DNA of 64,000 bases, taken from positions 64,001 through 128,000 of the forward strand of contig CAWDYC010000005.1 in the NCBI GenBank assembly GCA_963806535.1, given 5' to 3'. The translations under genes and the position numbers were made by a program. Below are positions 1-64,000 of the stretch, one piece after another. The notes below the pieces were generated by a model that was not told the DNA's origin, did not search any database, and worked only from the letters and a program-made list of their open reading frames with translations. Source of the stretch: Candidatus Bathyarchaeota archaeon (GTDB taxonomy: Archaea; Thermoproteota; Bathyarchaeia; Bathyarchaeales; Bathycorpusculaceae). Every line of letters starts with the position of its first letter. Position 1 is the stretch's first letter.

Positions 1-1184
1 TAGCATCCATGGACGCAAACACTGGCGCTCAACTATGGATCAAGAACCTCACATACTCAGACACAACAACCTTACTACCTTTCACAAGAACACAAATGCA
101 AATTCAAGACGGAGTTTGGATTAACGCTAACATGGCTAATTGGAACGTTGTAGCTTATGATGCACGTACAGGCGCTCAAAAATGGACAGCTACTCTTACA
201 GGCTTCAACGGTGCTGCACCAAACCCATACGACCAATTTAACCTCAAAACCTACAATGGACCTGGCTGTATCTACCTCGAAGGCTTCGGCGGAGACATAT
301 GGTCACTCAACGATCAGACCGGACAACTAAACTGGTACACAAACACAACTGCACTCATTGGTGATCCTGGAATTGAAACCCCGTACTCTATCTGGCCTCT
401 ATGGACTTTCAGCTGCAGCTGCATGACCAATGATATGGCATATTTCGCTATTGGTCACGAATATAACCCACCGCTGTTCCACGGAGCACAACTACTTGCA
501 CTTAACGCGACAACTGGACAATTGGCATGGAGCACATTGGACATGTCCATTGAATCCACATCAATCTCAGACGGCATCATGCTATCACGCAACGCATACG
601 ACAACCAAATATACGCTTTTGGTAAAGGGCCAACCTCTACAACCGTTAATGCCCCCTCAATCGGAGTTTCAACTACCACTCCAATAACCATAACTGGTAC
701 AGTGATGGACGTTTCCGCAGGTGTTTCCCAAAGTGCAGTCGCAAAGAACTTCCCTAATGGTCTACCAGCCGTTTCCGATTCTAGTCAGAGCCACTGGATG
801 GAGCATGTATATCAGCAACAACCGTTCCCCGCAGGCACTACTGGCGTTCCAGTTACTATAAGCGTCATAGATTCAAACAACAACTTTAGGACTATCGGCA
901 CTGCAACAAGCGACTCGAGCGGCACTTATGCTTACACATGGACACCTGATATACCAGGCAACTACACTGTTATCGCAGCATTCGCTGGATCAAATTCATA
1001 CTATGGATCAACAGCTGAGACCCACATCTTCGCTAGCAGCCCATCAGCATCAAATACACCAGTTGCAACTGCTAACTCAAACGTAGCAACCTCATCAGAC
1101 GTCATCTACATCGGAGTTGCAATCATAGTTGTTGTAATCATTATCGGTGCTGTATTAGCAGTGCTGATGATGAGAAAACGCTAA
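1..1184 (+). CDS. PQQ-like beta-propeller surface protein with Ig-like domain and C-terminal membrane anchor (5'-truncated by the window edge)
   Basis: Repeated 'A.DA.TG...W' propeller blades (YDARTGAQKW, LNDQTGQLNW, LNATTGQLAW); 'GTYAYTWTPDIPGNYTVIAAFAGS' Ig-like segment; hydrophobic C-terminal helix followed by RKR. Confidence 0.8.
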   Translation, partial: ASMDANTGAQLWIKNLTYSDTTTLLPFTRTQMQIQDGVWINANMANWNVVAYDARTGAQKWTATLTGFNGAAPNPYDQFNLKTYNGPGCIYLEGFGGDIWSLNDQTGQLNWYTNTTALIGDPGIETPYSIWPLWTFSCSCMTNDMAYFAIGHEYNPPLFHGAQLLALNATTGQLAWSTLDMSIESTSISDGIMLSRNAYDNQIYAFGKGPTSTTVNAPSIGVSTTTPITITGTVMDVSAGVSQSAVAKNFPNGLPAVSDSSQSHWMEHVYQQQPFPAGTTGVPVTISVIDSNNNFRTIGTATSDSSGTYAYTWTPDIPGNYTVIAAFAGSNSYYGSTAETHIFASSPSASNTPVATANSNVATSSDVIYIGVAIIVVVIIIGAVLAVLMMRKR

Positions 1185-1205
1185 ACACTGAAAACCAACA
1201 AATCA

Positions 1206-1225
1206 ATTTCCCTTTCCCTTTTTTT
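1206..1225 (+). terminator. Oligo-T/pyrimidine-rich archaeal-type terminator
   Basis: tttccctttcccttttttt about 20 nt after the stop codon at 1184. Confidence 0.5.
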
Positions 1226-1858
1226 GGGACTAAAAAAAAGTCGAAGAAGAAATGGGGCTGATTAGGCTCTGGTTAAATTCACGAAATCGCGGTATTTATC
1301 GTGATAGCGCATTTGCATTTGCGTTTTTCTCCTTCAAAATTCCAGAACCTCAGCAAACCCTAAATTTCTTCAAGACTGTATACACATTTATTGAAGGTTG
1401 AACTGGTTTTTAGTTTGAAAATATGTATAGACTGTATTTCAACCCAACAAATTAACATCGGGCTCATAAAAGGAGCTTTAGTGGCTTCTATGTTTCCCAA
1501 AAGTATTGGCTGGAAGGGGCTAAAGCGTTTGTAGAAATGAAGTAGCGCTCGCTGTCAAGTAATAAGCTTAGTTTATGTTGATTAACAAAATCTGTTATTA
1601 GGGAGAGTCCGTTACTGTTGACTAAACTTTTGTTCAATTGTTAAAACAAATCCATCATTTATGGTGTCAAGCATCTTTACATCTAAACTGCAGCTTGACC
1701 CAATTTCTCTTTTAAAGACCATAGCCTCAAATATTTTCAATTTTTTTGCCCACCCATCCAAATTTAGTCGCTCACTTTACCCAAAAAAATTTTGGACAGG
1801 TGATTCCAAACTTGGTTACTTACTATATATGGGCATGAGCGCTCTTAAGGGTTCGCGT

Positions 1859-2287
1859 TTAGAAAAAGCAAAATACATCCAATTCTCTCGCCAGAACCGG
1901 TTGTTTCACGCACGAATACCTTAGGACATCCTTATTGAACAAGGGGCTGGAAATTATCATGTCTGCTGTTGCTCTGTTACAGGCAGTTGGAATATTGTAT
2001 AATACGGCCAATCTTAGAACAGCTTTGACATCAACATCATGAGGCTGAGATTCCAGAGGATCCCAAAAGAATATCAGAATATCGAGTTTCTTGTTGGCAA
2101 TCAACGCTCCAAGCTCCATATCTCCACCATAAGGTCCACTTTTCAGCAGATTTATTTGCAATCCTGTTTTTTCAATTATTTGTTGCCCAGTGGTTCCTGT
2201 TGCGTATAGGTAATATTGGGATAAGGTTCCTTTGTTGAAATCACACCATTCAACAATATCCTTTTTCTTGTTATCGTGAGCTACCAA
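1859..2287 (-). CDS. mgsA: Methylglyoxal synthase
   Basis: Motifs (IAL)VAHDNKK, YATGTTG, SGPYGGD, FFWDPLESQPHDVDVKA, IPTACNRATAD; homology extends a few codons upstream of the called TTG. Confidence 0.9.
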   Translation of the reverse strand: MVAHDNKKKDIVEWCDFNKGTLSQYYLYATGTTGQQIIEKTGLQINLLKSGPYGGDMELGALIANKKLDILIFFWDPLESQPHDVDVKAVLRLAVLYNIPTACNRATADMIISSPLFNKDVLRYSCVKQPVLARELDVFCFF

Positions 2288-2633
2288 CGCAATAGTCTTA
2301 ATCTTGGCTCTTTCCTGTTGTGTTTTAAACTTAATGAAGTATCTAATAAAAGCATAGACAAATTTTTCCGGTTTATTTATGGAATAAGTCAGCTCATTTG
2401 CCTAAATGAATTTGAAAGTGTTTTGTCTTATTCTTTACTGTTTAGCAAGCAAGCTATTTTGATCTAATTAGAAACTGCATGGTGTAACGAGGTTTTTTGG
2501 GTGACTAGCCTATATAGTTAACATTACATTAGTAAACTATTGTCGGGATAATTCAAGAAAGAGTACAACCTGCGCCTAGAAGAACAGACTTTTTCAAGAC
2601 AATTTCTGGCAAACAACTTCATGAGGGGAATAT

Positions 2634-3290
2634 TTGAATCAAAAAAAGCCAACGATAATGGAGCATCTTGCGTTTCTTTCAGTGAAACAAGGGATTTACC
2701 TTGCAGAACTTTACGAAGCAATGGTTGCAGCCAGAGAAAAAGGAAAAATCAAATGCCAAAATCTACTGGTTGAATACCGCTGCAGCATAAAAGACGAAGC
2801 CATATTTCTAATTACCAAAGACAGCAAAGTTGTACTGCAGTTTCGAGTTGAAGAAGAACTTCTCCAGAAAAAAGACATCTGTTTCGAACACTGGATGGAC
2901 ACCGACAAAGTACGCAAACAAATGAATAGACAAAGTTTCTCGCCTAAAGCATCTGTTTTAGTTCAAGATCTGCGGCATGGAATGAAAAAAGTTAATCTGG
3001 AAGCTAAAGTTCTCGAGATTCCAACACCCTCAACAGTCCAAACAAGGTACGGAAACAGCGCCAAAGTAACTAATGCTTGGATAGAGGATGAAACAGGAAA
3101 AGTAAAGCTTTGTCTTTGGAATGAACAAGCAGAACTCTTTAGCGTCGGCGACACTGTACAGATTAAGAATGCTTCAGTTTCCACATTTAAAGGTGAAAGA
3201 CAACTTCGCCTTGGAAAAAATGGAACCGCCACTGTGCTCCAAAACTCTGTCATGCTGAAAGAAAGCAGAGACAAGCGGTCGCAAAAATAG
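2634..3290 (+). CDS. SSB/RPA-like OB-fold protein with uncharacterised N-terminal domain (paralog 1)
   Basis: C-terminal crenarchaeal-SSB-like OB fold: 'VQDLRHGMKKVNLEAKVLE...IEDETGKVKLCLWNEQ...GDTVQIKNA...FKGERQLRLGKNG'. Confidence 0.8.
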   Translation: MNQKKPTIMEHLAFLSVKQGIYLAELYEAMVAAREKGKIKCQNLLVEYRCSIKDEAIFLITKDSKVVLQFRVEEELLQKKDICFEHWMDTDKVRKQMNRQSFSPKASVLVQDLRHGMKKVNLEAKVLEIPTPSTVQTRYGNSAKVTNAWIEDETGKVKLCLWNEQAELFSVGDTVQIKNASVSTFKGERQLRLGKNGTATVLQNSVMLKESRDKRSQK

Positions 3291-3329
3291 AATCTACGCC
3301 TAACTTAATTGGCTCAGAAAAACACTGTT

Positions 3330-3560
3330 TTAAATTGCGTTTGGCTGTTTAATCCATACTTTCACGTTGTTCTGTATTTTTATTCTTGCCTCTGTCTGCA
3401 TCAGTCTGATTTGCGTTTGAATTAATCTGTCATCGGTTGTGTTGAACTCTTTCTTTAATGCGTCTTCCAGCTTGGGCAAATTAATGTGTTCAGCCGAGCC
3501 AACTATATTCCAGAAGTACTTTTGGACTTTTTCTCTTTTTCTTAGTGCTTCTTTTTCCAA
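3330..3560 (-). CDS. Small hypothetical protein, possibly winged-helix-like
   Basis: 76 aa ORF overlapping the 3' end of the methyltransferase gene, same strand. Confidence 0.5.
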   Translation of the reverse strand: MEKEALRKREKVQKYFWNIVGSAEHINLPKLEDALKKEFNTTDDRLIQTQIRLMQTEARIKIQNNVKVWIKQPNAI

Positions 3561-4204
3561 ATTGGTATCCTATCCCTTAAGCCAGAATTGCAATACTGCC
3601 CTAAAAGAACCCGAAACCCGCTTTCTCTATCAAGAATTGAGCAGTTACCAAAAGTTTCACTAAAAAGGGCAGGCAACGCTTTTGCGCCGATTTTGGACCG
3701 AATAACCATTTGGAAAGTGGCTTTGTCCGCCATGACTTTTGGGGCTTGAGTCACTATTGCTTTCACTGTTTCCATACCTGCACTAACAGGTGGATTTGAA
3801 AGAATACATTCAAACTTTAAATCTTCAACTGGCTCATAAAAATGGCCATAACGCACTTCAGCATTGGTTATCTTGTTTAATGGCAGGTTTTTTCTTGCCA
3901 GGCGCACAGCTCTCACGTTCACATCTGTCATGATTACGCGAAGCTTCGGGTTTAATGCAGCTGCAACTATGCCAACAGCGCCATATCCACAGCCGATGTC
4001 AAGGATGCATCCTGTTTTCGGCAAAATCATCGATTCAATCAGTAATCTGGTGCCCAAATCAATTCGTCTCTTCGAAAAAACGCTTGACGCAGTCAAAAAC
4101 TCGAAGTTTCTGCCGCAGAGAGTTGTTCGAACTAAACCGAACCTCTCTTTAGACTTGGGCTCAGCCACAAAATAATGCTCTGTGTTATCGTTGTTCGGGT
4201 TCAT
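3542..4204 (-). CDS. Class I SAM-dependent methyltransferase, RsmC/MJ0882-like
   Basis: VFSKRRIDLGTRLL, LDIGCGYG and NPP motifs; adjacent to cbf5. Confidence 0.88.
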   Translation of the reverse strand: MNPNNDNTEHYFVAEPKSKERFGLVRTTLCGRNFEFLTASSVFSKRRIDLGTRLLIESMILPKTGCILDIGCGYGAVGIVAAALNPKLRVIMTDVNVRAVRLARKNLPLNKITNAEVRYGHFYEPVEDLKFECILSNPPVSAGMETVKAIVTQAPKVMADKATFQMVIRSKIGAKALPALFSETFGNCSILDRESGFRVLLGQYCNSGLRDRIPIWKKKH

Positions 4205-5210
4205 TTGCTTTACCGCTTTTCCAAACCTTCGGATAAGTGCCCCTTGGCATTAGAACTCTCTCCAAGCCAGCAACAACGCCATGCTTCAAATCCATAATTT
4301 CCTGAGTCGACACCAACGCTTTTCCCAAAGCCACTGCTTCACCCTTCAACGTGAAAATCGCTAAAATCGAACCCTTCTCAAAACCGCTTTCAACCTGACA
4401 CACACCAGGAGCAGTCAAGTTCGCACCATGGCAAAGGGCATCAACAGCTGAGTCGCGAACAACAATTTTCGGCAACAAAACCAACGCTTCTTCCATGGGA
4501 ACAATGAATTTGTGCAGGATTGCTTCATCCTTTTTCTGTTCCCACTCGCCAAACCAATAAGCTACATCATGCAGGGTGACTTTTGTGGTGCTGTTTTCAG
4601 TGAATGATCCTGATCGGGTTCTGCGGAGTTCTTGCATGTGTGCGCCGACGCCTAAGATTTCGCCTATGTCAAAGCATAGTTTGCGTATGTACGTTCCTGC
4701 TTCGCAGCCGACTTTGAAGAGAACATTGCGTCCACTGTATTCCAAGTAATCGATGTAGTATATGCGTCGGGTTCTTAGTTGCCGCTTAACTGAAGAACGC
4801 AATGGGGGACGCTGATAAATTTCATCCTCAAACTCACTTAAAACCCTCTTAATTTCCTCTTCGTTACTATCTGCATGAAGCTTCATTACACAAACGTATT
4901 CTTTGCCGCTGTAAAGAAACGCCTGAACAACCTTGGTTGAATCCTCTAATGTGATGGGTAAAACACCTGTAACTTTTGGATCTAAGGTTCCTCCATGTCC
5001 GATGGCGCTGACATGCATGATTTTTTTTACCCATGCCGCAACTTCGTGGCTTGTTGGACCAGCAGGCTTGTCAAGATTTATTGTGCCGTATTGAATGTAT
5101 TCTTTTGCTGGTCTTTCAGAGGGTCGATGTCCATATTTGGGGTCAGTCGTGTCCTCTGCTTTCGTCAACATTTCACGTTTGATTTCCCACGGCGGGGTAG
5201 ATCGAGCCAT
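4185..5210 (-). CDS. cbf5: H/ACA RNP pseudouridine synthase Cbf5 (TruB family) with PUA domain
   Basis: DKPAGPTSHEV, GHGGTLDPKVTG, QRPPLRSSVKR, CEAGTYIRKLC, ELRRTRSG. Confidence 0.97.
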   Translation of the reverse strand: MARSTPPWEIKREMLTKAEDTTDPKYGHRPSERPAKEYIQYGTINLDKPAGPTSHEVAAWVKKIMHVSAIGHGGTLDPKVTGVLPITLEDSTKVVQAFLYSGKEYVCVMKLHADSNEEEIKRVLSEFEDEIYQRPPLRSSVKRQLRTRRIYYIDYLEYSGRNVLFKVGCEAGTYIRKLCFDIGEILGVGAHMQELRRTRSGSFTENSTTKVTLHDVAYWFGEWEQKKDEAILHKFIVPMEEALVLLPKIVVRDSAVDALCHGANLTAPGVCQVESGFEKGSILAIFTLKGEAVALGKALVSTQEIMDLKHGVVAGLERVLMPRGTYPKVWKSGKANEPEQR

Positions 5211-5272
5211 CTTGCGTATTTTCTCTCCTAATTAAATGTAAGAAAAAGAAATTAGAGGTATTAAAGCTTAAA

Positions 5273-5551
5273 CTATGCAGTTTTAACAGGTTGCGTCATT
5301 TCTTGCAGTTTACCTGCAGACTCTAAGACAGAAGCAACTTCCTCATCTGACGCGCCACGTTTAACATCAACTTTATCCTGCAGAGGCATAACATGGTTTA
5401 TGTTGACTCGTCTCCGCTTGATTCCAGTGACTTTTTTTGGGCCTGTCACTAAAACAAAGCTTTTGTCCATAACATCTATGACGACGCATTTTTTGCCAAT
5501 CTCTCGGCCAGCTTGTTTTACGCATACTCTGCCAACTTCTATAGCGGGCAT
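5273..5551 (-). CDS. rpl14e: 50S ribosomal protein L14e
   Basis: IEVGRVCVKQAGREIGKKCVVIDV...GPKKVTGIKRRRVNINH; canonical position upstream of cbf5. Confidence 0.95.
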   Translation of the reverse strand: MPAIEVGRVCVKQAGREIGKKCVVIDVMDKSFVLVTGPKKVTGIKRRRVNINHVMPLQDKVDVKRGASDEEVASVLESAGKLQEMTQPVKTA

Positions 5552-5751
5552 CTTTTTTTGTCTCCTTAAAAACAGAATACATCAATCGGCAAATATAAGC
5601 ATAACATATTTTCACGCGAGAAAAATCCAAGCAAAAAATCTATGACACATTAATTTGATGTTGGCACATATTGGCTACAAGCAAGAAAATAGAGAAGCCA
5701 AACGGATGCAAAAAACTTAAACAATACAGTGTTGACTGTATCGGTGCTGGT

Positions 5752-5874
5752 GCCGGGGTATCCGAGCCAGGTCTAAATAGGTGGCCAGATAAAAATTTAC
5801 ACCTAAGATATGGAGGAGGACTTAAGATCCTCTGGCGCAGGCCTTCGTGGGTTCAAGTCCCACCCCCGGCACCA
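5752..5874 (+). tRNA. tRNA-Leu(UAA) with a 35-nt intron (5777-5811) at about position 21/22; CCA encoded
   Basis: Acceptor GCCGGGG/CCCCGGC-ACCA; anticodon arm GAGGA-CT TAA GA-TCCTC; long variable arm; T arm GTGGG-TTCAAGT-CCCAC; D-stem TCC/GGA restored after removing the intron. Confidence 0.93.
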
Positions 5875-6101
5875 CTATGTTGAAAACCACTGTTTATTTC
5901 GCAGTTGTTTCCTTGATGTTTGCTTTGAAAGATATTTTCGAAGAGCGAAAGGATAGCAATGAAAATAAGAGGTTTTGTTTGATGGGTCTGATAGGCTTGG
6001 ACGTATATTTTTTACAATTTTTGGATAAGTAGATTTTCTGTCAAGCTATTGTATTTTGGTGAAACATATTATTAGGCGAAGAATAAACATTTTAAGAGAG
6101 A

Positions 6102-7454
6102 TTGAAAATACTGGGAAAGAATAGACAGGAAGGCCAAAAAAGGGGAGAGCAGTTAATTTCAAGGAATTCCTTTTTAAAAGTAGTTTTCTTCATTATTGTG
6201 CTGTTTTTAGCTTCAACTATTGTAGGGGCAACGATTTTCTCCGCCCCTAATAGCTCAAGCAATCACTATTTGCTATCACCTACGCCGTCTCGAGCCTTGA
6301 ACTTGCCACTTACAGCCAGCCCAATTGAAAAACCGACAAATATGCCAACGTTACCGCAATCAACTCCTAGCTCAGAATCAAATCCAATGCCTCTTCCTAC
6401 ATCAATCATCAATCCAACATTTTCGCCCTCACCTATTGACTCGCCAATTCCGACTCCAAGCTCTACTCCAACACCAACTCCTACGCCTACATCAACTCCA
6501 ACTTCGTCACCCACACCAACACCCAGCCCAAATCCAACAGCGACTCCTACGCTCAGCCCGTCGCCAACTCCTAGCCCAACACTCACTCCCACTCCGGAAC
6601 CGACCGTAACACCAACACCATCTCCAACTCCTTCACCAACTCCCAAACCAACGCCGACTCCAACCCCAACAGCAACCCCTACTCCTACACCTATTCCATC
6701 ACCAATACCAACGCCAATATTCTACGATGGCTTTGACAATTCAAGCACCCTATCAACTTGGAGCGACATTGCAAAAATTGATGATAGCGGCGGTTCACTT
6801 ACAGTTATCAATTCAGACTACAACACCGCGCCTAATTGCCTCGACAGTACACTTTACTCAAAAGATAACCAGCCAAATTATTATGACGTCTACACTATCT
6901 TTCCAACAGCATATAGAGCACTCTACTACAGCGAATCTGTTAAATCGATCAATTTTGTAAGCTCAGATCTGACTGGAGAATGGAATAGCGCAGTTGCAGT
7001 TGGCGGATTTGAATGTGGACCACAAGCAATCTACGCTAGCGCAGAAATTGTTGCCGTAACCCTTCCGAACGGTAGCTATTGGGGAATAATGTATCCAGTG
7101 GAACCTTTTAGAGTTTGGCAGTACGCTGTAAGCAGTATTCCAGTTGTTGATGGACAATGGATTAATTTTGTATTATACTTTGATTCAGGGAGAACGGGCC
7201 TGGATGGAAGTGTCACTCTTTGGACGGAAAACTCTCAGGGCATAATGACAATGGGTACTTCGGTTTACGGTTTTAATTCTACCTTGGACTACCAGTCAAC
7301 AGGAGTCTGGGCTGGACAATATATAGCAAACGGGCAAAATACAGGTGCACCCACTGAATTTCATGAAGATACAATTCAAGCCTCAACAAACTTTCCAATA
7401 GATATTGCTCCTCCCGCCATACAGGTTTATACAACCTATGCCGAGTCAACATGA
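6102..7454 (+). CDS. Membrane-anchored surface protein with Pro/Thr/Ser-rich stalk and C-terminal beta-sandwich (ConA/LamG-like) domain
   Basis: N-terminal TM helix; long (PT/PS)n tract at about 6440-6715; globular domain starting IFYDGFD. Confidence 0.7.
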   Translation: MKILGKNRQEGQKRGEQLISRNSFLKVVFFIIVLFLASTIVGATIFSAPNSSSNHYLLSPTPSRALNLPLTASPIEKPTNMPTLPQSTPSSESNPMPLPTSIINPTFSPSPIDSPIPTPSSTPTPTPTPTSTPTSSPTPTPSPNPTATPTLSPSPTPSPTLTPTPEPTVTPTPSPTPSPTPKPTPTPTPTATPTPTPIPSPIPTPIFYDGFDNSSTLSTWSDIAKIDDSGGSLTVINSDYNTAPNCLDSTLYSKDNQPNYYDVYTIFPTAYRALYYSESVKSINFVSSDLTGEWNSAVAVGGFECGPQAIYASAEIVAVTLPNGSYWGIMYPVEPFRVWQYAVSSIPVVDGQWINFVLYFDSGRTGLDGSVTLWTENSQGIMTMGTSVYGFNSTLDYQSTGVWAGQYIANGQNTGAPTEFHEDTIQASTNFPIDIAPPAIQVYTTYAEST

Positions 7455-7571
7455 AAGTTTGTTTGAAAACATCCCTTTTTTAGTTTGCTTGTAGGTTTGT
7501 TTTATGATGTCAAAAAAAGGGAAAGAAGTTACGGAGAAACGAAGTAGCGATAACATCACCAAGAGCTTGGA

Positions 7572-7588
7572 GTTCAAGTCCCACGGCA
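7572..7588 (+). repeat. Degenerate direct repeat of the tRNA-Leu 3' end (possible att scar)
   Basis: gttcaagtcccac-ggca versus tRNA gttcaagtcccac-cccc-ggca (5851-5871). Confidence 0.45.
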
Positions 7589-7639
7589 AGCAAACACTTT
7601 TGTCAATAATTTTTTATCTTAAAGTAACCAATAACTTGC

Positions 7640-8113
7640 ATGGATAAAGAAGAGAATTCGGTAGTTATCAAAGAAGTTGATGCAGAAACCTTTGATGATT
7701 TTTTGGGTTTAATTGATAAACTTGCTGAGTATGAGAAACTGGCTCCACCTGATGAAGAAGCGAAAAGAAGGTTGCGGAGGGACTGTTTGTCTGACAAGCC
7801 TAAGTATAGAGCATTTATTGGGAAAGTTGGCGATAAATATGTTTCTTACGTCATTTTTTTCTTTACTTATTCAAGTTTTCTTGCTTTGCCAACTCTATTT
7901 CTCGAAGATATTTTTGTTCTCGAAGAGTACAGAAGACAAGGGGTAGGCAAAAAAATGTTTGACTTCTTGAAAGAAACAGCTAAACGTGAAGGATGTGGCA
8001 GGATAGAATTTACCGTTTTGAAATGGAACAAGTTAGCGCAAGAATTCTATGAAAAGAACGGCGCCCAACGTTTAGAGTGGTATTTGTATCGGGTGGCAAA
8101 GAAAGATTTTTAG
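7640..8113 (+). CDS. GNAT N-acetyltransferase (SSAT/diamine acetyltransferase-like)
   Basis: LAEYEKL, FFTYSSF, LFLEDIFVLEEYRRQGVG, VLKWNKLAQEFY. Confidence 0.9.
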   Translation: MDKEENSVVIKEVDAETFDDFLGLIDKLAEYEKLAPPDEEAKRRLRRDCLSDKPKYRAFIGKVGDKYVSYVIFFFTYSSFLALPTLFLEDIFVLEEYRRQGVGKKMFDFLKETAKREGCGRIEFTVLKWNKLAQEFYEKNGAQRLEWYLYRVAKKDF

Positions 8114-8994
8114 TTTGATCCCCATGAGGGCTGGGTTGCTTTTCTCTGCAGAAATGTGATTACTGAATCTACGAGGGCTTCACAAGCAAACCATCTTTCT
8201 TCCAAGGAACCATCCGTCTCCAAGTTCTGGAATAGTTTCTTGAACTTTTTTATCTGCTCCACCACTGGCTCCCGTCTTCTTTCGTATTCCTCTCGAAGTT
8301 TCTTTTGCCTGGCATTAAAATCCAGTACAACTAATTCAAATTCCCTTTGTTTATTGTCTAATTCCTGCTCTATCTCGATTTCTTTCTGTTCCCTATCCTT
8401 TCTGGAAATACCTCGGAAAAATCCTGTTTTCATTTGAATGACCTTTTCCTGCTCTTTTTTCAGGCTATCTATGATTCTGTATAGGCGTTTGACTTCACGG
8501 TTTTTTCGAGTTTTAATTGCCCTCATCATAGTTACATATTCAGTGTCGATTTGTTCAAGGCTTTTTCTGGAGTCTGATAGATTTCTTATTTCTTGTTCAA
8601 GTGAAGCTTCATTGCGGCGTCTATCTTCAAGTTGCTGCTTAATAATGGAGAGTGTTTGTGAGCGCTCCCTTACAAATTGATCATCTACACTTATGTTAGG
8701 ATGAGATTCAAACTCGCTTAGAACAATCGTTACATCTGTCAGCCAACGATCGAAATGCTGGCTGAACGGCGAAGAACCAAACTTCTGGTTGCCCAGAGTA
8801 TGCAGTCGCTTGAGGGTTCCTTCTGAAATCTCTTTTTCAGTTGCAGTAGGCTTTTCTTCCCGACTTGGTCTGCCAACACGTCTGTGAATGCGTTTTCTAT
8901 CTTTGCCTTTTTCGCGAAGAGGCTTCCTGTACTCGTGAATCGCGCGTCTAGGCGACTTGGCGTGAGGTTGGTATCCCATAACAAAACGTATCAC
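8110..8994 (-). CDS. Hypothetical coiled-coil protein (start possibly ATG at about 8979)
   Basis: Long E/K/R/Q-rich helical ORF with basic N-terminus. Confidence 0.65.
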   Translation of the reverse strand: MIRFVMGYQPHAKSPRRAIHEYRKPLREKGKDRKRIHRRVGRPSREEKPTATEKEISEGTLKRLHTLGNQKFGSSPFSQHFDRWLTDVTIVLSEFESHPNISVDDQFVRERSQTLSIIKQQLEDRRRNEASLEQEIRNLSDSRKSLEQIDTEYVTMMRAIKTRKNREVKRLYRIIDSLKKEQEKVIQMKTGFFRGISRKDREQKEIEIEQELDNKQREFELVVLDFNARQKKLREEYERRREPVVEQIKKFKKLFQNLETDGSLEERWFACEALVDSVITFLQRKATQPSWGSN

Positions 8995-9080
8995 TCTTGA
9001 AGTATTTAGTTTGTGCTTAAATTGCTCTTAACAAATAAAAAAGTTAAAGCGGGTGAACTGTTAAGGAATATCACAATTTA

Positions 9081-9213
9081 CCTTATTTTCTCAGGTTTGC
9101 GCAGGTGTACGTGCTTGTGCTTCCTTTTACGTGCTTGTACATTGGTTTGCTTCTGTGTACGCAGCCTGCAAAGAATTCAAACCCTGAAACAAAAAAGCAA
9201 ACCAAAACACAAA
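9081..9213 (+). repeat. Dispersed intergenic element, copy A (7 x 10-bp units ending TKTRC, then core)
   Basis: tcaggtttgc|gcaggtgtac|gtgcttgtgc|ttccttttac|gtgcttgtac|attggtttgc|ttctgtgtac then gcagccTGCAA-N25-GCAAaccAAAACACAAA. Confidence 0.75.
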
Positions 9214-9259
9214 CAACAAAATTTGGTCGATTAATCTGAAGTGTTTTTTTTTATCCAAC

Positions 9260-10693
9260 TTAAACCTCAGCATACCGCGGCTTTTCATCAACACTTCGAG
9301 GTCGCCGTGGCCAAAAAAATGCACTGGCAAAAAGCACAATAAATGAAATAAAAATCAACATAAACAATGTATCATAAGCCTGCCCAACGGTGGTTTTCCA
9401 AAAGAAACACTGGAAATAATCATTTGCGTAAGCACCTGGACCGGGCCAACTCCATCCTCCTCCTTTTGCGCTAGACTGCCACCAAACTGGTCCACTTACA
9501 ATTAGGTCAAGTTGCCAAAGACTAAAGAAAAGCATCCCCATAGCCACCATTACCCCTGCAAGGTTAAGGACGGCGCTTGTCTTGACAAGATTGCCCCAAG
9601 ATCTCTTGAAACGTTCAGGAAATGTCTGGCGGACACATTCCTTCGCCCCAAATTTGGGCTTGCGAGTAAGTTTATTATTTAAGTAGCCCATAGCAGACAT
9701 TCTTGCAGTCTCAAACACTCCGTAAACAAAAACTGCCGTTCCTGACAGAAGCATCCCGAAGCCAGCATAATTCATTGTTGTATCTTTTGCGTAGGAACTA
9801 GCTATTAAGGATCCGTTAATTACCAGCATTGCACCAATGCCGATCGCCCATATGCTGCCCAATATGACGCTTGGTCTGTATCCACCTTCACATTCTTCAT
9901 CTATATCCAAACGGTTTTTTAGCGTAGAAACAACTGTTCCTGAAATTCCTATGCTTAAAACAGCAATACCGGAAAGTAGCATTCCAAACCCTGCATAATT
10001 CATCACCGATTGCTTAGTGTACGCACCGGCTAAAATAGAGCCAATTACGAAAAGAACTACTCCAATGCCCATCGATAAGATGCTAAAATAAAGAATCCTC
10101 GGTTTATCAACCTTGATGCCAGATCTTTTTTTATTCTGGTCCAATTCGATTTTCAGGATACCTAATGCCGTTCCAAATGCGCCAAGCACACAGATGCATA
10201 TTCCCGTCAACAGCATTGCGAATCCGGTGGTGTTTGTAACTGTGTTTTTGGCGTAAGTACCGGTTATTATTGAGCCGATTATGGCTAGAATTATGCCGAT
10301 GCCAATTGCCCATATGCTGGGTGACAGCATTTTGGGTTTGGTAACTTTGCTTTTTGTAGGGGCTTCTTCGATGAGACGGGTGACTAAAGTTGAATTTGCC
10401 GATGCACTTATGCCCAAAACGAAAATGGATATTCCCACCGTTAACATGGCAAAGCCCGCATAATTTGTGATTGTGGCTTTGTCGTAAGAACTCGATATTA
10501 CTGACCCAATAATTGCTACAACTAGACCAATAGCTATTATAGTTGTTTTGCTGCTGTGAGGTTCCCGATGTTTCTGACGGTTTACAGGGCGTTTATGTCT
10601 GTGATTCTGCTGTGGCTTTTGGCTTTCTTTCGGCTCAGGATTTTCTGACAAATTCATCCCCCTCACTAGCTTATTTTTGTTTCTGCAAACCAA
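9260..10693 (-). CDS. Multi-pass membrane protein with four internal TM-hairpin repeats
   Basis: Four copies of a 'Y.K....N.[AT]GF.ML..G' motif about 77 aa apart; Trp/Gly-rich C-terminal loop. Confidence 0.75.
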   Translation of the reverse strand: MVCRNKNKLVRGMNLSENPEPKESQKPQQNHRHKRPVNRQKHREPHSSKTTIIAIGLVVAIIGSVISSSYDKATITNYAGFAMLTVGISIFVLGISASANSTLVTRLIEEAPTKSKVTKPKMLSPSIWAIGIGIILAIIGSIITGTYAKNTVTNTTGFAMLLTGICICVLGAFGTALGILKIELDQNKKRSGIKVDKPRILYFSILSMGIGVVLFVIGSILAGAYTKQSVMNYAGFGMLLSGIAVLSIGISGTVVSTLKNRLDIDEECEGGYRPSVILGSIWAIGIGAMLVINGSLIASSYAKDTTMNYAGFGMLLSGTAVFVYGVFETARMSAMGYLNNKLTRKPKFGAKECVRQTFPERFKRSWGNLVKTSAVLNLAGVMVAMGMLFFSLWQLDLIVSGPVWWQSSAKGGGWSWPGPGAYANDYFQCFFWKTTVGQAYDTLFMLIFISFIVLFASAFFWPRRPRSVDEKPRYAEV

Positions 10694-10919
10694 GAGAATA
10701 TTATTATTGTGTTCTCTTGCCTATAACATTTGGCTCTGTATTTTATATTGAGTCTGAACGGTTAAAGAAGACAGTTGCCATCAAAGATCTCCTTAAATCT
10801 ACTAACGTTCAAAGCGTGTTTAATTTCCAAAACGAAAAAAACTATATTTCCTATGCGTCGCATGTCAGCAGTTAACACTTGAACAAGCTAATCGAACATG
10901 GTTAAGAATTTGTAATATT

Positions 10920-11853
10920 TTACTGTTTATCTTGAGGTTTTGCCACACCTGTAAAACTAGCATAGGTACCTTTGCGATCGAATGCGGCAACCAACTCTTT
11001 GAAGTTAACAATGATTAGAGCCAGCAAAGTGAAGAAAGGTATTAGTGCATAGTAGTAAAGCGGCGTGGTGACGGCTGAGGCAAAAACCATGCTTAGAAAG
11101 TTTGATGCCATGCCCGGATAAAGAAGCATTGCATTTGATAACGCTAACGAGCCGATTAGGCTTATCGTTGCAGCTTTGAGGTTTTTGCGATTATACATGA
11201 TGAAGAGTGGCAGCGCAAGCAATCCGAATCTTGGGTCAAAAAATCCAAAGGCTAAAGCAATTCCTGACAGGTAAGGTTTGCCTCGGTTTCCGAAGTAAAA
11301 GCTAAGTAAAAGAAGGAAGGTGAGGAAGACTTTGGCTTGTCCTTCACCCCACTGCCAATAGTAACTTAGAGATAAACCCTGATTTAGTGTGGGGAAAGGC
11401 AGCAGCAAAGCGATAACCATAACCACCAAAGCCACGGCAATGTGCTTGTTCTCAAGGAGCTTATACAGAATGTACGCCATTAAGGGAAGAAGCATAAACT
11501 GGATTATGTCGAAGGCAAGAAGCGCCTGCTGATAGTTTAGCGCCAGCAGCGGGGAAACGATTAGGAGGAAGGATGGCAGATACTTGTATTCTTCAGGATG
11601 AGGCAGGATGGTTGGTTCCCCATCGTTTAAGGCTCCAAAATTGTAAATGTGTGCTGGATTATTCCAAAGTCTCCAAGCGCCCATGTAGTAAGCTGAAAAA
11701 TCTTTTGCCAACGGGGTGCCTGAAGTGTTTATGCCTGGCGTCTATTGTGTAAGTTTCTGGGTAAGCAATTATGAAAGTGTATAAATTCAAAAGTATGATG
11801 ACTGCGACTGCTGTGATTAGAATAATTTTGGTTAAGTGTGATCGGTGAACCAT
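10920..11853 (-). CDS. GT87/DUF2029-like membrane (GT-C) glycosyltransferase, frameshifted near 11720-11740
   Basis: ORFs 11659-11904 and 10920-11711 join; 'DFSAYYMGAWRL', 'YKYLPSFLL', 'GQ' motifs; many TM helices. Confidence 0.65.
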
Positions 11854-12077
11854 CTTTGCCCCAACAGCCGTTGCAGTTTGGAATCTAATATTTTTGTGGA
11901 GCATTTATACTTGATTGTTATGCTTTGGATCTTGCAATTTTTTTGGATGAATTTCTTTTGCGTTCTGGCTGATTAATTTCCTGCAATGTATTACATATGT
12001 AATACAGATGAAAATGCTTTTATTCAATTTCCCCATTCAAGCCATCAAACGCCAAAAGAACAAGGATTGAGAATGAA

Positions 12078-12695
12078 ATGATTAGGCAACAAAGCAAAGC
12101 CAAACAAGTTGCAATAACCGCAATGGTTGCAGCAATATACGCTATACTATTTTTTGGGTCAGCACCAGGTATGTTACCAGGATTTACACTTCTTTATCTT
12201 CCAGTTATTCTACTAGGCGTTTTTCCCATTTGGTTTGGCTGGAGCGGACTTGCAGGATGCATGATTGGTGCTTTTATTGGCGGAGTGTACGTCGAGCAGG
12301 TAGCACCTTATGCCGCATGGGTAGAATCCGTCACTGCACTAATTATCTTCGGATTAAATTGGATTCTTATTCCTCGAAATGCCGTTGAAAACAAAACAAA
12401 AAGAAATCTTATTCTCCTTGTGGTTGCGTATGCCATTTCTCTTTTCATTGGAACCGCCTACATCCTATGGCAATATACCTATCTCTTTAGCATCGGGATT
12501 TTAGCGTTCAGTATTCTAGGCGGATTTTCCTTTGTAGTTGTTCTGCTGGCGACCTACAGTCTCAACTTGGTTATCCAACTTGCCGTATGCCCTGCTTTGC
12601 TGAGAGCGGTTACACCGAGGTTGAAAAGCTGGGGAGTTTACTCTGGCAACTTTACTGAATGGAGACGACTCAGAGCCAAATCCCAAGTAAAGTAA
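12078..12695 (+). CDS. Membrane protein, QueT/ECF S-component-like
   Basis: 'AITAMVAAIYAIL', 'PIWFGWSGLAGCMIGAFIG'; about 6 TM helices. Confidence 0.55.
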   Translation: MIRQQSKAKQVAITAMVAAIYAILFFGSAPGMLPGFTLLYLPVILLGVFPIWFGWSGLAGCMIGAFIGGVYVEQVAPYAAWVESVTALIIFGLNWILIPRNAVENKTKRNLILLVVAYAISLFIGTAYILWQYTYLFSIGILAFSILGGFSFVVVLLATYSLNLVIQLAVCPALLRAVTPRLKSWGVYSGNFTEWRRLRAKSQVK

Positions 12696-12833
12696 CCATA
12701 AACTCACTTTATTTTACTATTAAATCATCAGCTGATTTTTCTTCTAAACTGTATCTAAAATATTTTGGCGCCTAAACAATTAGCAAGGCTTTTAAGTTAT
12801 CTGCTCCCTTAAAAGCAGTCCTGAGTGCCGCAC

Positions 12834-13350
12834 ATGAAAATTAAGAATAATAAAACTAACCCCTGAAATGCTTATTGAATTATTGAAGGGCAAAACAACA
12901 AATTTTACATCAAATCTTCCAAACGACACAGAACTATTAGATATAAAATTTGATTTATTTTCAAAACAAGTCCTCGCAGTAGTTAGAAGCAACAGTTTCG
13001 AGGACATCGCCGAATCCTACCCAATCCCCGAATTCAACCTAACAAGCACCATGGAAACTAAAATTACGCCCAAACAAACAACAGCTGTTAAATCGGAACC
13101 CAAGCCTGAACCTAAAATTGCACCCGCAAGTACTGCTCAACCAAGCAAAACAGCAATCAAAATGGAAAATGAATTTAGTCCAGAACAACGCAAAGTGCTC
13201 AGCTTCACAGTAAAAGGAGACTATGTTATTGTAAAGCCTATTCAATTTTTGAAGGCTGAATGGGATGACATCAACGAGGTTGTCAGAAGCTTAGGCGGTA
13301 AATGGGTGAAAGGCGACATCATAAGCTACTGGGAAATCCCTCTTCAGTAA
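12834..13350 (+). CDS. Hypothetical protein; apparent frameshift in the first codons, in-frame ATG at 12868
   Basis: 160 aa ORF; C-terminal 'INEVVRSLGGKWV' domain after a P/K/T linker. Confidence 0.6.
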
Positions 13351-13407
13351 TCTGGGGAAAATTCTTTAAACAAGTTACACCCTAAACACAGTCACGGATG
13401 TATCAAG

Positions 13408-13826
13408 ATGGCACAAGCCCGTAAACCTCTAACAAGAGATTCCTTAGTTTCCATGCAAGTAATAGATTCAAATGGACAGTTGGTTGGAAAAGTTGCAGAC
13501 ATCGCTTTTGAAGTTGGAAAGACAGGTGTTTCCCTAGCAGTCGAGACTCAAAAATGGGGAAACCAAAATAGTTGAATGGTCAGAAGTTCAAGCGGCATTA
13601 GACTTCATAATATTAAAAGCTCAATTTTCTGACAATCAAAGCGATACTGAAATCCCCCAAACTCAGCAACAAACAACTCAACCACAAGAAATCACCCAGC
13701 AACAACCAAAACAAATACTGACCAAAGCAAAAAACTCCGCCGCTTTGTCCAACATGCAATAAACCGCTCAAATGGATTCCGCAATACAAACGATACTACT
13801 GCTACGACGATAAAAAATACTGTTAA
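13408..13826 (+). CDS. PRC-barrel protein with Q-rich linker and C-terminal Zn-ribbon-like motif; frameshifted, missed by the ORF track
   Basis: Manual translation: MAQARKPLTRDSLVSMQVIDSNGQLVGKVADIAFEVG...IVEWSEVQAA...CPTCNKPLKWIPQYKRYYCYDDKKYC*. Confidence 0.7.
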
Positions 13827-13859
13827 AAATCAAAAATCTAATTTTTTTTTATTCTGTTT

Positions 13860-14483
13860 CACTAATGCAAAGGCTTTTCCAGTCTTGTGATTGTTCCATT
13901 TTTTCCGAGTCGAAGTTGCTTCTCACCTTTAAAGCTGGCAACGTGTAGCATTTCTTACTTCTATGTGGTCACCTATTGAAACAGCGTTTACCTGTTGATC
14001 CCAGAGGCAAAGCATGACTTTTCCAGTTTCATCTCCAATGACAGCGTTGGACACAAGGGCATTATCTCTAAATTGAGTATGAACTTTGGAAGGCTCCGAA
14101 GTCTCCAACACTTCTGCAATCACATTTATCTTTTTCATTCCTTCCCGCAGATCCCCAATTTTCATGTGACTTGGTGTTGGAGTTTGTTTCGCTATTTCTT
14201 TGCGAACTCTGCTTGTATCCATTGAATTATCGAATGAAACATCTGTTTTTGAAAGCATTTCTTCAGAAACGCGGAATTGAGAAATAACATTGCTGCCTTT
14301 CTTAATTAGAAAGATAGCTTGGTCATTTACGCTACCTCGGTATTCAACGGTTAAATCTTCACATACCGATTTTCCATGTTCTTTTGCCTGAATTAAAGAC
14401 TGAAAGAGCTCTGTTGGGTAAACATTATGCTGGGCTGAGATGAACGCAAGCTGATCTTCCAGTGTAGGCTTTTTCGGTTTCAA
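13860..14483 (-). CDS. SSB/RPA-like OB-fold protein with N-terminal domain (paralog 2), frameshifted near 13940
   Basis: Aligns throughout with 2634-3290; after the shift reads ASFKGEKQLRLGKNG; 3' end approximate. Confidence 0.78.
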
Positions 14484-14754
14484 ACTATTTTTTTCTCCTT
14501 TAGCGAATTATCTTGAAAAAAGCAAATGATCAAACTTCAAAATTTACTTTTTCTTGATTAATTCTAACAATTAATAATTATCATAATAACTATTTAGGTT
14601 TAGCTGCAAAAAAGCGGGTTTTTCAGGGTGAAACTACAGAATCTCGATAAATTTGAATTTAGTCGGCTTTAAATTCCAAAAAGCAAAAAGACTAGACATT
14701 CACATTACACTAATAGGAACTTTTTGTTCTAACAGACTTTTTGGTGCAAACAAT

Positions 14755-15629
14755 ATGGAGGAACTAAAAAAACTAACAAAAGTCGAATTAAAAAACTTGG
14801 ACAAGATTTTCTACCCCAAAATCAAAGTTACCAAAGCTCAAATTATCGAGTATTACATTAAATTGGCTCCAAACATATTGCCAGTAATTGCTGACAGACC
14901 ATTAGTTTTAACGAGGTATCCTGATGGGGTTGAAGGCGAAAAAGTTAGTTTCTTTGAAAAAAACGCTCCTGAAGGCACCCCAGACTGGGTTAAAACAAAA
15001 AATATTTACTCACCAACATCTAAACGAGACGTACACTATATTGTCTGCAATGATTTAGATACTCTTATTTGGCTTGCAAACTTGGCAGCTTTAGAAATTC
15101 ACATGCCTTTTTCCAAAATTGACCATGTTAGATAAACCTGATTTACTGTTTTTTGATGTTGACCCCGAACCACCAGCTACTTTAAGTGATGCAGCAGAAG
15201 TGGCGCTTTTGCTTAAAGACAAACTTTTGGATTTAGGGTTAACTCCTTTTGTTAAGACTTCCGGCAAAAAAGGGCTTCATGTTGTAATTCCAATTAATCC
15301 AGACCATACATTTGAGAAAGCGCAGAGCGTTTGTTCATGAAGTTGGAATTGAATTAGCTAAAGAAAGTGAAATTGTTGTTTCCGAGTTTAAGGATACAAA
15401 GAAACCTGGAAAGGTTTTTGCTGATTACCTTCAGAATTCTCCCTTGCGAACAATGGTTGTTCCATACAGCTTACGACCTACACCTGACGCCACTGTTTCA
15501 GCACCTTTGGAATGGAGTGAAGTTAAGAAAGGAATAAACCCTTCCGACTTCAATATTTTTACTGTAGTTGAACGGAAAAGTGATCCGTGGAAAAATATTT
15601 TTGAAAAAAGATGTAAATTGGAGATTTAA
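14755..15629 (+). CDS. NHEJ primase-polymerase (LigD Pol domain, AEP family), split by two +1 frameshifts (~15130, ~15323)
   Basis: NLDKIFYP, TKAQIIEYY, RYPDG...FFEKN, LANLAALEIH, PDLLFFDVDP, VKTSGKKGLHV, DYLQN, PYSLRP, VSAPLEW. Confidence 0.9.
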
Positions 15630-15631
15630 TT

Positions 15632-16456
15632 ATGGCTCAGAAAAATGTTGAGAAAAAAGAAACTAAAAAAGTAAGTGCTCAAGCCCCAAGAAGATCAATT
15701 TGGTCAGGCAGCATTACTATAGGCTTAGTTAATGTTCCTGTTAAATTGTATTCAATGATTTATGATAAGGGAATAGCTTTTCATTTTCTTCATAAAGTTG
15801 ACGGTCAACCTTTAAAATACGTTAAAATGTGCACTAAAGACGACAAAATTGTTCCGTGGAACGAAGTTATTCGAGGCTACGAAGTTTCAAAAAACGAATA
15901 CATAACTTTAGATAATAAAGAGTTAGCTGCAGCCAAACCTGAATCAGACAACAGAATTAGAATCAGCAAATTTGTGGATTATTTCTCGGTTGACCCAGTA
16001 TACTTTGACAAAACCTACGCTTTAATGCCTGAGAAAAGCAAGGACGCCTACAGCTTACTCTTAACGGCTCTTGAGAAAAAAAATAAAGCCGGAGCTGGAC
16101 GCATAACCCTTCGAACAAAAGAATATCCTGCATTGCTACATGCTTACAAAGGGACATTGGTTTTAACAACGTTACGTTACGCCTACGATGTTGTGGATCC
16201 GCAGGATTTTGAAGAAGCCCAAAAGCTAAAAGAGCCAGAAAAAGCCGAGTTAGATATGGCTATAAAAATAGTCAGTGACCTCTCAGGAGAATTTGACATT
16301 AGCGAATTCGAAGACACCTACATGAAAAGAGTTGAAGAACTAATAGCGCAAAAAGTGAAAGGTGAAAAAATCCATATTGAGAAGCCGCCGGAAGTTGAAG
16401 CTAAAGGTCTCATGGTTGCGCTGCGTGAAACTCTCAAGCAGTTGGAACAGAAATGA
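15632..16456 (+). CDS. ku: Prokaryotic Ku end-binding protein
   Basis: RSIWSGSITIGLVNVPVKLY, IRGYEV, VDPVYFDKTY, FEDTY, LMVALRETL. Confidence 0.95.
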   Translation: MAQKNVEKKETKKVSAQAPRRSIWSGSITIGLVNVPVKLYSMIYDKGIAFHFLHKVDGQPLKYVKMCTKDDKIVPWNEVIRGYEVSKNEYITLDNKELAAAKPESDNRIRISKFVDYFSVDPVYFDKTYALMPEKSKDAYSLLLTALEKKNKAGAGRITLRTKEYPALLHAYKGTLVLTTLRYAYDVVDPQDFEEAQKLKEPEKAELDMAIKIVSDLSGEFDISEFEDTYMKRVEELIAQKVKGEKIHIEKPPEVEAKGLMVALRETLKQLEQK

Positions 16457-17433
16457 GCCGTCACATCTACAAACCTATGCTTGCAAAAGAAGCTCCAGAT
16501 GCTTTCACAGATAAAGACTGGATTTTCGAAATTAAATGGGATGGCTTTCGCGCCATCTCCTATATCGATGAAAGATTCAGCGTAAAAAGCCGCAACGAAA
16601 AGGAACTAAAATATAATTTTCCAGAACTTTCAGAGCTTACAAAGTTAGCTAGTAACATAGTTGTTGACGGCGAAATCGTTGTGATGAGCGAAGGCAAACC
16701 TGACTTTCAAGCTCTTCTTGAACGAGGTCAAGCAGTTTCGTCAGGTGAAATTCAAAGGCAAACCAATCGGGCACCAGTAACATACATTGTTTTTGATATT
16801 TTAGAAAAAGATGGCAAATCGCTTACTAACTTGCCGTTGATGGAGAGGAAACAAATTTTAAAGGATTCGTTGAAAGAGGGTTCACGTGTTTTTTTGTCTG
16901 ACTTCATTGAGGAGAAAGGAGAAGCTTACTTCAAGTTGGTTTTGGAGAAAGGCTTGGAAGGGGTGATGGCGAAAAACAAAGAAAGCCATTATGAGGAAGG
17001 TTTACGGACTGGGAGTTGGTTAAAAATAAAGAAACTTAAAACTTGTGACTGCGTAATTTTTGGGTACACACAAGGCACGCAATCTAGAGGAAAAACTTTT
17101 GGGGCATTAATTTTAGGACTCTACGATAAAGATGGCAAACCAGTTTATGTGGGAAAGGTTGGAACTGGTTTTACACAGGAAATGCTGGGGATTTTAATGG
17201 ATAAATTTGAAAAATTAAAAACGGATAATGCGCCTTTTAAGCCCGAAGCTGGCGATAAAGTTACTTGGCTTGAGCCCAAACTAGTTTGCGAAGTTGCTTT
17301 TCAAGTTGTGACAAAAGATTTGAGGTTAAGAATGCCACGTTTCAAAGGATTAAGAGACGATAAGTCGCCTGCTGAATGCACTATTGATCAGCTTGACGAA
17401 GTCAAAAAAAATGAGAGCATCATCCAAAGATAA
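16453..17433 (+). CDS. ATP-dependent DNA ligase (LigD/LigC ligase domain)
   Basis: KPMLA, EIKWDGFR (adenylation motif I), DGEIV, FDIL, EGVMAK, WLKIK, YVGKVGTGF, RMPRFKGLRDDK. Confidence 0.95.
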   Translation: MSRHIYKPMLAKEAPDAFTDKDWIFEIKWDGFRAISYIDERFSVKSRNEKELKYNFPELSELTKLASNIVVDGEIVVMSEGKPDFQALLERGQAVSSGEIQRQTNRAPVTYIVFDILEKDGKSLTNLPLMERKQILKDSLKEGSRVFLSDFIEEKGEAYFKLVLEKGLEGVMAKNKESHYEEGLRTGSWLKIKKLKTCDCVIFGYTQGTQSRGKTFGALILGLYDKDGKPVYVGKVGTGFTQEMLGILMDKFEKLKTDNAPFKPEAGDKVTWLEPKLVCEVAFQVVTKDLRLRMPRFKGLRDDKSPAECTIDQLDEVKKNESIIQR

Positions 17434-17884
17434 GCTATCTGAATATGCTTCTAAACGTAATTTTCAACAAACCCCTGAACCTGCAGGAGGCGAAAAAAAA
17501 GGCGAGAAACAAATTTTTGTCGTCCAAGAGCATCATGCCAGAGCTCTTCACTATGATTTAAGACTGGAAAAAGATGGGGTTTTGAAAAGCTGGGCTGTTC
17601 CAAAAGGAATACCTGAAACACCTAGTCAGCGGCATTTGGCAGTGGAAACAGAGGATCACCCATTTGAATATGCAAATTTTGAGGGTTCAATTCCCAAAGG
17701 ACAATATGGTGCTGGAACAGTCAAAATCTGGGATAAAGGACATTATGAAACTAAGTTTTGGGATGAAAACAAGATTGAGTTTACGCTTAATGGTCAAAGG
17801 CTTAAAGGACGCTATGTTTTGGTGTGGTTAAAGAAAGCTAAGGGCAATGAGAAAAGTTGGCTGCTGTTAAAGGGCAAAGATTAG
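17411..17884 (+). CDS. LigD 3'-phosphoesterase (stand-alone PE domain)
   Basis: EYASKRNFQQTPEP, FVVQEHHARALHYDLRLE, LKSWAVPKG, TEDHP, FEGSIPKGQYGAG. Confidence 0.95.
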   Translation: MRASSKDKLSEYASKRNFQQTPEPAGGEKKGEKQIFVVQEHHARALHYDLRLEKDGVLKSWAVPKGIPETPSQRHLAVETEDHPFEYANFEGSIPKGQYGAGTVKIWDKGHYETKFWDENKIEFTLNGQRLKGRYVLVWLKKAKGNEKSWLLLKGKD

Positions 17885-17885
17885 C

Positions 17886-18634
17886 ATGGTTAACCTTCAT
17901 TTGGGCACGATAGGCTGGAGCTACAATTTCTGGAAAGGACAAATTTTACCCAAATAAAGCTGCTTCTAAAGAATTTTTGGCTTATTACGCAACCAAATTT
18001 GACACGGTTGAGGTTGACAGCACATTTTACCGTATCCCAACCGCAGCAAGCCGTTACAAAATGGGAAAGCCAGACGCCTAGCAACTTTTTGTTCTCATTC
18101 AAGTTCCCAAGAGTTATCACCCATATTAAAATGCTAAAAGACTGTGAGCGGGAAACAAACCTTTTTCTTGAAAGAACAAACTTGCTTGGTGGAAAACTTG
18201 GCGCTTCGCTTTTGCAGTTTCCACCCAACTTCGGAGTTGACCGCTTTTCCGATTTAGCAGATTTCCTGCAGAAGCTTCCAAAGACCCGTCGTTATGTGGT
18301 TGAAGTCAGAGACGAGGAATGGCTTAACAGCGACTTCTATTCGCTTCTGCGCGCTAATGGCGTTGCATTTGGCTTGGGTTGACAGCCCCAGTATGCCACA
18401 AAGCGATGATGTAACTTCTGATTTTCTATATATTAGGTTAGAAGGCGACCGAAGCAAAGTCAACGGCACGTTAGGCACGATAGAAGCCGACAAAGACAGA
18501 AGGGCTGAAGATTGTGGGCAGAAAAAATAAAGCCCTGGCTTAGCAAGAACATGGAGGTTTATGGTTATTTCGGCAAATACTATTCAGGCTATCCTCCTTC
18601 AGACGTAAATTCCCTTTTAAAGCTCTTAACCTAA
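17886..18634 (+). CDS. DUF72 (YecE-like) protein with several single-base frameshifts
   Basis: Manual reassembly: MVNLHLGTIGWSYNFWKG/FYP...YYATKFDTVEVDSTFYRIP/...FSFKFPRVITH...LLQFPP...VVEVRD...YIRLEG...VYGYF. Confidence 0.85.
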
Positions 18635-18680
18635 CAATACTTTAGAATTAATCAAAATGAAAACTTGGAGATTAAAATTT

Positions 18681-19297
18681 ATGTTTTTTAAACAAATTCA
18701 GCAGCATGGCGACAACTTTTCGTATATTGATAGCAGACGAAGACACTAATGAAGCAGCAGTTGTTGATTCAAGCTTTAATTCAGGTGAAATAATTAAGAT
18801 TTTAAAAGCTAAAAAATTCAATTTAAAGTATATTGTTAATACGCATGGGCATTCTGATCATACAGCTGGAAATCTTGAGTTAAAATCTATTTTTGGAGCC
18901 AAAATAGTTGCGCATAAACTGTCAAAGGTCAACTTTGATGTTGCCGTGGAAGATGGAGACGTATTAACCGTTGGCAAAGTTTCACTAAAAGTTATTTACA
19001 CTCCAGGTCACTCACTCGACAGCATTTGCATTTTGATAGATAACAAGAAACTGTTAACAGGTGACACATTATTTGTTGGAGAATGTGGACGAACTGATTT
19101 ATCGGGCGGCAACTCCAAAAATTTGTATGATAGTCTGTTCAACAAGCTCTTAAAGCTGGATGATGCCATCGGAAGTTTATCCAGGGCATGATTACGGCTT
19201 GAAATCTTCGTCAACAATAGGTGAAGAAAAAAAATCAAATTATGTTTTGCAGCCAAGAAAAGTGGAAGATTTTATTGACTTCATGAACCAGCCTTAG
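18681..19297 (+). CDS. Metallo-beta-lactamase-fold hydrolase (glyoxalase II/ETHE1-like), frameshifted at both ends
   Basis: DNFSYI, THGHSDH, TPGHS, TGDTLFVGECGRTD, VYPGHDY. Confidence 0.85.
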
Positions 19298-19305
19298 GTG
19301 CTCGC

Positions 19306-20204
19306 CTATCTTCTTAATCTGCCAATCAAAACAATAGCAATCACAAAAATGATAAGTGCCAAGATTGGCACAAGTATGATAGGATGAAGGAACAATTCAA
19401 AATCTAAAATCAAGTTTTGGAGAATTGTGTTATTCTGAAGCGTGTTTGGTCGAGCGTTTTGAGCAGATACAGGTAAATAGCTATATTGAATGTTTGATGG
19501 TAAAACTACCGGGACTGGCTCTAACCAATCGCTAACAGGGTAGAAGTTGAATTGGTTTGTCATCCATGCAAATGTGGTTGCTACGCCATACACGTCAAGG
19601 GTGGAGATTGATTTAGCAGGCACCTAATAAGGCAATATCTGGAAACATGACGTCGCCAGTGTCATTGCTATGCCCTAAACCTAAAGCATGTCCTAACTCA
19701 TGAAGAGCAATATTTTGCATATCTCCATCAATTAAAGGCTCGCCGTGATGTGTATGTGTAGCAAGATTAATGGTGCACCCGATTATTTGCGTTACTCTCA
19801 CTGGTTAATGTTGCTAGTCCAATTTCATCCACTGAACCTGCTAAGTTGCTTTGCGTCCAATTTATGATAAATGTCAAAGCCAGATTTTGTATAATTCAAA
19901 ACAGTGGGTTCCAAGTTTGAGATTAGAAAGATAAACATAGTCTGCATTGTGGAGCTGCAAAGTAGCTGATGGCGTCATTCCATTGACCTATAGCGCGAAG
20001 CGTAGAATTAACGTAGATTGGGTTCCACCATGATTCGTTATTTGGAGTGGTTAAAAGAATTTTTAATGTTGACTTATTCCAGGCTAAACCCTGAATCTCC
20101 AAAGCGTAAACGTTTTGGTTTGGGCTTTGAGCTTGGCTAATAGCAAAGCTTCCAGCCGTTAAAAACAAAGTTGAGAATAACAAAAATACCAAAAAAAATC
20201 TCAT
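19306..20204 (-). CDS. Matrixin-like (M10) zinc metalloprotease with signal peptide and C-terminal TM, split by frameshifts
   Basis: HELGHALGLGH...DVM Met-turn in 19613-19801; signal peptide in 19923-20204; 'STLDVYGV' and TM in 19306-19623. Confidence 0.8.
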
Positions 20205-20542
20205 ATTAATCTAGTAAATTATTCTTGTTGTCTCCTTTAAGTTTTATTGAGCTAACAATCCCAGATTGAATCCAGCTTTAAAGTAGCTATCTTGTAACAT
20301 TGGAAACTGTTTGGCCCAAATCTCTCAAAAGAATGATTAATTAAAACACCGATTTTTAGAACTTGTGACTTAATAGATTAGTTAAAGTCTCAATTTAGAA
20401 TGTGAAAATAAATCGGGTTTATTCAGATACTTTTTTATTGCTTCTACTCTAATTATGAGTCAATAACTCAAAAGTTTGCTATGGGTGAACAAGACTTAAA
20501 AGGGTTAAAAGGGCATTAGTGAGCTGTAATAAAAATGCTTTC

Positions 20543-20617
20543 ATCTCCGATGGCGAATCCTGGAATAATAAATTTAGAATCGACTCTCTGCTTCAAGTCT
20601 AACGTCTTATCGGAGAT
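20543..20617 (+). promoter_or_regulatory. Candidate structured 5' leader upstream of the GT2 gene
   Basis: atctccgat (20543-51) pairs with atcggagat (20609-17), extended by ggcg/cgtc, with inner ttaga/tctaa. Confidence 0.35.
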
Positions 20618-20681
20618 TAAATATTTAGTTAAATCGGTTAATCCCACTCTTTTCTTTCGAGAGAATATTGGGGTAGATTAG

Positions 20682-21929
20682 ATGTTAATTTTTGATTTAT
20701 TTTCAGTTATTTTGCTTTCGATTTTGCTTTTTTGGACCGTGTATAATGGTTCAATTATTTACGTCGGTGTAAGAAGTAGACGAAAGAATGCTGGAGTTGT
20801 TAAGGTTGAAAATAAGGAGTTTCCAAAGTTTTCAATAATAGTGCCAACTAAAGATGAAGAATTAGTTATTAGCCGCTGCTTAAACGGAATTCAAGAGTTA
20901 GATTATCCAAAGGATAAAATGGAGATAATAGTTGTCGATGGAAATTCATCTGACTCTACCCGCAAGATATGCCAAGAATTCGCGGAGAACTATTCAGGTA
21001 ATATCAAAATAATTAATGAGAAACAGTCAAGGGGAAAACCTGCGGCTCTTAACCTTGCCTTGTCCTACGTAACAGGAGAGATCGTTGGAGTTTTTGACGC
21101 TGACAGTCTTCCAGAAAAAGATGTTTTGAGCAAAGTTGCATCTTACTTTAACGATAAACTAGTGACGGCTGTACAAGGGAGAACTACTTCACTTAACGAG
21201 AAAAAGAACATATTAACCCGTGTTATCTCTTCAGAAGAGAAAGCTTGGTTCCAAGCTTTGCTAAGTGGACGAGAACACATGCAACTGTTTGTTCCACTAA
21301 ATGGTAGCTGCCAATTCATCAGACTTGGCGTACTGAAAGAATTAGGTGGCTGGGATGAAAACTCTTTGACTGAAGATGTAGAGTTGGCGCTTAGACTTGT
21401 TGAGAAAAAACATATTATAAAATATGCACATGATGTTGTTTCGGGACAAGAAACGCCGAATGGCTTAAGGGAATTAGTAAAGCAGAGGACCCGTTGGTAC
21501 AGAGGGTATATGGAAACGGCTCTAAAATATGGGCGCCTTCTAGATAGCCTAAATAGAAGAACGATTGATGCTGAAATTTCCATGGCTGGACCTTTTATGA
21601 TGGTCGTATCGTTGCTTAGTTACATCAACTGGTTTTGTATCATGTTATTCTTTTCATCAAGCAATCCGATAGTTGGTTTTACTGGAATAGTGATAGCTTT
21701 AACGGCTGTTTCATTGGTTTCAATTGGCGTTGGGTTAACTGCCTCTGAGAAGCCCATTAAAATTAGAAATCTTGCGTGGATACCGTCAATTTGGGCTTAT
21801 TGGATGCTTCAAATGTGTATTGCCGGATGGGCTTTTCTAAAATTGATATTTAGACGAAAAAGAGTTTGGAGTAAAACACTCAAAAAAGGCTTCATAACAA
21901 CAAATTTAGATGCTAACAAACCTCTTTAG
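20682..21929 (+). CDS. Processive membrane GT2 (cellulose synthase-like)
   Basis: VVDGNSSD, GKPAALN, FDADS, LTED, QRTRW (D,D,D,QxxRW signature); flanking TM helices. Confidence 0.9.
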   Translation: MLIFDLFSVILLSILLFWTVYNGSIIYVGVRSRRKNAGVVKVENKEFPKFSIIVPTKDEELVISRCLNGIQELDYPKDKMEIIVVDGNSSDSTRKICQEFAENYSGNIKIINEKQSRGKPAALNLALSYVTGEIVGVFDADSLPEKDVLSKVASYFNDKLVTAVQGRTTSLNEKKNILTRVISSEEKAWFQALLSGREHMQLFVPLNGSCQFIRLGVLKELGGWDENSLTEDVELALRLVEKKHIIKYAHDVVSGQETPNGLRELVKQRTRWYRGYMETALKYGRLLDSLNRRTIDAEISMAGPFMMVVSLLSYINWFCIMLFFSSSNPIVGFTGIVIALTAVSLVSIGVGLTASEKPIKIRNLAWIPSIWAYWMLQMCIAGWAFLKLIFRRKRVWSKTLKKGFITTNLDANKPL

Positions 21930-22099
21930 ATTCAAAAAAATAGTCCGATGAATTGAAAACAATGGTGTATATTCATTATTTTTCCTAAAATTTTAAATCA
22001 AGCACCAATCTATTCATTCATAATAACTAATGACAGAGTGGTTGGAAAATGGAGAATTACCCCTCACCTGAATAAACATTTCAATACGATGATCTAAAG

Positions 22100-23587
22100 T
22101 TGGTTAAATACAAAAAAATTGGTGATTTAAGAGGGTTAAGGTTTTCTTCTTTACAGGCTTCTCTTGATGTTGAATTTAAGAAAGGTTTTTTCAATGATCG
22201 TTGGCGATTTAGTAAAAAGGCCAAAGGTCTAATTGTTTTCGCGATTATTGCTGTAATGTTGATTTCTGTTTTTGCGTTTTTGCCTAAGCAAGGAAGCTCT
22301 ATAATTCCTCAAAACACAGCCCCCCCAATAAGCCCGTCGCCTTCGCCTTCATCAACTGCCAGCGTTACTCGTACAAATTATTCAATGCCACAAATTGTAC
22401 CATTGTTACCTGCTCTTACGCCTAGTCCTACACCTAAGCCTCCGGGCCTGATAGAATCAGCTCAAACTGTTAATAGTACTGTATGGCGAGGTGTGGCAAA
22501 TTATGCTTGGAACTACTTCCAACCTGATGTTGGGGTTGACCCGGGGACTGGGCTTCCTTATGCTTCAGGTATAGATTTTATGGCGTTTACTGATTGGGAT
22601 CTGGGTGTTTATATTCAAGCGGTTATAGATGCTCAGAAAATTGGTTTAGTCGGTCCTGGTGGTGACTGGGGATCTAATGCACGATTCGATAAGGTTTTAA
22701 CTTTTTTAGAAACTCGGGAGTTAAATAATGCTAGTTATCCATACCAGTTCTACAACTCCACAGACGGAGGAAACTATCACTTATTATCCGATGTATCTAA
22801 TTCTTCATATGATGTTGTGGATACTGGACGATTGTTTGTTGCTCTCAACAATCTTAGAAATTTCAATACTAACTTTACGACCCGTATAAACAACTTTGTT
22901 TACAATACAAATGGGAATAGATCAAACTATGCTGCCTTAGTGCCATCCATTGCTCAAGATGCAAATTCAAACAGCATTTATTCTTACTATTTTGATAGTG
23001 GCTTCGCAAGTTTTTGGCCTAAACAGCTCGGAAATTTACCTGCCACCATAATGAACAACATATCTAAATCTCCTACTGTACTAACTTACGGTAACATTTC
23101 ATTACCTAAAGCTGCGATTAGTTGTGACCCATTGCTCTGCTCTGTATTTGAGCTAAATAATACTAACTCAAAATTGATGGCGTTAGCAAACCAGGTTTAT
23201 TTGGCTCACGAAGCCTATTATAACTCGACAAACAATTATGTGGCTTTCAGTGAAGGTCCGGCAGGCGCTACGGGGTTCATTTGGGAATGGGTGGTTTCGC
23301 CCAACGGCGATGCGTGGAAAATACAGAATCAAGATAATCTTGGAAGCAGCGGTTACCTAAATATAGATCCTGTTTTTTACACTAAAGTCGCGTTTAGTTT
23401 CTTGGCTCTTTACAATACAACGTTTGCGCACAACATGGTGGTTTGTCTTGAGCATTATCTTGAAACTCCTACAAACGGTTATGAGGATGGCATGGATAAC
23501 AAATACAATTTGTTTGAATCTGTTGGCAGCAACACTAATGGATTAATTTTGGATGCAGCCCAATATGCTATACAGAATTATCCATAG
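22100..23587 (+). CDS. Membrane-anchored DUF3131-like (alpha/alpha)6 glycan-active protein
   Basis: AWNYF...VDPGTGLP...TDWDLGVYIQAVIDAQKIGL...RFDKVLTFLET...PYQFYNS...DTGRLFVAL; C-terminal NTNGLILDA. Confidence 0.7.
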   Translation: MVKYKKIGDLRGLRFSSLQASLDVEFKKGFFNDRWRFSKKAKGLIVFAIIAVMLISVFAFLPKQGSSIIPQNTAPPISPSPSPSSTASVTRTNYSMPQIVPLLPALTPSPTPKPPGLIESAQTVNSTVWRGVANYAWNYFQPDVGVDPGTGLPYASGIDFMAFTDWDLGVYIQAVIDAQKIGLVGPGGDWGSNARFDKVLTFLETRELNNASYPYQFYNSTDGGNYHLLSDVSNSSYDVVDTGRLFVALNNLRNFNTNFTTRINNFVYNTNGNRSNYAALVPSIAQDANSNSIYSYYFDSGFASFWPKQLGNLPATIMNNISKSPTVLTYGNISLPKAAISCDPLLCSVFELNNTNSKLMALANQVYLAHEAYYNSTNNYVAFSEGPAGATGFIWEWVVSPNGDAWKIQNQDNLGSSGYLNIDPVFYTKVAFSFLALYNTTFAHNMVVCLEHYLETPTNGYEDGMDNKYNLFESVGSNTNGLILDAAQYAIQNYP

Positions 23588-23718
23588 AAAGTTTTTTTTC
23601 ACAGCTCTTAAGATTGATGCTTGAGGTTAAAATCCCGTAAAAATTAGATTCTTTATTAGCGTAAGGCATTTAGGCTGGCAGTTAAAAGATAATACATTAT
23701 CCTATAAAGAATTCCCGT

Positions 23719-25257
23719 GTGAAGAAAAAAGTGACTATTACTCGTTATCCTACAATTCAACGGATTAAGCATCACCAAAAAAACATTTTTCTTTTTCTTG
23801 CATTTACGATACCTTTTGTTGTAAGAACTATACCCGAGATTTTGATGGGACCGTACATTGTAGGCTTTGATACCTTAGGCTTCTATGTTCCAAATATTTT
23901 TCAATGGCTCCATGGAGGAATAAACTTGTGGAGCTTCCTCGCAACCGCACCTTTATTGTATACAATCTTTATCTCAATAGTTGGTGCAGGCGGGTCTACC
24001 GTTTGGATGTTTAAGATTATTTCACCACTACTACTGGGATTTTTAGGTCTATCAGTTTACGGTTATGCCAAGAGAGGTTTGGGTTGGTCGCCTTCTAAGA
24101 GTTTGTTTGTTGCTTTTTTGGGGACCCTTTATTTTGTCGCCTTAAGAGCTTCTTGGGATCAACTTCGAGAAGAGCTTGGTTTAGTTTTCTTTTTTGTTGT
24201 TCTCATCTTATTGCTTGCAAACAGAAAAGATAGTTCGTGGAAGAATTATGTTGTTCTTTCTTTAGCAATGCTGGCTGTGGTGGCTTCTCATCAACTTGTA
24301 TCGGTGCTCATGTTTGGGGTTATTGTCTTCACTGTTGCCAATAATCTTTTCCGCAAATATTTTTCCCCGTCCATTCGTCTGATTGCCGTTTCTTTGCCTG
24401 CAATTCTTTATTTCGGCCTAATCTATTTAGCTGGAGTTACACAATCTGGCTTTCTTAATTACTCAACTAATACTGGCTCAACATTGCTTAGCTGGACTGG
24501 CTTTACTTCTTATCAATCCATGTTGGTAAGTGTGGGAGGGTTCTTCTTGTATTGTTTCTTACCCTTGTTGCCTTTTATTGTGGTGGGTATTTGGCGATTT
24601 AAGAATCTTCAGCTCAGATCTTGGTTTATGCTGAGTTTAATTCTGATGTTGCTTCCGTTTGCTTCTGTAAGCCCCTTTCGGTGGGTATTACTACTTATTT
24701 ATCCATTTGCGTTTTTTGTCACGGACGCTCTTAGCGGGCTTAAATCCATTAAGCTTAAAATCCGTTTCAATTTTTCTTTACGTAAAATTGCTGTTTTATA
24801 CCTTGTATTGTCAACAGCTATTTTGAGCTTTGGGTTTATTTTTATGACTTCGGAAAATCCTTTCTTTTACTATAATCCAAATTATGTAAACAAATATGCA
24901 TATCAAATTCCAACGTCGATGTTGCAAAACACAGTGTCAGTAATTGACTGTCGTGACACGGTAAACTCTTTACAATGGTTCAAAAATAATGTCAATAGCA
25001 GTGGGTTGCTGCTTTCGCATACAGTGTTTTATGGGTGGGCACTATTAGAACTCAATCAGAGCCAAGTCAAGAACTACCAATTTGATAACCCTGTCAATGC
25101 GACAAAGAGTGTTGCTCAAGAAGGGCATACGCAATTATATCTCATATGGTGGGTAAGTGGCCAAGGATGGTACGCACAACCTACTTTGCCAGCTCCGTTT
25201 CAAGAAGTTTACCACAGCGGGAGAATTGCTATCTATAGCTATAATCCGTCTGCGTAA
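23719..25257 (+). CDS. Polytopic GT-C-like membrane protein
   Basis: 'GFDT..FY' acidic motif in the first loop, SWD, SHQL; about 13 TM helices plus soluble C-terminal domain. Confidence 0.65.
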   Translation: MKKKVTITRYPTIQRIKHHQKNIFLFLAFTIPFVVRTIPEILMGPYIVGFDTLGFYVPNIFQWLHGGINLWSFLATAPLLYTIFISIVGAGGSTVWMFKIISPLLLGFLGLSVYGYAKRGLGWSPSKSLFVAFLGTLYFVALRASWDQLREELGLVFFFVVLILLLANRKDSSWKNYVVLSLAMLAVVASHQLVSVLMFGVIVFTVANNLFRKYFSPSIRLIAVSLPAILYFGLIYLAGVTQSGFLNYSTNTGSTLLSWTGFTSYQSMLVSVGGFFLYCFLPLLPFIVVGIWRFKNLQLRSWFMLSLILMLLPFASVSPFRWVLLLIYPFAFFVTDALSGLKSIKLKIRFNFSLRKIAVLYLVLSTAILSFGFIFMTSENPFFYYNPNYVNKYAYQIPTSMLQNTVSVIDCRDTVNSLQWFKNNVNSSGLLLSHTVFYGWALLELNQSQVKNYQFDNPVNATKSVAQEGHTQLYLIWWVSGQGWYAQPTLPAPFQEVYHSGRIAIYSYNPSA

Positions 25258-25742
25258 ACTTTGTTAATTAAAACTAAGATTATTCTTATTCCCTTTAAAT
25301 TTTTTAGAGGGGCAATCGTTCAAAACATTGTAAAGAACTAAAAACGTACTCTTTAACAATAAGATTTTTTGACGATATTAGAAGTTCAAGTTAACGTAAA
25401 GTGTGATATTGCTCGTAAGGAAGCTGGAACGTTTATGAATACCGGTTTGTCAAATCATTTGAAGGTGAATGGGCTGCGCTTGGCTCAAAATCTGGTTTTT
25501 TCTAAGAAAATCAACTATTTCGGCAACTGACTTGGCGATTGATTGTTCACTCGCAATCTTTCTAGCAATAAAAAGTATTAATGACTTTAGGTGTTCAAGT
25601 GATTATGGGCATTTCATAAATTTCCTGCTATTAAATGTAGAGTATTTTTCGATTAGACGGTTTTTCCATGATAATATTCCGAGTATATGGCAAAATGTTA
25701 AATTCCTACCTCCATTCTTAAACATAGCAGTGCCTCTGGAAC

Positions 25743-25994
25743 ATGACTAAAATTAGCTTCAAAAGGATCGCGGTTAAACTGATAGGTTACGTTAAAGAGA
25801 GTTGGGGGTCTCCATTTATTGTTGGGTTTATGGTGCTTTTGCTAGCCGCTGCTATTTCTCTCTCGTTGGGTACACCTTCTTTACCTTCAAATTTAGCCGA
25901 TTTGTCGTATTATGTCTTGGTCGCTGGAATTTTGCTGGAACTTGCATCCTTTTTAAGATACCGCGGAAAAAGAAATGGTGAGGTGTCTGTGTGA
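25743..25994 (+). CDS. Small two-TM membrane protein
   Basis: 'WGSPFIVGFMVLL...LADLSYYVLVAGILL'; stop overlaps the next start. Confidence 0.6.
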   Translation: MTKISFKRIAVKLIGYVKESWGSPFIVGFMVLLLAAAISLSLGTPSLPSNLADLSYYVLVAGILLELASFLRYRGKRNGEVSV

Positions 25995-26767
25995 TGGAGG
26001 AAGTGGAACTATCCTTTGTTATTCCAGCGTACAATGAGGAAAACTTCATTGAAGACACCCTTGAGACAATCGATGCAATTGTCATGGACAAAAACTTGCC
26101 TTATGAAATAGTGGTAGTTGATGATGGCAGCGGAGACAATACATTGGCAAAAGCAAAGCGATACGCAAGTAAAAATGGTCACGTCAAGGTTGTTAGTTAT
26201 AGCAAGAACGTTGGAAAAGGCTATGCGGTAAAAACCGGCTTTTTGCAATCAACTGGAAACATCGTTATTTTTGCCGATGGCGACATGGAAATTGACCTGA
26301 GAACACTTTCAAAATACCTTGATGCTCTCGAGCATGGTGATATTGTTATCGCTTCTAAGAGACATAGGGATTCACATGTAAAAGTGCCTGTTTCTAGAAG
26401 AATTTTGAGCGAAGTCTTCAATAGCTTAGTTCGCATACTTGCGGGAGTGCCTCTTAAAGATACCCAATCTGGGCTAAAAGCGATGAGAAAAAGCGCATTT
26501 ATCGATATCTTTCCTAGGTTAGCGGTGAAGCGCTATGCTTTTGACGTTGAATTATTGGCTGTAGCAAATCTTTATGGATTAAAAGTTGTGGAGATGCCTG
26601 TAAATATTAAATTAGATGCTAAGTTTAAGCCTATTGAAATGTGGCGCATGTTTCTCGATTTGCTTGGCATAGCTTATAGGCTCCGGGTCGTCCGTTGGTA
26701 TCAGCGTCCTCTTGCCAAGAAAAATAGTTTTCAGAACATGGTTTCATTTGTTCTTCACGAAAATTAA
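25991..26767 (+). CDS. Dolichyl-phosphate glycosyltransferase (GT2, DPG/DPM synthase-like)
   Basis: VIPAYNEE, VVDDGSGD, NVGKGYAVK, FADGD, IASKR, DTQSGLK, FDVELL. Confidence 0.9.
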   Translation: MMEEVELSFVIPAYNEENFIEDTLETIDAIVMDKNLPYEIVVVDDGSGDNTLAKAKRYASKNGHVKVVSYSKNVGKGYAVKTGFLQSTGNIVIFADGDMEIDLRTLSKYLDALEHGDIVIASKRHRDSHVKVPVSRRILSEVFNSLVRILAGVPLKDTQSGLKAMRKSAFIDIFPRLAVKRYAFDVELLAVANLYGLKVVEMPVNIKLDAKFKPIEMWRMFLDLLGIAYRLRVVRWYQRPLAKKNSFQNMVSFVLHEN

Positions 26768-26943
26768 TTGCTCCCATTTGTACCGTAAAGCTTTAAGGCG
26801 ATTTAGTTAACGCGTTTTTGCGTCTCTTTTTTTTAATTAATATCGTATTCTGGTAGAAATATTGCGCATTAATCAATTTGGTGAGAAAGATACATTGTTA
26901 TTAAAATGAAGATTAATTATCAGTTTGGCTCTTTTCGTTCATT

Positions 26944-28254
26944 TTGCTTCCTCCAAAAAGGTTGGCTGAAACACAGAAATACTTAATATTCGAAAGTCTC
27001 AGTTCTTATAAAGAATCAGAGAACAAGGAGGATTATCCGGTAGAGGACGTAAGAATTTGCATGGTTTCTACTCTGCCGCCCGAAGGTGGCGGAGTTTCAA
27101 CTTACACTAAAAGCCTCTTGGAATCTTTCGATTTACCCAACGCGAAAATAACTGTAATTTCTAGAAAAAGCAAATCAGTGTCGGTAATGAAGACCGAAAA
27201 CTTTCCCACTAAAAAGATAACCGTTTTCCCCTGTTGGACCCCAGGTTTTCTTTATCCTTTTAAAATTTTTAAAGCCTTTTGCAGGTACAGACCTAAGCTT
27301 ATCCATATCCAACATGAGTATTTCATTTTTGGAGGCACACTTTCTGCATCTTTGTTTCCTTTTTTATTGTTGTTTACTAGATTGCTGGATTCAAAAATAG
27401 TCGTAACTCTTCACGGTATTGTTAATCCTTCCGAAGTCAAAGACCCAGAATTAGGCGTTAATAGCAATGGAAAGATTGGGGGACTGTTTTCTCATATTGG
27501 TTTATTGTTAGTCACACGTCTAATTACTGATAATTCGGACAAAATAACTGTGATGAATAATGCACACAAGAATGTCCTAATTCAACAATATCGTTGTTCG
27601 TCTAAAAAAATTGTACTGATACCTCATGGTGTTCCGCAAAGTCAACCAATTGATCAAGAACAAGCCAAAAAAATGCTTGGGCTCAACTGCAATAAGGTTG
27701 TTTTATATTTTGGTTATATTACTAAGTATAAAGGAATTGATATTTTAATTAAAGCATTTAAAAAAATAGAAGGTTCGAACGTTGTTCTTTTAATCGGTGG
27801 AGCCCCTCATCCACGGCTAAAGAATGATCCAGAATACTTGAAATTCTGGAATTCAGTAAATAAGGAAATGTCTGAAGATAGAAGAATACGATTTGTTGGT
27901 TTTATTCCGGACAAGATTCTTTCCACTTACATTTCAGCGGCGGATGTGGTTGTTTTTCCCTATATTGCTTCATTTTCGACGGGAGGTCCAATGAATATCA
28001 CTCTTGGCTATCACAGGCCAATAATAGCTTCACGGGTTTCTTCTTTCAGTGATATCCTTCCCGCTGCTGCTGTTTTTAAAACTGGTTCTGTGTTTGATCT
28101 TTATTTTGTTCTTAACAAGGCACTTAATGATGCTGATTTTAACAGGGAACTTTCAGAATGCACAAGAGACATTGCAGAAGATCGTTCTTGGAAAAAAGTT
28201 GCCCAAACTACTGCCGATTTATACTTCAACCTGTTAAAAAAACAAAATTCTTAA
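26944..28254 (+). CDS. GT4 family glycosyltransferase (true start probably downstream)
   Basis: PPEGGGVSTYT, HIQHEY, VTLH, IPHG, FGYITKYKGID, ADVVVFPY. Confidence 0.88.
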   Translation: MLPPKRLAETQKYLIFESLSSYKESENKEDYPVEDVRICMVSTLPPEGGGVSTYTKSLLESFDLPNAKITVISRKSKSVSVMKTENFPTKKITVFPCWTPGFLYPFKIFKAFCRYRPKLIHIQHEYFIFGGTLSASLFPFLLLFTRLLDSKIVVTLHGIVNPSEVKDPELGVNSNGKIGGLFSHIGLLLVTRLITDNSDKITVMNNAHKNVLIQQYRCSSKKIVLIPHGVPQSQPIDQEQAKKMLGLNCNKVVLYFGYITKYKGIDILIKAFKKIEGSNVVLLIGGAPHPRLKNDPEYLKFWNSVNKEMSEDRRIRFVGFIPDKILSTYISAADVVVFPYIASFSTGGPMNITLGYHRPIIASRVSSFSDILPAAAVFKTGSVFDLYFVLNKALNDADFNRELSECTRDIAEDRSWKKVAQTTADLYFNLLKKQNS

Positions 28255-28286
28255 AAACCTCGTCAGTAGTCCATTACTAAGTTTGG

Positions 28287-29228
28287 TTGGCTTTAGATAT
28301 GAAGTGGAATAACAAGCATGTCCTCATTACGGGCGCGGCTGGCTTTATCGGTTTCAATCTCCTTCAAAAATTCATTAATTTGAATGCAGAAATTATCGCG
28401 GTTGATGATTTTTCATCTGGAAAATCAATTGAAACTTTGTCAAAAATGCCTATTGAAATTATTCGCGGAGACGTTAGCGATGGTCGTAGTTTTGAAAAAG
28501 TGCCAAACAGTATAGATTATGTTTTTCATTTTGGGGCTCCTTCTTCAATAATTCTTTTCAATAAAGATCCTGTTCTAGCGCTTAGCAACACAATTTGTGG
28601 TCTGGTTAATGCTTTTGAACTCGCAAAAAGAGTTGGCGCACAGAAGGTAATTTACCCATCAAGCGGCAGTGTATACGGAACAACTCCACCACCTCAGTCA
28701 GAAAAGAGCATACCTAAGCCCAAAAATTTGTACGGAATAACTAAATTAACTTGCGAAAGAATTGCCGCTTCTAATTTCAGTTCAGTGCCAAGCGTTGGGT
28801 TAAGAATTTTTGCAGGTTATGGTCCTGGAGAGGAGCACAAAGGGGAATATGCAAGTGTTATAACCATCTTTCTCAACAGTATGTTGAAAGATGAATCACC
28901 CGTAATTTTTGGTGATGGGACTCAGAATCGAGACTTCGTTTACATTGACGACGTTGTTGACGCTATTGTACAATCTGCCGAGAAACCGGTTTCAAATACT
29001 GTAATTAATGTTGGCACTGGTAAAAACCTGAAATTTAACGATGTTGTTGAAATAATTAATAGGCTTTTAGGAAAGAATATCCGGCCTACCTATGTTTCTA
29101 CACCTGAAAAATATTTAGACTACACTTTAGCTGACACTACAAAAATGGTTGAATTGTTAGGTGTTTCTGCAAGAAGTGCTAAGGAAGGTATTAAAGAATA
29201 TTTATCTCATGTGCGAAGGTTCAAGTGA
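28287..29228 (+). CDS. NAD-dependent nucleotide-sugar epimerase/dehydratase
   Basis: ITGAAGFIG, YGITK (YxxxK), FGDGTQNRDFVYIDDVV. Confidence 0.9.
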   Translation: MALDMKWNNKHVLITGAAGFIGFNLLQKFINLNAEIIAVDDFSSGKSIETLSKMPIEIIRGDVSDGRSFEKVPNSIDYVFHFGAPSSIILFNKDPVLALSNTICGLVNAFELAKRVGAQKVIYPSSGSVYGTTPPPQSEKSIPKPKNLYGITKLTCERIAASNFSSVPSVGLRIFAGYGPGEEHKGEYASVITIFLNSMLKDESPVIFGDGTQNRDFVYIDDVVDAIVQSAEKPVSNTVINVGTGKNLKFNDVVEIINRLLGKNIRPTYVSTPEKYLDYTLADTTKMVELLGVSARSAKEGIKEYLSHVRRFK

Positions 29229-29234
29229 ACATGT

Positions 29235-30302
29235 TTGAATCAAGCTTCAACTAGCCCCTTAGTTTCCGTTATTATGCTAAATTATAATGGTGCCGACGTT
29301 GTAACTAAATGTGTCGAGTCAGTTCTAGCAACGGCATATTCAAACTTTGAACTAATCTTTGTTGACAATGGTTCGGTTGATGGAAGTTATCAGTCGATTG
29401 CTGGTCAGTTTGGAAAAGATAGCCGATTGGTTTTAGTTAGGAATAATGTGAACAAGGGCTTCGCTGAAGGCAACAACATCGGATTGAAATATGCAAAGGG
29501 TTCCTTTATCACTCTTCTAAATAATGATACTGTAGTAGAGAAAGATTGGATAATTGAAACATTAAAAATTGCACAATCAGATGAAAAAATAGGAATCCTT
29601 CAAAGTAAATTGTTTTTTTGGTACGACCCCAATATGCTGGAAAGTGCAGGTGCTTTCATAGATAAAACTGGTTACGGATTCGAGCGTGGACTTGTTAAAG
29701 GCAGAGCTTTATACGATACTGTAGATGAAGTTTTCTATGCAAACGGTGCGGCTGTAACTATTAATAGAAAAGCTCTCGAAAAAATGTGTTCTGGACAGAC
29801 TGGGCTATTTGATGACGATTTTTTTTTCGCTTATGAAGACGTTGATCTCTCGTGGCGAATGAGGTTAGCTGGCTTTAAAACTGTAATTTGTCCCAGATCC
29901 ATTGTTTATCACAGAAGAAGTACGACCACTTCTCGTAAACGAGGTCGGCTTGTTTTTCATCACTGCAAAAACCGTTTATTAACTTTAATCAAGAACTACA
30001 ACTTTACGAATCTTCTTAGATATCTTCCATTACTAATCATACTTGAATCGGTTAGAGCCTTCTCCAATTTGGTTAGTGGGCAATCTGAAAGCGCGTTTGC
30101 TATGCTGAGAGCATTCGTATGGAATTTGACTAATTTCAAGCAAAGCTGGAAAAAACGCATGGTAGTTCAATATCTAATTCGTCGAATGCCCGATCAGTAT
30201 GTTACCATGTTAATGAAGAATGTTAATCCGGCAAGTTTAATATATAATCAGCGGCTTTATCAAAAGTTCTCTGCTAAGACTGGTGTTAACATAGTGAGAT
30301 GA
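29235..30302 (+). CDS. GT2 glycosyltransferase (rhamnosyltransferase-like)
   Basis: VDNGSVDGS, NKGFAEGNN, LLNND, FFAYEDVDLSWR. Confidence 0.88.
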   Translation: MNQASTSPLVSVIMLNYNGADVVTKCVESVLATAYSNFELIFVDNGSVDGSYQSIAGQFGKDSRLVLVRNNVNKGFAEGNNIGLKYAKGSFITLLNNDTVVEKDWIIETLKIAQSDEKIGILQSKLFFWYDPNMLESAGAFIDKTGYGFERGLVKGRALYDTVDEVFYANGAAVTINRKALEKMCSGQTGLFDDDFFFAYEDVDLSWRMRLAGFKTVICPRSIVYHRRSTTTSRKRGRLVFHHCKNRLLTLIKNYNFTNLLRYLPLLIILESVRAFSNLVSGQSESAFAMLRAFVWNLTNFKQSWKKRMVVQYLIRRMPDQYVTMLMKNVNPASLIYNQRLYQKFSAKTGVNIVR

Positions 30303-30380
30303 ATTCCAGTGCAAATGAAATGTTGTGGGCGAAAAAGCTGAGAAGAAATCAAAATAACCTAAATTGGCTGTTTCGAAATA

Positions 30381-33300
30381 ATGTATAGAATCGATTTGGA
30401 TAATCCAAAATTCGTGTTAGTGATTGCCGGTCTATTTTCAATGGTTTTATCATTCGTGATTCTTAGAGCACTTCTTCTGAACCATGGTATCGTTGAGTCT
30501 ATCGACATCCAGTGGAACAATTATGTTAACATGTTTGAACTTTGGTTTCATACCTGGAACTTTTACACTGGCGGAAGCCAAATTATCTTTGTAAGCCAGT
30601 TTCCTGTTTATTCTTTGGTTTTAGTTTTCAAAAATGTTGCCTTGGCACAGCGTGTAACTTACTTTTCGATTATTTCTTTAATAAGCTTTAACATGTTTCT
30701 GGTAACGTTCTATTCTTTGAGACGAAAAGCTCATAAAACGGGTGCTTTGTATCTTAGTTCGATCATTGCCAGCCTTTTGTACGTTCTAAATCCGCTTGTT
30801 TTTACTGAAATCTTTCATATTTCATTTTTATGGAGTTATTCCCTTTTTCCATTAGTATTCTATTTCACCTGGAGAGCCTTAAATTCAGTTTCGCGTCGAA
30901 AAGTTGTAGTTAGTTCACTTTTGTTGGGTGTATTTTTCGCTTTCATGACTGATGCTTGGGGCATGGCGGTTGGTGCTTTTCTCTTTGTTATTTTGGCTCT
31001 TTCAACCATTGTTTTGAATTTCCGCAAAAATCTTACTCGGCGATTTATTTCAAATCTACTGCTTACTGTATTTACAATGGGCTTGGCAGCATTATTGCTT
31101 GCTTCTTATTGGTTATTGCCTTACATAACGCAAAAAGCTTCAGGGCCAGTTTGGGATCCTTTTTCGGCGACAAACCTTTTTCTAAACTCGCAAGATAGTA
31201 ACTTACTTAACATTCTAGGGCTTCACAGTTGGAGTACCCAGCCTTTTTTTAATCCTACTCCTTTATGGAACAGTTTAACGTTAATTCTTTTGATTTTTGC
31301 AGTTTCCGCAATTTTGATTCGCAGAAGCAAATCGACTTTGACACTTTCTGGCTTGCTTGTTATAGGCGTTTTCTTGGCCCAAGGGACAAAGGGACTATTT
31401 GGTGAATTTTACTTATGGTTGACTTTCTACTCTCCACGGATTATTCCCAATCAAGCTTTTCTCCTAAAATATCCTTACCTTTTCCTAGCTATTGTTGATT
31501 TGGCAGCTGCACTTCTAAGCGCTGTACTAATAGTGGAAGTGTTTGAAAGAGCCAAGTTTAATGGATTTTCTTTGAAACGTTTTTTACCAAAATTTTTGAA
31601 GCGTTTTTCGCTAAAATCTTACAGTCCTGCTATAGTTCTTTTCTTCATAATAGTATCATTAATAGCTTTGGTTGGTGCACCACTATTAACGAATCTAAAT
31701 GGAGCACTAAATCCAGTCGTCTTGCCATCACAATATGATGATTTGAATCAGTATTTAACTTCTCAAGGAGGGTCATTTAGGGTCATGTGGGTGCCAGAAT
31801 CTGCAATTTTTACTTGGAGTAATAACTATTGGGCAAACAAAATAGAGTATTGGGCGAGTGGAGTGCCGCCGTTAATGTATGGATGGGGCGTATCGGCTTC
31901 TCCTACCTCAAGTTTTCTGGGAAACATGATATATGATTATTTGAACAATAACCAGACTTTGCATTTGGGTAAGATTTTAGCGTTGGCCAACGTTCGATAT
32001 ATTGTTTTTCATAATGACACATCTGATTCGAAAAGTTATAGCGGAATGCTTTCTAATCTCCTTAATACGACGTCGACAGATTTACAATTGGCTAAATCTT
32101 GGGTTTTGTTAGACTCTCACGGTACCCCTGACGGCGCCATTTACCTTTTTGAAAACATGGATATGCCAGATTATTTCCAGACTTTTTCGAAAGTAAATTT
32201 AGTAGTGGGTGGATTAGATACAATAGGTTCTCTCTCTTCCATTAATGGCTTTTATCCTGCTGAATCGGCTTCCATTTTCCTTGAAAACCAACCCATTTCT
32301 AATGACAGTATAGTCTCCATTTTAACTTCAAAAGACATAGACAAAACACTGATCTTTTACGGTAATAAGACGTTTAATGATCTAGTTTTAGATACTATTG
32401 ATGACAGTGCTCTTATTGCCCCGGGGGACTCTTTTTCTAACACCGCCTTGCCATATTGGTTAACCGATACAACGCACTACTTTACCCCTGAAATGTCAAA
32501 TTGGACAAAAGATGCGGTAACGAGCTTTACATGGACTCCTATTATTTTGCCTTCCTTAGTTAACACTACCTCTCTAAGCGACAAATACGACTTCGGCCTA
32601 GGGCACAGCCTTATCTACACTTCCAATTCTAGTTCTCTGTTCACTTCACTTTTTAATGTCAAGAATTCAGGGCAATATGATCTCTGGACTAGAGTGTTAT
32701 TTGGTTCAAGCGGCGGAAATTTAAGTTTTACAATTAATGACGCTAAAATTAGTCCGATGGAAATTAATACTAACTCGACAGTTTTGACTGGTTTCAATTG
32801 GGTTCATTTAGGAGAAGTAAATCTGGTGGCAGGTTCACATAAACTTACTATCTCTAATAAGAGTGGGACCAATGCTGTTAACCTTGTTGCACTGCCAACC
32901 ACGATTGAGCTTGCAGAGCACACACAAAAATTGCTTGATTTGATTAATCAATCTGGTGCTACAATAGCTTACATTACAGGTGAACCGTTTCTGCTGAATT
33001 CAACGAAATATGACGCCCAAGGAGAAAATACAACGTTTTCAGAATATGCACCGAAGACTTCTTCATATCTAATTAATGTTCAAACTGATCAATCATTGAA
33101 TAGCGGCATGTTAGAACTATTTGTCGATAACAAGCCCTACGCTATCAGCGCTAATCCTTTGGATGGTCAATATTGGTATTCAGCGGGGCCAATTAACTTA
33201 ACTCAAGATTATCATGATATTACATTCAACTACTCTGCTTCAGTAAACATTGAGAACGTAATCCTATATTCGTCAACAAAATCAAATAGTTCATTGGAAA

Positions 33301-33701
33301 GCCTCAAATCCGTATTTGGCGACCGCGTTGAACCTTATGTGGTGAATTATGAAAAATCTGGTCCAGTGACTTTTTCTGTCAAAATAAATGCCTCGGCCCC
33401 CTTCATTTTGGCGTTCAACGAACCATCTGATGACTTTTGGCAAATTAATGCTTCTGGAACAAAATTGGCTTTAAATTCTTTGAACAATGCTTTCTTAATT
33501 AACAATACTGAAGATAATTTAGTAACTTTAGACGTCTTCTATGCCCCTGAAGTGTCCTTGCAGTTAGGTGAAAAGATCTCAGTAATATCGTTCGTTTCTG
33601 TTTTAGCAACAATTTCCGTGCTTCTCGTTTTGCCAAAGATAAAAGGAAAACGGTGTTTGAATCTTAGCAACTCTCCTCCAAGCTCTTCTAAGAAAGACTA
33701 A
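30381..33701 (+). CDS. Large GT-C membrane protein (AftD/DUF3367/YfhO-like) with extracellular CBM-like domains
   Basis: LLYVLNP, YSLFP, ASYWLLP, FRVMWVP, NVRYIVFHND; 'WVHLGEVNLVAGSHKLTI' CBM-like strand; final TM. Confidence 0.7.
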   Translation: MYRIDLDNPKFVLVIAGLFSMVLSFVILRALLLNHGIVESIDIQWNNYVNMFELWFHTWNFYTGGSQIIFVSQFPVYSLVLVFKNVALAQRVTYFSIISLISFNMFLVTFYSLRRKAHKTGALYLSSIIASLLYVLNPLVFTEIFHISFLWSYSLFPLVFYFTWRALNSVSRRKVVVSSLLLGVFFAFMTDAWGMAVGAFLFVILALSTIVLNFRKNLTRRFISNLLLTVFTMGLAALLLASYWLLPYITQKASGPVWDPFSATNLFLNSQDSNLLNILGLHSWSTQPFFNPTPLWNSLTLILLIFAVSAILIRRSKSTLTLSGLLVIGVFLAQGTKGLFGEFYLWLTFYSPRIIPNQAFLLKYPYLFLAIVDLAAALLSAVLIVEVFERAKFNGFSLKRFLPKFLKRFSLKSYSPAIVLFFIIVSLIALVGAPLLTNLNGALNPVVLPSQYDDLNQYLTSQGGSFRVMWVPESAIFTWSNNYWANKIEYWASGVPPLMYGWGVSASPTSSFLGNMIYDYLNNNQTLHLGKILALANVRYIVFHNDTSDSKSYSGMLSNLLNTTSTDLQLAKSWVLLDSHGTPDGAIYLFENMDMPDYFQTFSKVNLVVGGLDTIGSLSSINGFYPAESASIFLENQPISNDSIVSILTSKDIDKTLIFYGNKTFNDLVLDTIDDSALIAPGDSFSNTALPYWLTDTTHYFTPEMSNWTKDAVTSFTWTPIILPSLVNTTSLSDKYDFGLGHSLIYTSNSSSLFTSLFNVKNSGQYDLWTRVLFGSSGGNLSFTINDAKISPMEINTNSTVLTGFNWVHLGEVNLVAGSHKLTISNKSGTNAVNLVALPTTIELAEHTQKLLDLINQSGATIAYITGEPFLLNSTKYDAQGENTTFSEYAPKTSSYLINVQTDQSLNSGMLELFVDNKPYAISANPLDGQYWYSAGPINLTQDYHDITFNYSASVNIENVILYSSTKSNSSLESLKSVFGDRVEPYVVNYEKSGPVTFSVKINASAPFILAFNEPSDDFWQINASGTKLALNSLNNAFLINNTEDNLVTLDVFYAPEVSLQLGEKISVISFVSVLATISVLLVLPKIKGKRCLNLSNSPPSSSKKD

Positions 33702-34020
33702 GTGTGTAAGGATAATGACAGTTAATAATTCTTTAGCTCAAGCTTCAACCTTAACAAATAAACAATTTCTAGCTTAATAAGGTAGAAAAAAATTGAACTC
33801 TTGTTCAAACTCTTAAAACGTGGAAATTTGAGTCAACGTTAGAAAGTCTTTGGCTTGAAGAGACGAAAGATTCCGTACGTTCTTCCTACTCAACACTTTG
33901 CTCAATCGCTAGGCTACTTTACGTTTAGAGGTTAAGTTTAGATAAACATATAAGTTATAGCTCGATATTCACGCAATACTAAATTGAAAACAATTAGACA
34001 TCAATGGATTAATCGGCTGA

Positions 34021-35910
34021 ATGATTATGGATAAAATAGGTTTAGGTTCATGTTTGCTTATTATTCTAGGTATTGGTCTAATTATTGTTCCAGCAATACC
34101 CCAAACCATAATCAACATATCTCTAATTTTAACCGGTTTGAAACTTGATTTGCTAACAGTTGTGTCTTTGCTTCAAAATATGTGGCTGATTAATCTTGTT
34201 CCCAAAATAGTTGGCGTGGTCATATTAAGTGTGATTACGGCTCGAAGTCGCTTGAAGGTTGACTCTTCTAAGATCAAGCGACAAATAATCAAAGTTGCTG
34301 TTTTGGCGTTTGTTGTCTTGATGCTTGTTGGAGCTATCTTTTTAGAAGTTCCAGTAGCAAAAGCGGAATCAGTTGCAACTACTAGCTTCATTTTGGGATT
34401 TCCTTTGCCGATTGCTGACTATTATATTGGAAAATCCTCAACCGATTCTTATTTTGCCATTAATGGTTCAAATTGGGTCAATTTAATGTTTGATGTTGGA
34501 ACTAAGACTTGGACCAGTTACTCTAGTAATTATACAAAGGTTGAACAGCTTGTTTTGGGGCAAGTTTCTTCCGGCACAGTTTACCTTAAAGAAGTACCTT
34601 TTAACTTGACCTTGATGAGTAGTATCCCGGCTAATGTTTCTGTTATTTGCAGTATTGATGGTGTTATTTGCACTTACATCAATCCAGTTAGTAGTCTTGG
34701 ATCGCCATACACAGTTTCAATTGGTTCAGGTAATAATGTAGGCGACTACGTCGTCACTGACTCAGGAAACCGCATTTTGTTGGCTTCGCCCAATGCTAGC
34801 TTTGCGATTCAATCAGCTGTAAACTCGGTTTTTGGATACGGAACTGTTAATGTATTATGCAACATCACGGTAACTGCTCCAATAGCAATTTTGCAAAGCA
34901 TCAATTACGTTCAGCAGGGTGTTGCAAATTTGCAATCCGACTATTTGATAATCGGCGATTCAACTCACTTAGTTCAAGGCTACACAATCACCATTAATGA
35001 TATTGAAGGCGATGGAGTGCACAATGGAATTACTTTTGTCAACGCAATTTATGGGCAAATTAAATACAACTTTATTAATAATTGCAATTATGGCTTTTTC
35101 TTTAACGCGCAACCTACTTCTTTCTCTTATCCGTTTGGTGCAGCCGAAAACACCATAATTGGAGGTATGCTCGGAGCGTGGAATGGCAATAGTACAACAA
35201 ATATTGGCAACACCGCAATCAAATATAATAATGGTGACGGTTGGATGGAAGGAAACCGATTTCTGCAAAATGGTATTCAAGGTTACAAAGTTGGAATTGA
35301 TTTTGGAAATGGAACCAAGCAAGGCTACACTTGGTTTCAGGGGTTCTTTGGGCTAGAAGGAGATCTTAATCCCATAGACATTATTTGGGGAACCGCAACC
35401 CACGAAACCATAGAAACTTATTATACTGTGCCTGGAATAACTGGCATTCCAAAAGACTGCATTGTTTTAACCCCTACAAACTCTAACCAATTTACAGGCC
35501 CCACCTACATGAATGATACTGGTATCCAAGTTACTCCTAATAATGTTAATCAAGCCATACCAATTGGTTTGAATAGTGGTTGGGGGACTTCACAAATTTT
35601 TTACTTCAAAAGTTTGTCTAACCCTGATTTAGCAGATTGCGCAATTCCAGCCCAAATAGGAATTACAAGAGATGGCACTTTTACGGGGGAAAATGTGACA
35701 GTTAGAATTAGCATGGTTCACAGTGATGGAACTGCCTCAGATCTAGACAAAATTTATACAACAACCGGAACTGAATGGCTTAGCGGTAGCGATTGGGCTA
35801 GTTTAATTCAAGACATGAAACCGATTCAATATATTGTTGTTACAGCAATAACAGCTTCCAACTCAACAAGTGTTACTCTTAACGTGACAGTGATAGCATT
35901 CGCAATTTAG
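34021..35910 (+). CDS. Membrane-anchored protein with predicted parallel beta-helix (pectin-lyase-like) region
   Basis: N-terminal TMs; 'NASFAIQSAVN' entry followed by N/G/I-rich rungs (INNCNYG, GYKVGIDF). Confidence 0.55.
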   Translation: MIMDKIGLGSCLLIILGIGLIIVPAIPQTIINISLILTGLKLDLLTVVSLLQNMWLINLVPKIVGVVILSVITARSRLKVDSSKIKRQIIKVAVLAFVVLMLVGAIFLEVPVAKAESVATTSFILGFPLPIADYYIGKSSTDSYFAINGSNWVNLMFDVGTKTWTSYSSNYTKVEQLVLGQVSSGTVYLKEVPFNLTLMSSIPANVSVICSIDGVICTYINPVSSLGSPYTVSIGSGNNVGDYVVTDSGNRILLASPNASFAIQSAVNSVFGYGTVNVLCNITVTAPIAILQSINYVQQGVANLQSDYLIIGDSTHLVQGYTITINDIEGDGVHNGITFVNAIYGQIKYNFINNCNYGFFFNAQPTSFSYPFGAAENTIIGGMLGAWNGNSTTNIGNTAIKYNNGDGWMEGNRFLQNGIQGYKVGIDFGNGTKQGYTWFQGFFGLEGDLNPIDIIWGTATHETIETYYTVPGITGIPKDCIVLTPTNSNQFTGPTYMNDTGIQVTPNNVNQAIPIGLNSGWGTSQIFYFKSLSNPDLADCAIPAQIGITRDGTFTGENVTVRISMVHSDGTASDLDKIYTTTGTEWLSGSDWASLIQDMKPIQYIVVTAITASNSTSVTLNVTVIAFAI

Positions 35911-36068
35911 TAATGTCGCATTGTAAAAAGATGTGTAGTGCTGCTGATTCTGAATTCGCTTCTCTCTTTAGGGTAATGTGCATTCTAACTTGTAAAAAAA
36001 CCTGACAGAGGCATAAGATATAAACTCGAATTATTGTTAATCATTGGAATTAACAAAGGAGACTGCCA

Positions 36069-36797
36069 GTGGTATCTAGACGACCTTCCAAAATTAATTC
36101 TGCTAAACCAATGCTAGGCAAATTTGGGATATCATCATCCGATGTCATCCTGGATGCTGGTTGTGGTTACGGATTGCGTTCAATTGAGGTAAGCGAGAAA
36201 ATTGGCTCTCATATAATTTCAGTTGATTTATCATCAAGTTGTCTAAAATCCTTTAACTCAAAGAAACACAAGAACGATATTGATATTATCCGTGCAGATG
36301 TTCAGAATCTTCCGCTACAGGATAGGTCGTTTGACAAAATTATTTCTGGCGATGTTTTGGAACATGTACCAAATGTCTCGAATACTTTGGAGGGTTTCCA
36401 TCGAATGCTTAAAAAAAGTGGGATGGTATTTCTGTTGGTTCCGTCAAGTGTTTCGGAAAAGCTTTTTTTGAAACTCGATAATAAGCATGCCGAACGGATA
36501 GGTCATCTTAGGATCTTTGAATCGGAACAATTTCTGGCCATAGTCAAGGACGCAGGCTTTTGTGTTGTTGATAATTACAACGTTGAGTTTTTTAGGGCAC
36601 TTTATCATCTATTTCAAGTTTTATTAGGATCAAGAATTGAACATCAAACCGGTCGGGTTATAGAAGACATGTCTGGTTTAACAATTATGTCTAAGTTTTC
36701 TAGAGTGGTATTTTATTCGTGGCTTGGAGACATTATTGAAGAATTTGGAAAATTCATTTTCCCAAATAGTTTTGTCGTAATTGCAAAAAAAATGTAG
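36069..36797 (+). CDS. Class I SAM-dependent methyltransferase
   Basis: ILDAGCGYG, ADVQNLPLQDRSFD, DVLEHV, GHLR. Confidence 0.88.
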   Translation: MVSRRPSKINSAKPMLGKFGISSSDVILDAGCGYGLRSIEVSEKIGSHIISVDLSSSCLKSFNSKKHKNDIDIIRADVQNLPLQDRSFDKIISGDVLEHVPNVSNTLEGFHRMLKKSGMVFLLVPSSVSEKLFLKLDNKHAERIGHLRIFESEQFLAIVKDAGFCVVDNYNVEFFRALYHLFQVLLGSRIEHQTGRVIEDMSGLTIMSKFSRVVFYSWLGDIIEEFGKFIFPNSFVVIAKKM

Positions 36798-37040
36798 CAA
36801 CGGATAATTTTTTATCTGAATTATAGTGGGTTTTGGCATATCAATGCTCTGCTTAGACGGACGTCCTGTTAGGTCTACCCTTGAAATTTTAGTGTTAGAG
36901 ACTGACAAACTCAATCAAGATTAATATGCCCGCTGACCATAAATCAGTTAACAACAAAATTAGCTCCAGTTTCAACCAAAAGTGATAAACGCAACCGAAC
37001 AGAAAACACTTAACTTGCAACTCCAAATCTGGAAAAAAAT

Positions 37041-38653
37041 ATGACAACCAAAACTGCAGAGATGGCTAGAGTTTCAGCTAAAGGTGGTTTTCACCTCTTA
37101 TGGGGCTTAGTTGTCTCTACGTTGATTTCAGCTGTAGGTACCATAATTATCGCTCGGCTTCTGGGTGCAGATAATTACGGTTTATACATTGTTGCCCTTT
37201 CAGCCCCAAATTTAATTTCGACTTTTCGTGATTGGGGAATAAATTCTGCCATGATCAGATATTCTGCACAATACAACAGCGAAAACAATACAGCTAAAAT
37301 AAGAGGCATTTTTGTTTCAGGTTTATTGTTTGAGATAATTTTAGGTTTATTGCTCTCTGTTCTTTCTTTTGCTCTCTCTGGTTTTTTAGCTACAACCTTT
37401 AATCGACCAGCTATTGCTCCTTTGATTCAAATAGCTCTTTTTACGTTTTGGCTGGTGCACTGATGAACGCAGCAACTGCAGCTTACACTGGAATGGAAAC
37501 AATGCATCTAAACAGCATCATGCTAATAGTACATTCAATTGCCAAAACTACCCTGATAATCACACTCGTGCTGTTAGGGTTAGGCACTCTAGGCGCAGTT
37601 ACGGGTTTTACGATAGCCACTACAATTGCAGGCATAACAAGCGTTCTTCTAATGTTTACTATCTACAGATCTTTGCCTAAACCTACTCGACGGCAAACTG
37701 GAAATCATTGCAACAACCAAAACTATGTTAAAATATGGTTTACCCGTATCAATCGGCACTATTCTTTTAGGATTTTTAGCTCAATTCTACAGTTACATCC
37801 TAGCAATTTACGTATCAAACAACGCTACTATCGGCAATTATAGTGTAGCAGTAAATTTCGTTGTTTTAATTACCTTCTTTGCAACTCCTGTAACAACGAT
37901 GCTGTTTCCAGCATTCTCCAAGTTAGATGCCCAAAAAGACAAAGCACTTTTTGGAAATATTTTTCAATATTCCGTAAAATACGCTTCATTTGTTGTTGTG
38001 CCAGTCGCAGCTATGGTTATGGTTCTTGCGCAACCTGCAATAGGCACTATATTCCAAGATAGGTATGTGCAAGCGCCTTTGTTTTTGGCTTTGTTGTCAG
38101 TAACTTATCTTTACACGGCTTTTGGCAGTTTAAGTGTCGGCAACTTGATAAATGGACAAGGCTACACAAAATTTAATTTGAAAGTGTCTGTTCTTACTGC
38201 TGCTATTGGTTTTCCATTAAGTTTTATTTTAATATCAAGCTTTGGCGTTATAGGTTTGATTGTTACTTCGTTAACGGTTAGTCTTCCAGGTTTATTCATT
38301 AGTTTACGCTTCATCAAAAAACGTTTCGGGGTGTCGGTAGATTGGGTTTCTTCAGGGAAAATTCTTTTTTCTTCTGCATTAGCCGCTATTTTGACCTATG
38401 TTCTGATCTCTAAACCTTGCTTTTTCAAATCCAATAAAATTAATCAACAGGCATAGTTGCTTTTGTGATAATTCTACTTGTTGCAGCATTGATTACAAGA
38501 ACAGTAAACGCTGGAGACATAAATAATCTTCGAGAAATCTCAAATGGACTTGGTTTGCTTCATAAACCATTGAATTTCCTAATTAGTTTCCTCGAAAAAT
38601 TAATGAAAATTCTGCAGCGCCAAAAACAGAATTCACTTGAACAAAATCAATAA
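37041..38653 (+). CDS. Oligosaccharide flippase (Wzx/RfbX, MOP family), split by frameshifts
   Basis: Four consecutive ORFs read as one protein: IIIARLLGADNYGLY, DWGINSAMIRY, MLKYGLP, IGNYSVA, LFPAFSKL, FGVIG. Confidence 0.85.
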
Positions 38654-38947
38654 CTAAGCTGAAATTTCTTTCTCTCTCATGAAATTTTGATTTCCGCTGC
38701 TAGCTTTTTTGGATATTTGTGAAAGTGCTCTGTATTTGCCGCAGTATTCTCCTCCAACATGTGTGCAGGTGTAGCTATTGTTTGAATACAGTTTGCAAGA
38801 ACGATTGAAAAGGCATTTTTTCTCGCCTAGAACCAAGGATGACAAAATGTAAGAGTTGAATGGTTTCATTTCGATTCGACTCCCTAATTTTCTATTACTG
38901 TTATGCCATGTTATCGCTAATAGAATTATGTGATTGTCTCGATGCAA
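38654..38947 (-). CDS. Small Cys-rich hypothetical protein (start probably ATG at about 38869)
   Basis: 'CLFNRSCKLY...CTHVGGEYCGKYR' Cys cluster. Confidence 0.5.
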   Translation of the reverse strand: MHRDNHIILLAITWHNSNRKLGSRIEMKPFNSYILSSLVLGEKKCLFNRSCKLYSNNSYTCTHVGGEYCGKYRALSQISKKASSGNQNFMREKEISA

Positions 38948-39191
38948 TCACAGGATAATAAAATTAATGCGATTTATGAAAAATTATTGAGAAGAATCCA
39001 AATCTTTGAACTTGATCAAATCGATAATATTGAGGCTTAATAGAAAGACGTACTATTTTTAATTATGAAAATAATCTGAATTTGCGATAAAGCTTCTGAA
39101 TACATTCTGTTACTATTTATTATTTAGCACATAAACTTATTTAGTTCTGTAATAGCAAATCATACTCAACCAGAAATAGTTAGGGATTGAT

Positions 39192-40250
39192 ATGAAAGCA
39201 CTTGTTCTCAGCGGCGGTAAAGGCACTAGGCTTAGACCTTTAACTTTCACTTGCGCTAAACAGCTTATTCCAGTAGCTAACAAACCCATATTGGGCTATG
39301 TTCTTGATCAGGTGGCATCTACCAGCATAAAAAAAGTCGGCATAATTACTGCGCCTGAAACTGGACAGTTCGTTAAGGATTATGTTAAAGATGGTTCAAA
39401 CTGGGGTCTTAAAGTCGATTATATTCCTCAGGAACCTCTTGGATTGGCACATGCAGTTAAGACTGCTAAACGATTTTTGGGGCAGGATTCTTTTGTTATG
39501 TGTTTAGGCGATAACGTTACTGGTCAAGGTTTAAACTCATTTGTAAAAAAATTCAAAAGTGAGCATCTTGATGCTCTTATTATTCTTAAAGAAGTTGAGA
39601 ATCCATCAAGTTTTGGCATAGCTCAACTAGATGAGAAAGGAAACATTATCAGGTTGGTGGAGAAGCCTAAGACTCCCATGGGTAATCTTGCTATTATTGG
39701 CACTTACCTCTTCTCCAACAAAGTTCATCAAGCCATAGAAAGAATAAAGCCGTCTTGGCGAGGAGAATTGGAAATTACTGATGCTATTCAAGAAATGATT
39801 AACATGGGCTTTAAGGTTAAAGCTGAAATCTTAAATTCATGGTGGCTTGACACAGGCAAAAAAGATGACATCCTATCAGCTAACGCCAAAATACTGGACA
39901 CATACATCGAGTTTGACGTTAAGGGGAACGTAACAAACAGCATTTTAGATGGCAGAGTTAAAGTGGAACCTGAAGCAAAAATAGTGAATAGTACAATACG
40001 AGGACCATGCGCAATTGGAAAAGATGTTTTGATTGAAAACTCTTTCATTGGACCTTACACAAGCATTGGAGATTGTTCAACAATTATTAATTCTAACGTT
40101 GAATATTGTGTTATACAAGAAAACGTTACGGTCAAAGATGTGGAGCGGCTGGAAGAGAGTTTAATTGGCAAAAACGCGAAGGTGACAAGAAACCAGCGGA
40201 ACCGAACCATCAAGTTGCATATAGGTGATTTCTCAGAAGTGGAAGTTTAA
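39192..40250 (+). CDS. rmlA: Glucose-1-phosphate thymidylyltransferase (long form)
   Basis: LSGGKGTRLRPLT, KQLIPVANKP, QEPLGLAHAV, LGDN, VEKP, RGELEITDAIQ, WLDTG. Confidence 0.93.
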   Translation: MKALVLSGGKGTRLRPLTFTCAKQLIPVANKPILGYVLDQVASTSIKKVGIITAPETGQFVKDYVKDGSNWGLKVDYIPQEPLGLAHAVKTAKRFLGQDSFVMCLGDNVTGQGLNSFVKKFKSEHLDALIILKEVENPSSFGIAQLDEKGNIIRLVEKPKTPMGNLAIIGTYLFSNKVHQAIERIKPSWRGELEITDAIQEMINMGFKVKAEILNSWWLDTGKKDDILSANAKILDTYIEFDVKGNVTNSILDGRVKVEPEAKIVNSTIRGPCAIGKDVLIENSFIGPYTSIGDCSTIINSNVEYCVIQENVTVKDVERLEESLIGKNAKVTRNQRNRTIKLHIGDFSEVEV

Positions 40251-40320
40251 AGCACTCGAACCATAACAACTATTATAAACATTTTTAAAAATTATGTTAA
40301 CGGGCAAGCAAGGGATATTG

Positions 40321-40824
40321 ATGCTAAAAGGAATAAGAATTAAACCAATAAATCGATTGCCAGACGAAAGAGGCTTTTTCTGCGAAGTAATGCGTAAGGA
40401 CTGGAAAGATCTGTTTGAAGAAGATACAATTGCACAGGCAAATCTTTCATTTACTTATCCAAACATTATTCGTGCGTGGCATAGGCATCTTAAAGGGCAA
40501 ATAGACTATTTTCTGGCGCTTAAAGGTTCAATAAAAATCGGTGTTTTTGACGAAAAAACAAATGAACTTAACGAGATTATTTCAAGTGCTTTGAACTTGC
40601 AAGTTGTACGTGTTCCTGGTCATTATTGGCATGGCTTTAAAGCTCTCGGAGATGAACCGGCTATGCTGCTTTATTTCACCACAAACTTGTATGATCCTGC
40701 TCATCCAGATGAAGAACGCAGACCTTGGAATGACCAAACACTTATCCCTAAAATTATAAATGGCAAGAAGGATGATGCACGTGTTGGTAAACCTTGGGAT
40801 TGGAATTATCCGCCTCATAAGTGA
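40321..40824 (+). CDS. rmlC: dTDP-4-dehydrorhamnose 3,5-epimerase
   Basis: DERGFFCE, IRAWHRH, VPGHYWHGF. Confidence 0.9.
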   Translation: MLKGIRIKPINRLPDERGFFCEVMRKDWKDLFEEDTIAQANLSFTYPNIIRAWHRHLKGQIDYFLALKGSIKIGVFDEKTNELNEIISSALNLQVVRVPGHYWHGFKALGDEPAMLLYFTTNLYDPAHPDEERRPWNDQTLIPKIINGKKDDARVGKPWDWNYPPHK

Positions 40825-40830
40825 TGAATT

Positions 40831-42720
40831 ATGAAAGTGTTAGTTACTGGTGGTTTAGGTTTTATCGGAAGCAACTTCTGCAGGTACATGCTTTCTGAGA
40901 ATCCTGATTACGAATTGATAAATGTTGACAAAATAGGGATAGGCGCTAACCCAGCGAATCTTCACGATATTGAAAATGACAAACGTTATACTTTCATTAA
41001 AGGTGACATTTGCAATCCGCAGCTTATGAATAGGCTGATTCATCAAGTGGATGCTGTTGTAAACATTGCAGCGGAGACTCATGTAGACAGAAGCATTGCT
41101 GATCCCTACGTGTTTTTGCAGAATAACACGCTTGGTACTTTTACGATTTTAGAAGCTATACGCAAACATAATCATAAGGCTAAGCTTTTGCAGGTTTCAA
41201 CTGACGAAGTTTACGGTGAAGCACTTGAAGGTTCATTCACCGAGAATACTCCGCCTAAACCGTCTAATCCTTACTCAGCTTCAAAAGCCGCCGCCGACAT
41301 GTTTGTTTTATCTTACCATAAAACTTTTGGCTTAAACGTGTCTATTACCCGATGCACCAACAATTTTGGTCCTTACCAGTTGCCAGAAAAACTTATCCCA
41401 AAAACCATTATCCGAGCGCTTAGAGATCTTCCGATTCCAATCTATGGATCTGGACAAAACATTCGCGATTGGATTTACGTTCAAGATCACTGCGAAGCAA
41501 TCGCTACGGTTCTCAAAAAAGGAAACGCTGGAGAAATTTACAATGTTTCAGCTGGAAACGAAATTCCCAACATTGAAATCGCAAAAAAAATCATTGCATT
41601 GCTGCATAAACCTGAGAGTTTGATTACTTTTGTGGAAGATCGGCCTGGGCATGATACAAGGTACAGTTTGGATTCTTCGAAAATAAGGTCATCTTTGGGT
41701 TGGCAGACAAAGTGCAGTTTTGAGAAATCTTTAGAGTCAACTGTTCAATGGTATCTTGACAATGAACATTGGTGGACGCCGTTTGCTACGGAAGTAATTC
41801 TTCATCCAACACCTTGGAAACTTGGCGGTATCTCATTGAAGCTTTTAATCACTGGCGCCAGCGGTCTTTACGGCTCAAAGCTGGCTGCGCTTGCTGTCGA
41901 AAAGAATTTTGAGGTTTATTCCTGTGATGTGCAAGAATTGCCCGTTTGCGGTAACTTCGTTAAATTTGACGTTTCAAATAAAGAATTGGTTAATGAAGCG
42001 TTTAAGCGGGTTAAACCCGACGTTGTAGTTCACGCTGCAACTCTGACTGATGTGGATAAATGTGAGCTCAACAAGGAGCTTGCTTGGAAAATAAATGTTG
42101 AAGGAACAAAAAACATTGTTGAAGCAGCCAAAAACACAGGGTCTTTTCTAATTTATATTTCAACAGATTATGTTTTCAACGGCGAAAAAGGCAACTACAA
42201 GGAAACAGATGAACCCGCCCCGATTAATTATTACGGATTAACTAAGCTCAAAGCTGAAGAAATTGTGAAAACGCAGGCAGAATATTTTATTGCGCGGCCA
42301 AGCGTTATTTACGGTTCAACTCCTGCGGCTGGAAAAGTCAACTTTGCTCTTTGGCTAATTGAAACGCTCCGAAAAGGAGAACATGTGAAGATCATTACTG
42401 ATCAATGGAATACGCCGACGTTGAACACTAATTTGGCTGAGATGACTCTTGAAGTTGTTGAACGCAGATTGACCGGAACATTTCATCTTTGTGGTGCCAC
42501 ACGGGTTAGCCGATTCGAATTTGCAGAATTAATCGCTGAAACTTTCGGTTTAGATAAGAGCTTGATTGATCCAGTTTTGTCTTCACAGTTTACTTGGCCC
42601 GCTAAACGCCCTATGGACTCATCGCTTGACACAACCAAAGCCCAGCAAACGCTGCAGCATAAGCCCCTTGAGATGGATGAAGCGTTGAAACAGTTGAAGT
42701 TTGAGCTTTCAACAGTTTGA
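40831..42720 (+). CDS. dTDP-glucose 4,6-dehydratase (RmlB) read in frame with dTDP-4-dehydrorhamnose reductase (RmlD, TTG at about 41836); fusion or indel artefact
   Basis: RmlB: AAETHVDRS, VSTDEVYG, PYSASKAA, RCTNNFGP, DRPGHD. RmlD: ITGASGLYG, TDVDKCE, ISTDYVFNG, YYGLTKL, RPMDSSLD. Confidence 0.9.
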   Translation: MKVLVTGGLGFIGSNFCRYMLSENPDYELINVDKIGIGANPANLHDIENDKRYTFIKGDICNPQLMNRLIHQVDAVVNIAAETHVDRSIADPYVFLQNNTLGTFTILEAIRKHNHKAKLLQVSTDEVYGEALEGSFTENTPPKPSNPYSASKAAADMFVLSYHKTFGLNVSITRCTNNFGPYQLPEKLIPKTIIRALRDLPIPIYGSGQNIRDWIYVQDHCEAIATVLKKGNAGEIYNVSAGNEIPNIEIAKKIIALLHKPESLITFVEDRPGHDTRYSLDSSKIRSSLGWQTKCSFEKSLESTVQWYLDNEHWWTPFATEVILHPTPWKLGGISLKLLITGASGLYGSKLAALAVEKNFEVYSCDVQELPVCGNFVKFDVSNKELVNEAFKRVKPDVVVHAATLTDVDKCELNKELAWKINVEGTKNIVEAAKNTGSFLIYISTDYVFNGEKGNYKETDEPAPINYYGLTKLKAEEIVKTQAEYFIARPSVIYGSTPAAGKVNFALWLIETLRKGEHVKIITDQWNTPTLNTNLAEMTLEVVERRLTGTFHLCGATRVSRFEFAELIAETFGLDKSLIDPVLSSQFTWPAKRPMDSSLDTTKAQQTLQHKPLEMDEALKQLKFELSTV

Positions 42721-42746
42721 AGGAAGATAGGATATGGAATTATTGA

Positions 42747-43295
42747 TTAAGGATTCATTGCGCCGCAATGAGGGCAATTGTCAAGCTTTTTATCATAAGT
42801 GAATTTGCAGTAATGACAACGTACCTTTGTAACCTCAGTAATCTCTTTTGTGACAGGTTCTTCTTTTGCTTTCAAACAAACTCGTAAATTGAATAGCTCG
42901 TTTGCAAAATCAGTCAGATAATCTGAATGATCAAAAAGGACTGTTTGAGTTTTTTCTAGACCATCATCAAATTCTATAACAAAAATATTGTCTTTCGATG
43001 TAATGCCTGTTGGTGCTAATGCTCGTTTAATTTTGCTTACAGGAATTTCCAGTATGAATTCAGCCGATCTAAAAACAACTTTGTTTTGAGGATGGGAATA
43101 TAACGATAAATTACCATTAATTTGATGAGTAAATAGAGGGTGTCCGCTTAAATATCTGGCGTCAATTTCTAAGATTAGTTCTTTAACGTGCTCTTTATCT
43201 GAAATATGCTCTTTTTCAAGATGCTGGAACATTCTGTCTTCCCCTTTGAACAGTTTTCCACATTTGGGGCAATAGACTTCTAAACCGTTTTTCAT
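42747..43295 (-). CDS. Hypothetical protein with N-terminal C2H2 Zn finger and C-terminal Zn ribbon
   Basis: CPKCGKLF...HLEKEH; CHYC...CPHCG. Confidence 0.7.
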   Translation of the reverse strand: MKNGLEVYCPKCGKLFKGEDRMFQHLEKEHISDKEHVKELILEIDARYLSGHPLFTHQINGNLSLYSHPQNKVVFRSAEFILEIPVSKIKRALAPTGITSKDNIFVIEFDDGLEKTQTVLFDHSDYLTDFANELFNLRVCLKAKEEPVTKEITEVTKVRCHYCKFTYDKKLDNCPHCGAMNP

Positions 43296-43430
43296 GCGTT
43301 CAACCTGGCAAATTGTTTCTTATTTCTCTCTTTTACTATTTAAGGAGAACATAAGGTTGCAGCATTAGTATTTTTTAAAAATAGTAGCGCGTATTCTTGG
43401 AAACAAAGATAGTCCAATCGATGTTTCACC

Positions 43431-43560
43431 ATTGTCTAAGATTGTCTATTTTTGTCTAATAATGTCTAAAAATGAACCTACTTGCAAATGATTTGAGATT
43501 CAAATCAAAACAGCAACTTAAAACACAAAGAACAAAAATATCCCCCAAAAAACCGTCAAT
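43431..43560 (+). repeat. Dispersed intergenic element, copy B (4 x 10-bp TGTCTA units, then core)
   Basis: attgtctaag|attgtctatt|tttgtctaat|aatgtctaaa ... ctactTGCAA-N25-GCAActtAAAACACAAA...ccgtcaat. Confidence 0.8.
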
Positions 43561-43622
43561 ACGCAGTTTTTGCAAAGTGTATTGTCAAACACAAGTGTTA
43601 TGTTCTGGGCTTTGTACTCTTT

Positions 43623-43988
43623 TTGCTAATGAAACAGACAAGTATTAAGCAGATAGCGAGGCAGCGTATTCAAATCCTCTTTGAAGAGGCAAAGAACATT
43701 GCTAATTCTGATCCAAAATTAGCCGCGAAGTACGTTAAATCTGCACGCCGAATCGCCATGGCAGCCAAAATACGCTTACCCCTCGAGTTCAGACGTCAGA
43801 CCTGCAAAAACTGCAACGCCCTGCTAGTGCATGGTTCTAACTGCCGAGTGAGGATAAAGCAGAAAAGGGAGTCTCATGTTGTAGTAACCTGTTTAAACTG
43901 CGGTAACCAAACCCGTATATTACTAGGTAAAAAAGAGGAGAAGAAACATCTTGAGCAAAATAACGACCAGAATGAAGCGGCATGTTAG
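43623..43988 (+). CDS. rnp4: Ribonuclease P protein component 4 (Rpp21)
   Basis: IARQRIQILF, YVKSARRIA, CKNC...TCLNCG. Confidence 0.92.
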   Translation: MLMKQTSIKQIARQRIQILFEEAKNIANSDPKLAAKYVKSARRIAMAAKIRLPLEFRRQTCKNCNALLVHGSNCRVRIKQKRESHVVVTCLNCGNQTRILLGKKEEKKHLEQNNDQNEAAC

Positions 43989-44259
43989 ACATGTTTTGAA
44001 AGATGAAAACGTAACAATTTGGGTTGGCAAAGACGGCTTAACTGATCAGTTGACAGGTGAAATTGAGAAGCAACTTCAAAGAAACAAAATGGTGAAAGTT
44101 AGAGTTTTACCCGCTGCCCTTCAAGCACCCAACACAGCGCAGACAATTGCGGCTAAGGCTGCAGATAAAACAAATGCTGCTTTGGTAGAGGTCAGAGGTC
44201 ACGTGTTTATTTTGTTTAGGAAACGTAGAGCGGAAGAAAAAGAAGAATCTGAACTATAA
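43951..44259 (+). CDS. YhbY/CRM RNA-binding protein
   Basis: IWVGKDGLT, MVKVRVL, VEVRGHVFILFR; canonical position after rpp21. Confidence 0.9.
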   Translation: MSKITTRMKRHVRHVLKDENVTIWVGKDGLTDQLTGEIEKQLQRNKMVKVRVLPAALQAPNTAQTIAAKAADKTNAALVEVRGHVFILFRKRRAEEKEESEL

Positions 44260-44311
44260 TTTTTAGAAAATACATCTCAAATAGAAAAAGAAAATAGGGC
44301 ACAATGTGCCT

Positions 44312-44866
44312 TCAAAACGTGGTTATTTTAGGCTTAATTCTCAGTCGACCAAGATACGCCACTAAAGCTGTAGCAGCAAGTGCGAAAAAGACGAAAACCA
44401 GCGCAGATGGAAATTCTGGAACCGCCGCATTGACTTTTACATTGCCCCACATGCCCAAATTTACATGTCCATCAACTTGACAAATGTAGTAATAGTTTCC
44501 AGCGTTGCCGACAGTAAATGTAACTGAATCGCTTGTTCCAGCTGCAACTGCATTGCTTGCAGACCCAATTGCTGCATTCCAAAGAACATTTCCGGTTGAA
44601 GATTTAGTGTCTACAATGGCGAAGTTATGACTCATTGTTCCCGCGTTATGAAGAGTAACTGTTACAAGTTCTCCAGAGGTAAAAGTCAATGTTGGACCAG
44701 GCGAATTTATGCTAGATGCGCTATCACCAAATCCGTATAAAGTCGTGCTTTTTTCTCCTGCATACAAAGTTACTTGAGTTTGCGCTTGAACCTGCATCGT
44801 TCCCAACGTGACGCAAAGTAACCCAATTGAAAGCAGAAATGCCAAAACTAATATTGATTTTTTCAT
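44312..44866 (-). CDS. Secreted cupredoxin (type 1 Cu) with PEF-CTERM-like sorting signal
   Basis: Signal peptide; HNF...YYYICQVDGHVNLGMWG ligands; C-terminal VPEF + TM + basic residues. Confidence 0.85.
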   Translation of the reverse strand: MKKSILVLAFLLSIGLLCVTLGTMQVQAQTQVTLYAGEKSTTLYGFGDSASSINSPGPTLTFTSGELVTVTLHNAGTMSHNFAIVDTKSSTGNVLWNAAIGSASNAVAAGTSDSVTFTVGNAGNYYYICQVDGHVNLGMWGNVKVNAAVPEFPSALVFVFFALAATALVAYLGRLRIKPKITTF

Positions 44867-45053
44867 AAGAATATCTCATGAATTTTGTTGTGGAAGTAAG
44901 CTTTAAAGTATTTGCTGTAGCGTGTTAGCAACCACAAATATTGAGCATTTTTCAAAGAGTTATATGCTGCGTTATCAGTCTTTTCCTATCAGATAATATT
45001 TATATTAGGCTTCATTGTTTAACTGCAAGGAAAAACAAGGGAAAAGAGTATCT

Positions 45054-45518
45054 TTGACGACTCCTCATGACGTTCCAGCTTCAAAATTTATAGATCGTTT
45101 AGCAAAGTATCTAAGAGAAAACGTTGACGAAGTTCAACCTCTTCCATGGGCAGCTTTCGCTAAAACAGGAAATCACGTAGAAAAGCAGCCGCAGAACCCT
45201 AATTGGTGGTACACTCGAAGCGCATCAGTGCTTCGCAAAGTTTACATTCATGGACCAATCGGATTAGAAAAACTACGCGCTGATTACGGCGGAAGAAAGA
45301 ACAATGGCGTAAAGAAAAATCATGCTGTTAAAGGAGGCGGTAGTAACATCCGCAAGATTCTGCAGCAACTTGAAACTGCGGGTTTAATTCAAACTACTAA
45401 GCCTAAGGGCAGAGTTATGTCTCCAAAAGGTCGCAAACTTCTTCAAGAAGTCGCCGGAGACCTCAACAAAGAAATAGTTAAAACCATCCCTGAGCTCAAG
45501 AAATATCAAGGCGAATAG
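45054..45518 (+). CDS. rps19e: 30S ribosomal protein S19e
   Basis: TPHDVPA, WAAFAKTG, WWYTRSASVLRKVY, IRKILQQLE. Confidence 0.96.
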   Translation: MTTPHDVPASKFIDRLAKYLRENVDEVQPLPWAAFAKTGNHVEKQPQNPNWWYTRSASVLRKVYIHGPIGLEKLRADYGGRKNNGVKKNHAVKGGGSNIRKILQQLETAGLIQTTKPKGRVMSPKGRKLLQEVAGDLNKEIVKTIPELKKYQGE

Positions 45519-45850
45519 TGAAGATGTCAGATGACCAGCTTGACCAAATCCGCAAGCGAAAAATGTTGTCAATGCAGCAAAGATCAAATGACGAGCAAAG
45601 ACAATCTCAAGAACAACAAATAGACGCTCAAAAAAACGCATTGCTTGCCAAGATATTGGCACCTGATGCCCGGCAAAGGCTAAATAACCTGAAAATGGTT
45701 AAGCCGGAATTTGCAGAACAGATCGAGATGCAACTGATTGAAATGGCGCAAACAGGAAAGTTGCCTATTCCACTTTCAGATGCACAGCTTAAGGGAATAT
45801 TAATTCAGCTTCAATCACGGAAGCGAGAAACAACAATTAGAAGGATATGA
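45518..45850 (+). CDS. PDCD5-like dsDNA-binding protein
   Basis: [40 protein letters not shown]. Confidence 0.92.
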
Positions 45851-45855
45851 AAAAA

Positions 45856-46014
45856 TTGGCAAGAGTTAAACCTACAGCAAAAAAGCTTAGACTGGCTAAA
45901 GCTGGCAAAGAATCAGCGTCGGTTCCAACATGGGTAATTGCCCGCACAGACGGCAAAGTTAGAAATAACCCTAAGCAAAGACGTAACTGGCGGACAAGGA
46001 AAATAAAGGCATAG
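45856..46014 (+). CDS. rpl39e: 50S ribosomal protein L39e (below the ORF-track size cut-off)
   Basis: Manual translation [52 protein letters not shown]. Confidence 0.93.
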
Positions 46015-46026
46015 GGGTAATTTTGC

Positions 46027-46509
46027 ATGAGTAAAGAAGTCGTAGAAGAACAAAAGAAAGCTGAAGTCGAAGAAGAATTACCAGATTTAACTGAAGAAGA
46101 ACCTGCAGTTGAAGCAACTGAAGAGGTAGCTGCTACTACTGAAGAAGTTGAAGAGCAACCAGAAGAAGCAGTGGAAGCAAAAGTTACTAAGAAAAAGAAG
46201 CCTGAAGAAGAAATTGTTGAAGAACGAACTTACACTGTTCCTCTTTCAAGAGCTTTAGTTAGACCGCCTAAGAAGCGTGCTCCACGTGCTATGCAATTGC
46301 TAAAACTTTTCATTACAAAACATATGAAATTGGAAATGAAGGTTTCTGAAGAAGAGGAAGAAGAAGAATTGCCTCAACTTATTATCAGTCAGGAAGTTAA
46401 CGAGAAAATCTGGGATAGAGGCATAGAGAAGCCGCCGAGAAAGATTCGGGTTCGTGCAGCAAAAGATAAAGACGGCAACGTAACGGTTTATCTCGCTGAA
46501 GCCCAATAA
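46027..46509 (+). CDS. rpl31e: 50S ribosomal protein L31e with acidic N-terminal extension
   Basis: ERTYTVPL, KRAPRA, VNEKIWDRGIEKPPRKIRV. Confidence 0.93.
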   Translation: MSKEVVEEQKKAEVEEELPDLTEEEPAVEATEEVAATTEEVEEQPEEAVEAKVTKKKKPEEEIVEERTYTVPLSRALVRPPKKRAPRAMQLLKLFITKHMKLEMKVSEEEEEEELPQLIISQEVNEKIWDRGIEKPPRKIRVRAAKDKDGNVTVYLAEAQ

Positions 46510-46560
46510 TCTCTTCTTCAATTTTGTTTTACTTATTTCTTATTTAGTTTTGAGCGACTT

Positions 46561-46678
46561 TTTTGACGAATTTTGACGTTTCTTGACGGTTTTTGACGCA
46601 ACCTGCAACTGAAACAAACTGCAAACACAAAAAGCAACTTAAAACACAAAGAAAAACCCTACCAAGAAATCCGTCAAT
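46561..46678 (+). repeat. Dispersed intergenic element, copy C (4 x 10-bp TTGACG units, then core)
   Basis: ttttgacgaa|ttttgacgtt|tcttgacggt|ttttgacgca accTGCAA-N25-GCAActtAAAACACAAA...ccgtcaat. Confidence 0.82.
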
Positions 46679-46700
46679 AACCTTCGAGACACAATAGATC

Positions 46701-46807
46701 ACCTTATTTCTTCCTTTTTCTTCCAGATTTTTCCGTTTTCTTGCATTTAAAGACGCAACCTGCAAACAAATTGGACCCTAAATCAAAAAAACAACTTGAA
46801 ACACAAA
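46701..46807 (+). repeat. Dispersed intergenic element, copy D (10-bp TTSC units, then core), tandem to copy C
   Basis: ttcctttttc|ttccagattt|ttccgttttc|ttgcatttaa agacgcaaccTGCAA-N25-ACAActtGAAACACAAA. Confidence 0.78.
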
Positions 46808-46933
46808 CAACAAAAACCCAGCCAAAAAATAATTTGAAAAATTCTTGTTTCATTGAAAAAGACCGCAATCTAAAAAAAGGAGTATGCATGTGACTTCGCC
46901 ATTAACGTTTATCATCATCAGGAGAAATAATTC

Positions 46934-47617
46934 TTGACTGTTTACTTATCCAGCATAGTTGGAAGTGCAAGCATAGGTGTTTACGCGTTCGCAACTGAAA
47001 ACATAGTTATGATACCAAGAATGGTTCCACTTGAAAAAGCACAAGAGTACGCAACATGGCTTAAAACTAAGCTTCTGTATACTCACATCGGAGGCTCAGT
47101 TCTGGGCGGTGCATTAGTATGCGCAAACTCGAATGGAATGGTTCTCCCAAACTATATCCGCCAAGAAGAATTAGAGGCAATTAAATCAGTTTTTGATGGA
47201 AACATCACAATTATGGAAACCAAAAAAACGGCATATGGCAACTTGGTTTTGGCAAGTGATAAAGGAGCAGTGGTTGATCCTCGATTCAAAGATGAGGACA
47301 TAACACTTATTTCCGATGCCCTAGGCGTTGAAGTTGTGCCGACAGAAATTGCGGGTTTACCCTATGTTGGCTCCTTGGCGACTGCAACAAACAAAGGAGT
47401 ACTAGCCCATCCTTTGCTAAAAGATGAAGAAAGAAAAATCTTAGAAAGCGTTTTCAAAGTTCCAGTCGATGTAGGCACAATTAACTGTGGGGTTCCCTAT
47501 GTTGGAACTGGCTTATTGGCTAATTCTCATGCTGCTGTAGCTGGTTCTATGACAACTGGACCCGAGATGTTTATTATTGGGAATGCGCTGGATGTGGTGC
47601 AGGAAGATCAAAAATGA
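46934..47617 (+). CDS. eif6: Translation initiation factor 6 (aIF6)
   Basis: IGVY, ANSNG, GNLVLA, VGS...ATNKGVLAHP, GTINCGVPYVG, TTGPE. Confidence 0.95.
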   Translation: MTVYLSSIVGSASIGVYAFATENIVMIPRMVPLEKAQEYATWLKTKLLYTHIGGSVLGGALVCANSNGMVLPNYIRQEELEAIKSVFDGNITIMETKKTAYGNLVLASDKGAVVDPRFKDEDITLISDALGVEVVPTEIAGLPYVGSLATATNKGVLAHPLLKDEERKILESVFKVPVDVGTINCGVPYVGTGLLANSHAAVAGSMTTGPEMFIIGNALDVVQEDQK

Positions 47618-47844
47618 AGGCTTTCAAAGTAACCGGCCAAATCAGTAAGCCAAGGCTGTCAACTCCTTTTGTAAGGGAATTGTTAGCAGACAAAAGTGAG
47701 CATGCAGTAGAGAAAGTTTACGCAGAAATAGGTAGCAGACACCGAGTTAAAAGATGCCACATAAAAATCGCCTCTGTTGAAGAAGTTTCTGCCGAACAAA
47801 TTATAAACCCAATCTTGAAGAAAATTGTTTTAGCAGGAGTGTAA
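47614..47844 (+). CDS. rplX: 50S ribosomal protein LX (L18Ae/L20a)
   Basis: MKAFKVTG, AVEKVYAEIGSRHRVKR..IKI..VEE. Confidence 0.92.
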   Translation: MKAFKVTGQISKPRLSTPFVRELLADKSEHAVEKVYAEIGSRHRVKRCHIKIASVEEVSAEQIINPILKKIVLAGV

Positions 47845-47849
47845 AAATC

Positions 47850-48287
47850 TTGGTGGAAAGAGCTAAATCGGAAGAAGAACTTCGTAGACTCAGCATGGAA
47901 ATGCGTTATCTCGAGCAAACAGCAGATGCTCTCCAGCAACGCATAAGCATGGTGAATGCAGCCATCACTGACATAAGCTATGCGAACATGACGCTTGACG
48001 GAATCGTGGCGGAAAAAGAAAACGCTGAACTATTCGTTCCGATCGGTGGAAGCTCTTACGTGAAAGTTAAACTTGCAGATTCAAACAAGGTAATTATTGG
48101 ATTAGGCTCTGGCGTTTCTATAGAAAAGACTTTGGCGGACGCAAAAGCAGCCTTGAAAGAACGGTTGGATGAACTGGAAAAAACCATGAATTCGGCTCAG
48201 CAACAGTTTACTCAGGTGGCTGAAAGAATAAACTCTGGCAGAAGCAGGCTTGAAAACCTACTTGGAGCAAGAGAAGGGAAACCTTGA
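47850..48287 (+). CDS. pfdA: Prefoldin subunit alpha
   Basis: Coiled coils flanking ELFVPIGGSSYVK...VIIGLGSGVSIEK. Confidence 0.93.
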   Translation: MVERAKSEEELRRLSMEMRYLEQTADALQQRISMVNAAITDISYANMTLDGIVAEKENAELFVPIGGSSYVKVKLADSNKVIIGLGSGVSIEKTLADAKAALKERLDELEKTMNSAQQQFTQVAERINSGRSRLENLLGAREGKP

Positions 48288-48291
48288 AGCG

Positions 48292-49197
48292 ATGTTTGAG
48301 AAGCTCAAATCTGGTTTTAAAGGCTTAGTAAACAAAGTTACAACCACAGAACTAAAAACTGAAAATCTAAAGCCCATTTTATCCGAATTCAAAATGAGTC
48401 TTTGTGAAAACGATGTGGCTTATCCAGTAGCTGAAAAAATCGGCGATGACCTTGAAAAACGCCTCGTGGGTGTCCAAGTTAAACGGTTGGAAGACAGAAA
48501 AAAAATTGTGGACGAAAACCTCAGACAAGTCCTTCTAGAAGTCATGCTTACAGGCAAAAGCATTGATCTGCTAAAGATGGCTGAAGAGAAACGCAGAAAG
48601 AAAGAGCCGCTAGTTCTAATGTTTGTCGGCATTAACGGCACAGGAAAAACCACCACGATTGCTAAAGTTGCACATTTTTTACGGGACAAAAGCTACAGTG
48701 TCGTGCTTGCTGGCGCTGACACATATCGTGCTGGCTCAATTGAGCAGTTGGAAGAACATGGAAAACGTTTAGGAATTCGAGTTATTAAGAGCAATTATGG
48801 TGGAGACCCAGCGGCAGTAGCATATGATGCGGTAAATCATGCTAAAGCTCATGGACTTAACATAGTTCTAATTGATACTGCAGGAAGAATGCAGACTAAC
48901 CAGAACTTGATGAATGAACTTATTAAAGTCAAACGTGTTGTTGGCCCCGACTTGACCATCTTTACTGTTGATTCCTTGATTGGCAATGATGCTGTTCAGC
49001 AAGCCGAGGAATTTAACAAAGCTGTCGGTATTGATGCTACAATTTTGACTAAAGTGGATGCAGATGTCAAAGGCGGATCTGCTTTAAGCGTAACGTATGT
49101 TACTCAGAAACCAATTTTGTTTATCGGGGTTGGGCAAACGTATAAGGATTTGGAATTGTTTAATCCTGAAAAATTCGTCAACATGGTACTCCGATAA
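48292..49197 (+). CDS. ftsY: SRP receptor FtsY
   Basis: GINGTGKTTTIAK, DTYRAG, DTAGR, TKVDADVKGG, GVGQ. Confidence 0.96.
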   Translation: MFEKLKSGFKGLVNKVTTTELKTENLKPILSEFKMSLCENDVAYPVAEKIGDDLEKRLVGVQVKRLEDRKKIVDENLRQVLLEVMLTGKSIDLLKMAEEKRRKKEPLVLMFVGINGTGKTTTIAKVAHFLRDKSYSVVLAGADTYRAGSIEQLEEHGKRLGIRVIKSNYGGDPAAVAYDAVNHAKAHGLNIVLIDTAGRMQTNQNLMNELIKVKRVVGPDLTIFTVDSLIGNDAVQQAEEFNKAVGIDATILTKVDADVKGGSALSVTYVTQKPILFIGVGQTYKDLELFNPEKFVNMVLR

Positions 49198-49223
49198 TCC
49201 GCAGTTTTTGTTTAGGGGCTGAA

Positions 49224-49737
49224 ATGTTGCTGATAAGAGAGGAAAAATCATCAGATTTTCAAGCCATTTACGATTTAGTCAAAGTTGCTTTTCAAACCGC
49301 CAGGGTGTCTAATGGAGAAGAACAAAATTATGTTAATAAACTCCGTGCTGGCCATAACTACGTTCCTCAACTTGCATTAGTGGCAGTAGAGGGTTCAAAA
49401 CTTGTTGGGCATATAATGTTGACTAAAACTTACGTTACATTGGGTAACTCAATATTTGATGCCCTTTTGTTAGCGCCTCTTTCTGTGGCATTAGAGTATC
49501 GCAGATGTGGAATTGGCTCAAAACTAGTTAAGAAAAGTTTTGAGTCAGCAAAGAACTTGGGGTTACAGAGCCGTTTTTGTGGTTGGTGACCCTGCTTTTT
49601 ACAGCAGGTTTGGTTTTAAGTCATCTGTACTTTTTGGGATTAAACATGTCCCAACGATTGCTGACCAATTTGTAATGGTACATGAGTTGTCTACTGGTGC
49701 GTTGAATGGCGTTAATGGAACAGTAACTTTTACTTAA
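49224..49737 (+). CDS. GNAT acetyltransferase (YhbS-like), +1 frameshift in a G run at about 49560
   Basis: LVGHIMLT, LLAPLSV..EYRRCGIGSKL, then VFVVGDPAFYSRFGF. Confidence 0.85.
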
Positions 49738-49758
49738 CAATCCACTTGCTTAGCTGTT

Positions 49759-50118
49759 CTAAGGCTCTTCTATCTCTGCTAGTTCAAAGCTGATTTTGCT
49801 TGGGTAAATCCAATATGCTTTGATGAAGTCTTCAATGCTCTGGTCAATGTCTAAGGCTTCAAAAAAATTAATGAACTCTTTATCTACATTTCCAATGTCT
49901 TTTGCCGTGTATACCCTTAAATTAGCCAAATATTCTCTATCAACAATTAGCTCTTTCATCGAAATCAAGTCTGGCACTTCAACTGAAAACATTAAATTTG
50001 TTAAAACGTCTAAGACAGCCACTTTGCGAACGTTTTCATTTTTGGTTTTTACAACGATCAGTCTTTTGTCAAAAACTCTAAAATTCCAATCGCTTTCCAA
50101 GTCTAAAGAAATGGACAT
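49759..50118 (-). CDS. Hypothetical protein
   Basis: 119 aa ORF with ATG start and protein-like composition. Confidence 0.6.
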   Translation of the reverse strand: MSISLDLESDWNFRVFDKRLIVVKTKNENVRKVAVLDVLTNLMFSVEVPDLISMKELIVDREYLANLRVYTAKDIGNVDKEFINFFEALDIDQSIEDFIKAYWIYPSKISFELAEIEEP

Positions 50119-50266
50119 AAAACTTCACTAAGGAATAGATAGTTTTCCAGCTTTAAAAACTTGAAGGGTGCAAGTGTTCTTTAATATTTAGAAAATATTC
50201 TCAACGGTGGTGTTGTCTCTTTGCTATGTAATTATTATACGAATATCCTATTTGTTGAGAAGCCTA

Positions 50267-50485
50267 TTATGCTTCAGCTTTGCCTTTTTTCCATTTCGAA
50301 GAGTCACGCAAATTCTCAACCGGCGAATCGTTATTGAAGCATAGAGAAGCCTGAGTTTTCTGTTTATAGTTTTTCTCCTCTATTTTTGCTTTGGTTTCTT
50401 TAGAGCTGAACTCAACGCTTCCTTCAAGCTTACGTATTGTTCTGCCAATCCTGCGCTGACCCTTTGTTACAGTGCATCTTCCCAT
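50267..50485 (-). CDS. Small basic hypothetical protein
   Basis: 72 aa ORF in intergenic space. Confidence 0.4.
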   Translation of the reverse strand: MGRCTVTKGQRRIGRTIRKLEGSVEFSSKETKAKIEEKNYKQKTQASLCFNNDSPVENLRDSSKWKKGKAEA

Positions 50486-50555
50486 TTTTGGTCAAAAGTA
50501 ATTGAACGCTAAAGTTAAAAAACCCTTCCAACAACTAGTTTAGTAGTGACCTTTT

Positions 50556-50969
50556 ATGAAAACAACGTGTAGAACCATAAAACAAAAAGTGATAATTCCA
50601 GCTTCTCCAAAAGAAGTCTATGATGCCTACACCGATCCTAAAAAACACACTGCATTCACAGAGAGCAAAGCATCGGGTAAACCAGTTGTCGGTGGCAAAT
50701 TCACTGCTTGGGACGGATACATTTTTGGAAAATACCTTGAACTAGATGATGGAAAACGTGTGGTTCAGGAGTGGACATCAACTGATTTTCCAAAAGGATA
50801 TGGTCCCTCAAGATTAGAGCTCTGTTTCAATAAGGATCCAAAAGGAACTGAACTTATTATGGTGCAATCAAATTTTCCAGAAGAGATAGCGGATGATGCT
50901 GCTGATGGCTGGGTTGAATGGTATTGGGATCCACTTAAAAAATACTTTAGCGAACAACCAAAATCTTAA
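50556..50969 (+). CDS. SRPBCC/AHSA1 (Aha1 C-terminal-like) protein
   Basis: ASPKEVYDAYTD, GGKFTAWDGYIFG, VQEW, GWVEWYWDPLK. Confidence 0.88.
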   Translation: MKTTCRTIKQKVIIPASPKEVYDAYTDPKKHTAFTESKASGKPVVGGKFTAWDGYIFGKYLELDDGKRVVQEWTSTDFPKGYGPSRLELCFNKDPKGTELIMVQSNFPEEIADDAADGWVEWYWDPLKKYFSEQPKS

Positions 50970-51029
50970 TTCGGTACTTTTCAACAAAATCCCAAATCAG
51001 CCATTCAACTTTTTGTTTTTTCTAAATAA

Positions 51030-52292
51030 CTATTGTTCTGTTCGAGTTTTCCCAATTCCTGAAAAATAGAAGACGACTGCTGAAGCTACCAGTACTACTG
51101 TCAAAGAAGTAAAAAGCCCGTTGTACTGCAAAAATGTGGCAAGGATTACTCCGCTTATTATGGGTCCAATAGTTTGTCCAATATCCATCATTGTGCTTAA
51201 GAAACCCATGGACGTGCCTACTAAATTGCTCGGGGTTAACTCGCACATCAGAGGTGCGGTTGAAGAGATCACCATGGCAAAGCCTAAACCGTAACCAACC
51301 GAAATTGCAAGCAATAGACCAAATTGAGTTGTAAATGGAATCGCAAACAACAATGCTCCACCAATTACGCAGCCTAAAACGATTGGCAAACGCCTGCTAC
51401 TTCTATCAGAGAAGCGTCCAACAATAGGTCGAGAAACAATTAAGGAAACAACCTGTATACCCATCACAATGGAAACCGCCAACGCGTTAAAACCTGCTTT
51501 CTGTATCATGTATTGCACCAAATAAAACTCAACAACTCCATAAACGTAATATTGGATTGATTGAACAAAACTCACAACCAAAGCACCCCTATTACGAGCA
51601 ACAACGAGCCATCCTCTAAGCATCGTGCCCGTCGCCATCTTTGCCTTCATCGGAGGCCTAATCGTTGTCTTGTTTTCTGATAACAAAAACAAGGCAATAA
51701 CAAACGACGCGACACCCGCAATAGCCACCGCCAAATACAAAATGTGAAAACCATAGCTGGTCACGAACAAAATGGAGCCACCCAAGAAAGGAGCCAGTCC
51801 ACGACCCACAGCCGTTGCTGAATTAAAAGTGGAAATGCGTTCACCTCTTTTGGCGGGGTATCGTTCAGCAATTGTGGCTTCTGCAACTGGAACAAAAATT
51901 GCAGTTGCGAAGCCATGGTAGAAACGCACAAGCGCTAGCTGCCACCAAACATTAACAAACAGGTAGAGGAAAGGTGCAGACGCGAAAACGAATGTGGCGA
52001 ACAGAAGCATTTTTTTTCTGCCAAACACGTCTGAGAGTGATGCAGCTGGAAGGCTCACCAGTATGCCGGGAATTGTTGAGGCGGATGCAATTATGCCTGT
52101 TAAGTTTGCTGGTGTTCCAAGGCTTATGGCGAAGGGGTTGAGGACCGGGTTTTTTGACATTGTACTGCTTAATATGGCAAAAGCTCCCATGATGCATAGG
52201 ACCCAGAAGAATCGGTTACTGACTATTTTCTCAGCCTGCATTAAAGTCACAGATAATTTTTTAGTATCTGGTATTTTGGTTTTTGCATTCAA
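51030..52292 (-). CDS. MFS transporter
   Basis: Motif A (LSDVFGRKK; GRFSDRSSRR); 12 TM helices. Confidence 0.92.
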   Translation of the reverse strand: MNAKTKIPDTKKLSVTLMQAEKIVSNRFFWVLCIMGAFAILSSTMSKNPVLNPFAISLGTPANLTGIIASASTIPGILVSLPAASLSDVFGRKKMLLFATFVFASAPFLYLFVNVWWQLALVRFYHGFATAIFVPVAEATIAERYPAKRGERISTFNSATAVGRGLAPFLGGSILFVTSYGFHILYLAVAIAGVASFVIALFLLSENKTTIRPPMKAKMATGTMLRGWLVVARNRGALVVSFVQSIQYYVYGVVEFYLVQYMIQKAGFNALAVSIVMGIQVVSLIVSRPIVGRFSDRSSRRLPIVLGCVIGGALLFAIPFTTQFGLLLAISVGYGLGFAMVISSTAPLMCELTPSNLVGTSMGFLSTMMDIGQTIGPIISGVILATFLQYNGLFTSLTVVLVASAVVFYFSGIGKTRTEQ

Positions 52293-52352
52293 CGCTCTGA
52301 ATTGATAAGAGGGGTAACAAAATTTCCTCTTTAGAAACTGTACGTGTCTAAG

Positions 52353-53009
52353 TCAACCGTAAGTTGAAGTTACATCTTGAAATGAGCCATCTTCAAATGC
52401 GTAGATTCTAACACTTGACCCAATGTCTTTGCCCCAGTCCCAGCCGCTATAATGTGATGGGTTATTCCACACTTTGTCGGATGGATCCACATGCACCCAA
52501 CTTCCATTATAGTAATCTTCAGCCCAGGTATGGATGAAATTCCAGTTTGTCGTGTCAGCTGCAACCACTATTCGGCTCTGATATCCAAGTGCGAGACAAG
52601 CAGAAACGTAAACAATGCTCCATTGAACACAGATACCGTCTCCAAAGTTTAAAATTTGAATTGGGTCCTCTGACCACGTTGTGTCTGAGGAAAAAACCAT
52701 CTTAGTTTGCTGCCAAGAAAAAAGGTCTGTTTGATTATAATTAGATTTAAGCTGTGATGCCATGGCTGTTTTGGTTTGAGTTGAGTTTAAGCTTTTCATT
52801 AATGTTAAGTAATGTTCTGTGAATGCTGTGAAGGCGGGGTTGTTGTTGATTGCTGAATTTGAATCTTTGTTTTCCTTACCGTTCTGAGAGTAAACCAAGT
52901 ATGCAGCAGTAGGCAAAGTCGCAATAAGAATTGTGGCTACAGCGATGAATATCCATCTTCGACTATGCCGATTTCGTCTCTTAGTATGCCCTTTGCCCGC
53001 AGATCTCAT
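52353..53009 (-). CDS. Membrane-anchored transglutaminase-like cysteine protease
   Basis: GDGICVQWS...HTWAE...WVHVDPS catalytic C-H-D triad. Confidence 0.85.
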   Translation of the reverse strand: MRSAGKGHTKRRNRHSRRWIFIAVATILIATLPTAAYLVYSQNGKENKDSNSAINNNPAFTAFTEHYLTLMKSLNSTQTKTAMASQLKSNYNQTDLFSWQQTKMVFSSDTTWSEDPIQILNFGDGICVQWSIVYVSACLALGYQSRIVVAADTTNWNFIHTWAEDYYNGSWVHVDPSDKVWNNPSHYSGWDWGKDIGSSVRIYAFEDGSFQDVTSTYG

Positions 53010-53422
53010 AGCGCCATATATGGTAGCTTTTAACAGTAAAACCTTATCCTATCCTAAGAATAACTATCCATTTCATTTGAAAAGCTAAAGTGTTACCAAA
53101 CTTCGGTTTTTATGTTACTGGTTTTCAACATAGGTGAACATGGTTTCATGATCCGGTGGACCTCATGTTTTTTGTTTTGGTTTGTTTGGGATTTTTGCTG
53201 CTTTTTGTTTTTCATTTGATAGAGTAGGTATTTGGGTTTGTTGGTTTAATTGGTTTTTGCGTTGTTTTTTTTTGTTCCGATGGGGTTGATTTTCTATTAA
53301 ATCTTTGTCTTGTAAATCTTGACTTGTTTTGGAATCCTGTCGTTTGGTTAGCGTCACATTTTTTAAACCCGCAAACAAATTATAAGTCGGTGCTTGATTT
53401 GCCAACTCAAAAATATTTAGCA

Positions 53423-53683
53423 ATGATCAGAATTAGTCCAAACATGGCTGCCAAACTCTACGACCCCCTGATGGAGTTCACAGAGAAACCATCCGAAGGT
53501 GTAAAGCTAGAAGAAGCGTATCAAGTATTTGGAAAATGGGATTTTGCAGTCCTCTTCGAAGCAGACACAAACGAGAACGCGCTGCATTTCGTGGGAGACA
53601 AAATCCGACTAATAGAAGGAGTAATAGCGACCACCACCATCCCGTTAACGCCGATAAAAAACTACCGCAAAAACAATGAGTAA
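53423..53683 (+). CDS. Lrp/AsnC ligand-binding (RAM/GYD-like) domain protein
   Basis: AYQVFGKWDFAVLFEA...KIRLIEGVIATTT. Confidence 0.7.
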   Translation: MIRISPNMAAKLYDPLMEFTEKPSEGVKLEEAYQVFGKWDFAVLFEADTNENALHFVGDKIRLIEGVIATTTIPLTPIKNYRKNNE

Positions 53684-53880
53684 TTAATTTTTTTTTCTTA
53701 AACCAATTGCCTCGGAGTATGTTTTTTACTTGAGGTATTTTTTGTCAGAAAATGCGCGAATTGCCGTTGAAGAATAGTTCATAATTAGTTGAAACTTGCG
53801 CCACGATTTTTCTCATATTTTTCGGATTCTTGTAAGAAAAGACCGGAATTGGTCTTAATCAGACTGTATGGAGAATCTCG

Positions 53881-54639
53881 TCACGATTGCTGTTCAAAGC
53901 ATTTTGGAATCCAAGGAACGACACGGATTGAAGGTTCTTTTAGTCCATTAAGAATTGCAACATTTAGCAGCAAAGGCGTTAGTGACTCAATTAACTTGGA
54001 ATTTGCTAAGGCTCCCACTCTAAGAGGACGCAAATTAGATATGTCAGCAATCAAATTAGAAACCAACGCAATCGAATCAGGATTGTCTCCAGCAACTAAA
54101 ACATCAATATTCATTATCGAATCGATATTGTCAAGGTAAGCTGCAGGTACCGTTTGAAATGCCGAAACCACAGGAGTAGGCTCCACAATTTTTTGAACAA
54201 CTTCAGCCGCAGACATGCCTCGATACTGTTCCAATTGCTCAGTAGCAAGCGGTACATAGTTAAACAGACCTTTCCGCTTCTCCATAGGCACAACAACAGA
54301 CAGCACCGTTTGGTCTGCCCTAAAACACTTCTTAACTTCACCCAAAATGTCAATAATTCCCGAACATGGAAGAGCTACTACCACAACATCCGATTCCAAG
54401 GCAGCATCACAGTTAAGAGCTCCTCTAATGCTTCCCTTCATATCCGCTTGATAGAAGCCTCTCGCAACGCTTTCCTGTTCTTTAGCGATTGACAAAGCTT
54501 TGTCAAGGGATCTTGATCCAAGAATGACGTCATGTTTGAATGCCCAACGGACAGAGAGCCCTCCGCCCATATTTCCAGTTCCGCCTAAAATTCCGATTTT
54601 CAAAAAAATGTCTCCTAACAGAATATTCTTCGAATGCAT
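53881..54639 (-). CDS. npdG: F420-dependent NADP+ oxidoreductase
   Basis: KIGILGGTGNMGGGL, LGSRS, SAAE, VSAFQTVPA, DVLVAGD, ESLTPLL. Confidence 0.88.
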   Translation of the reverse strand: MHSKNILLGDIFLKIGILGGTGNMGGGLSVRWAFKHDVILGSRSLDKALSIAKEQESVARGFYQADMKGSIRGALNCDAALESDVVVVALPCSGIIDILGEVKKCFRADQTVLSVVVPMEKRKGLFNYVPLATEQLEQYRGMSAAEVVQKIVEPTPVVSAFQTVPAAYLDNIDSIMNIDVLVAGDNPDSIALVSNLIADISNLRPLRVGALANSKLIESLTPLLLNVAILNGLKEPSIRVVPWIPKCFEQQS

Positions 54640-54682
54640 TTAAGAACTTTTTCAAGCAAAAATCAAGCGAGTTAGAAATGTT

Positions 54683-54961
54683 TCAGTTTTCTTGTTTCTT
54701 TACTTCACAACTGTCGAATATTTTTCCCATTCTTGTTCTATTCAAGTAAGTAATTAAGGTAAACTGCATTATACCTCCAAAACCGTTAGCCACCACCCAT
54801 GTCCAAGCCCCAAACGTGTTGAAAGACATCGCAAAGATCGCGGATGCAACAAGGAAAATAGTGAAACCTATAACATTAAATTTGATGAAACGCAAAAGCC
54901 ACCTCTTTGCTGAATGGCCAAAGGGTTTGTGGACTGGATTATCAATTTTAATCATGTTCAA
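54683..54961 (-). CDS. Small GtrA-like membrane protein
   Basis: RFIKFNVIG followed by two TM helices. Confidence 0.5.
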   Translation of the reverse strand: MNMIKIDNPVHKPFGHSAKRWLLRFIKFNVIGFTIFLVASAIFAMSFNTFGAWTWVVANGFGGIMQFTLITYLNRTRMGKIFDSCEVKKQEN

Positions 54962-55094
54962 AACCTGTTTACAATACTCAGAATATAGCTCTATTTAAGG
55001 AATCAACAGATAAATCCAAGCTCGCTAAAATTGTTTTTTCAAAAATCGTAAAACTCTAATATAAAACCAATCAATACTGCTTGTTTTGATTCAT

Positions 55095-55345
55095 CCCGGC
55101 AATCTCAGTATAAAGACATAGGCAAACGGAGAAGTTCGCCAAGATGGCAACACACATGACATGATTTTCAGCGTTGCCCAGACAATTCACCATCTCACGC
55201 GAATCATGACGCTAGAACCCTGCGACGTTATTGCCATCTGTACCCTTTCGGAAGTAGCTATGGCCATGAAACCGACCTAAGTGGCTACAAGCAGCCGATA
55301 TTGTCCGCACAGAAATCGAAGTTATCGGGAACATTAGAAAATTCA
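55095..55345 (+). pseudogene. Fumarylacetoacetate-hydrolase-family remnant (C-terminal part only)
   Basis: Manual translation [71 protein letters not shown]; in-frame stop and degraded TGTP motif. Confidence 0.8.
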
Positions 55346-55462
55346 ACTCAAGAAATGTAACTTCTAACTTTTCATCGTCGAGTCTTGCTTATTCTTAAAA
55401 TCAAATTGTCAAATGTTTAGGATTCAGTTACTATCTAATTCGTGAATGAACTTTGTTTGGCG

Positions 55463-55762
55463 TCAGGCTTTTTCAATGACAGAAATTTTTTGTTGTGGTC
55501 CGCCGAAAAACTTCAGAACAGTTACGCCGCGTTTTGTGACTGTGAAAACTACGCTACTTTTCTTAATTGTTCGCTCTTCGACCAAGCCTTGCTTGATTAG
55601 AAAGACCAGGTACCCTTTGAGTGTGCTAACGTTGATGTTTGATTCGTGTGCCATGTGCGTCAATCTCAATGGACCCGTGCGTGCCAATACTTTAAGGATG
55701 TCAATGTTTATTTCCAGTTTTGATCGCCTCATCTGCTTTGCCTCAAGATTCTCCAGTTTCAC
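55463..55762 (-). CDS. Archaeal winged-helix transcription regulator
   Basis: MRRSKLEINIDILKVL..GPLRLTHM...NIN...YL..LIKQGLV...VTKRG. Confidence 0.85.
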   Translation of the reverse strand: MKLENLEAKQMRRSKLEINIDILKVLARTGPLRLTHMAHESNINVSTLKGYLVFLIKQGLVEERTIKKSSVVFTVTKRGVTVLKFFGGPQQKISVIEKA

Positions 55763-55990
55763 AGGTGGTCTTTCTATTGCGCAAATGTAAGTTCTTTTTA
55801 TAAACTTTTGCTATATTCAGATGTTTTAATCATTAAAAAACCAATATTTTGAACCAAAAATGAAGAAAGCTACCAACACTTTTTCTGTGATTGTACAAAG
55901 ACTATCACAATTTTTTATATGCTTTTCAGAATAATAGTAATATCCTTGCACTGCCGATTTAGATAAAAAAGTTAGTATAGAGTTTTCGGG

Positions 55991-56269
55991 ATGACAAGAA
56001 AAAATATTCAAGAAATTGACTTTACTTCAAGTCAAGACCGGAAAAGCAAATCTGACGTAACCAAGAAAAGAATGCTTACTGTTAGATGTGTGTGCGGTTG
56101 CGAAATTTTGGTTGTGCCCGATTTGAAAGCTATGAACCGTGCCATTAGAGATCATGTAGCCGAGCATAAGAAAGTAAGCGATGGTCCAGAGTTTAACTCG
56201 TTAGAACAGTTTTTGACAGAGCAAGTTCTGATAGTCGCAAGCGAAAAGAACATGCCAAATGTAAATTAG
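55991..56269 (+). CDS. Hypothetical protein with CxCG...H...H putative Zn site
   Basis: RCVCGCEILVVPDLKAMNRAIRDHVAEH. Confidence 0.65.
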   Translation: MTRKNIQEIDFTSSQDRKSKSDVTKKRMLTVRCVCGCEILVVPDLKAMNRAIRDHVAEHKKVSDGPEFNSLEQFLTEQVLIVASEKNMPNVN

Positions 56270-56346
56270 TCGAAAACGCTTACCACGGTCTCCAAAAATT
56301 TACTGTAGCACATAGAATTATGCCTTTTTCTTTATGCCCAGGCATC

Positions 56347-57021
56347 TTAACTTTTGACCCAATCAGAAACTACTATCTCATTAGTGTTTCCAAATTCTTT
56401 AACTGTAACAATACCACGTTGCGCAAACCGAGCCACAATCCGATGAGTCTTAAGCCTACTTAACCCAGCTTCCTTTGAAACATACTTTTGCAAATATTTC
56501 CCCTGATGAACAACTAACACATTCAAGACCTTCTTTTCTTCAGGAGTCATTGTTTTCAACAAAACATCGCAGTTGTTTGAGACGTTTTGCATATTCTTGG
56601 CGTTAGTGGAATTTTTTTTGGCTTCTTTATCTTGATTAATGGTGTGAGTTTCAAGCTCAGTTTTTGGTGAGCTGGGATTGCATGTTCCTCTGACGTACTT
56701 TAGTTCTGGAAATGTGAGATAAAACGCGACTCCGATAACTGCAACCGCGACTACAGCTCCTAACGCTACTGGAATTATCAAAAGATAAGAGGTTGAAGCT
56801 GTACCGCCGTTACCCATCATGCCACCCATTCCTCCATTGTTTCCAGTGCTTCCAGTTCCCCTCCACATCTGGCTCATCCAACTTGAATTATAGTAGCTTG
56901 GAGATGAAGTCGCTAAGTACCAGCTAACGAAAGTAAGAGTTAACAAGGCTGCTAAGGTAGCGATCAAAACAATGATGAAAAAGTGTATCCTTCGCATATG
57001 ATACATAAATTTCATACGCAA
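56347..57021 (-). CDS. Membrane-anchored wHTH protein (two TMs with Gly/Met loop); start probably ATG at 56997
   Basis: TM-GGMGGMMG-TM, then TPEEKKVLNVL...QKYVSKEAGLSRLKTHRIVARF..RGIV...GNTNEI. Confidence 0.8.
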   Translation of the reverse strand: MRMKFMYHMRRIHFFIIVLIATLAALLTLTFVSWYLATSSPSYYNSSWMSQMWRGTGSTGNNGGMGGMMGNGGTASTSYLLIIPVALGAVVAVAVIGVAFYLTFPELKYVRGTCNPSSPKTELETHTINQDKEAKKNSTNAKNMQNVSNNCDVLLKTMTPEEKKVLNVLVVHQGKYLQKYVSKEAGLSRLKTHRIVARFAQRGIVTVKEFGNTNEIVVSDWVKS

Positions 57022-57039
57022 AATTAAGGGTTACTGGGC

Positions 57040-57075
57040 GAAACTTGGGTTTGCTCCATGAAAACTTGTGTTTCA
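57040..57075. promoter_or_regulatory. Tandem AAAC-N4-GTTT palindromes (21-bp period) upstream of the TM-wHTH gene
   Basis: aaacttgggttt at 57041 and aaacttgtgttt at 57062. Confidence 0.5.
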
Positions 57076-57132
57076 AGATACTAGTCACTAAATGAAACAG
57101 AGAAAGATGTTTTTAAAAAAAAGGTTGGTAGT

Positions 57133-57450
57133 TTAAGGTCTGAATCCCATGCATCGTCCATATCCAGGGTAGCCTTGATAGGTCGTTGTAATACCTGTAT
57201 TTGGATCTGTTACTGTTATGTTTGCTGGAAGATCTTGATAGGTTGTTGTTCCAGTTCCATAATTTTGTGTTCCTCTTAATCCGAAGCATCTACCCATCCA
57301 GCCGAAGAAGCCATTGTTTGCTGCTCCGCTTGCTGACCCGTTTGGTGCTGAAGTAGCGATTTGCGCTGAAACCAATCCTACAACTGCAACTGCTAATACT
57401 GCAACTATTGCCAATGCAACTATTAGTTTTGTGTTCATGTTCTTTTTCAC
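57133..57450 (-). CDS. Small secreted Gly-rich protein
   Basis: Signal peptide; GFFGWMGRCFG and GYGRCMG repeats. Confidence 0.65.
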   Translation of the reverse strand: MKKNMNTKLIVALAIVAVLAVAVVGLVSAQIATSAPNGSASGAANNGFFGWMGRCFGLRGTQNYGTGTTTYQDLPANITVTDPNTGITTTYQGYPGYGRCMGFRP

Positions 57451-57615
57451 CTCAATAGGATATTAAGTATTCGAATGATATGATAGTTGGCTGAAACAGA
57501 CGTGAAACAGTTTTTTGAAACGTTTTTCACCATGAAAAAAGGACAAATTTGGATTATTTTTCTGGATACGTTAGATTTTTGGTCTTAAGAATTGACTAAG
57601 CCCTTATTTTCTGTT

Positions 57616-58931
57616 TTAATGTGGCATGAAACGGGCGCCTCTTCCAGGAAGTGGTGCTTGAACACTTGCATAAACTGCCAGAGCTAGACTCCAGAATACA
57701 TCATCGTGGCTGCCTTCTGGATGACTAAATCTAAGATGGCCAGTTTTCAGGAGTTCGTATTTTTCGATGTTAAGTTCGGAGGTTAATTCAAGATCGGCTA
57801 TTCTTTTGGATGGAACGTATGGAATTTTGATTTCTTGGGTTCGCATTTTTTCTCTTAAGATTGTTGCCATTTCTTCTTTAGATTGGATATTGAATGTGAT
57901 TCCGTTGACTCCATGGATGCCTCCTCGAACCATGTCTTCAACAATATAGCCGCCTACACCAGTAATGTCGGCATACACAGAATTCATGCTTTTCCAGCGA
58001 TCTTGAAGACTTTTAATGTAGCCAATAACGCTGCCATAAGGGGTTTTTAGTGGAAAACGGTGAACATGAACAATTCTTGTCATGGCTCCAAGCTTTTCAA
58101 CCACAACGACCACGCTGAAGTCTTGTTCTTTTCCAAAATCAACTCCGACATGGAAATCGCCGCTGGGCATTGTTTGAAAATCATAAGGCTCAAGTTTGCT
58201 ATCAATGCAGTTAATTATTAAACTCTGAGTTAGCCAAGCGTCAACGTCTTCGACGAATTCACTCATGAATTCCCGTTGAAACCTCTCAAATGGAATCTGA
58301 TTTCGCATCTCTTCAATAAAACTCTGCTTTATCAGCCCGCTGTTCTTGACATCTTCACATGTTATCTTGTGTTTGCTGAACTGTGGATTTTGGCACATAC
58401 GATAAAAAACGCTGTCTTTACTCCAAGGCGTGCTTGAAGCGATAAGAATGCCATCTGTTGTTGCAAGCATTGGATAGAGCACGTTGAAAAAGACAAGGTT
58501 GTCATCTCGGAAAAAAGCTGCTTCGTCACATATGACTTGGTTTGCTGTGTATCCTCGTAGAAGTTGCGGATTGTTTGGGAGGGCGATTATGCGTGATTCC
58601 ATTGTTTAGTTGGATGATGGTTCTTTGAAGTTTTTTGACAAAAATGTTGGAGTATTTTGGTGGTAGGCTTGTTAGGAAGTCAGTAATGCGGTCGCTCATT
58701 ATCATGCTTTGACGTAGGCTTGGAGCTATGATGAGTGTTAAGGTTTTCTGGTGAGTAAGTGCATACCATATCGCTCTCAGAGCTATGGTTGTTGTTTTTC
58801 CGCTTTGGCGGCTCCAAACTACAACTATGCGTTTGCTTTCATCCCGAAGTAGGTCGGCTTGGTATTTGAGTCGGCTTAAAATTGAAGAATGTTTCAGCAA
58901 AAAGAGCTGGATCTGCAAAGGCTTTTTCCAT
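57616..58931 (-). CDS. Terminase large subunit (ATPase plus RNase H-like nuclease), two frameshifts (~58870, ~58600)
   Basis: YQADLL, SRQSGKTT (Walker A), IIAPSLRQS, LRG...ICDEAAF (Walker B), SSTP, FQREFMSEF, GVDFG...D, DITGVG, HDDVFWSLAL. Confidence 0.9.
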
Positions 58932-58932
58932 C

Positions 58933-59340
58933 TTAAATCGTTCCCAATAGTTTTTTCAGTTTCAGTGTTACGTCGTCGTCATGTATTATTTCCTTGAAGA
59001 TTTTACCTCGCATTTTAGGTGTAAGTTGCAGTTCATCAAAAGTGGAAATGAGCATGCAGTGAATCTTTGCTAGAGCGTCAGCATACTTGCATACATTTGC
59101 TTTGTTTTCATCGCTGGAAAGAAGTTCTTCAATGTAGAGCCAATCAGCAAAAAGTCTTGCTGCTTGCTCAATGAGTGGTGCATCAAGATTTCGTACAAAG
59201 GTCGGTCTTCTTCCTAAATGCCTGAAAATTGCTCTTCTTAGTTCTTCATATTCTCCACGCTGCCTATTCGCTATGCGCCGTTCAATAAAATGTACTGGAT
59301 AATTGATTCTTCTCATGTACAAATCACTAGTTTTCAACAT
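58933..59340 (-). CDS. Putative terminase small subunit
   Basis: Helical 135 aa protein immediately upstream of terL; C-terminal 'ELQLTPKMR' resembles the 'LGLTP..R' motif of P27-like TerS. Confidence 0.55.
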   Translation of the reverse strand: MLKTSDLYMRRINYPVHFIERRIANRQRGEYEELRRAIFRHLGRRPTFVRNLDAPLIEQAARLFADWLYIEELLSSDENKANVCKYADALAKIHCMLISTFDELQLTPKMRGKIFKEIIHDDDVTLKLKKLLGTI

Positions 59341-59563
59341 ATGTCAACATACTTTCATGAACCGGGGGGGGTCGACTATGCTCTCCCATCGGAAGAGGGT
59401 TAACACTGCTTAAGAAGAAAGCGAACAAACTACTCTCCACATCAGCGGAGGGGGAGGTGAAAGTGAAATTACTGAAAACATTTTAAGCTGAAAAGACCTA
59501 AGCTCGGCTGTTACAAGTAGTACATTGTTTATTTTTCCATTATCTACCCCTTTGCTTTCAAGC

Positions 59564-59607
59564 GTTCTAGTTGTAGAACAAAACGTTCTATGACGAGAGC
59601 TAATAAG
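59564..59607 (+). promoter_or_regulatory. Tandem palindromic operator GTTCTA-N4-TAGAAC abutting a TATA-like box
   Basis: GTTCTAgttgTAGAAC-aaaac-GTTCTAtgacGAGAGC-taataag. Confidence 0.75.
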
Positions 59608-59639
59608 TAGCTTGAAAACAATATTTGCGGTGACAACGT

Positions 59640-60842
59640 ATGGACTTCAAGTACAAACTAATCGTCGTTGCTGTTTTAGCTTTGTTGAGTGGAACAGCGT
59701 TTGCGGCTCCAATGCTTATCGCGCCGTTGGACGTTAAACCTTATCCACATGTTAGTGAAGGACCAAAAGCTGATTTCAGCATCGACATTTTGTACGCTAA
59801 CCTGAGTGTTATTGAGTGGCAACGAAACCAGACATCGCAAAAATGGGTTGCTGATCCTACAACTGGCAATTACTCGACGGTAAACGTTACCGAGTCTATT
59901 CCTTACACAAACGTCACATACACAGTAATTGCGAACATGACCAACCTATCGGATTTAAGTGCAAAAATGCATGAAATGGGTTTTGCAGCCGCCCAAAGCA
60001 TAAGCATAGTTAATTCAGCGTTAGGCGGTGAATCCTTCAACCGAGGCTATGCTAAAGATCCAGGCGTTAGTTTTGGTGGTGTCGTAGACGGTGTTTGGCT
60101 AGACGGCAAATGGGTCAACACAACCTGGATCCCAGGCAAGAATTATCCCTACAACGTTTTTCAGATAATGACTCCACAGCATAGGACATTGTCTTCTATT
60201 CCTGATTTGCCTGAAAACTCCACCAATGACGGCACTTGGATAGAGGGCGTTCCAATAGGCGAATCCTATGATCCAACAAAAATGTCCGAGACGCAAATTT
60301 ACGTTAACGGTGCGTGGGTTGATGTAACCGGCAGAATACAACCAGGTACCCCACAACCGATAGTTCTAGCAAGCAATACACTAGTAGACCAAGTGTTAAC
60401 CTCAAGCACACCGATCTACCAGAACATGAACTCCAGTATCGGCCCGATAACCGCATTTCCTGATTGGCACATGTATAACTCCAACGGTCCAGCGTTGAAA
60501 TGGTCTGGGGGAACTGGATTTAGCTATGTTTGGGAACCCCACCAATCTAAACTCATCGCTTTCACAGGCATGCAATCTTACAATAATGCAGAGGGCACAA
60601 ATAGCACCCTTGCCTCTCTTGAAAACGGGAATATAACCCTCTACGGATCAATAACCAGCTTCATTAACAACATGCCAGTCGATGGCATATATTCCAACAC
60701 TGTTGCAACTGCCACATGTCTTAACACAGTGCAACTCCAAATAACACCCAACGGATACATATACAACCCCGTTCTCTCCGGTAACCAAACATTCCAGCTC
60801 TCCCCAAACGGTATTGAAGCATTCATAAAAGAGGAGCCATAA
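59640..60842 (+). CDS. Secreted hypothetical protein
   Basis: Signal peptide ending AFAAP; two 'V[WY][LV][DN]G.WV[ND].T' repeats; many N-x-S/T sequons. Confidence 0.7.
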   Translation: MDFKYKLIVVAVLALLSGTAFAAPMLIAPLDVKPYPHVSEGPKADFSIDILYANLSVIEWQRNQTSQKWVADPTTGNYSTVNVTESIPYTNVTYTVIANMTNLSDLSAKMHEMGFAAAQSISIVNSALGGESFNRGYAKDPGVSFGGVVDGVWLDGKWVNTTWIPGKNYPYNVFQIMTPQHRTLSSIPDLPENSTNDGTWIEGVPIGESYDPTKMSETQIYVNGAWVDVTGRIQPGTPQPIVLASNTLVDQVLTSSTPIYQNMNSSIGPITAFPDWHMYNSNGPALKWSGGTGFSYVWEPHQSKLIAFTGMQSYNNAEGTNSTLASLENGNITLYGSITSFINNMPVDGIYSNTVATATCLNTVQLQITPNGYIYNPVLSGNQTFQLSPNGIEAFIKEEP

Positions 60843-60843
60843 A

Positions 60844-61323
60844 TTGACAAACACCGAAGAGCTCGAAGGCACTACCCTAAACGTATATTCGTGCATGGTT
60901 AAGGAGGGTAAAGCGTTAGGTCCACGCGAAACAATGCGGCTTGCAAACCTTAGCAGCCCCAGCGTTGCTTATTGGCACCTGCAAAAACTGGAATCACTAG
61001 GCTTAATCGCTAAGAACGAGTACGGCGAATATACAGTCAAGGAAAAAATAAACATCAGCGGTCATTTATGGGTGGGGAAAACCCTTGTCCCGCGGCTGAT
61101 CTTCTATGCTTTCTTTTTCATCGGGATATTAATTGTGGAGGCAATAGTAATTGCCATTCCATTCTTTCAAAATGGCCAAACTCCAGGGTTGTACATTTTC
61201 TACTTGATGGGCCCAACTGCCATTGCTATGGTGCTGTTCCTTAGCGAAGGCATATGGTTGCGCAAAAAAACACAGAATGAAAGCGCCAAGAAAAAGGCAG
61301 CAGTGGAAAAACCACTGTCCTAA
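60844..61323 (+). CDS. Membrane-anchored winged-helix regulator (N-terminal wHTH plus two TMs)
   Basis: LEGTTLNVY...GPRETMRLANLSSPSVAYWHLQKLESLGLI.KNEYGEY, then two hydrophobic helices. Confidence 0.85.
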   Translation: MTNTEELEGTTLNVYSCMVKEGKALGPRETMRLANLSSPSVAYWHLQKLESLGLIAKNEYGEYTVKEKINISGHLWVGKTLVPRLIFYAFFFIGILIVEAIVIAIPFFQNGQTPGLYIFYLMGPTAIAMVLFLSEGIWLRKKTQNESAKKKAAVEKPLS

Positions 61324-61327
61324 GGCT

Positions 61328-61370
61328 GTTCTAACAATAGAACAAAGTGTTCTGTCATTAGAGCTATAAG
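61328..61370 (+). promoter_or_regulatory. Second copy of the tandem GTTCTA-N4-TAGAAC operator plus TATA
   Basis: GTTCTAacaaTAGAAC-aaagt-GTTCTGtcatTAGAGC-tataag. Confidence 0.75.
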
Positions 61371-61404
61371 TCGTAAATTACTTAGTGGCTAACCGGTAAG
61401 AAGT

Positions 61405-62325
61405 ATGAATAACATTAGAGCTAAACTGTTTGCGGCTTCTCCAGAATTGCCCCCAACAAATGAACAACCAATTTCATCATCGCCCGTCAAGCGCAGGTGG
61501 TTTGGAAAAAAGTTCTTTGGTTTATTAGCCGTCGTTGCGGTTGCAACAATTGTGGTAGCACTCTTTATTATTCCTCTGGGCTCAGCGGTAATACCGCTTA
61601 ACGTTGATTATACAGTTGGCGAGAAAATGGTTTACGATACAACCATTAATAGCAGTTTTGATAATTCGGCTATGCCATCAGGATCTACCGCTAACCTGCC
61701 TAGTAATACAACCATAAGTTACCAGCAAACTATAGACGTCACTGGTTTTGACGGAGAATACTACACCTTGAATCACACAATGACAATGGCTCTAAACAAT
61801 AAACCATTTAACTTCTCAGTGGTTGAGAAAATGAATAAAACTGGATACTCCGCGTACTTGCTTAACCTAGGAAGCACCCAGCAGGAAGTACCTAACAACG
61901 GATTAACAAGTAGCTCTTATCTTGCCCAGTTGTTAAACCAGCCAGAGGTTAAAGTGGGCGACACTGTAAATGTGCCGTTCCCAACCGGCAACTCAAGCAT
62001 TGGGGTTACAGGCGAATTAAAAATGACTTTCAAAGGCACCGAAGACCTCACAGTTCCAGCAGGCACATACAAAGTATTCAGAATAGACATAACAAGCAAC
62101 AACCTAAAAATGAACTATAGGACGCCATTGAGCGGCCTAAGTAACTTTACGCCAGCAAACATTACCATAGGCATGAACGTGAGCTATCAAATTTATATTG
62201 AGTATGGGACAATGAGGCAAATTAAGGCAAACATGCAAGAAAGCGTTTCAACTCAATCAGCAACAATGAACTACGGAATGAAAATGAACATGGATATGAC
62301 GCTTATCGAACATATTAAACCGTAA
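61405..62325 (+). CDS. Membrane-anchored extracellular beta-rich protein
   Basis: N-terminal TM; 'YTVGEKMVY' and 'EDLTVPAGTYKVFRI' (TVPAGT motif). Confidence 0.7.
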   Translation: MNNIRAKLFAASPELPPTNEQPISSSPVKRRWFGKKFFGLLAVVAVATIVVALFIIPLGSAVIPLNVDYTVGEKMVYDTTINSSFDNSAMPSGSTANLPSNTTISYQQTIDVTGFDGEYYTLNHTMTMALNNKPFNFSVVEKMNKTGYSAYLLNLGSTQQEVPNNGLTSSSYLAQLLNQPEVKVGDTVNVPFPTGNSSIGVTGELKMTFKGTEDLTVPAGTYKVFRIDITSNNLKMNYRTPLSGLSNFTPANITIGMNVSYQIYIEYGTMRQIKANMQESVSTQSATMNYGMKMNMDMTLIEHIKP

Positions 62326-62719
62326 TTAAGAGTCTTAAATGTTGACGTTGACTGAGAGTTAGGGCAGTTACATTGTTGCCGCGAAATGTCCGATTAGGGA
62401 TGCCCACTGGGGTCACTTTGAGCCATCGCATTCATTGTAAAAACATTTCTTGTTGGGTTGCTAACTTTCTTGTTTCAATTAATATAAGGCATTTTTTACT
62501 CTGTAAAAGTATATTTTGGCGAATTAGGAACCGCCAAGGAAGCAATGTTTATCAGTTTATTTTGGATGAATTCGGAACTAAATCGAGTAACTTATATTTT
62601 TCCGCAGATATTTCGATGCATTATATGAACATCTAAGAGTTGACATCTCTTAAAGCCGAGGTAACCCTTAATACGTTATTCCAAGTGTTTGATCTTTTCA
62701 TTGTCATTATTTTTATTTA

Positions 62720-62891
62720 ATCAATTTTTTTTCAATCCATCATTCGACATAGCCACAGTTAGGACAGTAAAGCGGAGTTATTTTATCACTAAAAGATCGC
62801 CTTGTTTTCTGATAAACATCGCCCCTTGACTGCCTGTCTTACCTATTCTCCTTTGCTTTCCGCATTTTGGACATTTCTTGGATTCTTGCAT
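62720..62891 (-). pseudogene. Degraded small double-Zn-ribbon protein
   Basis: MQESKKCPKCGK.../DKITPLYCPNCGYVE* with a frameshift and a premature stop. Confidence 0.5.
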
Positions 62892-63124
62892 AATTAAGCG
62901 TCATAAATTAGAATGATATACAAGTTGAAAATGGTCGTATGCTGGTTTGTTGGTTTACCACAAGAAACACAAAAAGCTGAAAACAGCTGAATTATAGATT
63001 AGAAAAATATTAGACACAAAAATTGAGCGCTCCAGCCTTGCTTGGTTTTCGCTGCTACCTTTTTAATCCGCTTTCCTTTCCATTTATTTGTTATTTCTTT
63101 TTTCATGATTCAATGCTCAAGTCT

Positions 63125-63739
63125 CTATGTTGAATTGAAAGGGCTTAGTTTGTTTCTTTTACGCCACTCCATATCTAACCCAAAGCCAAATAGCAACATC
63201 AATAATGCGGCAATGTCCAAATAAAATGGAGCGGTTGCAGGGACCTGGGGAGTAGAGTCAACAAATAACCTCAATAAATATGAACAAACCAATATTGCTC
63301 CACCAATCACACCAATAATTATGCCGCCTAATCTTAAATTGGGGTTTATGTTTTCACTAAGCAAGTTTTTGTGAGATGCCCTTTTCTTAAAATAATCATA
63401 AGAATAATATACAACCACAAAAAGAAAAACACTATAGTCAACTAACCTTCCTCCCCAAAGAAGTGCAAAACCACTAATTAAATTGTTCATTGTTAAAGAA
63501 TACAGAAACCATATTGTGAAGATTCCAATTCCAAAAGCAAGCATTAGAATTTTTGTTCTAAGGTTTATTTGACCAATTAACGAAGAGATGAAGGCTGAAG
63601 TTCCATGAAGCCATCGCCTCACTTTAAAACTAAGACTTCTGTCGACCGGGACGATTTGGGCTTTGAAAGGCGCATTTAAGACGGGTTCTTTTGGAAGCCA
63701 ACCCCTGATTCGATTTTCTAAACTCTTCTTCACATTCAT
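63125..63739 (-). CDS. Membrane protein with N-terminal 'IRGWLPKEP' motif
   Basis: MNVKKSLENRIRGWLPKEP followed by four TM helices. Confidence 0.7.
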   Translation of the reverse strand: MNVKKSLENRIRGWLPKEPVLNAPFKAQIVPVDRSLSFKVRRWLHGTSAFISSLIGQINLRTKILMLAFGIGIFTIWFLYSLTMNNLISGFALLWGGRLVDYSVFLFVVVYYSYDYFKKRASHKNLLSENINPNLRLGGIIIGVIGGAILVCSYLLRLFVDSTPQVPATAPFYLDIAALLMLLFGFGLDMEWRKRNKLSPFNST

Positions 63740-64000
63740 GCTCTCAACGGCGACCCTGTTACTCTTGATAATTCTTGCTTAGCTGTTGTTTCCGAACTGT
63801 TAGCATTGCTGTTTGATGCCTTTGGACTCAGGTAGAATCCAGATCCGAACCAACTTTGTACTATACGCATATTTTCCTTTTTTTCTAAGACGGAAAATAA
63901 GATAACTCTCGTTATTTGGAATGAAACTCCATAAGCATAAAAAGAAATCAAAGATCCTTGCAAAGCTGATGGCTTGCTTACAAAGAAACCAAAAATAAAG
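63736..64000 (-). CDS. 3' part of a probable membrane protein running off the window
   Basis: Frame is open to the window edge; TGA overlaps the ATG of the next gene. Confidence 0.5.
   Translation of the reverse strand, partial: FIFGFFVSKPSALQGSLISFYAYGVSFQITRVILFSVLEKKENMRIVQSWFGSGFYLSPKASNSNANSSETTAKQELSRVTGSPLRA

Follow-up and report, generated by a model that had tools for sequence, protein, structure and literature searches.

Small non-coding DNA elements with 10-bp-phased arrays and a fixed-geometry core in intergenic regions of one genus of Bathyarchaeia

Described repeats and phased sites compared with the elements

Bacterial interspersed intergenic repeats include REP/BIME and REPINs with their RAYT enzymes (for REPIN populations, see PMC8049555). 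REPs are palindromic hairpins which alternate in orientation within clusters and are associated with a Y1 (RAYT) gene present once per genome. The elements reported here, which were found in a 64,000-nt stretch of a Candidatus Bathyarchaeota genome (contig CAWDYC010000005.1, positions 64,001 to 128,000; hereafter the window), resemble them in being short, non-coding, strictly intergenic and clustered units with tens to hundreds of copies, and in being lineage-specific, divided into sub-families and located at points of rearrangement. Unlike REPs, they form no hairpin (folding z-scores between -2.25 and +0.64), their clusters are only head-to-tail, and the sole Y1 genes belong to IS200 copies with unrelated ends; a RAYT gene flanked by the repeats was not found. 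Size, copy number, insertion polymorphism and the lack of coding capacity are reminiscent of MITEs and other non-autonomous transposons. Some transposable elements possess subterminal repeated transposase sites and asymmetric ends, as exemplified by the Tn7 ends and the subterminal hexamers of Ac/Ds, and in the elements, too, a short motif is repeated at one end and occurs just once, inverted, at the opposite one (GAC arrays versus CCGTCAA). By contrast to MITEs, neither terminal inverted repeats of normal length nor a related autonomous element were found, which speaks against a classical MITE, and the 3' module carrying the inverted motif occurs in only 31 of 99 copies.

Accessory-arm sites are known from Tn3 res, cer/psi, the arm-type sites of lambda attP and the attC arrays of integrons. 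What the elements appear to share with them is a core or crossover site that has putative phased protein-binding repeats on one of its sides; further likenesses are direct-repeat arrays between one or few accessory genes and breakpoints at a conserved core. The differences are that the elements have no linked recombinase and that strand exchange at their first conserved box is putative. The attC sites of integrons are imperfect palindromes, whereas hairpin-folding inverted repeats are missing in the elements, which does not agree with an integron attC array. MraZ boxes, like other operators built from phased direct repeats, are recognized by ring-shaped oligomers and are spaced by 10 bp. They form a series of direct repeats, according to PMC8475190, and the elements likewise contain short direct repeats, with roughly one unit for each turn of the helix. 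A genome has a single set of MraZ boxes, located in front of mraZ, while the arrays of the elements number about 100, are attached to a conserved core and are not bound to one gene. The Borg repeats of Methanoperedens are perfect, of many unit lengths, derived from local sequence and also present inside genes, and they have no shared core (PMC9879509). They are similar to the elements in being archaeal, intergenic, fast-evolving and A-biased, with locus-specific units in variable number. Unlike Borg repeats, the units described here are imperfect (agreement 0.68-0.93), always 10 bp long and joined to the same 67-nt core. As 104 of 137 TRF records of period 10, 20 or 30 adjoin a match to this shared core, tandem repeats of the Borg type were rejected. 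Finally, PMC3575422 deals with putative mobile promoters and promoter reuse in prokaryotes, i.e. with similar intergenic sequences beside unrelated genes, a likeness that holds for the elements as well. Unlike mobile promoters, they are not oriented toward genes and do not contain native TATA words; neither a native-like TATA at a fixed position nor a gene-ward orientation, as expected of an archaeal core promoter (BRE-TATA), was observed.

Bathyarchaeia are abundant, uncultured archaea, whose non-coding DNA and mobile elements are, to our knowledge, still almost unexplored. The elements constitute an apparently undescribed family of small non-coding DNA elements with about a hundred members per genome. 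Rfam yielded no match at gathering score in the 64-kb window and, at E<=10, only a chance miRNA match (17.5 bits versus a threshold of 80). An origin from a virus or plasmid was rejected, as plasmid and phage collections contained no match to the elements, the 19 pattern matches in viral contigs all lacked arrays and the profile gave only one weak match there (E=0.001). No described counterpart was found in the literature searched. The opinion of an earlier sequence-only reading of the window, that the elements match no recognized class, has thus withstood these searches, in which no described repeat, promoter or RNA class combined a helically phased, class-variable array with an asymmetric core of fixed geometry.

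Geometry and copy number

The sequence-only reading had described four intergenic loci sharing TGCAA, 25 interior nucleotides and a second conserved box. This description was accurate. The strict motif TGCAA-N25-RCAANYYRAAACACAAA matched four times in the 64-kb window and in none of 100 dinucleotide-preserving shuffles. It understated the size of the family. The whole genome (2.95 Mb) contains 37 exact matches, 59 matches if a CC prefix is added and one mismatch is tolerated (reversed control pattern: 0), and 99 core copies with E<1e-3 in a search with an nhmmer profile of the 67-nt core. These 99 copies are distributed over 66 intergenic regions (48 single, 11 double, 7 triple), and each element has a size of about 120-190 bp. 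The 10-bp-phased array comes first and is followed by the A/C-rich core with its two conserved boxes. Box 1 (GCAACCTGCAA) precedes the variable 25-nt interior, while box 2 (RCAAnYYRAAACACAAAGAACAAAA) lies 3' of it. That the interior is of fixed length was corroborated by 78 of 88 matches spanning TGCAA to ACACAAA without gaps and by a sample of 110 distinct copies drawn from many genomes, 104 of which have a length of exactly 67 nt.

Arrays consist of 3-10 units of 10 bp, usually with a terminal (G/T)AC, and the unit ends are in phase with the GAC at the core start. The phasing reported for the four loci proved to be a property of the family: by autocorrelation, lag 10 was the best among lags 5-15 in 90 of 99 elements versus 101 of 1314 control intergenic segments, and 76 elements exceeded the controls' 99th percentile for 10-bp periodicity. 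In these 76 periodic arrays, the unit has C at position 10 in 74 cases and A at position 9 in 49, while position 8 is occupied by G in 35 and by T in 29. Agreement within an array amounts to 0.88-0.93 at positions 8-10 versus 0.68-0.79 at positions 1-7, and positions 1-5 have an A+T content of 71-87%. The array motif does differ between copies, as had been stated, but it is not wholly copy-specific, given the nearly constant C and the recurrence of classes (TTGAC, GTGAC, CTTAC/CTTCC/CTTGC, GGGAC/GAGAC, AGTC, CACAC, GTAC/ATAC). Array lengths range from 23 to 90 nt without quantization in 30-bp steps. With one unit per helical turn, the arrays look like phased protein-binding sites, and the good preservation of positions 8-10 is in line with this part of the original interpretation; its other part, a BRE/TATA-like core, could not be upheld as a canonical TATA is lacking.

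Arrays without cores were rejected, as a comparison of TRF records with core matches revealed essentially none in the genome; of the 33 TRF loci not adjoining a core match, about nine resemble, by their unit sequences, arrays beside degenerate cores. Stand-alone box-1 operators were rejected as well, GCAACCTGCAA being present outside elements at only six chance-like sites. With a looser box-1 pattern, a single further site was detected, a truncated element at C10:12.9 kb. Downstream of the core, CCGTCAATAAC (up to 2 mismatches) is found 18-23 nt past AAACACAAA in 31 of 99 copies versus 2 of 99 shuffled tails. This sequence is an inverted GAC copy. The ccgtcaat noticed downstream of two window copies is a real, optional 3' module. 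CTTATTT, which had been noted upstream of three arrays, is no family feature (one strand considered: 14 of 99 elements; either strand: 78 of 1111 control segments). Co-variation of an array motif with its own core or tail was seen in copies A and C. Judged by eye, it is not general because CCGTCAATAAC follows arrays of several other classes.

All four window copies (A-D) are on the forward strand. Element A has a 10-bp-phased array of the GTTTGC/GTGTAC class (9086..9160; lag-10 identity 0.55) and a 67-nt core at 9157..9223 (nhmmer C5:73158-73223, E=5e-12; pattern match 9167-9213), composed of box 1 GCAGCCTGCAA, the 25-nt interior and box 2 GCAAACCAAAACACAAA. It is a short form with the tail CAACAAAATTT and a T9 run at 9231-9239, and the whole element (136-140 nt, from window position 9086) has at least nine other copies in genome G013 at 74-85% identity. 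In element B, an array of four TGTCTA units, identified by sequence reading (43431..43472), is followed by the 67-nt core (43473..43539; nhmmer E=3e-10; pattern match 43483-43529) and by the 3' module CCGTCAAT (43553..43560) at the fixed distance known from the 31 copies; the region upstream of rpp21 in G056 contains an orthologous TGTCTA element with three units. Element C possesses TTGACG units (46556..46599, sequence reading), a 67-nt core at 46594..46660 (nhmmer E=1e-9; pattern match 46604-46650) and the 3' module CCGTCAATAAC at 46671..46681, which an inverted-repeat scan revealed to be an inverted copy of the array unit TTGACGG. A nearly identical 34-nt array is joined to other interiors at C10:26094 and C10:16862. 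Between C and D lies a conserved linker or leader (CTTCGAGACACAATAGATCACC..., 46682..46705), which precedes CTTCC-class arrays that come after another element; it also occurs at C10:35.4 kb, C10:19.3 kb, C11:17.7 kb, C8:81.2 kb and in G013. The array of element D (46706..46754) belongs to the CTTCC/CTTGC class and ends with the unit typical of this class, ATTTAAAGAC, and the 67-nt core of D is located at 46751..46817 (nhmmer E=3e-11; pattern match 46761-46807). Outside the element, at 46861..46886, a native conserved box (GACCGCAATCTAAAAAAAGGAGTATG) upstream of aIF6 was recognized by aligning 21 orthologous spacers, and also metagenome loci, by eye. It is kept in relatives with and without elements.

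Genomic placement and variation between genomes

Clusters are strictly head-to-tail, mixed orientation being found in none of 18 multi-element spacers. Among 65 typed element-bearing spacers, 40 are tandem, 15 divergent and 10 convergent, proportions which are like those of the whole genome (732/333/236). In tandem spacers, 23 elements are co-oriented with the genes and 17 point against them (p=0.43). Neighboring clusters tend to have the same orientation (15 switches versus 28.4 expected, P=0.00035). Replication-strand polarity was rejected, as orientation does not follow GC/AT skew within +/-20 kb (r=0.01 and 0.12), and with the local gene-strand bias there is a weak link (r=0.21).

Judging from sequence comparisons, the copies are mosaics with apparent exchange at box 1. 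Identity of the arrays and identity of the interiors are hardly correlated (3486 pairs compared, r=0.12). Among 87 pairs with near-identical interiors, 44 have unrelated arrays, and an identical 60-nt array is present at C6:184658 and C11:17869 together with different interiors. An 800-bp segment duplicated at C4:413.3 kb and C5:365.2 kb (96.8% identity) starts inside the array of one element and ends just past box 1 of another. Synteny was inspected in about 32 kb of C10 and at three window loci; on C10, several synteny blocks common to five relatives end at elements. One element is interrupted by an IS200 copy, and this element copy may thus be dispensable.

Within the genus, 101 genomes were compared; 70 contain the family, with a minimum of one match and a maximum of at least 51, while 31 are without it, and it is absent from all 135 genomes examined from 75 other genera of the class. 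Among 80 listed matches to named MAGs carrying the element, 73 bear Bathyarchaeota or Bathyarchaeia in their titles and the other seven are bacterial. Number, class and orientation of the elements vary between species at orthologous intergenic regions, and the comparison of the L31e-aIF6 and rpp21 upstream regions proposed earlier indeed revealed differences in presence and absence among relatives. The L31e-aIF6 spacer holds the two forward elements C and D (TTGACG, CTTCC) in G000 and is element-free, with a length of 208-245 bp, in seven relatives. In G013, whose aIF6 is 95% identical, there are two forward elements with arrays and interiors different from those of G000; G056 has two reversed, G021 two forward and G045 one reversed element, and a 96%-identical metagenome relative carries a single reversed copy of the AGTC class. 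Upstream of rpp21, no element is present in G004 and G053, one in G000 and two each in G013, G056 and G016. Another example is an orthologous spacer with two elements in G000 versus five in G013. Across species the conserved boxes are kept while the interior drifts, evolving faster than the flanking genes. No target-site duplication was seen by eye beside the copies, and the intergenic DNA of the closest available relatives was too divergent for the alignment of exact empty sites. In fragmented relatives, several matches are located within a few hundred bases of contig ends.

Candidate partner enzymes, proposed mechanism and rival explanations

As the sequence-only reading had remarked, no transposase or cas gene accompanies the copies, and clustering of 267 flanking proteins (from 3375 ORFs of at least 70 aa) did not disclose a protein family enriched beside elements. 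A reverse transcriptase (RVT_1, PF00078) was absent from the five genomes scanned, three of them element-rich, and a SINE-like retroposon with a tandem-repeat tail was consequently rejected. The sole Y1 transposases found (PF01797) belong to three identical IS200 copies of 552 bp in G000. IS200 is present in the three element-rich genomes tested and was not found in G001 and G008, although these two also carry a few elements; as a partner it was rejected since its hairpin ends are unrelated to the elements. Tyrosine recombinases (PF00589) occur in all five genomes including G001 and G008 (3 and 8 model matches), so that a correlation was rejected, and none of the matches is placed beside an element cluster. 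Within the four window copies, an inverted-repeat scan detected no internal dyad. As regards terminal inverted repeats, it yielded nothing but a 7-bp inversion of the GAC box (in copy C, TTGACGG in the array and CCGTCAA) and composition-driven T-rich/A-rich pairs. An autonomous element with the same ends was not found; the only repeated coding element detected is IS200, one DDE_Tnp_1 gene on C10 being left out of account. A composite on G013:C17 with inverted element pairs was rejected, as no transposase-like ORF lies between them. Iteron- or parC-like sites, one of the original suggestions, do not agree with about 99 copies in 66 spacers and with the lack of rep/par domains in 64 neighboring proteins scanned.

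The reading that suits the data best is that the elements are non-autonomous DNA, either mobile or recombining, whose phased arm would bind protein. The alternative of a non-autonomous mobile element, already listed in the sequence-only reading, fits the comparative data best, and we give an about even chance to genus-restricted, non-coding, non-autonomous repeats which proliferate, recombine and are subject to turnover between the genes of these archaea. The array would be a set of binding sites along which an oligomerizing protein of defined sequence specificity lines up on a single helical face, starting from the core. By analogy to res, cer and attP arms, Tn7 ends and phased boxes of the MraZ type, it may serve as an accessory arm in recombination or transposition, with box 1 as the putative point of strand exchange. 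New copies could land beside residents by Campbell-type recombination, either site-specific or simply homologous, which would result in direct-repeat clusters and swapped combinations of arrays and interiors. Effects on neighboring genes, if any, would be secondary. On the other hand, ordinary homologous recombination or unequal crossing-over among selected functional elements could yield mosaics and clusters as well, and the persistence of the boxes despite a drifting interior could mean a host function. Moreover, the coherent orientation of neighboring clusters (P=0.00035) is not predicted by purely random insertion, and the searches made revealed neither an enzyme nor a duplicated target site, nor were inverted termini of the usual length detected. 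Rather unlikely, in our estimation, is a more specific form of the proposal, namely that the elements are sites of an undescribed archaeal recombination system, in which an oligomer polymerizing on the (G/T)AC array, with one subunit for each helical turn, would subject exchange at GCAACCTGCAA to orientation control, and circles with one element and one or few accessory genes would be excised and re-inserted beside residents. If true, this would be a platform for gene-cassette shuffling, functionally analogous to integron attC/res sites with another site architecture. The copies, which number about 100 in a genome and are present in many species of a single genus, mark the variable spacers as well as several breaks of synteny. 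Should the arrays be read by a protein, the system would lend itself to the study of how archaeal proteins recognize DNA cooperatively and, perhaps, of how recombination is controlled in archaea; purely selfish elements would still be a strain-typing marker, an explanation for assembly breaks and a new case of spread of an element devoid of TIRs.

A regulatory role was considered in the form of a portable cis-regulatory cassette, comprising an activating or operator array, a weak TATA in the A/T-rich last unit or in RAAACACAAA and an unstructured A/C-rich leader, or of an insulator whose T-rich array terminates and whose core re-initiates transcription. It is conceivable since box 2 (GCAAC-CTAAAACACAAAG) resembles the native aIF6 upstream box CCGCAATCTAAAAAAAGG, promoter-word scores are slightly elevated (+0.3 to +0.7, at -9 to -4) at the last array unit, many copies are situated 60-130 nt upstream of a co-oriented start codon and the T9 run follows element A on the same strand; dispersed promoter reuse is, moreover, already described (PMC3575422). 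However, TTAAATA, TATATAT and similar classical words are over-represented (log2 2-2.9) in the genome's native promoters, while the element has no canonical TATA word, nothing sharp at RAAACACAAA and, in about 40% of copies (estimated by eye), CCCAAAAC at the supposed TATA position. As 10 of 65 typed spacers are convergent, 17 of 40 tandem-spacer elements oppose the genes, the spacer types mirror the genomic background, the native aIF6 and rpp21 upstream boxes persist between element and gene, and 31 of 101 congeners do without the family, the promoter reading is weak and the cassette improbable. Independence of gene orientation is expected, and observed, for architectural or chromatin DNA, in which a 10-bp alternation of A/T tracts and 5-mers containing G/C would bend the DNA intrinsically or strongly position archaeal histones or other nucleoid proteins, organizing or insulating domains. 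The period of exactly 10 bp in 90 of 99 copies, the A+T-rich positions 1-5 (71-87%) along with the almost invariable C at position 10, the two histone-fold proteins encoded in the genome and the regional coherence of element orientation are compatible with such a role. It would, though, leave the asymmetric conserved 67-nt core and the 3' module unexplained; specific motif positions are better kept than the A/T tracts, array lengths (23-90 nt) show no 30-bp steps, orientation is independent of GC/AT skew (r=0.01, 0.12), and the family turns over fast and is absent from 31 of 101 congeners. We consider this role improbable, too.

The elements could also be genes of small non-coding RNAs or processed units of a longer transcript, with the A/C-rich or G/U-rich core as a protein-binding or antisense module and the array as a multivalent protein sponge. 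Their independence of neighboring genes, the T9 run behind element A and up to five head-to-tail units per cluster, similar to polycistronic sRNA clusters, would be consistent with this. We deem it very unlikely, since the folding of four copies on two strands gave no stable structure (z = -0.59, 0.15, 0.64, -2.25, -0.28, -0.81, -0.33, -1.29) and hence no support for the small-RNA alternative raised in the sequence-only reading, Rfam contains no match apart from the chance miRNA, a conserved promoter upstream of the arrays was not found, and the interior evolves faster than the flanking genes. The least probable explanation is that the elements are dispersed operators of oligomeric regulators of the AbrB/SpoVT type (MraZ-like or antitoxin-like) which read phased direct repeats. 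It derives some plausibility from MraZ, which binds several direct-repeat boxes in a row according to PMC8475190, and from the 21 PF04014 domains of G000, four of which are within about 700 bp of an element versus about 0.7 expected (a rough estimate). Yet elements and AbrB-type genes may simply co-occur in accessory regions, and 17 of the 21 genes have no element nearby in this genome, the one compared. The four neighboring domains, identified by comparing coordinates by hand, are located at C4:418.8 kb, C6:93.7 kb, C7:357.9 kb and C10:13.6 kb, and their geometry is inconsistent, the gene-proximal part being the array at C10:13.6 kb and the core at C7:357.9 kb.

Copy number and anatomy of the elements

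Re-reading confirmed the sequence-only description of four intergenic loci (9081-9213, 43431-43560, 46561-46678 and 46701-46807). The motif TGCAA-N25-RCAANYYRAAACACAAA occurs four times in the window, on the + strand in every case, and in none of 100 dinucleotide-preserving shuffles of it. A genome-wide search of the source assembly G000 (2.95 Mb in 12 contigs, the window being C5:64001-128000) revealed further copies: the strict motif matched 37 times, the motif preceded by CC, at up to one mismatch, 59 times, compared to zero for the reversed control pattern, and a core profile trained on the strict copies 99 times (nhmmer, E<1e-3). According to a crude ORF map, the 99 copies are distributed over 66 intergenic regions; eight copies overlap an ORF (124-215 aa). 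In seven cases the ORF, of 124-144 aa, covers the repeats themselves, and we infer it to be spurious; the eighth copy is a weak match (E=7e-5) overlapping a 215-aa ORF at its 3' end.

The anatomy was read on the element strand from an alignment of all copies on the core. The core comprises 67 nt with the consensus nGACGCAACCTGCAAACAAnTCAAACCCTAAAnCAAAAAAGCAACCCAAAACACAAAGAACAAAAnT (A 54%, C 22%, G 10%, T 14%). Its fixed geometry, proposed from the window copies, was also found beyond them, as 78/88 full-span matches in the genome are gapless and 104 of 110 distinct copies sampled across many genomes are exactly 67 nt long. An optional 3' module, CCGTCAATAAC with up to two mismatches, follows 18-23 nt after AAACACAAA in 31/99 copies, compared to 2/99 shuffled tails. 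The CTTATTT sequence reported upstream of the array is not family-wide, being present in 14/99 copies only.

A period-10 array of 2 to 9.4 units (median 5) adjoins 56/99 cores according to TRF. The 10-bp phasing was recovered by autocorrelation over lags 5-15 as well: the best lag was 10 in 90/99 elements versus 101/1314 control intergenic segments, and 76/99 elements exceeded the controls' 99th percentile. Among the genome's tandem repeats, those with period 10 are the most frequent (80/489 TRF records). Of the period-10/20/30 records, 104/137 adjoin a core match, and about nine of the remaining 33 loci resemble arrays beside degenerate cores, judged from their unit sequences. The array is therefore no free-standing feature. 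The claim that its motif differs per copy needs correction: several classes recur (TTGAC, GTGAC, CTTAC/CTTCC/CTTGC, GGGAC/GAGAC, AGTC, CACAC, GTAC/ATAC, GTTTGC), and unit positions 8-10 are constrained across 76 periodic arrays, with C at position 10 in 74, A at position 9 in 49, and G or T at position 8 in 35 and 29, respectively. All three keep the register of the GAC opening the core and show a within-array agreement of 0.88-0.93 versus 0.68-0.79 at positions 1-7; positions 1-5 contain 71-87% A+T.

Distribution, orthologous spacers and mosaics

Named MAGs with the motif were titled Bathyarchaeota or Bathyarchaeia in 73/80 cases among the matches listed. Scans with a covariance model of the core, built from sequence alone, detected the family in 70/101 genomes of the same genus, with one to at least 51 copies each, and in 0/135 genomes from 75 other genera of the class. 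The orthologous L31e-aIF6 and rpp21 spacers, singled out for comparison by the sequence-only reading, proved polymorphic for element presence and number. The L31e-aIF6 spacer measures 208-245 bp without elements in seven relatives and harbors two forward elements in G000. Two forward elements are also present in the relative G013 (95% aIF6 identity), with arrays and interiors unlike those of G000; among other relatives, G056 has two reversed, G021 two forward and G045 one reversed element. In metagenome contigs the spacer ranges from 120 to 1469 bp (both genes found in 17 of the 24 closest loci examined), and core matches occur upstream of aIF6 in 7/24 loci, in either orientation. Upstream of rpp21, no element was detected in G004 and G053, one in G000 and two each in G013, G056 and G016. 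One further orthologous spacer contains two elements in G000 versus five head-to-tail in G013. Sub-families including the array are common to different species, and the element at ~9086-9223 is a full-length match to at least nine G013 copies.

The L31e-aIF6 spacer of many relatives also contains a conserved, structured-looking non-coding segment (GGCGGATTTAGCC ... GCAGCCAGACCCGC; extracted loci L205:700-860, L206:80-230, L208:1150-1290, L011, L014, L218 and L227), followed by a conserved hairpin-like TGTTGTCACAAATTGGAACAACA. The segment was not found at this spacer of the window and matched no Rfam family at gathering score.

Array identity shows almost no correlation with that of the interior (r=0.12 across 3486 pairs drawn from 84 elements). 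The copies at C6:184658 and C11:17869 have an identical 60-nt array and different interiors, and among 87 pairs whose interiors are near-identical, the arrays are unrelated in 44. The exchange point is thus at box 1 or close by. A segment of 800 bp, 96.8% identical at C4:413.3 kb and C5:365.2 kb, carries a small zinc-ribbon ORF besides three elements; one of its ends falls within an element's array, the other immediately past box 1 of a different element. This composite repeat is located at C4:413.3-414.1 kb, C5:365.2-366.0 kb, C11:6.5-7.1 kb and C8:170.9-171.4 kb (partial); its ORF of ~63 aa has two CPxCG motifs and the C-terminal end ...LYWGESDRDSK, and presumably resembles LysW-type carrier proteins. 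On C10, 19 core matches in 13 clusters lie at 9-76 kb along with accessory genes, e.g. PIN/MazE, helicase and ClpB. Blocks of C10 common to five relatives map to scattered places, and several of them end at elements. In four relatives, the two genes flanking the element at ~9086-9223 are split between contigs, or only one of them is present.

Mixed orientation was observed in none of 18 spacers holding two or three elements. Neighbouring clusters tend to be co-oriented (15 switches versus 28.4 expected, P=0.00035, 20,000 shuffles), including 11/11 pairs less than 5 kb apart and 30/45 pairs further apart. Long one-orientation runs are present on C5, C6, C10 and C11, e.g. nine '+' followed by four '-' clusters on C10 and 6/6 '+' on C6. 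Neither GC nor AT skew tracks cluster polarity.

Possible nature of the elements

The observations fit non-autonomous DNA that spreads and recombines in intergenic regions, a reading with about an even chance of being right. The array would form a phased set of sites bound by an oligomerising protein, with nucleation at the core, box 1 would be the exchange site, and Campbell-type recombination would bring new units in beside resident ones. Clusters of direct repeats and swapped modules would follow from this. The same mosaics would, however, be expected if functional elements underwent ordinary homologous recombination. A regulatory cassette is unlikely. Element-bearing spacers are tandem in 40, divergent in 15 and convergent in 10 cases, compared to 732, 333 and 236 in the genome as a whole, counting spacers of 150 bp or more, and in tandem spacers 23 elements are co-oriented with the genes and 17 opposed (p=0.43). 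Classical TATA words are enriched in native upstream regions of G000; in the element, promoter words show only a weak rise at the last array unit. Moreover, the native conserved box upstream of aIF6 and rpp21 is retained between element and gene. The near-random orientation, the weak TATA-word signal and the retained native boxes thus weaken the BRE/TATA reading.

Architectural or histone-positioning DNA, for which two histone-fold genes in G000 speak, has a similarly small probability. Small-RNA genes are improbable, since no folded RNA was apparent (z-scores -2.25 to +0.64 over eight folds, four copies on both strands) and the window gave no Rfam match at gathering thresholds and a single 17.5-bit chance match at E<=10. 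Operators of the AbrB type are about as improbable.

The spreading elements proposed here behave like REP/BIME-REPIN repeats and MITEs but differ in architecture and in having no partner enzyme. A classical MITE or REP was rejected, as neither terminal inverted repeats nor dyads are present apart from composition-driven pairing and a TTGACGG/CCGTCAA inversion. No enzyme for the elements, target duplication or circle was found, reverse transcriptase is absent from the five genomes examined, and the viral and plasmid collections searched gave no support for a viral or plasmid origin. The elements may work like accessory-arm recombination sites and Tn7-like asymmetric ends. MraZ-type phased boxes (PMC8475190), mobile promoters (PMC3575422) and Borg tandem repeats (PMC9879509) are among the closest known kinds; the latter, described there as perfect, locus-unique and coreless, differ from the elements, which have a common core. 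A full-text literature search, with most subscription journals and supplements outside its reach, retrieved no description of such repeats in Bathyarchaeia.

Genes and repeats near the elements

No partner gene family emerged among the neighbours of the C10 hotspot or from clustering of 267 flanking proteins. By hand comparison of coordinates, 4/21 AbrB/MazE-type domains lie within ~700 bp of an element (C10:13.5-13.8 kb, C7:357.8 kb, C6:93.7 kb, C4:418.8 kb). A Y1 transposase was rejected as partner: the matches belong to an unrelated 552-bp IS200-type element with a Y1_Tnp gene and its own hairpin ends, present in three copies of 99.6-100% identity (C3:355.8-356.4 kb, C4:112.5-113.0 kb, C8:17.8-18.4 kb). 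The copy at C4:113 kb sits inside an array-core element and interrupts it.

Within the window, a 629-aa ORF (40831-42720, +) comprises a dTDP-glucose/GDP-mannose 4,6-dehydratase-type domain fused to an RmlD substrate-binding domain. Between this RmlB/RmlD fusion gene and the element upstream of rpp21 lies a 182-aa ORF (42747-43295, -) whose zinc-ribbon match is weak and falls short of the Pfam cut-off. That place is without a gene in four relatives, and the ORF is a lineage-specific insertion adjoining the element. The L31e ORF (46027-46509, +) is listed with 160 aa; its Pfam match is confined to residues 67-146, and the alignment with relatives begins at residue 67, the true start being probably downstream of the listed one. 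A ~260-bp sequence at C10:32273-32531 (L202:12273-12531), which contains no core match, matches dispersed sites in G056, G013 and G016 and may represent a second repeat family.
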